Shown here: positions 1-49,490 of the stretch, in pieces
Layout of the letters: every line of letters starts with the position of its first letter
Numbering within the stretch: position 1 is the first letter of the stretch
Assembly (NCBI GenBank): GCA_002104905.1
Contig: MCFE01000655.1
Span: 1 to 49,490 of the forward strand
DNA: 49,490 nt
Reading direction: 5' to 3'
Source: Basidiobolus meristosporus CBS 931.73
Taxonomy: Eukaryota > Fungi > Basidiobolomycota
Notes under the pieces: generated by a model
Seen by the model: only the letters and a program-made list of their open reading frames with translations
Told to the model about the DNA's origin: nothing
Database searches by the model: none
Position numbers and translations under genes: made by a program

Positions 1-767
1 TGGCTCTTAATTCTGCGGATCAGACAGAAAATTCTAGTCTTATTAGTAATGATGGCCATATCGACGTTCAATTTTCTTGATGGGTTATCAACAACATATA
101 CAATTATAGAAGTAGCTGTATTTGCTCATTTGCTCGGATGACTTTCGAGGTTCTTTGTCCGCACAAACGTTCATAGACATCGCCAAGTTTGGATAGTCCC
201 CTCTTTCTAGCCTATTCCATTTACATCCGTAGCATTCATGAACCATCCATCATGTGGCTAAGGTCGATTCTGTGTTGTCACAGCAAGAATAGAACTGAAG
301 TGTGTCAGTGACTGCTAGAACAATGGAGCGATGTATGACAATGACTGCTAGATTAATGAAGAAAGATCAAAACTTGGGTGTGACAAGCTGAGTGTTGTAC
401 TCTCCAACTTGAAGCTTATACATTACCTCGGATAACGCTAGTAAAGCATTCCTTGGAGCAAACAAATCCTGGAATACGACTGTTGCCAAGTACATTAGAA
501 TCAATAGCAAAACTTGACACAATTCTGCCATCGGAATATTGGAATGAACTCTTTCACTTACCACATCAAAATGAAATTCTGATCAAATCGCTGGATTGGT
601 TTGTTATGCAAGAAAATAACTTGATAAAAATCTATACTCCGCCAGTGATAACCCGTTTACACCTACCAACTTTGCATTTTTAGTGACAGCTTTAGCCTAT
701 TTCCAGTCTAAGCAATTATTTAGCATCTAATTATCCATATAATACAAGGTTACACTTGATGAATATC

Positions 768-1165
768 TTAGAAATCAAATGTTCGGACTGAGAAAGCAGT
801 CAGCATGACGACAGTAAATAGCGCCTCGACTAAGATGCCAGTTTCTTGATATGCAAACTCAGGAGTGAGTACAGCGGATGCTGGATGGCCTCCACCTATG
901 CCAATTCCAAGAATGAAGCACCAAAAGCCAAGGACAGCAATCACGTTCACACCTTTCGCCCACGAGCCAGTAACAGCAAATAGTAGCAAAAATAATGATG
1001 ATCAGCTCTGAACCATACATCCTACTTCCAAGCCAATCGCCGAGGTAGCCAAGCAGTAGTGGTCCAATCAATGTGCCAAAAGTAGTAGCCCCTTTCAAGG
1101 GCCCTTTGTACTGGTTGGGTATTTTGTTGTTGTTGGTATAATAGACGTAGCCAATCAATCATGGG
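768..1165 (-). pseudogene. PHO84: Degenerate fragment of a PHO84-like MFS inorganic phosphate transporter
   Basis: Overlapping minus-strand frames read (P)MIGYVYY...KGATTFGTLIGPLLLGYLGDWLG..MYGSELIIIIFAT and then GFWCFILGIGIGGGHPASAVLTPEFA. This matches the PHO84 pattern PMLGYVYW / G..GQL.FG.L.D..GR..MYG.EL / WR..MGIGIGGDYP.S...SEFA. There is a 4-nt duplication (CAATCAAT at 1152-1159), a frameshift near 975, eroded motif residues and an early stop at 768. Confidence 0.8.
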
Positions 1166-3327
1166 TACTTTAGTATGCTCAGATACTAGAATATATTAGG
1201 TATTGAGTTGATGAGGCAGTTACTGTAAACAACTTTCTGTCCTAAAACTGGGAGTCCATAAGTGATAAAAACACCATCTATGGACGTCAAAGTTTTAGTG
1301 CTACAGCAACAAGAGATTTTGGAGAGATTTCTGATTGGAACCCTTTGGTTTATGCTTCATCGCTGGGTTGTCAACAATGATTTTCTCTTGTGGTAAAATA
1401 CCGGGTACGATGCCTTTGTCCTGATAAATTTGGCTACCGTGAAAAGTAATCAGTGTGGCATCGGATTATTTATGAAAGGTGGTTTTACACTTGGTCCATA
1501 TATTTGCAGTTGATTTCTTGAGTTATCGGAATCAATTCCCTAGTGTTATGATGATTTTGGTGATACTGGATGTGATTGGGAGATCCAGTAGAATGTTTGG
1601 TTTTCATTTCATGATTGATTGAATGTAAGAATTGTATTCACACTTTCACAAGATTTTGGAAATAGGAGCATGTGGAATATGTCAAAGATGGTCACACGTG
1701 CAGCCAGAGGGTTTGGTCAGGGAATGATTCAGCTCTTTGACTAGGATCTGAGTGGCCATATTGATGTAAATATGACATCGGCAACATCAAGCGCTTTTAT
1801 AACACTCTAAACACAGAAAAGACTATTTTACCAATTGCTACCAAAGTTATATAGAGTATTTCAGTACACATGGAGTCTTCAATCAATAACGCATATCTTA
1901 CATATTAACTCTCCAACAAGTAGAGCTGGGTAATGGAAACAAATCCAAGAAAACTTGAGAAAGGCTTAATATCTGCTACAAATAGAATTGAAGACACGAG
2001 GATCATTTGAAACAGTTCTTCTTGTAGAGCATTATAAAAGTAAAGAGTGTGCGTGGTGGGAGATCCAGGTTTCTGAAATTGTTTAGCTTACCACCGGATT
2101 AGTGATAAGTCTTATACTTCGACTATAAGTGAAGTCCTGGAAGATCCTAAGACCCATTCTACAGCTTTCTGAGGCTTTCATCTTATTCTTTTCATTAGCT
2201 TGGCAAAGCTTACCGAAACATAAAAAATACTTTATTTGAACTTGATAAACCAACTAAATAAATCGTACAAGTCTTCAAGCTCTACAGACCACCTCCAATA
2301 CTCGCCAAAAACTTGCAAAAAATGTTTGTTTTGGGTCATTTTCGCAGGTTCGAAACTTTTGGCCACTCCCAACATTTGGTATTCCAAAAAATAGTCAAAT
2401 CCATGGCAATATGCAATAGTTCAGTAGATTGGTCAAGTGTAGAACCATAGAATTAGAACAATTGCATGCAATGCTAATTATCTGCCACAATTTCAATATT
2501 CCAAGAGTCTTTAGCATGAAACCTGCCGCCACAATCCATATATCCTCCAGCCAGCCTCTACAGAGAACAGCTCTCCACTAATATAGATATTCAAATGTTT
2601 AAATTAAGAAATATTCATATATTACTGAAGATTTATGGCTCTCTCCCCTCGCAACGATGCCGCTGAAACATGTATTTTATAAAGAGAAGTTTGAGATACA
2701 GGTACACCATACTAAATGAAAGAGAAATATTTAGCTTAGTTCAAAACTTAGAACTCAACCCCCCCAGGAAACCACGATCTTTGCGATGAATAGGCAGAGC
2801 GATATGATATAAACCAGATCCTTACCAAGTAAACCAAAGGTGAAATCTCAGCATATTAATGATTAAGCAAACCAATTGCTTGCGTCAAGACACAGTGCTA
2901 ATTTAACCATACTAGGTACCCATGAGACTCTACTTACACACAGAGGAATAGTAGCTTCTCTGAATGACCATATCTTGGCATGAAATAAGCATTCCTGTAT
3001 TTGTACAGTGATATGGTCGTACTAGGTTTCCCCGGTACCAAGCATTGGGGTGAAGCCAGGTAGGTTGATTTAACAAATGAATGTTGGAGCCAATAATTCG
3101 AACTTTGATCCTCCCTGGCCGAGTAAAGAGAATACATGGCGTAGTACGGGCTCCGTATTATACAAGTAAACACCTGAAGTATTTGTTATGGCGTGCCAAT
3201 TATAGATACGAGTTGTTGCACAGGATAACTTAATATTATAAAGGTGCTGTATACAACCTCCGCTGTTTAAGTTTGCTAAAGTCAAATCACCAGCATCGTT
3301 TAGCACTGCAAATAGTGGCCAAACACC

Positions 3328-5080
3328 ATGTCAGCCAATACCAAGCGGAAAGCTAATCCTCAGGAGGAAAGAAAGGTGTCCAACAACGGAGCCCTCTATC
3401 GGTTCAGTAGCCTCAATCCACAAACCACTCGCTTTGAATTTGGCGGGCCTTGGGGAGCTTCAGCATTGTTGTTGGTTATGCCTTTGCTGACTCTTCACTT
3501 TGCTTATGAATGTGATGGGATCCATTCGTGTACTTTCTTTCCAGAGCTTGGCCAAATGCATTGGACTTTCGAGAACTTAATCGACTACCAAGCAATTCTT
3601 GCTTATTTGGCGTGGGTAGCATACCTAATTGCTCTATTCCACCTACTTCCTGGAAAAAGTGTAGAAGGCACTACTTTACGAACTGGAAAGAGATTGCGAT
3701 ATAAGCTCAACGGTGAGTTGCAAACTAGCCGCCTATTTAGTGACCATCCCCTAACCACCCCTCTTATCGGTACATTTATAGGACTCAAAACGTTCTATAC
3801 TACTCTGGGCCTTTGTGCTGGGGTAGTAATTACCTTTGGACATAGTCCGTTTCTATTCATTCCTAGACATTTCTTGGGAATCGTTTTTGCGTCAATCCTT
3901 TTCTCCTTCGTCGTAGGATTCCTGCTCTACGCCAAATCGTTCGGAAGCCAGGCGCTGTTGGCACTACCAGGGAACTCCGGCAACATGGTGTATGATGTGA
4001 GTAATCCTATCCGATGCATCCCTGGTGTCTCACCAATTCATACTATATCGTAGTATTTCATAGGTAGAGAGCTAAACCCACGTCTGGGTGATCTGGATTT
4101 GAAATGTTTCTCTGAGCTAAGACCTGGCCTTATTGGCTGGGCTCTCATCAACTTCTCGTTTGCTTGTCAGCAGTACGAGGTCATGGGCCGGGTCACCAAC
4201 TCCATGATCTTGGTGAACCTGTTTGAGCTCTGGTATGTCTTTGATGCCATCTACAACGAGCCCGCCATCTTGTCCACCATGGATATCACCAGTGATGGTT
4301 TCGGCTGGATGCTAGTATGTGCTGATTATTCCTGGGTGGGTCTAAGCGCATTCTTAACGACGTAGAGGCTGCCGATTGACTAACCCTTCACCGATATCAG
4401 GTTCCCTTGAATTACACCTTGCACACACGTTATCTTGCAGTTTATCCAAATGACCTTGGAGCGGTTGCAATGGCTGCGATCCTGACTCTTCACTTAGGAA
4501 GTTATTATGTATTCCGTGCTGCCAATAGTCAGAAACATCAATTCCGTCACAACCCAGAGAGCGCCGATGTACAAGGTAGGCCAGGGTGCTCTATATCCTG
4601 TGGTTCCTCGATGGTGGGCACGTGACAGGGCTATGAACTAACGGACGTTTAGGATTGAAGTATCTCCAAACGCAGTCCGGATCCAAGCTTCTCATCTCCG
4701 GTTATTGGGGAGTGGCAAGACATATCAATTATCTTGCTGACTGGACGATGTCGTTTGCGTGGAGCCTGCCATGCGGTATAGTAGATATTCACACACACAC
4801 ACACCACCCCAACTCCTCTGTAGCTAACCACGACACATGAACATTGTGCTGAACCTAGGCTTCGGTGGCTTGTGCCCTTACTTCTACCCTATCTATTTCG
4901 CCTTTCTACTTCTCCACCGGGAGGGCCGTGATCACGAAAAATGCCACGCGAAGTACGGGAAGGACTGGGAGAAATACTGCAAAATTGTGAAGTGGCGGAT
5001 ACTCCCAGGTGATGGCTGCCATGACCCTTGAATCCACAACGATCGATGCTAACTCGAATGCCAATCTAGGAATCTATTAA
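3328..5080 (+). CDS. ERG24: Sterol C-14 reductase (ERG4/ERG24 family), 7 exons
   Basis: The exons join through six GT-AG introns. Motifs: [52 protein letters not shown] and [36 protein letters not shown]. The last mini-exon (GA ATC TAT TAA) ends at 5080. Confidence 0.93.
4790..4804 (+). repeat. (CA)n microsatellite in ERG24 intron 5
   Basis: Run of CACACACACACACAC read directly. Confidence 0.8.
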
Positions 5081-5271
5081 TGATCAAGCGGAAACTGATT
5101 GGCGTCGGTGTATCTTGGTGGAGCAAGCCTGACCAGGTTTCACGTATATGCGTCAGTTGATTTGAACTGAAGCATCAAATAAAGTATAATCAACCAACTA
5201 CCCATTGAACATTTGCCAAAACAGCGCAGCTATTTCCGCAGGGAAGTTTGTCCGGCTCAGCACTAGCTCTG

Positions 5272-6480
5272 CTAAGGGTGGGCTTGTTCTGGGTGCACCA
5301 CCTCCCTACCATTGATCTGGCGTGGAATAGCTGCCTTCGTGTCAGTAGGGAAATGAACATCTGGCCAACGACTTGTGAGCCTAGCTTGCCAAGCAGGATA
5401 AATAACGTAAAAATGCTTCTCTGATCAGGGTTGATTACACGACTCTAATGAGCCGAGTGAAACCCATTCCGTACGATCAGCTTGTTTGAGGAGCGGTGTT
5501 GTGGTTGAGGGGAGCTTGGTGGAGAATGGTAAATACCTAAACGTAAAGTGATGACTGCCACTGCATCAAGCCAATAATCCTCCACCTCGTCTTCAGGGGG
5601 ACGCCATTCCAGATTGGAACTGGATAAGCTCACACACATGACCAAAAGCCTTAGTTAGGTATGGAGCGAGATAGAGCACAAGTGTATCGTGGTGCAAAGA
5701 AAACAGCAATGATTGGTTTTGGCTGGAATACGGTCCCTAAATCAATAGGGCAACTATATATGCTTGGGTCTCCGTTGCGAGGATTTGCTCCGTTCTTCCG
5801 AGTGCGAATATACAGTGATGATTATTGAGCTGTTATATGTGGCAAGCTCAATCACAGCAATCAGTAGTGGTACATTTGATTCGCACTGATAGCATGTAGC
5901 TCAGACACACCATTTACTCAGATTGCGGAGCCCCCTCAGAGCAGTGGAAGTAACCCACGGGACAGTAATTCATTTCAAAAGATGCAAGGTCAGTATTCGC
6001 GTCAATCCACTTTCCACGGTCGTCGTCCACGGCTTCCTCAGAGGAATTACTGACACAATTGCACGGGTTGAACGCGTGGAGCAAAGTGACACAAGCTTTC
6101 AAGGTTCACGCACAACGCAACGTTACGCCAAATATAGACCCATAGCACTATCAATGGCCAATCGTAGCTGGCGGGTCAGTATGAGTTAGGTGGCATCCAT
6201 CCTGCGTGTGACAGATTAGAATTGCGTCTGCTTCAGATCGGGATTTTCAAAAGATCACCTGCGACTTCTACTCAAATAGATCCCAGTGAGTGCGGGGCTT
6301 ATATTTAGCCGTTCAACCGGATCGAAACAAAGCTTATAACTTATTTGCTGCATATGGAAATCCTGCTGAATTTTAGAGACACCCTCGACTGGGTTGATAT
6401 GGATCATCATATGTCCAAAGGCGACTTACATCAACAATAGCAAGAATGCTCAGCATGGAGCATCCTAAAATCTGGTAAGA
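5272..6480 (-). CDS. Candidate spliced gene or pseudogene of unknown product (5' structure unresolved)
   Basis: Exon 5537-5649 (acceptor preceded by CTAAC) and exon 5272-5420 join in frame across GT..AG 5421-5536, giving LLVMCVSLSSSNLEWRPPEDEVEDYWLDAVAVITLRL-EKHFYVIYPAWQARLTSRWPDVHFP...AHP*. Further exon-like pieces lie upstream (NSSEEAVDDDRGKWIDANTDLASFEMNYCPVGYFHC), but I could not join them without stops. Confidence 0.35.
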
Positions 6481-6942
6481 CATTGTTCCAATCCATCACA
6501 CCGCCGTTAGTGTTATTTGAAGGAACATCCCAGATGCTGATTTCAGAGCGAAGGCTCTTAGAGGGGCTCCCTTATTTAGCAGTCGTGTCACCTAAAATTC
6601 ATCAAACTATCTCTTTAATAGGAGCTGCGAAAAATTGAATATACTGGTTTATGGAAAGATGACAAATACTTGGGGAAAATGAACGATGAACTTGCTATGA
6701 GTCGATTGGAGGAGATATGTATGTGGATTAGTAAGGCAACCTGAGAATCTAAGATCGACTATGGATACAACTTTATTTAAGCTTGTTGACGGAGCAATTC
6801 GACTCAACGACCATTTTTCTGTCACTTCGATATTGTCTCCAGTAGACTCCTATTCTCTAATACACTCCCCACACTTTCAAGCTTTCCTCCGTTCCCTGAA
6901 TAAAACTGCACCCATTGTGTACTCTGTTCGGATATTCTCAAC

Positions 6943-9900
6943 ATGTCCGAGAAAGTACAGATAGAAGGAACAAGCGAAAAAGCTGCACCCACTGATGAGC
7001 ATCCTTTACCCGTGGTGCCCGAAGTTAATGCCAACATAGTATCCCGTATTGTGTTTTGGTGGTTAAATTCCCTTATGCTTAAAGGCTACAAACGACCTCT
7101 GGAGAAAGAGGACCTTTATGATTTGGGTGCTATGTATAACGCTGAAAACCTGTCTACCCGATTCGAAGACTCCTGGAGAAACGAACGGCTAAGACCAAAA
7201 CCCTCGTTGTTTCACGCGCTTCATGTTACTTTCGGAAGGCGCTTCTGGCCAGCTGGCATCCTCAAGTTTCTAGGTGATTTAGCACAGACCGTATCACCTT
7301 TGTTTGTCAGAGAAATCACAAACTACGTGAGTGAGTCTGCTCGACATAATGAGGTTCATGGGGTAGGATACGGATTCGGCCTTGCAATCGGCTTACTCTT
7401 AATCCAAATCTTTGGTACGCTCTGTACACACGCTTATTTCCATCTTACCATGACAACTGGTTTCGCTATTCGATCCACACTAATCACGAATATTTACAAA
7501 AAATCGATGATTCTCTCGGGGAAGGCTAGGCAGACATATTCGGCAGGAAAAGTCACCAATATCATGTCAACGGATACCTCTCGTATAGACATGACCTGTG
7601 GATATCTACAAATGCTGTGGCTAAGTCCAATTCAATTAATCATTGTTTTAGGATTGTTGATCGACACTCTGGGCCCGTCAGCTCTGGCAGGCTTTGCTAT
7701 TTTGGTTATTTTCGGCCCACTACAAGGGTATATCATGCGAAAACTCGCAGTATTCAGGAGAAGAGCAGCAGCTGTTACTGATCAAAGAGTGAAGGCAACC
7801 CAGGAGGTTCTTCAAGGTATCAAAGTCATAAAATTCTTTGCCTGGGAGGAGAGTTTCGGCCAAAAATTGTCTGAGCTTCGTAATCAAGAACTCATCAGTG
7901 TGCGGAAGTTGCTTATCATTCGTGCACTTATCTTTTCCGCTGCATTGGTTGTTCCGGTCTTTGCCAGTATTTTATCGTTTGTGGTCTATTACTTGGCTGG
8001 CAATGAGTTAACGCCTGGTGTTGTGTTCTCCTCCGTTGCTCTATTTAATGTACTACGGCTACCCCTGATGCTTTTCCCTGCTATCATTGGCTTCACCGTG
8101 GATGCCAAGGTCTCCCTTGGCCGCATTCAAGAGTTGCTTCTTGCTCCTGAATTAGACACCCTCCCGCCGATTGAACACAGTGCCGATTTTGGTGTACGCG
8201 TTGAAAATGGTAAATTTATGTGGGAGAGTCCTCCACCCGAGGAGGAAGATCCAAAGAAGAAGAAGAGAAGAATGAAGGAAGAGAAGAAGAACAAGAAAAA
8301 GACGAAAACGAAGTCTGTCAAAAATGATTTGAAGCAAGCCGAAAATAGCGACGAAGGAATAACAGTAGAAAATACTATAATTGATGACAAGAACTCGGGC
8401 GAAGCCAAAGACAGCGCGGCACCATTCCTTCGCGATATCAACTTCTCAATTCCAAAAGGAAAGCTTGTGGCGGTAGTTGGATCAGTTGGAAGCGGAAAAA
8501 GCTCTTTACTTAATGCGCTTGTCGGAGAAATGCGGATGGTTGAGGGTAGCATCACATTTGGAGGCCGAGTTGGTTATTGTCCGCAAACCGCCTGGATCCA
8601 GAATGCCACCTTGAAAGATAACATAATCTTCGGTTTGCCGTTCAATGAAGAGAGGTACAAGCGCGTACTGCATGTATGTGCTCTGGAGCGCGATTTGGAG
8701 GTGTTGCCCGGCGGTGACTATACCGAGATTGGTGAACGTGGTATCAATCTATCTGGCGGCCAAAAGCAACGTCTAAATATCGCTCGTGCAGTCTATTTCG
8801 ATAGTGATATCATCTTATTGGATGATCCCCTATCTGCAGTTGATGCACATGTTGGTAAACACTTATTTGACAAGTGTATTGTGGGTGAGTTGGCTGGCAA
8901 GACACGTTTGCTCGTTACTCATCAGCTGCACTATATTCGCCATTGTGACTATGTTCTCTACTTAAACGATGGCAGGATTACAGAGCAAGGCACGTATCAA
9001 GAACTTATGAACAACAACAACTCTTTCGCCAAACTTCTACAAGAATATGGAGGAATTGACGAGGAGGAGGAGGAGGAGGAGGGAGGCGAAAGGGACGCCG
9101 ACCAATCTTCCAATAGCACTATTATCGATGAAAGTCCTAAACCTCCTGTAGTGACTGAGGTGCCTACAAAAGGAGCTGCTGTAGCTGCTGTCCGTGCACC
9201 TGGCTTGATGACTACTGAAGAAAGGTCTACTGGTGCAGTCAATTCAAAGGTGTATATGCTGTACTTCGCCGCTGGTGGTGGCCTTGTTGCCCTATCTGGG
9301 ATTATTGTATTGCTAATCCTGACGCAAGTTGTTCGCGTTGGAAACGATCTGTGGCTGAGCTACTGGTCTGAGGAAAAGTGGGGCCTATCTAAACAGCTCT
9401 ATATGGGTGTTTACGTTGCCTGGGGTGTTGGACAATCTATATTTATGCTCTTCTTTGGTGTAAGTGTGGCCATCTCCGGAATTATGTCAGCAAGAACTCT
9501 TCACAACAACGCAATCGCCAGGGTCTTCCGTGCTCCAATGTCATTTTTTGATACTACACCACTAGGTCGTATCATTAATAGATTTAGCAAGGATATCGAC
9601 TCAATTGATAATTTACTGGCAGATTCATTCCGAATGTTCTCTAACACCTTAGCAACTACACTTGCTACTTTTATTCTAATTTCGGTTATTTTCCCAATGT
9701 TCTTAATACCCCTTGTTCCTCTCCTTGTTATCTACTATTTCGTGCAACTATTCTATAGAGCTACTTCTAGAGAAGTGAAGCGATTGGATTCAATCTCACG
9801 TTCACCTCTTTACGCCCATTTTTCGGAGACTCTAAATGGGCTGGCGACTATTCGTGCTTATCGCGTCCAGGACCGCTTCACTCGAACCAATGAGAAGTTC

Positions 9901-10989
9901 ATGAACGGGAACAATCGCCCTTACTATTTGAGCATTTCGATTCAGCGCTGGCTTGGTGTTCGTCTGGAGACCATTGCGAATATACTTACATTCTTCGCTA
10001 CGGTTTTCGCAGTTCTAGCTCGTGGAAAAGTAGCACCGGGCCAGGTTGGTCTTGTACTCTCATACTCTCTCCAAGTAACCGGTGTGTTCAATTGGTGCGT
10101 ACGACAAGCAGCTGAGGTTGAGACCAATATGAATGCTGTTGAGCGAGTGGACCATTACATTCATAACATAGAATCCGAAGCCGACCTAGTAATTGGGGAT
10201 AGGCGCCCCGAACCCGAGTGGCCTCAAAGAGGAGATATTGAGATCAAAGATCTAGAACTCTCTTATCGTGAAGGCCTTCCGCCAGTGCTCCATGGAATCA
10301 ATCTCAGCATTACAGGTGGTGAGAAGGTTGGCGTAGTGGGGAGAACCGGTGCAGGCAAATCTTCTATCATGATAGCTCTATTCAGAGTGGTTGAAGCTAG
10401 CCGCGGTTCTATTGATATTGATGGCATTGACATCTCTTCTATTGGGCTTCACGATCTTCGTTCCAAACTTGCTATCATTCCACAGGACCCTGTCCTCTTC
10501 ACAGGAACCGTACGCTCAAACCTCGATCCTTTCAACAATCATACCGACCAGGAACTTTGGGACGTACTAGGACGAGCTGATTTGAAAACCTACTTTTCGA
10601 CGCTTCCCAGTGGTTTAGAGTCGGATATTACAGAAGGAGGTGAAAACTTGTCTGCTGGACAACGTCAACTATTATGTCTTGCGCGAGCAATGTTGACACG
10701 CTCTAGAATTGTAATTATGGATGAAGCCACAGCCTCAGTTGATGTCCAGACTGATGCTTTAATCCAAAAGGCCTTGAGAGTCGATTTCGCTCAATGCACC
10801 GTCCTGACCATTGCACATCGCCTAAATACAGTCATCGATTACGACAAGATCTTGGTGCTTGATAATGGCAATGTCAAAGAATTTGACTCTCCCAAGAATC
10901 TGCTGTCAGATGTGAACTCCGCATTCTATTCAATGGTGCAAGAAACGGGACCGGCCAATGCAGCACTTCTAATGTCGCTGGCAAAGTAA
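6943..10989 (+). CDS. ABCC/MRP-family full-length ABC transporter, YOR1-like, without TMD0; intronless
   Basis: Single 1348-aa ORF with TMD-NBD-TMD-NBD layout. Walker A motifs GSVGSGKS and GRTGAGKS, signatures LSGGQ and LSAGQ, Walker B motifs IILLDD and IVIMDE, plus the ABCC-typical FFDTTPLGRIINRFSKD and IIPQDPVLF. Confidence 0.95.
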   Translation: MSEKVQIEGTSEKAAPTDEHPLPVVPEVNANIVSRIVFWWLNSLMLKGYKRPLEKEDLYDLGAMYNAENLSTRFEDSWRNERLRPKPSLFHALHVTFGRRFWPAGILKFLGDLAQTVSPLFVREITNYVSESARHNEVHGVGYGFGLAIGLLLIQIFGTLCTHAYFHLTMTTGFAIRSTLITNIYKKSMILSGKARQTYSAGKVTNIMSTDTSRIDMTCGYLQMLWLSPIQLIIVLGLLIDTLGPSALAGFAILVIFGPLQGYIMRKLAVFRRRAAAVTDQRVKATQEVLQGIKVIKFFAWEESFGQKLSELRNQELISVRKLLIIRALIFSAALVVPVFASILSFVVYYLAGNELTPGVVFSSVALFNVLRLPLMLFPAIIGFTVDAKVSLGRIQELLLAPELDTLPPIEHSADFGVRVENGKFMWESPPPEEEDPKKKKRRMKEEKKNKKKTKTKSVKNDLKQAENSDEGITVENTIIDDKNSGEAKDSAAPFLRDINFSIPKGKLVAVVGSVGSGKSSLLNALVGEMRMVEGSITFGGRVGYCPQTAWIQNATLKDNIIFGLPFNEERYKRVLHVCALERDLEVLPGGDYTEIGERGINLSGGQKQRLNIARAVYFDSDIILLDDPLSAVDAHVGKHLFDKCIVGELAGKTRLLVTHQLHYIRHCDYVLYLNDGRITEQGTYQELMNNNNSFAKLLQEYGGIDEEEEEEEGGERDADQSSNSTIIDESPKPPVVTEVPTKGAAVAAVRAPGLMTTEERSTGAVNSKVYMLYFAAGGGLVALSGIIVLLILTQVVRVGNDLWLSYWSEEKWGLSKQLYMGVYVAWGVGQSIFMLFFGVSVAISGIMSARTLHNNAIARVFRAPMSFFDTTPLGRIINRFSKDIDSIDNLLADSFRMFSNTLATTLATFILISVIFPMFLIPLVPLLVIYYFVQLFYRATSREVKRLDSISRSPLYAHFSETLNGLATIRAYRVQDRFTRTNEKFMNGNNRPYYLSISIQRWLGVRLETIANILTFFATVFAVLARGKVAPGQVGLVLSYSLQVTGVFNWCVRQAAEVETNMNAVERVDHYIHNIESEADLVIGDRRPEPEWPQRGDIEIKDLELSYREGLPPVLHGINLSITGGEKVGVVGRTGAGKSSIMIALFRVVEASRGSIDIDGIDISSIGLHDLRSKLAIIPQDPVLFTGTVRSNLDPFNNHTDQELWDVLGRADLKTYFSTLPSGLESDITEGGENLSAGQRQLLCLARAMLTRSRIVIMDEATASVDVQTDALIQKALRVDFAQCTVLTIAHRLNTVIDYDKILVLDNGNVKEFDSPKNLLSDVNSAFYSMVQETGPANAALLMSLAK
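9061..9081 (+). repeat. (GAG)7 encoding poly-Glu in the ABC transporter linker
   Basis: GAGGAGGAGGAGGAGGAGGAG, in frame after NBD1. Confidence 0.85.
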
Positions 10990-12032
10990 ATTTGAGTCGT
11001 TTTAGTTTTGATCAAGTCAGGTCAATGGTTAATTTACGCATGTAGTTTCATTAATTGAGTGTTTTTCGCCATCCTGTATCCAACGAGATGGGTCATTTTG
11101 TCGACCGTAGCACTGTATCAATAAATGTATTTATATATATGGCTAGTAAGTGAGATGTCCATCACTGGCAGCAAGCTGCTCATTAATCTCGTGATTGGCT
11201 CGAATATTTTTCATAGCTGGATAGGGCGAGAAGCAAGATATGCAGGATCAGCAGCTTTTACTGGACTGACTATTGGTAGGTGGGATGATCAATGAATGCA
11301 GGCGTGGCTCTCTGTATGCTGAGACCAACGGAACCAGGTGGCCAACCATAACCCAAAAGCATGTATGATGTACCACGCTATATAGCACTACGGAAACTTA
11401 TTCGTTGATTAGCTTGTGATGATGGAAAGACCTGATGTTTTACATCATGACTAAATTGATGTCCTCGGAACGAAAAAAACCCGAAGGCCCAATCGGGCTT
11501 CACATAAGAGCTTCTGGTGGATTTGTCCTCTGTATGCGGTTGATGGGAGGGAGCAAATTGTATAAGCTTCAGAACCAAGTTGATTCAGGTGCTAATGGCC
11601 AAGAGCCTGGAGAGTTGCATCGTGGATCATGAATTGCTTTTGTCGGCTGCCTTATTGGTTGATTGGTTGAGTAGATTCGTTCTATTCTCGTGTTGGTATA
11701 GTAGGAATGGAAGCACAGTAACCAATGCAAGCGACTGACTTTCGGACTACATAGTGGTTGCATAGGATTCGGGGTTTATTGGGCAAAACCGAGATATTCC
11801 AGATAATTCTCGGTAACTGAGATTCCTGACTTCCCAACTCCGTAGTTTTGCGGCTTCAATCCAGGCCTATTTCCGAATCAGTAGGATGCGTGCGAATGGC
11901 ATCTTACCTATCTGAGCCCCTCGTGCTTATTATTATGGCATCCCCTTTGAGTGTACTGCATGTTTCTTGAGCTAGTATAATATTACCTATCTTCCTCCAA
12001 AACAGCCTTGATACACCAAAATTTTGAAGCGA

Positions 12033-13782
12033 ATGGTTCTGGAGAGCGGAGCACAAGAGACCAGCGCTTTCATTGGCGTTCTTTTTGCAATCTGTGGAAA
12101 TGTATCTGTCTTCTGATTTATTTCAAGCTCTCTACTTTTCACTTGCTCGATTATTATCGATTCTTTTATGAATATAGCATTAAGTTTGATTCCTTCCACC
12201 AGATATTGATATCAGTCGCCTTGAACATCCAGAAATACGCACACAATAAGTTACGAAGCAAGACAAATCCCACTTCGTATTCCCCACTGCTAGCACGTAA
12301 CTCCAGAGCAACATTCCATAACGATGACGGAAGTAATATGAGCACAAGAGTCTCCACTTCAATCGATAGCGATCTAGACTACCTGAAGTCCAAAACTTGG
12401 TGGTCAGGCTTAATTTTAATGACTTCCGGTAAAGTCTTCCAGATTTTATTTAGACCTTCCTTTGTTGACGGCCATTACTATTTGGATCCTATAGGCGAAT
12501 GTGGAAACTTTCTAGGTAACTGGACTTATGTCTTACAAGGCGCATATCAAGCTCAACTTCTTTTGAGTATAGCGTATGGCTTTGCCCCTGCATCAGTGGT
12601 TGCTCCTCTAGGAACTGTTGCTCTGATTTCTAACACAATAGTTGCTCCACTTGTTCTGAATGAGCGCTTTCGAAGAAGAGATCTTATGGGAATTATGTTG
12701 GCCATTGTCGGTGCGTTCATCGTGGTTGCTTCCTCCAGCCATGAGGAGGTGCAGGTAAGCGGTACTCTGCTCTATCCTCATACATTGGACGAACTAACTT
12801 TGTTTTATAGCTCACACATGAGCTATTAAAGAAAGCTTTACTGCAAACGCAGTTCATTGTATATTTTCTAATCACTTCAACTCTGATAATATTTATGATT
12901 CCGCTAAGTGATCGGATTGGCGAAAAATCAATCCTGATAGACCTGGGACTGGTTGCACTATTTGGTATGCCGGTCAGTCTCGATTTATTATTGAATGCCA
13001 CTAACATTTGCTCCATGTCAGGTGCCTACACCGTACTGGCTACCAAAGCAATCTCTTCTCTGCTAAGCTTTACCCTTATTGTAATATTCAGCTACCCCCT
13101 AACGTACTTGATGCTATTCGTGCTGATCTCTACAGCCGTGTTGCAGATCAAATACTTGAACAAATCTTTACAGCGTTTTGATTCAACGGTAAAGATTCAT
13201 AACCTAAGCCTCTGCCATGGCAATCAGCTTAACTATTTCTCTTAGGAAGTGATACCCACCCAGTTCGTATTGTTTACCATCAGTGCGATTATTGGTTCAG
13301 CAATACTTTACAATGATTTTGCCAATATGACATCGCAACGGCTGCTGTGGTTCGCAACCGGGTGTTCCTTCACCTTTGCTGGAGTCTACTTTATAACCTC
13401 CAATCGGGACACCATTACACTTGACACGGAGGGTTACCTTGAGCGCGGAAGCGAGGTAGAGCCTAGTGTTACTCCACACTCGGTGTCTGTGAAGATCCAC
13501 CGGTCATACTCATACTCAGCCTCGCCCGACAATGGAGGGAGTGCCAAGGATTCGATATTTCCATCGTCCCTACCTGAAGCTACTGGGTTTTTGCGCTCCA
13601 TTGTAAATAGAAGAATGTCGACTGCCTCGTTAAGTACCAGCTTTAGATCGGCTTTGTCTTCCATTGGAACTAGGCATACCCATGCCTTGGGGCTGGGCAT
13701 CGTGGTAGAGAACTATTCGGCTTCGTCCAGAAAAAACTCCGTATGCAACTCACATCTAAACAAACCTCACAATCATTCATGA
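12033..13782 (+). CDS. NIPA/DUF803-type magnesium transporter, about 7 exons
   Basis: The spliced model reads MVLESGAQETSAFIGVLFAICGN-ILISVALNIQKYAH...WWSGLILMTS-GECGNFL-AYGFAPASVVAPLGTVALISN...GAYTVLATKAISSLL...KYLNKSLQRFDST-EVIPTQFVLFTISAIIGSAILYNDF. These are hallmark NIPA motifs. Exon 1 is 12033-12101 and the first intron is 12102-12202. Confidence 0.9.
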
Positions 13783-13985
13783 TCCATTGACCTCTTATTC
13801 ATCTTTTTGGCCACATGACTGACTCTAACATTGCTACCTCACCGCTATCTAATGCTTGCTCCTAATCCATTGTATCACATTGTTTGGCTAGTCAAGCTTC
13901 AAGGCTTTATATAAGCTATTTATATGCCATTGCTATTTAAGTACTAGTAGATCATAAAACACTCTTCAATATACATTTTCGCGGC

Positions 13986-14276
13986 TCATTCACGTTGCTG
14001 CAGGCGATGGTTTCTGAATAGAGCTCTTCGATAAGATCCGAATGTGTAAATCTCAATATGGTGTAGTATGCTTCGGGCTTGATTCACCAGCCGGGATGTA
14101 TATTCCGTATCATGGTGGATTTGCTTGAACAGGTCACTTCGGTGGACATGATAATATATGCCCAGGCCTATGGCCATTGATGCTCCAAATCCCTCACGTA
14201 AACAAGATCGAGCTGAGAGCCGAAATGGTAAAAATCGATGCAGTGCGGGCCAATTAAACCAGGGAAATCCCATCAT
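13986..14276 (-). CDS. Small hypothetical protein (96 aa) with one Gly-rich hydrophobic segment
   Basis: Uninterrupted ORF from ATG 14276 that fills the gap between the NIPA gene and SEC31. It contains GFGASMAIGLGIYYHV followed by an amphipathic-looking helix. No family recognised. Confidence 0.4.
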   Translation of the reverse strand: MMGFPWFNWPALHRFLPFRLSARSCLREGFGASMAIGLGIYYHVHRSDLFKQIHHDTEYTSRLVNQARSILHHIEIYTFGSYRRALFRNHRLQQRE

Positions 14277-14434
14277 TTCCAATGCTAATATCACAAACTC
14301 GAGAATGATTTGCTTGGTTATCGAGGAATCAGGATTTGTATCATTGTTTTTTCGAGAACCATTTCAACTTTTTGATACAGCTCCCTTAATATACTAGTTG
14401 AGAGCCGCGTTTTGTAATATTCTACCTTTCCAAT

Positions 14435-17400
14435 ATGAAGTTGAAGGATATTGATCGTACTGCTACTGTTGCTTGGGGGCCGCATCAAAGCCAGACGTAC
14501 CTTGCCACTGGTACTATGTCTGGTGCTTTAGATGCCTCGTTCTCCAACAAATCCGATTTAGAGTTATTTAAGCTTGATTTCACTGAGGATTCCATCGCTG
14601 AGACTTGGAAACCAAAGGCCGTCCTCAACAGTAATGCAAGGTATGTGAACAAGGATCAACCAAAATCCTATTCTTTTCTTTCTGGTTCCTAACTAGGTGG
14701 TAGATTTAATCGGATCGCTTGGGGTGCCATTGCAGCAGATAAACCACACGGCATTATTGCTGGTGGTATGGAAAACGGAGAGCTAGCACTATGGAATGCG
14801 GCTAGCATACTTGATGACTCCAAGTAAGCGCTATCACCTGAGGTTATTTCGGTTTATGAGTAGCCCATACTAATATCCGTTTAGTTCTGAAGACGCACTT
14901 ATCATGAGTAACACCAGCCACACGGGTAGCGTTCGAGGATTAGATTTCAATCCTTTCCAACAAAACCTTCTGGCTTCAGCTGCTGGTAACGGCGAGGTAA
15001 GTCGGCTAGATGGTTTATTTAACCTGTCCAACATAACCTCAACTATGAAATTATCATCTCTAGATCTTCATCTGGGATCTTACAAACCCTACGAAGCCAT
15101 ATTCTCCTGGTCCTCGCTCCCAAAGACTCGATGACATTACTTCCTTGTCATGGAACAATCAAGTGCAACATATTTTAGCCACCTCATCTACGACCGGCTA
15201 CACTGTTGTTTGGGATTTGAAGAACAGACGTGAAGTAATGCATATGGCATATCCGGGTGCATCCATGGGAATGGGTGGCAGAGGAGGAATTACCGCTGTT
15301 GCATGGAACCCTGACAATGTAATTGATATGTCTACCAGCTCTATGCCAACTAGGCAATTAACATTTACGTCAATACAATGTATAGGCAACTCAATTGGTT
15401 ACCGCCTCTGAAGATGATCACAACCCAGTAATCATGATGTGGGATCTTAGAAATGCCCACGCACCAGAGAAGGTAACCAACAATCACAACCAGTACCAAA
15501 CAACTCCGAGTAACCAGTGATTTGGATTGAATTTAGATCTTATCGGGCCATTCCAAGGGAATCCTTTCCTTGTCGTGGTGCAAGATGGACTCTGACCTGC
15601 TTTTAAGTACCGGAAAAGATTGTAGAACTCTCTGCTGGAATCCACGTGTTGGCGAAGTTGTTGGAGAGGTACATAGGGTATGAAGCATTGAATGATTGGT
15701 CATTAGTTCTAACTATATGTGAAGCTTCCATCAAGTGCTAATTGGACATTTGACGTCCAATGGTGTCCCAAGAATCCTAACCTTTTGAGTACCGCATCGT
15801 TTGATGGAAAGGTAATCGTAGTAGATATCTAATCCGCTCTTCCGCTTGATGTTAAAGCCAACCGTGCGCCAATTCTAGGTCAACGTGTTTTCCCTTCAAT
15901 CTGGTGTTGACGACAACAATACCGCCGAACCCAGCCCTTCGCAGGCCCAAAATGATGATCCCTTCAACGCCCAGAATTACACCAATACTACCAACTCATC
16001 GTTCTCGTTGAAGCAGGCCCCCAAGTGGTTGAGACCCCCAGTTGGCGGTACTTTTTCTTTTGGTGGAAAGCTTGTTTCCTTTGGAAACAATTCGCAAACA
16101 AACTCCCCGAATACCACTGTGTCTATCTCAACTGTGGTCACCGAGCCAGAGATTGTAAAGCGTTCTCAAGAGCTTGAGGCCGCTTTGGAATCCAACAATT
16201 TGCAGGAGTTCTGTGAAGCAAGAGCCAACTCGACCACCGATAAGGATGGTCTGGACAGCTGGAGAATTCTGAGAATTCTATTTGAATCGGACGCCAGAGA
16301 TCGTTTGATAAGTCATCTCGGATTCAAAAAAGACGAGCTCGTTGCGCAGATCGCCGAGAAAATGAGCAAGCTTGAGGTGGACGAGAAGAAGGCACCAGAA
16401 GGCGAAGAATCGAGCGCTGCACTTGATACCGAGATCCCTACCGAAGAGTCTGCAAATGAAGAATCATCACCAAAGAGTGAGAATGTCTCCGAGCTTTTCA
16501 GCGATAGCGACGATAAGGATTCTCTTGACTTCTTCGTTCAACAACCAGAGCAAGCCGAATCCCCCGCAGAGGAAGCCATGGGCTCCGTTTCAAAGCAGAA
16601 CCAGCTGGTATCTCTGCCAAGATTGCCTTTCAAGTTCAACCCTGACGAGAACTCGGACGTCGACAGATTGATCACTCGCTCCATTACCTTGGGCGATTTC
16701 GAATCCGCGGTCAACCTCTGCCTCAAGAGTGATCGTCTTTCTGACGCACTGGTTCTGGCTATTTGCGGTGGTGGTGACTTGCTTGTCCGTACACAGCAGG
16801 CGTATTTTGAACAAAAGAGCCAGTCCACCCCATACATTCGTATCCTTCGTTCTGTGATATCTGGTGATCTTGATGATATTGTGGAGAATGCGGATATTGG
16901 CGAATGGGATGAAATCCTTGCCATCCTGTGCACCTACTCTAGTTCTGAGAACTTCGCTGACCTCTGCGAGAAGCTAGGATCGCGACTAGAGGCCGAGTGG
17001 CACAAGACCGCAGGCCGTGGTGATGTTTCTGTTACTGATGATGTCAGACATCACGCTACCGTATGCTACCTTGCCTCCGGCAATATCAGCAAAGTATTGG
17101 GCATTTGGTTAGCCCAAGAGTCTGAGGCTGAGGCCGCAGCTCTTGCTAGTCACAGTGACTCGCGTGGCCAGATCCTTCAGGATTTCATGGAGAAGCTAGC
17201 TGTTCTCCAGAAGGCCATTGACCAGAACGAGACCCCGGTTGGCTCCGAGCGTGATATGTCGCAGCTCTATCGTAGATATCTGGATTATGCCGAGATCTTG
17301 ATTACTCAAGGGCAGCTAGCCACAGCCGTGAAGTATCTGAGCTATGTTCCGTCTGAGGTTCAGGAAGGAGAAATGAATGAAGCCGAGAAGTGCTCCATTA

Positions 17401-18698
17401 TCAAGGATCGAATTTACAACTCCGGCATCGGGGCTGATATTTTATCACCTCCAGTGTTTCCCTTCGAATTCGTTCCTGTTGGTCTCGAAGGTCAGCCCCC
17501 TCAATCTCAACCGGAACCATCGGTATATCAGGAAAGCAGCCAGCAAGGAGCAGCAATTCCTAACAACTCGTATCCTACTGCCTCACAACCTCAACAATAC
17601 TACAATCAGTACGACACTCAAACTGGATATCAACAGGAGGCTCAAGCCTCTAGCTATCCGGCCGTGAACACCTACCCGACCCAGGTTCAGCAGAATTACT
17701 ACACCCCTTCAGGTGCTAGCCCTTACGGAGGCTACCAACAGCCCAGTGTTCCCGAGTACAACGTCCCCAATACCTTCGGTAATACTAACTATGCTGCCCA
17801 AACTCCTTCCGCACCGCCTGTGGCTCCACCCTCCCAACTGAGAAACACTCCGGCTTGGAATGATCCTCCCATGGCGAGTGTTGCTGCGGCGAAGCAGCGT
17901 GCTCCCACTCCTAAAGTAGCGCCAATCACTTCACCTTTCCCCAATGCTGTGTCTACCCCATCATCACCCAACGCTGGGTATGCGGCACCTCCTATGGGCA
18001 AGCCAATGCCACCCCCTCCGCGACCCGGCAGCGGCCTTGGTGCCAACTCTCAGGCCGGCTCTCCTAATGCTAACGCTATCCCCAAGGTTCCTCAGCCCAA
18101 CACTCAATTCATCCCCAACTCGTATAGCGGAGTGACCCCCAACAACACTACACCTATGCCTAACTACGGGGCCGGATATGCCGCCTCTAACTCACCAGTT
18201 AACCAATACCAGCAGGGAATTCAACGGGGACCAAGCCCAATGATTCCACAGCCCCCTAATACTCTTCCTTCCACCACTTCCCAACTTGCCGGTAAACCTG
18301 TGTCCAAGCCAAGCTCTCCAGCCCCCAAAGAGCCAGCTGCACCAAAATATCCCCCTGGAGATAGAAGCCATATCCCATCCGCTCACATACCTATTTACCA
18401 GAAGCTCAGCGGCGAATTCCAGCGCGTTCGCCAAGGCGCTCTCCCCAACCAAAGAAGAATGCTGGACGACGTGGAAAAGCGGTTGAATCTGCTCTTTGAT
18501 GCCTTGAACTTGGAAACCCTACCACAAGACATTACCGACAGAATGCTTACCCTTACTCAGGCACTGGAAAAGCACGACTTCCATACAGCCCAACAGATTC
18601 ACCTTGATTTGGTTACCACCAAATTTGCCATCGTTGGTCAGTGGATGGTTGGAGTGAAGCGTTTGATCGAGTTGGTGAGATCTCACTCAGGAATGTAA
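14435..18698 (+). CDS. SEC31: COPII coat protein Sec31 (WD40 propeller, ACE1 region, Pro-rich linker, C-terminal helical domain)
   Basis: N-terminus [14 protein letters not shown]...[17 protein letters not shown] exons include [22 protein letters not shown] and [12 protein letters not shown]. Also [23 protein letters not shown], a Pro/Gln-rich region and C-terminal [11 protein letters not shown]...WMVGVKRLI. Many short introns lie in the 5' part, followed by a last exon of about 2.8 kb. Confidence 0.96.
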
Positions 18699-19124
18699 GC
18701 CGTTCCAGCCACTTTCCACCCTTCCAAAAACTCCCCCTAAACAGCCAAAAAGGGACCAACATATATCTGTTCAACTCCAAAGTATCGGTGAGGTGGTTTT
18801 TGTTCGCTCAACTATCTCGCCGCTTAGAATACGTTTTTATCTTTCCGGTTTTATATTTTTATTCCAGCCTTCTTTCCAAGATCTTCGTGTCTACGCGCAC
18901 CCATACTCATACACACACCTGCTCTTCCCTCACCTTCCTTTCTTTCTTTCTCCCAAAATAGAGCGTGCAGATGTATTAAAGCTGTTTCCCTCCATAAAGT
19001 TCACTGTTTTTAATCCGAAAATAAACCTTTCATTTTGGCTGTTTCATTCGGTTCCAACTTACAGAACGGTGCTTCCGCATCGTAGACCTCTGCCTCAAAC
19101 ACAGATCATTGCACTTCTCCAGCT

Positions 19125-19738
19125 ATGAAACATGCCCATAACCACGTGTCACCTCCAATTCCATCCCAAACGAATGGGAAACAACGGGATATGGAGCCCA
19201 ATCAGCCAGGCTTGCCGCAGGGCTATAAACAGAGAATCAGCACCTTTGCTTTCGATTTTGACGAATACATTGGGCCAACATTTCGGAATAAAGCACTCCA
19301 GTGCGAGCCATCAGTCACATTCCAGCCACACCTTGACTCCTGCTGCCTAAAAGATAGTAAGCCACGATGAACAAGCTGTCAAACGAGGAGTATAAATCAG
19401 AGCTTGCCAAGCTGTCCGATCCAAACGTGGTGAGAGAGCTGCAGAGGCTGGTCAACATATCGGCCCAGATACGAGACTCCTCCGAGGAGATCCGTAGGTT
19501 TTCTGCACAAGATGATGAGCTCAGGAGCGCCGTGAAAAGCAACGAGGCCATGCTGAGGCACCAAGAAGAGCGGATCAGCATCGCCAACGCCATTATCCAA
19601 GAGCGTAGGATATCTGCCGAGTACATCGATCAGCTTAAGGCGAACAAGGATCCTTTCCTGCTGGAGCAAGACAAATCATTGCACAAGATGTACGATTTGA
19701 ATCGGATGAAGGAAAGCAACCCCCAGTCAATCCAATAA
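19125..19738 (+). CDS. Hypothetical coiled-coil protein (2 exons)
   Basis: The two listed ORFs (19125-19370 and 19367-19738) join in frame through intron GTAAGC...ATCAG at 19357-19400, giving ...DSCCLKD-KLAKLSDPNVVRELQRL. The C-terminal half is heptad-like and rich in E/Q/R/L. Confidence 0.55.
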
Positions 19739-20724
19739 ACCGCATTCATGCCCTCGATTTTGCAAACCCCATGATATTCCCTTCCCCTTAGCCCTTCACA
19801 CGGTACCGTTGAATTGATCTTCATTGAGTTGGCGGGTCCACCAGGCTGGTGAGTGTTGCATCATCACGAAACCATCCAGTTTCTGTAGATGGATATCGTA
19901 CATCATACGTATGCACCTGATGTTGGCCAGGAATGGTTTGATTGTGACTAGTGGCTTCACATTGAAGAGAGCACTAATATTGTCCCACGACCTGACATGA
20001 AGTGATGGCGACTCCTAACTAGATCGCGGCATAGGTAACATTGGGTTTTCACGGGGCCCAGTGTTCGAAACCGAGCCATCAGAGTAGGCGGATTGGAAGG
20101 GTTGACAGGCTGGCTACCAGAAGCACTAGGCCCACGGCAGCGAGTATCTAACGGGCTCCGTGGAGACATGCTTCTGCTGCTCCGTCTGGATTTCAAATCA
20201 CGTTGCTGGCCCGCTACAGCTCTGACACAGCCCCGAAACTAAGGATGCAATGTGCGTAGGGCGGTAAATATGTGGTTTCTATCGACTCGATTAATTTGAG
20301 AGTAACAACCATATCTGCCTGGGCTGCCTTGAGTGGTGCGTATCTCAATTGATTAATTAAATGCCACCAATGAAACTGCTGGGCAAGAAATTGTCTATCT
20401 GGAAATCAATTCCAGTTCGGCACACTCCTGCATCGACCGGTCAGGTAAATGGATGCTCAACAATTGCACAGAATAGGCAGAAGCATTCCATTCTCAGGAA
20501 AGAATCGTAGATTAAAGTTTAAGTGGCGTGCCGGACGTAGAATAAGGGGACCGCGGAATTCTTTAAATCTTGGCCTCTGCCAATCTGACAGATCGAATAA
20601 TCTGGCCAATTTGGCTCTGCCAACGCCGTTACGTAAGGCATTTCCTGTAGACTCCTCCAAGCCCTCGCCCCGCCCCCGCCACCACTACCATTGAAGCCCA
20701 CCTGAGATAGAAATCCCACCCACC

Positions 20725-22427
20725 ATGACCTTCGAGACGATCACTCGGCACATCGATGAATCCTTGACCAACGAAAACTGGTTCACCCTCAACAAATTGA
20801 TCAAAGCCGATCTCATAGCACTGTGCCAAGAGCGAGGTAGAGGCTACGGCAGCATTTGAATCGAGCGTATCATTCTAACCATCTCCACCTCAGGCTTGCC
20901 TACAGAGGGCTCAAAGGAATCCCTGATCCTGGCGTTGATGGAATGGGTAACCTGGTGGATGGCCAACGTCTCTCAGAACATTGAATCTCACCCATTGCTC
21001 TCTTGTAGAAACTGGGAGTAAAGCCGATCCCCGCCCCAGCCACCGCTCGCCTGTCCAACCTCAACACGTCGCCAGGACATAAGAACATCACCTCCGTGTA
21101 CAACACAATGCTGCTAGAGGATGATTCATGGGATTCCATTGGGGAAATTCCCTACGGACAGTTGAAGTTCGGGAAGAAGCTTGGCTCCGGCGGGTTCAAG
21201 GATTGCTTCGCCGGCACCTACGGGGAGGTGAGTACTGCAAACAACCGTCCCGTACGGTGAGCCCTAGCTAACCATCTTTTTTAGGATCCTGTGGCCATTG
21301 GAGAGCTTCGCATTTCTACGGACTTCAGCCCGGAGGACTTTGCTGATATCAAGCACGAAATCAGCGTGCTAAAGTAATGCTTCTCAGCAGACCACCCCTT
21401 TCGTTGAGTCCGACTAACCCGAAGTCTTGGACCCCTAGGCAACTGAGACATGAGAACATAGTCAGGTTCATTGGCGTATGCACCGACGTGAAGCATCTGT
21501 GTATTGTGACCGAGCTGTGTGAGCACGGGGATCTCTTCGATTTCATGCGGAAATCCAAGAAGCCCCCGTTCAGTCAACAGGTAAGGGCAAGCATTCCCAT
21601 TGGGTCGGGTTTCAGCGATTAATGATGGATGATGCGCAGCTCATGTACATGCATGACATCGCCTTTGGTGTAACCTATCTCCATACGAGACGGCCCAGCA
21701 TCATACATCGAGTAAGTGGACTTTATTCCGACTCCAATGAGTGTTCCTTGTATTCATCCATGCGGGCTTGACTCTAGGACATGAAATCGATGAACATCCT
21801 GGTAATTCTAAATGCTGGCGTGGACGGTTCCTCACGTCTCTAACTCCTTGCTAGATTAGTGCCGATTATAGAGCAAAGATCAACGACTTCGGACTGGCCC
21901 GAATCCGGCCGCGGCTAAACACCCTGGTCCATACCCAGTGCGGGACACCGAACTGGCAAGGTATGGCGAGACCCAGCAGACTGTCTTTGCTCCAGAGACT
22001 AACATTACTCCCTCTAGCACCCGAGTTCTGGACCGCCAACCCAAGCTACACCGAAAAGGTAGCCCATTCTCGGTAGCATCAAAATCCAAGGTTTCCTCTA
22101 ACCACTCTGATCCATCAGGTTGATGTCTATGCCTGTGGCCTAATCTTCTGGGAGATTCTACAATGGGCGGCCGAGCCATATCCGTACCATGACCTCACCG
22201 AGCACCAGCTGTATATCCAAGGTAGGCAGCACTGGATTGTGATTCAAACCACGCCCTAGCTAATCCGCTTTACAGTGAGAGACAAGGGGGTACGCCCGTC
22301 ACTGGCCAAGCTGAAGAAGTATCCACAATCGTTACTGAACCTGATTCAGGATATGTGGGCCCACGAGCCAAGCCAACGGCCCTCGATGAGCCATGTCCTG
22401 GAATCGTTGCAGGAGTATCTGTCCTGA
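20725..22427 (+). CDS. SAP-domain plus TKL-like protein kinase, 11 exons
   Basis: Ten GT-AG introns give an open frame: SAP-like LNKLIKADLIALCQERGLPTEGSKESLILALMEW, then KLGSGGFKDCFAGTYGE-DPVAIGEL, HEISVLKQLRHENIVRFIG, IIHR-DMKSMNIL, KINDFGLAR, CGTPNWQ-APEFW, VDVYACGLIFWE and MWAHEPSQRPSM. Confidence 0.9.
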
Positions 22428-22969
22428 AGAGCGATAGGAGTTCGGTGAGTGAGGAGGAGGGGGCGAGGACCTAGATTTCCACTCAACATCGAGTTCCCAA
22501 AGGCCACTTTGTTCTTGGGATTCATTTTCATTTTAGTTTCACTTGATTGCCTATGATCTCTCAAATGTATATCACCCAGTCACGCTATTTCACAAACACA
22601 TATTGATAAACTGATAGATTTACCCCACCCTTCGTGCATGTTTCCTATGAACCAAGGTCACATCCAGATTTCGCCCGCTCAATCTCTCCCGAGTAATTTT
22701 CAGAACCCTGATGAACTTCGCCGCCACGTTTGGGTGGATTTCAAATCCAAATGCAAGCAACCACCGAGTGCGTGCCCACCCTCATGTTCCATCCCATCCC
22801 TTCACTGCCAACTCCTTCCGCAGTGCCCTTGGAACTGCCAGATATGGAAGGCGTCACAGGATGGATACCAAATTAGGTCCTTCACGAGACAAAATTGGTA
22901 ACTTCATCAGCATCGCAACCATCATTGGCCCTTCGCTACGAGGTACAATCACCAAGAACATCAACAAAA

Positions 22970-22977
22970 TCACGTGA
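22970..22977. promoter_or_regulatory. Palindromic E-box (TCACGTGA) upstream of the YjjX-like gene
   Basis: Perfect palindrome about 70 nt upstream of ATG 23049. CACGTG is the established bHLH core (Cbf1/Pho4 type). Function here is unproven. Confidence 0.3.
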
Positions 22978-23048
22978 CCAGAGGGGACCATTGTAAACAA
23001 AAGCACAGCGGGCACCCAAGCCTCGAGACCAACATTCACGCCCAAAAA

Positions 23049-23901
23049 ATGTCTCCACCAGTATCTGAAGAGCTACACGTCGCCGTCGGATCGAAGAATC
23101 CCACCAAAGTGAACGCCGCCAAGAGAGTTCTGCAGCATTACTTCCCCGACAAGAACATCCACGTCCACATGCTGAGCGTTCCTTCGGGAGTTGCCGACCA
23201 GCCTATGTCAGGTACGCCCCTACCTGTTCCCCCTGGACACGAGACACGGAGTCGTTTCCAGTCCAGTCAACTAAGCGTTCGATTTTTTCTAGATGAGGAA
23301 ACCATCTTGGGTGCCAAGAATCGCGCCAAAGCGGCCATGGAGATGTCGGAGGCCGATTGTACTTACGGTATGTGAAACTCTTCTCGCGACCAGGACAGGA
23401 GCGCCCTCCGGTGGTGGTTGACCAGTTTACTCACCAACCTATCATACTGCAGCCATCGGCATTGAAGGAGGTGTTTGCGAAATGGGCGGGGATTATTTCC
23501 AAACCGGATGGGCCGCAGTCGTCGACAAGAAGGTAAGTTGGATTAAGCGGTGTCTACGGGACGAGGATTCGCTTGCTAACCCAGCATGACAGGGCGATAT
23601 CGGCGTCGGTAGCGGTGGTCGTTTCCAAATCTCCAACAAAATCATCGCCCAGCTCAAGTCGGGCAGAGAGATGGGCCCGGTCATGGACGAACTATCCGGT
23701 ATCGACGATGTTCGGTCCACACTGGGAGTGATTGGTAAGTCACATGCCTTCGGTCGATACCATCATGATCCGTTCGCTAACTTTTTCTCTGGTTGACCAG
23801 GTATTTACACCAAGGGGGCCTTGGATAGATCCGATTCGAACACCGAGGCTCTTTACCTTGCCTTTGCCAAATTCGTTTCCGACCCTGTGTACTGGGACTA
23901 G
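23049..23901 (+). CDS. YjjX/DUF84-family non-canonical purine NTP phosphatase (ITP/XTPase), 5 exons
   Basis: Introns at 23212-23292, 23368-23452, 23533-23592 and 23735-23800. The product reads VAVGSKNPTKVNA...SVPSGVADQPMS-DEETILGAKNRA...AIGIEGGV...GWAAVVDKK-GDIGVGSGG...GREMGPVMDELSG...LGVIG-IYTKGALDRS, which are YjjX-family motifs. Confidence 0.88.
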
Positions 23902-24434
23902 GCTATACCGGCGGCCAAGCCCACGACCATATCTACATCTACACTTACCTAATGTAATCCCCCAAACACCCAGAGCAGTAATTAGACTGTCCCTTTAGAT
24001 AGAGATGCAATGGGCGACCACCACAAATAAAATCCCCCGTGTGGCAACAAACTCCCCCCGCTCACAGAGAGATTGCTCGACGCACTTGCGTTTGCTCCGG
24101 GCATCACCGTCCTCGGATTGTGTTGTATGATGTGATGGAGACGTTTAACATAATCGCAGTGTGTATCGTCTGACCTGTGTGAAACGATGGCGCAAGTTGG
24201 TTCAGTATCCCAAGCACCGAGGGGCTGTTAGGCTACTAGGCTGCAGCCTGCCCACCTATCTAGTCCGCAAGCCACCAACCCATCTCCAAAAATATTCGGG
24301 CATATGGACGAGGTCTTCACCTTATGCAAAACCTGAAGCCGGGCCAGGGTGGACGACCCGATCCGAGCTTACTTGCATCTGATCTTTCCAAACATCTACT
24401 GATAATCATCAGCCTCGGGAGAGGTGGTGGTGCT

Positions 24435-24464
24435 GGTTGTGGTTGTGGTTGTGGTTATGGTTGT
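24435..24464 (+). repeat. (GGTTGT)5 hexanucleotide repeat with one variant unit
   Basis: GGTTGT GGTTGT GGTTGT GGTTAT GGTTGT read directly. Confidence 0.8.
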
Positions 24465-24670
24465 GCATCTCTTTTGTTTATTCAACACTGCTAAATAATA
24501 TGGGCTAAACACAAACATATTGGAGCTCAGGACGAGAGAGTCGCGATGAAACGGAGTGCTGTGGCTGGTGTTTCGTTAGGTGCGAGCGTAGATTCCAAAT
24601 GAATGTTACGTTACACGGGTGTTGATTTGTGTGTGCACGGAGCCCTGAGGGTGGGATGTCACGTTTCACA

Positions 24671-25069
24671 TCAACGGCAGATGAAGGTGGAGTTGTTGTA
24701 GTGATTGGAGTTGAATTGGATGGAGGAGTAGAGGCGAGATTTATACTGCTGACTGACCGACATCAGCAGTGTCTCGATGTTGGGAAACACCTGGCCCTGG
24801 ATGGAGGAGATGGATTGGTGATGCTTCTGAACCAACACCTCCTCCTGGAGCTCTATGGGCATGCCCAACTGGGATATAACGTACCCCTGTCGAGATACTT
24901 CGACGGTAATCTCGATGCCCTCGAGCACCCGCAATCTGAACGCACAACATGGCAGCACTTCGTCCACCGTGTTTTTCATGAACAAGATCTCTAGCGTTTC
25001 CTCTTGGATACCGAATCGTATGCGTCTCAACAGATCAACCAGATCCTCGGGAGCCTGTCCGTATTTCAT
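24671..25069 (-). CDS. GSKIP-domain (DUF727-like) small protein
   Basis: ORF from ATG 25069 with TATAAAA at 25101-25107. It follows the pattern helix+FGI ... FRLRVLEGIEITVEVSRQGYVI ... VFPNIETLLMSVSQQYKSRL, which resembles the GSKIP fold (LLEG.....ELT..GF/Y ... ET+..LL...S..Y). Recognised by eye only. Confidence 0.55.
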   Translation of the reverse strand: MKYGQAPEDLVDLLRRIRFGIQEETLEILFMKNTVDEVLPCCAFRLRVLEGIEITVEVSRQGYVISQLGMPIELQEEVLVQKHHQSISSIQGQVFPNIETLLMSVSQQYKSRLYSSIQFNSNHYNNSTFICR

Positions 25070-26172
25070 GATGCCGCACACCGGGTGAGCAGAAGGCGGA
25101 TTTTATAGCGTCCTAGGTGGGCAGCACACCACGTAATAGATAGGAAACTGTGGGAGATTGATAAAAGCGCCGCTCGATGGATTGCTGTGGATGCCCGGAT
25201 TCGCAATCAATCCAATTGATAGGGAATACCAGTTCAATTCCAAATACGTGACCGCTACTATTTATTGGCAATCCAATGGAGATCAATTTGATTCGAGTTG
25301 GCTGGGTGGCGACACTCGAGTTGCGAAGTCCCCCACTGCAGTAGTTCGAAAAAATCCCTGGAAAAAGGGTGGCGAGATGGTGGTGAAGCGCTTGGGCTGT
25401 GCTCTCGAGGCCGGGGCGGGGCCCATCCCTCTATTTAAGTAGTTGGCCATCACCCAGGAATCAGCACGCAGTCTTCCACGATTGCGCACACAGAGGCTAC
25501 CTGGGTGATTGGTTGGTCGGTGAACTGTTTAGGATGGGATGCTCTTCGTTCAAATGAATTTCTGAGACCTGCTGTGTAGGGCGAAATTGGATTTTGCCAT
25601 ACGCCTGTAGTGCAGCTTCTTTGGGATCTTTCCAAATAGAATCGGAGATCCAGTGCTAACCTGATCTACTATGTCCAATACTGGACATCCCCAAACGCCA
25701 TGGCCCTTGTCTAACTGTGAGCTGAATGCGAGACCTTCATAGGCTCCTCATCAAACTTTATCACTGCTCAGCCACACATCAAGCTACCAGAGGGCGAGGG
25801 TCCTAGCGTCGGCAGAATTCATGTATTCGCAAGGCCTTGGGTCAATCAACTTGTTTCTGTCAACGTTTCAAATCGATAGGTGATCTTGACTTCATCATCA
25901 AACACATGGTATTCCGAAGAGATCTATGGAAAGGGCTCTATGACGCCACTTTCAGCGGTGCCGAGGTGGGTTCGGTTCGACCCACCTGTCGCTGGACAGC
26001 TGAATGCTGGAGATTCCCACATATAATTCGACCGTTTTATTCTTTAAGAAAAGGGGATGATTCAACGCCTCGCTAGAGCGGCGCTGCTGTGCGTGAGAGT
26101 GTGTGGCTTTCGTCCAGTCCAATCCACTTGAAGTTCGGGAAATGGAATCTCTCTATATATATGGCGTGTGGC

Positions 26173-29100
26173 TTACGATTCCTTCATCTCCTCCTCTATC
26201 CTCTTGTAGATTTTCTTCGGGGACTTGGACAGTGGTCTGTACTTCGCTCCTTTGCGGAGATGCCATGCATGAACTACCCATTGCACCAGATTTGGAAACA
26301 CATACTTCTCGGCTACCATAGATACAGCAAAGTTCAAGGATGCAACGAATAGCAAATTGAGCCGATAGGAGAGAGGAACGCCTAGCAAATCCAGGATGTT
26401 CATGATCACCTTGCTAGGATACATCACAATATACACCGAGAAGATAAGAAGGATAAAGATGGTGATGACGAAAGGGCCTGCGTATCGAAATCGAAGAATC
26501 AGCGTTTGGGTGGAATGGTCGGGGTTGAAGTGTGGCTTGAACTTACGATTACTGAACATTGATCGCCGGTACGGGGGCCCGACATTGAACACAATCGCGG
26601 TTAGGATGTATTGGAAGCATGAGATCAAGAACAAGCTCGTATTTTCAAAGTTCCGAACATTCTTCGCCGAGGTGAATTCTGTCGGGGGGAGATACCTGGA
26701 TGCGGGCTCAAGTTAGGAAATCAACGGCTACCTCGATCGTGTTATGTATGCAGTGAATCGTCCAACTAACCAGGTCTTGGTTTGCACCAAACGGAATACG
26801 CTCACCTGCACCAGAGCGTGGATGAATATATGTCCAATAAGCGATGTGATCACTTTCTTGGAGACTAGATTCGCGGTGGGGCGCTTCCGATGGATCTTGG
26901 GATAGGATGCGGTTCTCGCCATGAAGACTGCTATGGGTAATATGACAAACAGATCGATGAATAAGAATTGGAAATCCCCCAAAGTGGAGTCAAATCCATA
27001 CAACAAGCCGACACTGGTGAATTGGATTAGACTGTACAGCGCCATGTACTTGAAGCATCCAAAACTAGTCACCAGAGCGGCTCTGCCCTCGCGGATCACC
27101 TGCAGTACACAGCCGATATCTGTGGAGCGACTGGTGAAGGGTGCTGCGACAGAGGCTTCCGCCTCAGAAAGAGATATGCCCACATCGGCTGCTTTCAGAG
27201 CGCCGCAATCGTTGGCTCCATCACCACAAAACCCAACGCAGTAATTGATCCCTTGCAGCTTCTCGACCAGTTCATGCTTCTCGTCAGGTGACATCCGAGC
27301 GAAGATCTGACCCTTTATAAGCATACGTTGAAACGTTTCAAGTGGGGCGTAGTCTACCATCCAACGGAATATCTCTCCAGTAATCGCCAGTGCATAGTTC
27401 TCCCCCAAGAACGACGTTCTATACGGTGTATTTCGATGCTCAACCGGCCTCAAGGTTATTGCATCAAGTGTACTACGCTTGCCGTCGATATTCTCCCAAG
27501 AAATGATTGAGCGAGGTGTGTTTGAGGAGCCTTGAGTAAAGCGTGGGACATATACCTCTGCCTCGGGGTGGACGAGTCCGCACTCTTTGGAGACACTTAT
27601 GGCGGTCAAAACATTATCGCCGGTACACATGATTTGCCTGATGGAAGCGTTGGAGAGTGTATTGATGACTGATGCAGTGGTTGGCTTGAGCTTGTTTTCA
27701 AAAATAATAAATCCAATAAATTGCAGCTCCGCCTCAACTTGTTCGCGCTTAATTCTTTGAGCCTTCAACCAGTTCAACGATGGAAGCGATTTGGCAGCAC
27801 ATGCGATTACACGATACCCATGATGAGTATATTGTTGAAGGATCTCATGGTAGTCATGGGGTAAAGACTCGGGCCTACATATATCGATCATAACTTCAGG
27901 TGCGCCCTTGACAAATATCTCCATGGAGGTGCTACCAAGTCGTTTCACTATTACGCTCATACGTCGAAGTGAGGAGATGAACTCGAAACAACGAATAACT
28001 CCAAGCTCAAGAAAGCTGTTAGCTGGCTCATCATCACTCTTTGTAAGCATTGCGTCCAGGTCAAATCGCTTGCCGCCCGGTGGTCTAACTACAGTAGGCA
28101 CTAGGCCAGATGTTGAATTTCGATCTTTCTTGGGTGGCTTTCCCAAAGCTTCACCGAGAGTGGGGCCAGTTCCTTCTTCTAGTATCCAGCGGGTGAATTC
28201 AAACATCTTTAGATCCAGCGGGTCACCCATCAACTCCCCATCAATAAGCTTCAACGAGTGGCAAGTGGTCATGGCGTGCAGGATTTGTAAATCTCCCCAA
28301 ACCTCGTTGGTTGAAGATTGAAGATTCTCCACTGATCGATGCAATTCAGAAAACAGCCGACTCTGTTGATCAATTACTTGGACCCCCAATACATCCAACC
28401 CATCCTCGGTTAGAGTCCCCGTTTTGTCGAAACACATGGCATTGATTTTACCACACACATTTACTCGAGAAGGGCTAATGCAAAAGATTCCGCATTTTCG
28501 CAGCCGGGAGATCGCAAACGTGGTTCCTATTGACATAGTGGCAGGCAGGGCCGGTGGAACAACGATCGTAATGAGGTCGAGAGCACGCACAATGATCTTC
28601 TCCCAATGAACCTACAGTTACATCAAGTTCACGATTAGTAGTTGGAGCATGAAAAGTTCTATAAAGACCAAGCCCGTCACTTACGCCCAGTTTGATGAAG
28701 TTCACCACACTCATCATAAAGCCAACAGCCGCTATATTCAGCACATGTTAGTCGCAGTGTTACTCGAATCAATGCACAACTACCGATTTACCTATGCATG
28801 CTAGAACGCCAATGAACCGAAAAGAATCTCGGTAAAACGCAAACTTGTTTGGCTTTGGGAACAGCATTGAACGGACAAGTGCACCTTTGGTGGTATTGAA
28901 TCCGGTTCTAACGACCAGGGCAATAGCCTTACCGGCAAGACTTGATTGACGGGTATTTGCATCCGACCCTGCTCTCACTCGGATGATTTTCGTCCCAGAG
29001 AATAAGAAATATTTGGCAAGGCTGGGATGGACATTGGAAGTCGAGAGATTCATATCTACCAACGCTGAATTGACAATGGGAATTTTTGAAACTGGGACGC

Positions 29101-30986
29101 TCTCGCCTAAAATACAAGAGCTGAGTATGAATGGTGCTGTGTTTTTACGATAGAAAGGTTTGGATCTCGAAATGTACCTGTAAGCATACTTTCATTAACG
29201 ATACAGTCGCCATCCAACAAAACACCGTCGCATGGAAAGTTCACGAATTCGTTAGTGTTCACCTCAAATACATCACCTGGAACCAGATCTTCTGATGAGA
29301 TCAACTTCCCTTTGAATCCGAATGGTAAGTCGATGAGTATGACCCGTAGCAATTGAAGCTTAGACTTCCCGGTACTCACAATGATTGTTTCGATAAACTT
29401 TAACGTCACAAACGAACCGAGACATTTCGCTCATTCTCCGCGCGTTCTGCACAACATTGAGGTTGAGTTAGACTGTCTTTAGGCTTGAATCCGTGACTGG
29501 TATAAATACCTTGCGCGTCTCAACCAGTGTCGTTATAATGGATGTTGCCGAGATAATAAAGATACAGACGGCGTAGTAATAATAATCATCAAGCATCCAT
29601 AGGGTAACACTGAATATTTGAAACACGTAGAACGGGTGTAAAACCTCAAAATGGGTGAGTAAAGTATACTTGGTATGCGTATAAAAAGTGAAAACACACC
29701 TCGTCCGTCAAAAGTTGCATAACAGGCCTTTCTTTGATATCAATAACGTTGTCTCCATACACGAGCTTTCGCTCGTTCAATTGATCCCGGGTCAACCCCC
29801 GCTTACAGCCATTGACAGTTACCCACGCAGTGTCCTTCCAGTGGCTGGATAGCATACAGACTTGGTTAGTGAGAGACTTGCTCGGAATGTACTAGTAAGA
29901 CTAACCTGTTTTGAACAAATTTTTGAAGAAGGGGATGGAAAATAAACCGAATGTATTTGTAATCAAAATAGTTTAACTGTGGTAGGCTTTTGTCAGGAAC
30001 CTAGTAGAGAGGGCCGTAAAGGATGCCTTAGCAGCAGCATATTGGAAGAATGCCTGTATGCTCCTTACCCCAGGGTTGCATACGAATACACTTCCCAGAG
30101 TTCCACCGTAATATTTCCGATTAATCTTTTCGATAGTCAAGTCGCCCCATTCGTTCTGTGCACAGTAGGCAATTGTCTGGACATTAGCAGTGTACTGAAC
30201 GAATGTGAAAATTTCACGTACCTCAACAGCAAGCCACTCTGCAGAATCAAGATCACACGTTTCAGCAGTCACATATATCCAGAAGCGAGGAACCCACCGA
30301 CCAACAAGGGCCAATACGCCCAATGTAATGACGCAGAACGCATGGTACAAGTAAGTCCAAGCTTTAAGCGACCGGTAACCCGTAATAACAATCCTTAAAT
30401 CCTCCTCTTCCAAAACGATCTCTTGCTCATAAGGCAAGCGCAGGTTACTTTCCGGGTACGAAGCTCTACTGGCGGAACCGTTCTCTATTGGAAGAGATGC
30501 TGGTTGGATATTATTACGGGCCTCCAAAGAAGACGTATCAGAACACTCCTCCTCCGAGCCGGAGGAATCTTCAAGTCGGTGCTCGATTTCACCCTCGCCT
30601 CGGCTATTCTCTGCTCCACGCCTGTGAAAGTTCGAAGAAAAACTCAACGGTAAAGAGGTATCGCTCTGTGCGGCCAATAGAGAAAAGTGTTTGATCGATT
30701 GTGTAGGAGTAGGGGATGTACTAGTCAACCTTGGACTAATAAGTGGCGTGTGCGAATTTCTACGACTTCTGGGTCTTGAAGTGTATGTCTCAATAGGAGC
30801 CATGAGACTCAGGGAAGAACCCTGCAGCTCGGGCCCATTCTCGTGTCTTGATTTCCTTGAAGCAGACACCACGATGCCATCAGTTACTGTGATTTCCTCA
30901 AGGCCAGGCGAGCTATGTTGCAGGTCTCTTGTATCATATATATCCTGGTATTCAAGGTCCGACTCCGAAGGATTTGTAGTGCCCAT
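26173..30986 (-). CDS. YPK9: P5B-type ATPase (YPK9/ATP13A2-like), multi-exon; the 5' end may extend to about 31100 or further
   Basis: Motifs: PPALP, phosphorylation site [80 protein letters not shown] and VNESMLTGE-type A-domain exon. N-terminal P5-ATPase segment [12 protein letters not shown]. The frame stays open upstream to an acceptor near 31100. Confidence 0.93.
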
Positions 30987-31774
30987 ACCAAAACTGTGTG
31001 GATCAAAGCCAGAGTGCTCAAGTAGCAAGCTCGAGCCAATATTCTTTAGAAAACGAACGTTATGAGAGGCCGAAAGAGTGTTCGTCTGTGTAACTCCTGA
31101 GTTATCAAAGAGTAACAGGGATGATTAATATCGCAGAGGATTAGTAGGAAGTATATCCAATCAAGTCGATTTGGATCGCTATTGGACTGCATTCAGTTAG
31201 AAACGAACACAAATAATACGGATCTATGAGGGAATTGGCCAAATGCGCACAACGTAGCCGACGCAAAAGTCGGATTCCACACGGAAATATGGAGCATGTA
31301 TAAATAGCTCCATTTGATGAGAGGTAACAGGAGAACACTATGCTGATGTGTTGGGCTGTGCACCATAGCGTGTGGCTTGAAACCATCCTGAACTCTTTGT
31401 TCCTATTCGATTTCGGCGCCGAATCCTGATATATTCAATACAACAAAGTCATAATGTGTTGCGTTGTATCAGGTGATGCCAAAGCTTAAAATTGATTGCC
31501 TCTAGATAGGTAGGATCGTAGACAACTGATAAGGAAATGATACTAATTCTCACGGGAACTCCCATACGTACAAACCAAGCTAGGAGTGCATTTAGTAAGA
31601 ATCTATGTTTCAAGTATGGTGTGCAGAATGTAGACTGGCAGTCGAATTTTATAGTATATTTCATTCAAAAAAGGCACTTGCAATTGCCAAAGTTTGTGAT
31701 TACTAGGCATATATAGGAGTGGACTCGAAAACAACCACATTGTAATAACATGAGTAAATGATATGGAAACAGGA

Positions 31775-32279
31775 TTAACGGTAGGATTTTTGGTATCTGG
31801 CACGGGCACCTGGACCTCCGAACTTCTTGGGCTCACAACGTCTAGGATCAGCTACGAGTAAGGTTCTGTCGTAGGCAACAAGCTTCTCTTTGATCTCCTT
31901 CTTGGAAGCTTCGTCAACGAACTTCTGGTAGAAGGCCACGATAGCCTTGGCAATAGCCTGGCGAATGGCGTAGATCTGGGAGGTATGACCACCACCACGA
32001 ACACGGACACGAATGTCGACGTTGGCGAATTTGTCTTCGCCAAGGATGAGGATGGGTTCGTAAACCTTAAATTTAAGGATTTCGGGCTCAACAAGCTCAA
32101 TTGGGGAGCCGTTGATACGGATCATACCCTTACCACTCTTGCAGAAAGCAACAGCAGTGGCGGTTTTCTAGCGATTCGTTGGTAATGAGTAAGCAAGTGT
32201 GGGAAATACAATGAGATACTCGATCCACTGCAAAAGAACAGGGCGTTACCTTGCGACCGAAAGTCTGTACGGCTTGCAT
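31775..32279 (-). CDS. RPS16: 40S ribosomal protein S16 (uS9), 2 exons
   Basis: Exon 1 (32250-32279) encodes [10 protein letters not shown]. The intron is 32168-32249. Exon 2 reads KTATAVA...YEPILILG...[17 protein letters not shown]...[24 protein letters not shown]. Confidence 0.98.
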
Positions 32280-32689
32280 GGTGAAGGCTAAATAATAATC
32301 ATATATTAGGATGCATTATGGAGTGGTTTGAAAACGTACACAAGTAATTCGGTTTATTGGTAGGGGATTCATTAATAACGGATGGATGCACACAATACGT
32401 TACCTTCAGAAGAATCCGTAAACCAAAGTTGGAAGAGGAAGAAAGAAACGGGCAATCAATGATCTTTTGTGGAGCAGTGCTCACAAATCAGAATCTAGAA
32501 AAAATTTGATCAATGGATTTTTATTTTTCATCAGCATGCTGATTGTTGTATATGGCTGAGGCACGAAGGGAATGTGTTTTGACGAAGTGCGATATGGCGC
32601 TTTAGATTTAATGAAGAGAGTATCTGGTGACCCACACACTTACAACTCCAGTCTCATAATGGCACATACAAAAGTCTAGTCAGAACAGG

Positions 32690-33600
32690 GGTAAGGTCGA
32701 ACCGCCATACCACCCCCATGGTGAGTTCTCCATTACTATGCCATCTACTAATAGTTCTAATGGTATGGAGTTGAGCTACAAGTGATGACTATCTGTTGGA
32801 ACCCTCCGAGAAAAAGATGTACATTTGTCGCCTGTCTATTGGATCAATCGAGCAAGAGCAACTCGTTTCCACCACACTGCTGGTAACACACCTCTTCCCA
32901 TTGTATGAGCGATCATCTGACTGTAGCATTGCCTGTCAATATTTGGTAATAAATCTGTTGATACGTATGGTCATCAGTGGGTAATTTGCCTGCATGCAAT
33001 GGTGCTATTGTTCCTGATGGAGGTTATTGGAGTTCTCAAGAGGACTAGATGTTTCTAAACTTTGCTGAAATGAATGAGAATCGATGCACCAAGTAACGTG
33101 ACAATCTCACAACCATTAAAACGATGTGGCAGGGGATTGTTTAGGTTTCCAAATGCCAACAGACAAGGTTCCAGCTTACTTGCCGATCATTGGCCGAACG
33201 CATTCGGATCAAGATCGATATGAGTTTTCATGATTCATATCAGAGTGGAGAGGATTTCCTGCCCCCTGTTTGGCCGGCATTTCAGATCAATTAGCATTCA
33301 CGCCGTGCATATCTACCAAATCAATGTTTTTTGTAAGACATCACAATGGTTTATGGCTTGCTAGCGTCCCTCTCATCATGTATTTAGCATTCAATAGTGG
33401 CCGCCAATTTCGTGAACCAACAACATAAAGCCCATGACGTCACCCCTCATGATGGTTGTTTGGGTTGACATGGGCGACGAACCAAAACACCACGGTGCAT
33501 TCCGACGTAACCCTATGTGCTCAACTACAGCCAGAGCTTTCCGATATGATGGATTTACCACCTTGCATGGCTTTGCTTGTGGCAAAAGACACGAATAGAT
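32690..33600 (+). pseudogene. Possible decayed multi-exon gene of unknown family
   Basis: Four intron-like GT..AG segments (32721-32754, 32883-32926, 33093-33132, 33333-33387), two with branch motifs. They separate protein-like pieces (KDVHLSPVYWINRARATRFHHTA-ALPVNIW; DGGYWSSQED*MFLNFAEMNENRCT) that contain in-frame stops. Confidence 0.3.
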
Positions 33601-33786
33601 GATATGCTGGATAAGTTGGTTTGACTGGTTTTATATTGCTTCTAATTTACATGGTACACTAGAAGCCAATGTGCATTGGATCACTGGGAAAGGTATAGGA
33701 TAAAGAACAAATGATTATTTCGGCAACATGGAAATATTAATCAATAAATTCGAAGAGTCGAGCCACTCTTCTTAGCAACTAATGCA

Positions 33787-34735
33787 TCAATTCCCCTTGG
33801 GCTTGAAGTCCGAATGATCCTTATGAGCTACAAAGCAATTTAGTATACTCTACATCAACTTAAGGTTGTAATAGTATTCAAACCTTTATAATAGGTAGCC
33901 TGGAACTCGACGTCCTTTACTGAATTCTTGATGGTTTTGACGATTTCGGCCTCATTCATGTGCATAGCATTACTATTCCAAACTTGAATGATATCAGCGT
34001 TCCAACGGGAGCTCACCGAAATGCCACAGACCTCATCATCTAAACCTCATGATTAGGGGTCTAACTTTCAATGTGCAATATAGGGCCTGCTTACCTCCTT
34101 GGAGAGTGTCTTCAAACTGTTCTCCAATAATGAGCATCAATAGTTCACGCCAGATGACATTGGAGTCCTCCTTCTTTACACGGAAGCAGTAAGAACCACC
34201 ATATTCATTTTTAGGATCCTCCCTGTAATCCAACGGAAATAAATAAGCATCATCATACGTATGTTCAGATACTTGAATCGTCTACTGACCAAATTGGCTT
34301 AATCCCTTTCTTCATAAAATGAAGACTGTTCTTGTTCTGCAACTTGTCTGGGGTCAACAAGTTATTGTAAACCCGCCAAAATTCCTAACAAACAGATACG
34401 TTTACACAGTGATGACGGTAGAAATAAATGAGATGGGATGCGCTACCTGGACAGTACTGACTGTATACAAATTCTGTAGATTGGTCTCGTAATCTGAGGC
34501 ATTTTGGGAATAAACAAATCTGGTAACAATTGAAATAAAAAAGCGCAAATTAGTCGCCCGAGTACCCTTCGACGGGCCTCCTTAGCCAAGCCAAGCTGAA
34601 CAGCAATGCTACGAAATCATACTTGTCATGCCAAAAAGTCCATTCGTGTTGCAGGGGGATGGCCTCCTTCAAAAGATCAGTTTTATCTTGGGAGATGTTC
34701 TCACCATTGGCATCTTGAGAAATGAGGGTCGACAT
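33787..34735 (-). CDS. Translation initiation factor eIF4E, class III (eIF4E3)-like, 6 exons
   Basis: Spliced product: PLQHEWTFWHDK-FVYSQNASDYETNLQNLYTVSTVQ-EFWRVYNNL...SLHFMKKGIKPIW-EDPKNEYGGSYCFRVKKEDSNVIWRELLMLIIGEQFEDTLQG-DDEVCGISVSSRWNADIIQVWN...ATYYK-AHKDHSDFKPKGN*. Confidence 0.9.
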
Positions 34736-35407
34736 TATTGTTCCGAATAATGAACAGACAAAAACGAACGGAAAAAACTCTTAATCGGGCTCGTGGTTAT
34801 TTTAAGTGTATGCTGCTATGACCCACCCCTGGATCAAAGAAGCTTGGGTCCAACAGCGATAAAAAATTTATCGTCTGATCAAGTTCCATTGATTACTTAA
34901 ACATTGATTAATCTCAACATACTAACAGCAGGTTCTCCCAAGAGCTTCCTGGCATTTTCATTGGCCTGCAGTGGCAGCTCGGGCTGCACGTTTGTGGAGA
35001 TGAATGACTGATTTCAGTTGTGAAGTTCTTGCCATCCCATCCCATTTATAGTGCGCTCCGTGCAATATTTGCATAATTCAACAACAAATCGGCTGAACTT
35101 ATCGGTTGTTTGAAATGTCGAATTAGTCGGAATTCCGATTCGGTAGATTAATAGATGATGGCTCAGTCGAGTTTAAAAAGTTTGATTGTGCACTAAGAGA
35201 TTAATGGGCCAAATACACAAAAAAGATTGACCAACACAAGGTTACGTTGAACCTACACTATGCTTCGTACTCTGTGTAATAGACCTTATGCTAAAGTTGG
35301 AGGCTTGATTTCTCCCAAAAATTTGTCCTTCCCAACCAGGCAGCTTTACCTCAGGTTCCGGCTCTACTTTGTGTTGGGGTCTATTTTTTGAAGTCCATTC
35401 TTACCGC

Positions 35408-36674
35408 ATGTTTCGTTGTAGGCGCTACTCCTTCCAAAATGTAAGGTTGGAAACGCTTCCCAGCGCCTTATCAAGCGTTCAGATATCAAAAACATTGGTC
35501 AGAGCTAGGTAGAGTATTATTAAGCCTTTGGAACTCACACATGTCGTTTTCACCTTGCCTTGGTGTAACCTGCTTTACGTTTTGCAGCTCCTTCTCCCTG
35601 TTTACCTCCGTTCGTTCATATAGCGTAGATTCGCAACAAAACGGCCCAGAAAAGACGGAAAATGCTGAGAACAAGCCTTTGCTTGGGAAGGTAGGATATG
35701 TCATATGCTTTGCTCATGGGTAATATCTCACGCATGTTTGTGCTGAAAGCTAAAGGACATCCCCTTAAAAGAGGACTTATTCAATATTCCGAACATCCTT
35801 ACGTTATCACGCTTGGCTGCCTCCCCTTTCATTGGATATTTAATTTACCAACAGCATTACACAGCTGCTCTCATAGGCTTTGCCATCACCGGCTTCACAG
35901 ATATGGTACTCCGCGGATTCACCAACTTTTGAGAGCATATGCTAATCACGGCGCCGCCACTCTTCGATCATAGCTTGATGGCTACATAGCAAGGAAATGG
36001 GACATGAAGACGTTTGTTGGGTCGATCATTGACCCCATGGCCGACAAAACCTTGATGACGATATTGACAGTAACGCTCGCCTCGCAAAATCTGATTCCAA
36101 GTACGTTAGGTCCCCTTTGTGACATGAAAGTTTCGTAGTTGAGAAGTTGTACCTTTAGTGCCGTTGGCTGTGCTGATCCTTGGGAGGGATGTTGGCCTAG
36201 TAATTTCCAGTTTCTATTATAGATATATCTCGTTACCCCCTCCGGTGAGTCATCTATCGTAGCATCCGCAATGATCTATGGACTTGGGTTAACGTTTGGA
36301 CTTGCCAGAAAACTTTGACCAGATACTTCGACTTCACTCTCCCTTCTGCGGAAGTTCGACCCACACAGATCAGCAAAGTTAGTTGCCAACTAGCCATTGC
36401 CCTATTCGACTGTTCCTAAATCAAGTTCCTCCCAAGGTCAATACCGCTCTTCAGTTGCTTCTGATGGGCGCCTCCCTTGCGGGTCCCGTCTTTGGATTTA
36501 GTGAAAGCGTTGCCCTTACTGCGCTCCAGTTTGTATTGATTACTAGTCATTGCCCTTTCCGACACTAACGAGCCTCGCACTAGATATACCGTTGGTGTCA
36601 CCACCGTGCTTTCAGGCGCAAGCTATATCTATTCAAAAGACGCAGTACGAATTCTTAACCAACCAAACAAGTAG
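35408..36674 (+). CDS. CRD1: Cardiolipin synthase (CDP-alcohol phosphatidyltransferase), multi-exon
   Basis: Arg/Ser-rich presequence-like N-terminus, then NIPNILTLSRL. Family motif TDM-LDGYIARKWDMKTFVGSIIDPMADK, followed by LILGRDV, RYFDFTLPSAEVRPTQISK-VNTALQL and SGASYIYSKDAVRIL. Confidence 0.92.
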
Positions 36675-37006
36675 AAGACATGCATCTGCCTCGCTTTTGA
36701 ATCTCACACGAAGCCCCATCACCACCTATTTGTTCATTATCACAAATAAAGCGATACTCATATCATACAGTCATTGGTCTTGTTGGGGGGTCGTGTTCAC
36801 CAGGCCAGGTGTAGCGATGTCCATCGGGCATGTGGTGTTGAATTTGAACCCTAGATTGATCCATCCCATGGATCGTTCCATTTTGACATCGATCAAGTGC
36901 TGGGGTGCAGGGGATTGGTGATCAATTATGATCGTTCAGTTCGATCGCTTGGGAATCCTTTTAATACTACCTAAGCAGCTTTTCAAACGCTTCACGCTTT
37001 GCCGCC

Positions 37007-37424
37007 ATGGGTAACTCGTATTATCAAAGAATCATGGAGCTCGAGCGCTTGGAAAGAGAAAGCGCTGAAAAAGACACCAAAACCACCGAAAATTCACGGA
37101 CAAATTTCCAAGATCTTAATGTTCACCAGATCTACGAAACCTCCTCCGAATCCGACCTAGAATTCGAGGCGTCCACCGACCGCATGCGTCGTCGCTTCCA
37201 ACTAGCCCTTGAGAATCGCCACTTCCAACAGCAACTGTTGGCGTCGCAGGCGGTTTTACGTAATAGGATTCGTCAGCGACTTGAGGTACGTATAGCCAAC
37301 TTGTAGAATTGGCTCGATTTGTGGCTAAACCGACTGATCCTGATAGAATCCATTCCGACCCGAAAACATCCTGATGGACATTTTGACACGATACTCTAGT
37401 GACACGGAAATGGAGGAGGTTTGA
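37007..37424 (+). CDS. Hypothetical protein (2 exons, about 118 aa)
   Basis: The ORF from ATG 37007 continues across intron GTACGT...CTGATAG (37286-37346) into NPFRPENILMDILTRYSSDTEMEEV*. The protein is charged and helical. No family recognised. Confidence 0.5.
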
Positions 37425-37950
37425 CTCATTGATTGAGCTGAACTCTTGTATTGGCAAGCATAGTGAAGTGTAGCGCCACTTCAACACTTGAGCGTATTCA
37501 ACTTTAAGATACCGAGGGCGTAGGTGCCTACGAATTGCCATCCTTGTATTTTCTTTATCTCATGTTAAAAGCAAACGACTTGCTGCTGTTTCGCAGTAAC
37601 GCAGGTGTTTCGTTCCACCGTATTTCTTTATATGTTGGGAAGAGCCATGCTCAAACCATACACCTCTCTATTTATTGTATTATCTCGTGAGCACTTTCAG
37701 GGATGCTGTTCTTGGGCTGTGCGAAACCACCATTGTACCAAACTTCCTCGAAGATAATAAACCTCCACCACAGCTACACGAATTCTATCTGTACCGCTTC
37801 GTGCCCGTTGACAACATCGTTGTTTCTAGATTCCCATAATGTTTTGGATCTCGGTAATTCGGTATCCCCGAATGGGTCATTTGTGACCATAGATTTTGTC
37901 CGTATAAAGATGCCCAACCGATTTGGCCACAATTGGCCACGACTACCATT

Positions 37951-38505
37951 ATGATTATTGCTTCACTCGAGACGGTCCAACTCCAAACCCATGTGCTTCC
38001 AAAGCTTGGTAACTTCCCCAACTCGGAATTCCACCAACTGCCTCTACTGCTCTATCAGCACGTTCTCTCGTTGTCCGAGGTCGAAGATGCTGGTGAATTC
38101 GTGGAGGAATTGTTCGAAAAGAATGGCTTTCAACCACAGTGGCGATACGGGATGTACAAAAGGAGTCATTATCATAGTAACACGCACGAGATCTTGGGTA
38201 TAATACGTGGCGAGGCTACATTGCGTTTCGGAGGTGGTGAGAAGGATGCAGTTGAGGTGAAGGTAGCAAGAGGAGATGTGCTGGTGATTCCGGTAGGTGT
38301 TGGTCACCAAGCGGTTGAAATGCAAGGGGATTTTCAGATGGTGGGCGCGTATCCTGAAAGTTCACCGCCATGGGATATGAATTATGGTGAGACTGTAGAA
38401 GAATTCGAACAAGCCGCTTCGAATATTCAGAAAGTGGCTTTGCCCAAGACCGATCCAGTCTATGGAAAGAAAGGCCCTCTTCTTGAACTGTGGCGCTCCG
38501 AATGA
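37951..38505 (+). CDS. YjlB-like single-domain cupin protein, intronless
   Basis: FPNS..LPLLLY; cupin motif 1 HYHSNTHEILG; motif 2 GDVLVIPVGVGH; MVGAYP..WDM; C-terminal LPKTDPVYGKKGPL. These follow the bacterial YjlB-type cupin pattern. Confidence 0.85.
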   Translation: MIIASLETVQLQTHVLPKLGNFPNSEFHQLPLLLYQHVLSLSEVEDAGEFVEELFEKNGFQPQWRYGMYKRSHYHSNTHEILGIIRGEATLRFGGGEKDAVEVKVARGDVLVIPVGVGHQAVEMQGDFQMVGAYPESSPPWDMNYGETVEEFEQAASNIQKVALPKTDPVYGKKGPLLELWRSE

Positions 38506-38560
38506 TTTCTCAGCTTTGAGGCAAGGGACGAGCTGCTCTTCAACACCATGACTCGGCAGT

Positions 38561-39095
38561 CTATCTGGGTCTAATAGCTAGTGAATATTGTGTGAATAAA
38601 TACTCCTGTAGCATCGTGTTTCGGGTAATGGAGGTGTCAGCATGTATTAGAAATTGCTTGAGAAATGGTGCATCCGTGGCAAAGGCTGAAGGCATCTGGT
38701 ACACCCAGACTGGCACAGTGAGCGCTATAAACAACAGGTGCAAGTGCGCCATGTGGGCAATCACTCGTATAAGGCCTTCAGGAATGCTTGTTCCACACAG
38801 GCCTGTTGGACTGCGAATTTTCTGTAGATCGGGAGAAATTCCACTCCTGCGGCATGCTGCACTCTTGAACATCCCGTACAAATAGAACCATGATAGGAGC
38901 CTCACCATTGCCCTCCGTTTGACTTATTAGCATTGGTAGAAAATAAAACAAATGCAGCCCACACCGCATGCCGTATCCCGAGAGATCCATGTCATCTGAC
39001 CAATCTAGGTTAGGATGCCGGTTTAGCGTCTAAAAAGCTACTGGGGCATACATATCCATCGGCCTTCAAATGCACCACTAGTCATTCGGCACACT
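38561..39095 (-). other. Candidate spliced gene or relic; reading frame ambiguous
   Basis: Two intron-like segments with branch points (GTATGC...CCTAACCTAG and GTGTGG...GCTAATAAG) lie upstream of the 115-aa ORF 38561-38908. Two alternative frames are both open across the splices. Confidence 0.25.
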
Positions 39096-39452
39096 CAAAA
39101 CGAAGGCACACTAGCCTGATGCTAGCGATCCATATTCCTCCGGGCATAAAATAACCTACAGCAATATTTACATGAAAACAGATTCATGCCCATGCGAGGT
39201 TTGGGTCGATCCGAATATGGCTAGTGTTAGTGTCGCTTTGAAAGATTCAAACCACCAACTCCGCAGCTTGGGCTTCTCCAACACAAGCGGGGATCAGAGA
39301 CAGAGTTTGAAACGGACGGCCGATGCCTGTCGGTGGATTATTCGTTGTTAGGCTTCAGATCTGTCAACGGAACCTGGTGCTCCTCTCTATAAAAGCAAAA
39401 CTGGGTGATCGTGCATACGGTAGAATTAGTAACCCTGACAACTTCCTCAGTC

Positions 39453-40872
39453 ATGAATGACTTCCTGTCCACGACACCCAACGAAAAAGACGAGTGTAAA
39501 CCAACCTTGCTATCTGGGGGATGCCTGACTGATCAGCAGCAGTTGCATCCCCAGAACCTCAAGGGGAGTAGTTTGTGCGATGACATCGAGATTCTGGACA
39601 GCCTCGAGGAAAAAACCTCGGCAAAGAAAGCTTTCCTGTTGCTAATCAAGGCGTTCATAGGAACTGGGGTCCTTTTCCTACCGAAGGCCTTTTCAAACGG
39701 CGGATTGCTCTTCTCAATAGTTTTTTTGGCCATCGTAGCCGCCATCACCTCCGCCGCCATGCTACTTCTAGTTAAAGTCCGGCTTCAGGTGCCTGGCGAT
39801 TTTGGGGCTATCAGTGAGCAAATCTATGGCCGTCCGATGAAGCTTCTAGTCATGAGCTCAATCACCATTTCACAGGTATCTGTTGGACTTGTCAGTCAAT
39901 TCTCTCTCAATCCAACTAACAAGTCGTGTGCAGATGGGTTTCTGCTGCACATATTTCATCTTCGTAGCACAGAATCTTTACGATCTGACCCATTCGTTGT
40001 CCAACTGCAGAGTGGATATCCCAGTCATCTACTTTATTCTTTTGCAGCTGGTGGTGTACGTGCCGTTTTCGCTGATTAGAAAGATCAAGGCCTTTTCGTA
40101 CGCCGCCCTGTTAGCAGATGTGTTTATATTGGTTGGGATCGCGTACATCCTGTACAGGAATGTCGAGCAATTGGCTACTGTAGGGGTGGGGAAGATCCAG
40201 CTCTTCAACCCCAAGGATTACCCATTGTTCATTGGCACGGCTCTTTTCAGCTATGAGGGGATTGGGCTGGTGTTGCCTATTGTGAACTCCATGAAAGAGC
40301 CGAAACGCTTCCCCCTTGTGCTGACCAGCGTAATTGTCGCCGTCACGGTGATATTCATTACCGTGGGAGCGATGTCATACAGCGCATTTGGTGATAAGAC
40401 AGAGACAATTGTTCTCTTAAACTTACCTCGTGCGCATCCAATGACCATTACCGTACAGATGTTCTACGTGCTTGCCATTCTCTTGACTCTACCACTAATG
40501 CTGTTCCCAGCCGTTGACATCTTCGAGCAGGGGATATTTGGGGATAAGTCGGGCGGAAAATCCAATATGGTCAAGTGGCAGAAGAACCTATTTCGTACTC
40601 TGATGTGTTTCGCGTTGGCGGTCATTGCCTGGGGAGGCGCGTCTAATCTGGATAATTTTGTATCTCTGATCGGAAGCTTTGGCTGTATCCCACTGCTTTT
40701 TATCTATCCTGCCATGCTTCACTACAAGGCGATCGCTAGCAAACCCATCTACAAGATCGGCAATGGAGTATTTATTGCATTAGGGTTTGTCGTCATGGTT
40801 TTTGTTACCTATATCAGTATTCAAAGTTGGTCTACTGCAGAGATCGTCAACCGTTGCTCACCGCGCGCATAG
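39453..40872 (+). CDS. AVT3/AVT4-like amino-acid transporter (Aa_trans family), 2 exons
   Basis: AFLLLIKAFIGTGVLFLPKAFSNGG. One intron at 39876-39933 (branch CTAAC) joins ITISQ to MGFCCTYFIFVA. Also FIGTALFSYEGIGLVLPI, WQKNLFR and FVSLIGSFGCIPLLFIYPAMLH. Confidence 0.93.
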
Positions 40873-41139
40873 TTTGTGACTTTCTTGAGGTCTGATCATA
40901 CCAATTGCACAATACCAGTAGTGAGACTGTGCGGTGCAACACGTTCACTTGCTATCTGTCCATGATAATGCCCTTTTCTACATTCTATCCTTGCGACACA
41001 TCCCTGTAGAACACCTCTACAGTGCAATAAACACTAGATTGATATGAGAATGTCCGCAATCCATTATGGGTCGTTCCAAGAGGGGACTTTGCTGAAAGTG
41101 GTATCGTTATTAGGCGTATTGTCAGCAGATTGATGCTCA

Positions 41140-41560
41140 CTGCCAACATCCCGGTGCGTGGAGCCAATTGATGCCATGCCTTGGAAGTCCACGTAGTCGA
41201 ACAAACGTATATACGAGGATTTGTCAAATGCACAAGACGCCTTAACATTGGCTGTGCAAGTGCTTCCGCCAAGTCCAATTACAGTCAGTCAAGTAATAAT
41301 CACGGGCGGATAAAGGTCCCAGCCTACACAGTGAGCAAGCGCACAAACAGTCCGCTGCGGCATTCTATCCCGAGATATTCTCCATATCAAACAACAATAC
41401 GTTGTTTGATTGTGATGATCCAGTTGTTGTGTGATGCTGGTGATCCCATTGAGCAGGGCAGCGCACATGTCTTGGAAGGGTCGTGAAGATAATTCTCGAG
41501 AGGTTTGAACTGCAGACTGATGGTGCCAACAGACCGGGCACCGATCTGAAGGTTTCTCAA
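41140..41560 (+). pseudogene. Cytochrome P450 C-terminal relic
   Basis: A stop-riddled frame retains, in the correct order, QHPGAWSQL (post-I-helix-like), AAFYPEIF (PERF-like) and AGQRTCLGR (41453-41479; heme motif G-x-R-x-C-x-G), followed by VKIILERFEL. Confidence 0.55.
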
Positions 41561-41672
41561 GTCTGAAGATGACATGGCAGATTGGATTCAGACACCTGCG
41601 AATGGCATTTGGTCAATATATTTATTAGAACGTTGGCTATGGAGAATTATATTTGCTCGTAGCCGTAGCATA

Positions 41673-42788
41673 TCAGACTTCCACCTCGGGCTGATCATGG
41701 GTTGCACAGTGGATCCCGCCTCCGCCGGAGGCGACATAGTCAATGTTCAAGGGAACAATCACACGATCGGGAAAGACCTCTTGGAGAATCTCCTGGGCTC
41801 TGCGATCCGCCACTACATCCCCAAACTCTGGCATGATGATCGCACCGTTGGCAATGTAAAAGTTGGCATATGAGGGCAGGAAGCTTTCTTCAAAATCTGT
41901 CGTATAATCGTGGGCCTCATCATTCCTTCCTTCCGCAGGTGTTCCTCTTATCTTCTGATGATCTGGTTCGGGTAAATCCACAAGCCTCAGCCTGTTGCCC
42001 GTCGCGTCCGTCGCACGCGTCAAGACTTCCATGGCCTGCTCGTACTGCTGGGCCCAGACCAAACTCTTTGGGTCCTTATCGCTGGTCGGTGCTGGGCGAC
42101 TCACTACAACAACACCTGGAGCAACAAATCGAGCCAATGTATCAACATGTGAGTCGGTGATGTCCATTCCCTTGACTCCTCGAAGCCAAATGACTTTCTG
42201 GATACCAAGCTCTGTCTCGAGTGCGAGCTCGATCTCCGATCGACTTTTGCCACGATTCCGGTTGTCATTCACAATGCTACTTTCGGTGATTATGAGTGTC
42301 CCGCGCCCATCGGATTCTATAGCTCCACCCTCGGAGGTGAGGCTGGACTGGAATCGAGGGAGTTGGTGATGGGCCAAGAAATTGCGAGCAACGTGGCCAT
42401 CTCGCTGGCGTGCTTCAGCTTCGTACTTGTTGCCCCACCCGTTGAAGTTGAAATCAACACCAATAGTTTCCTTTCCTTTGGTGAGAAACATGGGAGAAGT
42501 GTCCCGGGTCCAAAGATCATCGACCGCGACCGGGATGACCTCAATTTTGTCGCCTAGGGATTTTTGAGCCTTTTCCAACTGGTCGGGCGCGGCCAAAACC
42601 TGGACCGGTTCGAACCGGGAAATGGCTTGGGCGATTTGGACAATGTTCCTCTGTGTACCTTCGAGAAGACTTTGCCAGCCATCCTTGGATGCTGGCCAAG
42701 CCATGATGGTACGTTTGTGGGGCTCCCATTCGGGAGTAATGCGGAACCCGGCCGGGATTTTGTTTAACGTCTTCATTATGTTCGGCAT
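41673..42788 (-). CDS. Agmatine deiminase / Porphyromonas-type peptidylarginine deiminase family enzyme, intronless
   Basis: FRITPEWEPHKRTIMAWP, DDLWTRDTSP, VDFNFNGWGNK, SEGGAIESDGRGTLIITES, DITDSHVDTLARF, SYANFYIANGAIIMPEFGD and GGGIHCATHDQP. The catalytic Asp/His/Asp/Cys set is intact. TATAAATA at 42848-42855 favours ATG 42788 or 42776. Confidence 0.93.
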   Translation of the reverse strand: MPNIMKTLNKIPAGFRITPEWEPHKRTIMAWPASKDGWQSLLEGTQRNIVQIAQAISRFEPVQVLAAPDQLEKAQKSLGDKIEVIPVAVDDLWTRDTSPMFLTKGKETIGVDFNFNGWGNKYEAEARQRDGHVARNFLAHHQLPRFQSSLTSEGGAIESDGRGTLIITESSIVNDNRNRGKSRSEIELALETELGIQKVIWLRGVKGMDITDSHVDTLARFVAPGVVVVSRPAPTSDKDPKSLVWAQQYEQAMEVLTRATDATGNRLRLVDLPEPDHQKIRGTPAEGRNDEAHDYTTDFEESFLPSYANFYIANGAIIMPEFGDVVADRRAQEILQEVFPDRVIVPLNIDYVASGGGGIHCATHDQPEVEV

Positions 42789-43050
42789 CAACTTACAAGT
42801 AGGATTTTGCATTGATGGAATATACAAAATCTTGAGGCACGCTTCCATATTTATACGGAGCTGATGTGGTGGCACTTTATATGGGTGGCATGGTAAGCGG
42901 ACAAACTCTCAGGTCACATGATAGAATGTCCGCGTTACTAGCCGCAATCTCATTCGTGGTAGTGATCAACATGGCCCATCCAGATCATTGGAAAGTAGGC
43001 AAAAATTGGGCATGCCATGGTGGTGTCAGCCAGGCCAACATCTGTAATCT

Positions 43051-44348
43051 AAGCTGTCACTCTCTTCATTGTCTACTACTGCTATCACTGCAATTTTCCC
43101 TCTGCTGAAAAGCTGGATGGATCTAACTACCAAGTGTGGAAGTTGAAGATGAAGATGCTGCTACAAGAAAGAGGCCTTTGGGATATTGTCATGGGAGAAG
43201 AATGCCCTCCTAAAAGCATGGAAGAGGAAGCCTTAAAGTACCAGAAGAAAGAGCAAAGTGCCTTTAATCACTTTTGCCTTAATGTTAAAGACAAGTTGCT
43301 GATTCAATGCTCAAGAGCAAAAATGGCAAAGAATGCCTAGAAGGCATTAGAAGACAAAAAACAGTCATATTCAGCTGCTAAGAAAATGTATATTAAACAA
43401 AAATGCTTTTCTACAAAGATGCAGCCAGGAGAAGAAATGAAAAATCTGATTCACAGAATTATGCTGTTGGTTGATGAAATGAAATCTGTGGGTGGACCAA
43501 ATACTGCTGAAGATGTTATAGTTCTTTTAATTGTTAAGCTGTCACCAAAATATTCATGCTAACTTAGTCACAAAGATACTATTCTTTGATTAGCATTCTG
43601 TCCTGACCAAATTTCTTGTTGGGATTTACTTAGAATATTTTCACCAAATTATCAGGTACCCAGATTATGATCTTTCTCAAAGTTGTCCAAAAGCCCCCAA
43701 ACTTTGCACACATATTCTTGGGACCTTTCTTAGCAAACTTTGAGCATTTGTTTGATTGACTTTATCAAAGATATAAATACCATACTTTTGATCAATAAAT
43801 CTACATATGAATAAAATGTAAATCCTCTAGTTCTCCACATTCCTTCCAATACTCCTGAGAATATTGCAACAATAGTCACAATCCTGGATAGCCTGACAGA
43901 CAGGCTTCAGGGCCTTGTATCCGCCCTGAAGTCCAGACCTGAAGATTTGACCTTAAATTACACATATGGAAGACTGCTGGATGAAGAATTAAGAAAATCA
44001 AGTGCTAACAAGAAGGAAGAACAATATACTTTAATAAACAATGACAACCAACAACAGTGGTACCCAAAACCCTTTAAAGGCAATAGGAACCTGTTTTGTA
44101 ACTACCACAAAAGGGAAGGACACACATCAGACCAGTACCTCATACAGAGAAATAGTAAGCTGAAAAGCCTGAATATGGAAATGCTGCAACCACTGAAGAT
44201 GGACTATTCATATCTGCACTATATATGGCCACAAATAAGGATTTTCATATGTTGTATATTGACCCTTGAGCATCTCAACACTTTACATCAAAAAGAACTA
44301 TTTATCCAATATCAAGAAATTCCAATTAAGAAGGCTTTCATAGGTAAT
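43051..44348 (+). mobile_element. Truncated Ty1/Copia copy (gag to start of protease), interrupted by a solo LTR and cut by the next element
   Basis: Colinear with the gag of the minus-strand element (EKLDGSNYQVWK.KMKMLLQERGLWDIV; DLTLNY.YGRLLDEELRKSSANKKEE; QYQEIPIKK). It has stops, frameshifts and a degenerate zinc knuckle. No 5' LTR or PBS is visible. Confidence 0.9.
43523..43871 (+). mobile_element. Solo LTR (349 bp) of a related Copia family with 5-bp TSD ATAGT
   Basis: It aligns to the reverse complement of the LTRs at 44349 and 48695. Ends are TCTTTTAA (eroded TGTTGTAA) and TTGCAACA. ATAGT occurs at 43518-43522 and 43872-43876. Removing the LTR and one TSD restores gag EDVIVTIL. Confidence 0.85.
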
Positions 44349-44698
44349 TGTTGTAAGAGTCTTGGAGATATTGGAAGTGATTTGGAGAACAAGTAAATTG
44401 TGTGGTTTTCACTTAATGATTTGTTGAATGTAAAAGTAGTATTTATACTTTTACCTGGTCTTGGCATAACAAACACGTAAAATAAGTTAAGGAAGGTCCC
44501 AGGAGCATGTGTGCAAAGTTTGGGGCTGTTTGGACAACTTTGAGAATTTTCATGTTCTGGGTACCTGGTATTTTGGTGAAAATATTCCAAGTAAATTCCA
44601 ACACGGAATTTTGATCTGTATTCTCTAGGATTTGAAGGTAATGATCTAAGTGACTAAGTTAGGTGAATATTTAGGTGGAAATACAAATTTTTACAACA
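44349..44698 (-). repeat. 3' LTR (350 bp)
   Basis: TGTTGTAA...TTACAACA terminal inverted repeats. The adjacent polypurine tract GAGTGGGAG is at 44699-44707 on the minus strand. Confidence 0.95.
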
Positions 44699-47600
44699 CT
44701 CCCACTCAGCTAAATGTTCATACAGACTAGTCCCAATTTTGACCTAAGATATTCAAACTTGTCTCTAGCTAATGGTTTGGTAAATATGTCTGCAGTCATT
44801 TCATCTGTAGGACAGTAAACTAAGCTAACTAAGTTATTCTCTATAGCTTCATGTATGAAATGATGTCTAATATCTATGTGCTTGGTTCTAGCATGAAAAG
44901 TTGGATTTCTACCTAATTGTATACATCCTTGATTATCTTGAAATAAAGTAATAGGCATTTTTTGACATAGGCCTAAATCTGTAAACAGCTTTCTTAACCA
45001 CATTGCTTCTTTTGTAGCTTCACAGGCTGCCATATACTCTGCCTCTGTGGTGGAAAGTGCTACAGTTGGTTGCTTTCTTGAGTTCCATGAAATTGCTCCT
45101 TTACAGTAAAGAAAGGTGTATCCTGTGGTGGATCTTCTGTCTTCTAAATTTTGTCCCCAATCAGCATCAGAGTATCCCACCAGATCCTGTTCTGAATCCT
45201 TATAAGTGTATCTTAAGCAGATATCAGCAGTTCCTTTTAGGTATCCAAAAATCCGCTTAACTGCTGCAATATGATCAGATCCATAATTCTGATTATGTTG
45301 GCTGACAACTCCCACTGAATATGAGATATCTGGACGTGTTCCAAGCATGATATACATCAGACTGCCAACCATAGATTGATAAGGAAAGTCAGGGCTTTCA
45401 GATGGCACCAAGCTCTCTTGATTTGGTTGAGTTTTGACCAAGTTAAGGTTTGTCTCCATTGGGGTAGCTGCCGGTTTACAGTCTTCCATTTTGTACTTCT
45501 TTAGTATATCTTGAATATACTTGGATTGGCTTAGGGTGATAGTCTGGGTACTTCTGTCTATGGAGAACTTAATCCCTAAGTAGTAACTAAGTTCTCCTAG
45601 ATTGGACATCTTGAACTCCTTAGATAGGCTGGATTTAGTCTCTTCCAATGTTTCTAGGTTATTGGTGGCCATAATAAGATCATCCACATGTAGAGCTAAT
45701 AGAACTGGATTTGCTCTATCTGGCTTATAGTATATACTATAGTCAGCATTACTCCTTTTGAAACTCAAAGATTCCCAATAAGAATCTATCTTGCAATTCC
45801 AGGCTCTTGGTGATTGTTTGAGACCATATAGTGACTTTTTAAGCTTGCAGACCAAATGGGGGTTATCTTGGTCAGCAAACCCATCAGGCTGGTCCATATA
45901 CACGTCCTCATCAAGTTCCCCATTTAAAAATGCAGTTTTTACATCCATTTGATGAATAAAAAACTTATATTTGGCTGCAATAGCCAATATTAATCTGATG
46001 AAATTAAACTTGGCTACCAGTGCAAAGGTCTCAGTGTAGTCAAGTCCTTTTGTATGAGAGTATCCTTTGGCTACAAGTCTTGCTTTGTATCTTTCAATTG
46101 TGCCATCAGCCTTGTATTTTGTCTTGAAGACCCATCTGCATCCAATTGATTTTTGGTTGATTGGTAATTTGACTAAGTCCCAAATTTGATTTTCCATTAG
46201 GGCCTAATATTCCTCAGTCATTGCAGATCTCCAAAACTTTGTCTGAAGGCTATTTAGGGCCACTTTTACAGTCTGGGGTTCATCAATATGGACTAAATAG
46301 GCATAGGATAAGTTTATACCCTCATTGATATTGTGATTTGGGCTATTTCTTGTCCAATTGGATCTCCGGGCATTTGATACTGGAATGATCACTTCTGGGA
46401 TATTCTTGGGCACTGGTTCTGGCTGAACCATAGTTGTAGAGTCCTCTGGAGTGAAAAAATTTTCATTGTTTTGCTCTGATTCAATCCTGACAATTGATGG
46501 ACTTAGGATCAGATTTTTGTCATCATCTGATGTCATTTTTTGTGAAAATTTTGAATTTTCATCAAACAACACATCCCTGGAATTGGTCAGCTTCTTTGAT
46601 TTGGTATTGTAGAGTCTGTATGCCTTACTCTCATTGCAGTAGCCCAAAAATATGCATTTTACACTTTTTGGCTCAAATTTTGACTGATTTCCGGCCAGTT
46701 TTTTGGCATATGCTGTACACCCAAATATTCTAAGATGTTCTGCACTTGGTCTGTGTCCATACCATGCTTCAAATGGAGTAGAATCACAAAGTATTCTGTT
46801 ATAACTCCTATTTTTAAGGTATACAGCAGTGGCAACTGATTCCACCCAAAAATCATAGTGATAATTTTTGATCATGGATCATAGATCTTGCCATATCAAT
46901 TATTGATCTGTTAGCTTGTTCTGCTACTCCATTTTGCTGTGGGGAGTATGGTACAGTAGTCTCTTGCTTTATCCCATGAATTTTGCAGACGTGGATGAAG
47001 AGTTTTGAGGTATATTCTCCACTATTGTCTGAGTGTCATTTTTCTTGATTTTTTCACATGGTTCTCTCTCCACCATGGCTTTAAGCTCCCATGAACTTAG
47101 ACAGAGGCTTCTTCCTTTCTCTCCATGAAGTAGACCCACATGTATCTTGTATAATCATCAATAAAAGTGATTAAATACTTCATCCCACCTAAGGATAAAT
47201 TTTGCATAGGTCCACACAGGTCTGAGTGAATTAGATCTAATTTTCCTTAGTTTTGATTAACCCAGAGCTCTTGAACGGTTGTCTGGCTTGTCTCCCATAT
47301 ATGCAGGCTTCACAGTGCTCCAAATTAGCTGGGGATCAGTTTTCACTCCAGAAATTAGCTGATCTTTGATCATTTTACACAAATAATCAAAATTGACTGT
47401 GTCCCAAATCTCCTGTGCCAAAGCATTGGTGTTTCTTTACTTTAAGTTTACTTATATTGGCTTCCAAGATATGATGGAATATAAGTCAACTTGTATAGAT
47501 TCTGTATCTCTGATGCGCAAAGCAATATGGGCACCATTTTGATCAGTGATCCTGCATCCAGAATTGTCAAAACTGAAACTGAGTCCTTCTGCTGTGGCCT

Positions 47601-48681
47601 TGCTTACAGAGAGTAGGTTCTTGGCTATTTCTGGTACACAAAGTACTTCTTTAAAGGTCAGTGTATGGCTTCCTTCACTGCTTCTAAGGTTTGCTTGGAT
47701 AGTTTCTTCTCCCACTGCATCAAGTGTTCTATTGTCACCCATGAGAACCTTCTTAATTGGAATTTCTTGATATTGGGTAAAAAGTCCTTTTTGGTGTGTA
47801 AAGTGTTGAGATGCTTCAGAGTCAATATTCCACGTCTGAGAATCCTTGTTTGTGGTCATATTTAGTGCAGATATGAATAGTCTATCTTCAGTTGTTGCAG
47901 CATTTCCATATTCAGGCTCCTTTTGCTGATTATCTTTCTTTTTGAGACACCAGTCTGATGTGTGTCCTTTCCTTTTGCAGTAGTTGCAAAATAGGTTGCT
48001 GTTGCCTTTGTAGGGTCTTGGGTCCCTCCTTTGTTGGTTATCATTGCTTATTAAAGCATTTTCTTCTTCCTTCTTATTGGCACTTGATTTCCTTAATTCT
48101 TCATCCAGGAGTCTTCCATATATGTAATTTAAGGTCAAATCTTCAGTTCTGGACTCTAGGGCTGATACAAGGCCTTGAAACTTGTCTGTAAGACTATTCA
48201 GGATGGTAACTATCACATCCTCATCAGTAGTTGGTACACCCACAGATTCCATTTCATCTACCAGCAGGGTAATTCTGTTAATTAGATTTTTCATTTCTTC
48301 TCCTGGCAGCATCTTTGCAGTAGAGAATTTTTGTCTCAGATATATTTTCTTAGCAGCTGAACATGACTGGTAGGTGTCTTCTAATGCCTTCCAGGCATTC
48401 TTTGCCGTTTTTGCTCTTGAGCATTGAATTAGCAATTTGTCTTTAACATTAAGGCAAATGCAGTTGAAAGCACTTTGTTCTTTCTTCTGGTACTTTAAGG
48501 CTGCCTCTCCCATGTTTTAAGGAGGGCATTCTTCTCCCATGACAATATCCCAAAGGCCTCTTTCTTGTAGCAGCATCTTCATCTTCACCTTCCAAACTTG
48601 GTAGTTAGATCCATCCAACTTTTCAGCAGAGGGAAAAATTTCAGTAATAGCAGTAGTAGACATTGCAGAGAGTGACAGCTT

Positions 48682-48694
48682 GGGGTTCATAACC
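48682..48694 (-). promoter_or_regulatory. Copia primer-binding site GGTTATGAACCCC
   Basis: Immediately follows the 5' LTR. It resembles the GGTTATGGGCCC-type PBS typical of Copia elements and overlaps the gag ATG. Confidence 0.75.
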
Positions 48695-49043
48695 TGTTGT
48701 AAGAGTCTTGGAGATATTAGAAGTGATTGGGAGGACAAGTAGATTATGTGGTTTTCACTTAATGATTTATTGAATGTCAAAGTAGTATTTATACTTTTAC
48801 CTGGTCTTGACATTACAAACACATAGAATAGGTTAAGGAAGGTCCCAAGAACATGTGTGCAAAGTTTGGGGCTGTTTGAACGACTTTGACAATTATCATG
48901 TTCTGCGTACCTGGTATTTTGGTGAAAATATTCTACGTAAATCCTGACAAGGAATTTGGTCAGTATTCTCTAGGATTTGAAGGTGATGATCTAAGTGACT
49001 AAGTTAGGTGAATATTTAGGTGGAATTACGGATTTTTACAACA
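48695..49043 (-). repeat. 5' LTR (349 bp)
   Basis: TGTTGTAA...TTACAACA ends. About 32 differences from the 3' LTR by hand count (roughly 91% identity). Confidence 0.95.
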
Positions 49044-49490
49044 TTATCTTGGTCAGCAAACCCATCAGGCTGGTTCATATACATGTCCTCATCAAGTTCT
49101 TCCTCAAAAATGCAATTTTTACATCCATCAGATGTACAAAAAACTTGTATATGGCTGCAATAGCCAATATCAATCTGATGGAATTAAACTTGGCTGCCAG
49201 TGCAGAGGTCTCAGTAGAGTTGAGTCCTTTTGCTTGAGAGTATCCTTTGGCCACAAGTCTTGCTTTGTATCTTTCAATTGTACCATCAGCCTTGTATTCT
49301 GTCTTGAAGACCCATCTGCATCCATTTGATTTTTGGTTGATTGGTAATTTAACCAAGTCCCAAGTTTGATTTTCCATCAGGGCCTGATATTCCTCAGTCA
49401 TTTCAGGTCTCCAAAACTCTCTCTGAGGGCTATTTAGAGCCTCTACTACAGTCTGGGGTTCATCAATATGGACTGAATGGGCATAGGCTA
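49044..49490 (-). mobile_element. RT fragment of another copy of the same Copia family, cut by the 5' LTR and running off the window
   Basis: MTEEYQALMENQTWDLVKLPINQK..GCRWVFKT.YKADGTIERYKARLVAKGY is near-identical to 45864-46320. The sequence breaks at DGFADQDN against the LTR. Confidence 0.93.

Follow-up and report, generated by a model that had tools for sequence, protein, structure and literature searches.

The window, by which we mean the whole 49,490-nt stretch of Basidiobolus meristosporus CBS 931.73 DNA that was analysed, carries a kinase gene at 20725-22427 on the + strand, with 11 exons encoding a 370-aa product. Upstream of it, an uninterrupted 1,348-aa ORF at 6943-10989 (+ strand) codes for an ABC transporter of full size (two ABC_membrane and two ABC_tran domains); beside the kinase gene with its ten introns, this lack of introns is unusual. 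A 937-aa ORF at 15885-18698 (+ strand) has a C-terminal SRA1-type domain (3.1e-13) and no Pfam match in its remainder. Directly downstream of the kinase gene lies a fragment of an NTPase_I-T (DUF84) gene (22974-23375, + strand) and, farther downstream, a P5-type cation ATPase (26728-31028, - strand); no functional link of either to the kinase is evident. The AT-rich scaffold end (GC 0.37-0.38) contains Ty1/copia-type LTR retrotransposon ORFs at 44710-48513 on the - strand (RVT_2, 5.6e-80; Retrotran_gag_2, 7.4e-36; Pol_BBD).

The kinase gene model was read from 20400-22800 in all three forward frames. The ten introns are all of the GT-AG type and 53-66 nt long, and most contain a CTRAY branch-point-like motif. 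The joined model is identical, letter for letter over 370 aa, to a database protein (P0030) that NCBI names 'kinase-like protein [Basidiobolus meristosporus CBS 931.73]' (lineage Basidiobolomycota) and that belongs to a 90% cluster of two member sequences. The features of the gene are the following:

20725-22427, + strand: whole coding region, with GT-AG introns and a frame-consistent translation; the product is P0030
20725-20836, 20894-20946, 21009-21227 and 21285-21373, + strand: exons 1-4
21439-21580, 21640-21711, 21778-21801 and 21855-21960, + strand: exons 5-8
22018-22058, 22119-22221 and 22276-22427, + strand: exons 9-11
20788-20946, + strand: SAP domain (Pfam PF02037), residues 22-55, interrupted by intron 1 (20837-20893)
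20947-21161, + strand: linker, residues 56-106, following intron 2 (20947-21008) and carrying a proline-rich family motif
21162-22409, + strand: kinase domain of TKL type (Pfam), residues 107-365, exons 3-11
21183-21200, + strand: glycine loop GSGGFK, read directly; Lys119 stands at the third-glycine position, at the start of strand beta-2
21198-21200, + strand: codon of Lys119, within GSGGFK
21228-21284, + strand: intron 3, 57 nt, GTGAGT...TTTTAG, with a branch-point-like CTAAC at 21268; it separates beta-2 from beta-3
21291-21308, + strand: beta-3 motif VAIGEL, read directly; Gly134 replaces the canonical VAIK lysine
21300-21302, + strand: codon of Gly134 (GGA), inside exon 4
21357-21359, + strand: alpha-C Glu153, kept in 40 of 40 members of the clade described below; in the model it lies in helix 144-159
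21706-21795, + strand: catalytic loop HRDMKSMN, His228-Asn235, split by intron 6 (21712-21777); HRD itself is 21706-21711 plus 21778-21780
21885-21893, + strand: DFG, Asp248-Phe-Gly, kept in 40 of 40 clade members
21960 plus 22018-22025, + strand: APE, Ala273-Pro-Glu275, the Ala codon being split by intron 8 (21961-22017)

Pfam and PDB searches made exon by exon returned 'kinase' only; phmmer with exon 3 then led to full-length database proteins. The coordinates that an initial annotation of this DNA had given for intron 3 were found to be correct. Unspliced ORF fragments from orthologues (P0001, P0002, P0005, P0009, P0010, P0012 and P0022) run past a donor at the corresponding position, and two of them (P0012 and P0022) continue into '...VAIGELR'; the position of the intron and the exon downstream of it are therefore conserved. 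As VAIGEL lies wholly within exon 4 and the intron contains no VAIK-coding piece, no splice choice yields VAIK, and alternative splicing restoring this motif was rejected. An artefact of the gene model or the assembly, with a real mRNA that encodes VAIK, was likewise rejected on codon, exon and cluster evidence and has a negligible probability: the GGA codon of Gly134 would need two base changes to become a lysine codon, the motif is internal to its exon with no alternative exon in the 57-nt intron, and the same motif recurs across more than 110 independent clusters, some of them transcript-type contigs. Transcript-type support was obtained from orthologues. A Paraphelidium member (P0142) bears a Trinity-style transcript name, and two Logan contigs (L001 and L002, of 1,369 and 1,424 bases) hold whole uninterrupted ORFs of 389 and 369 aa with the same motifs; no poly(A) tail was seen on these two contigs. 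The record names of Glomeromycotina orthologues carry 'CDS:10', which suggests about 10 coding exons in these genes.

The product combines a SAP domain, a linker and a kinase domain. The SAP domain, already recognized in the initial annotation, scored above the Pfam threshold (PF02037, E 1.6e-7, 31.2 bits for a cut-off of 23.9) and corresponds to the 35-residue helix-extended-helix motif of SAP-domain proteins of the SAF-A/B, Acinus and PIAS type. In an AlphaFold2 model derived from an alignment of 66 family sequences (mean pLDDT 82.8, pTM 0.73), it forms two helices (residues 27-36 and 45-58) in a block with pLDDT of 92-97. The linker is mostly of low confidence in the model, with pLDDT below 50 at residues 60-80. 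Its proline-rich motif has the consensus PVPAPSTPxL, in which P63, P65, P68 and L70 are near-invariant in an alignment of 66 full-length family members (alignment A1), and includes a possible Ser/Thr-Pro phosphosite. The Basidiobolus linker (from 21024-21038, residues 61-65) reads PIPAPATARL, with A-T-A where the family has S-T-P. The kinase domain was matched by both PK_Tyr_Ser-Thr (residues 107-365; 2.5e-52, 178.2 bits) and Pkinase (residues 109-364; 3.8e-51, 174.4 bits) and ends 5 residues before the C-terminus of the protein. A Pfam scan of the 370-aa protein detected the SAP and kinase domains only, and no C-terminal WNK/OSR1-type domain. No nuclear localisation signal is evident in this protein; by analogy with other SAP-domain proteins, the SAP module probably directs the kinase to DNA, chromatin or a partner. 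No description of a SAP-kinase fusion was found in the literature searched.

The kinase domain belongs to the TKL group and has a Raf/CTR1-like fold, in agreement with the TKL-like character first assigned to it. Among PDB sequences, CTR1 was the best single-domain match (2.6e-43), followed by B-Raf, FGFR4, Fes and TNNI3K, and no WNK was present among the best 60 of 2,578 matches of the whole protein. The N-lobe alone (residues 98-165) matched B-Raf, Src and C-Raf, and its best 60 PDB matches likewise include no WNK. A search by structure also placed CTR1 first (Z 31.0, rmsd 2.5, 261 aligned residues, 33% identity); the next 49 entries were all TK or TKL kinases, Foldseek agreed, and the best 50 structural entries included no WNK. 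CTR1 is thus the closest solved relative by both sequence and structure among the best matches listed. Neighbours in the ESM Atlas were plant STY46-like and EDR1/CTR1-type clusters, TNNI3K, RIPK2 and Mos, and the Mucor, Rhizopus and Paraphelidium orthologues are named 'TKL protein kinase' in databases. The protein shares with CTR1/EDR1/Raf-like MAP3Ks the HRDxKSxN catalytic loop and a P+1 loop of the GTPxWxAPE type. It differs from these kinases in that they have GxGxFG and VAVK, as well as large N-terminal regulatory regions and no SAP domain.

The main peculiarity of this domain is the position of its lysine. Direct reading confirmed both halves of the exchange reported initially: glycine in place of the beta-3 lysine in VAIGEL, and a lysine just after the glycine-rich loop in GSGGFK. 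Gly134 is paired with the lysine of VAVK (CTR1) and of VAIK (EGFR) in HMMER alignments. In the AlphaFold2 model, beta-1 spans residues 107-115, beta-2 119-126, beta-3 129-136 and helix alpha-C 144-159, so that Lys119 opens beta-2 and Gly134 lies within beta-3. The other catalytic motifs (HRD, DFG and APE), said to be intact, were all read at their coordinates, and HRDMKSMN (residues 228-235) is the HRDxKxxN form of Ser/Thr-type kinases. The alpha-C glutamate, which usually forms a salt bridge with the catalytic lysine, is kept as Glu153.

The exchange is not confined to Basidiobolus. The exon-3 phmmer search gave 28 cluster representatives, and those of them that were read and extend across the loop carry GSGGFKDC. 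A word search with the full-length protein P0027 listed at least 120 clusters, from Mucoromycotina, Mortierellomycotina, Glomeromycotina, Kickxellomycotina, Zoopagomycotina, Entomophthoromycotina and Basidiobolus. In a larger set (122 sequences, each of 250 aa or more), the third-glycine position is a lysine in 120 of 121 relatives, the sole exception being an unrelated repeat protein (P0020), and the beta-3 position is glycine in 114 of 118 relatives and lysine in none. In alignment A1, Lys119 (66/66), Glu153 and DFG are invariant, and Gly134, HRD, Lys232 and Asn235 are conserved at 90% or more. Six relatives (P0086, P0093, P0104, P0112, P0132 and P0126) have a lysine one position after the beta-3 site (VAIGKLR, VAVAKFK); this may be a partial reversion or neutral. 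Since these sequences read VAIGK or VAVAK, and since some kinases tolerate loss of the beta-3 lysine, one could consider an active enzyme in which Lys119 is not the substitute, catalysis being lysine-independent or relying on another basic residue such as this beta-3+1 lysine. We consider this improbable. Only 6 members of about 120 have the beta-3+1 lysine, and all six retain the loop lysine; from strand geometry the +1 side chain should face away from the site; and, Lys119 apart, no invariant basic residue near the ATP site is specific to the clade. The beta-3+1 lysine was rejected as the functional lysine because it is rare and always accompanied by Lys119.

To delimit the family, a word search was made with the aphelid protein P0142. 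It retrieved divergent proteins from Paraphelidium and Amoeboaphelidium, several metagenomic or transcript contigs, a second Calcarisporiella paralogue, and a single basidiomycete match, from Atractiella rhizophila. E values dropped from about 1e-51 to 1e-41, and the matches below the drop were mostly ordinary protist and plant TKLs. Above the drop, the full-length proteins aligned over the loop all combine a loop lysine with G, A or S at beta-3, except P0152 and P0154. The first (E 2.1e-69) has the canonical G and K and was placed among the outgroups; the second has I and A at the two trait positions and a loop region unlike a glycine loop, and was omitted from the tree. Below the drop, nearly every protein has G, A or S in the loop and lysine at beta-3; the exceptions are P0164, a fragment with gaps at both trait positions, and P0244, a partial family member carrying GAGGFKDC.

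A tree was then computed by quick search under LG+C20+F+G4 on 261 columns, after both trait columns had been removed. It contained TKL groups only: 40 clade members and 34 TKL-type outgroups, with STY17-like and CTR1-named proteins among the latter. The proteins with the exchange form one side of a single branch (SH-aLRT 100, length 1.09) located inside canonical TKLs, and one change of state is therefore sufficient. The loop position is lysine in 40/40 clade members and G, A or S in 34/34 outgroups, whereas the beta-3 position is G (35), A (3) or S (2) in the 40 clade members and lysine in all 34 outgroups. The presence of the loop lysine and of the beta-3 lysine thus separate clade from outgroups as perfectly anticorrelated states, with no exception. 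By these counts, the exchanged arrangement is a family trait and not a chance occurrence, and the tree indicates a single origin of the family among canonical TKLs; the family is old. The clade comprises Mucoromycota, Zoopagomycota, Basidiobolus, aphelids and one basidiomycete.

The SAP module is conserved across the family, aphelid members included. A profile of the N-terminal 58 residues matched aphelid members and others (P0146, 3.7e-13; P0147, 3.1e-12; P0144, 2e-13; P0140, 8.6e-11). As the SAP module and the exchanged kinase are common to the sampled aphelid and core subclades, an ancestral SAP-plus-kinase architecture is suggested. The Atractiella rhizophila protein (P0153, Basidiomycota) reads GSGGFKDV, with Ala at beta-3, and has no detectable SAP module; the N-terminal profile gave no match in it. 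It groups with the second Calcarisporiella paralogue and is the only Dikarya member of the clade among the matches listed; retention in one lineage, transfer or contamination could each explain its presence. Residue 121 (21204-21206), an adenine-contact position, sits two residues after the loop lysine. It is Cys in 27 of 40 clade members (the core family), and Val in the aphelid-type members and in 32 of 34 outgroups. The cysteine reads in the alignment as a second clade-specific change beside the ATP site.

The resemblance to WNK kinases was then considered. Lys119 occupies the third-glycine position of GxGxxG, which we take to be the position of the catalytic lysine of WNK1. The two also share the lack of a catalytic lysine in beta-3 and the retention of the alpha-C glutamate, HRD and the catalytic asparagine. 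WNK kinases carry DLG, at the chloride-binding site, in place of DFG, and have C-terminal autoinhibitory or CCT-like domains. They belong to another kinase group and have a cysteine at beta-3 instead of the glycine found here, and DLG where this protein has DFG. Unlike WNKs, the protein is a 370-aa kinase with an N-terminal SAP domain and no autoinhibitory or CCT-like C-terminal region, and nothing in it suggests chloride sensing. A divergent member or sister of the WNKs, with a beta-2 lysine that was inherited rather than convergent, would account for the shared lysine position and for the non-lysine residue followed by Glu-Leu at beta-3, and the LHTRxPxIIHRD stretch around the catalytic loop resembles that of WNK1. 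This origin is nevertheless very improbable. WNKs are absent from the best 50 structural entries and from the best 60 PDB sequence matches of either the whole protein or the N-lobe, the closest neighbours of the clade are the canonical TKLs inside which it nests, and databases name the Mucor and Rhizopus orthologues TKL. WNK membership fails because the nearest relatives are TKLs, because the motif is DFG rather than the DLG of WNKs, and because the protein has no C-terminal WNK/OSR1-type domain. Independence from WNKs, for which nesting had been considered in the initial annotation, is supported by the match rankings and by the position of the clade among canonical TKLs.

The WNK-type arrangement itself was recognized correctly, with Lys119 in beta-2 and Gly134 in beta-3: the catalytic lysine of WNK1 is located in strand beta-2 and not in beta-3 (PMC13686953). 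The VAIK lysine of POMK/SGK196 has also migrated to beta-2, where it is needed for activity (PMC10211241). Both WNK1 and POMK use the beta-2 lysine, and mutating it abolishes activity (PMC10211241; PMC13686953). POMK resembles the present protein in its relocated beta-2 lysine and differs in that its HRD and DFG aspartates have also been relocated and that it phosphorylates a sugar, whereas HRD and DFG are canonical here, on a TKL fold.

A pseudokinase is defined in sequence terms by loss of the VAIK lysine, the HRD aspartate or the DFG aspartate, together with lost catalysis. In the present family, the VAIK lysine is lost, the aspartates of HRD and DFG persist in 40/40 clade members and Lys119 is invariant; judged by loss of the VAIK lysine alone, the protein would count as a pseudokinase. 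KSR, a TKL relative, is a pseudokinase with an altered beta-3 and was found among the PDB matches of exon 5. The protein could accordingly be a true pseudokinase that serves as a scaffold or regulates allosterically, perhaps on chromatin by way of the SAP domain, the loop lysine having another role such as a nucleotide-independent structural one. The absence of the canonical lysine from every member is compatible with this view. However, Glu153, His228, Arg229, Asp230, Lys232, Asn235, Asp248, Phe249, Gly250, Pro274 and Glu275 are each present in 40/40 clade members, from aphelids to Mucoromycota, with the same conservation in the 34 canonical outgroups; this would be unexpected without selection for catalysis. 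Ala273 of APE is present in 39/40 clade members. The replacement lysine occupies the site of the WNK1 catalytic lysine, and the beta-3 residue is always small (G, A or S), as required to admit a neighbouring side chain. Furthermore, WNK1 and POMK both catalyse with a lysine in beta-2 (PMC13686953; PMC10211241). A true pseudokinase is unlikely, and the conservation pattern is that expected of an enzyme under selection for catalysis rather than of a decayed pseudokinase.

We therefore favour, with a probability of roughly 0.65, an active TKL Ser/Thr kinase that would use Lys119 and would represent a convergent solution of the WNK/POMK style. This reading is preferred because all other catalytic residues are fixed from aphelids to Mucoromycota, the beta-3 residue is small and there is precedent for a beta-2 lysine. 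In the ancestor of the clade, the lysine that anchors ATP would have left beta-3, where Gly134 now stands, for the third-glycine position in the loop (Lys119). The small beta-3 residue would leave space for the side chain of Lys119, which may then reach the alpha- and beta-phosphates of ATP and pair with the invariant alpha-C Glu153. The remaining machinery (Asp230, Lys232, Asn235 and Asp248) would work as usual, and the WNK/POMK solution would have been arrived at independently on a TKL scaffold. A point against this reading is that replacement of the third glycine by lysine could give a stiffer glycine loop. The N-terminal SAP helix-linker-helix, joined through the disordered proline-rich linker, probably targets the kinase to DNA, chromatin or a partner. 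We infer catalytic activity, the function of Lys119 and the binding target of the SAP domain from these comparisons. A wider proposal, to which we give slightly better than even odds, is that the family represents a third independent and ancient origin of a beta-2 lysine, pre-dating the split between aphelids and the other sampled fungi, in which Lys119 would do the catalytic work of an active kinase that its SAP domain tethers to nucleic acid or chromatin, and in which the emptied beta-3 position might form a regulatory pocket for an anion or small ligand, as in WNKs and unlike canonical TKLs.

The family is known to databases and functionally undescribed. As stated in the initial annotation, its members are already in databases, under the names 'kinase-like protein' or 'TKL protein kinase' and without a mechanism; the statement that similar kinases occur in other fungi holds for early-diverging fungi, to which aphelids are to be added, and does not hold for Dikarya, except for the one Atractiella protein. 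No description of the family was found in the literature searched, which is not proof of absence elsewhere. The beta-2 catalytic lysine has been treated as a hallmark of WNKs, with POMK as the sole other example in the review consulted. If the present reading is true, a strictly conserved TKL clade with the exchange would make the beta-2 lysine a repeatable evolutionary route, and as sister TKLs retain the canonical state, the clade would constitute a clean natural experiment on what relocation of the lysine buys. Pseudokinase calls based on sequence would then wrongly score these proteins as dead. Members of the clade occur in Mucorales, among them agents of mucormycosis, and in arbuscular mycorrhizal fungi, Mortierella, Kickxellomycotina, Basidiobolus and aphelids, and the fusion of a SAP domain to the kinase suggests an unstudied component of nuclear signalling in these organisms, one that is nearly missing from Dikarya among the matches listed.
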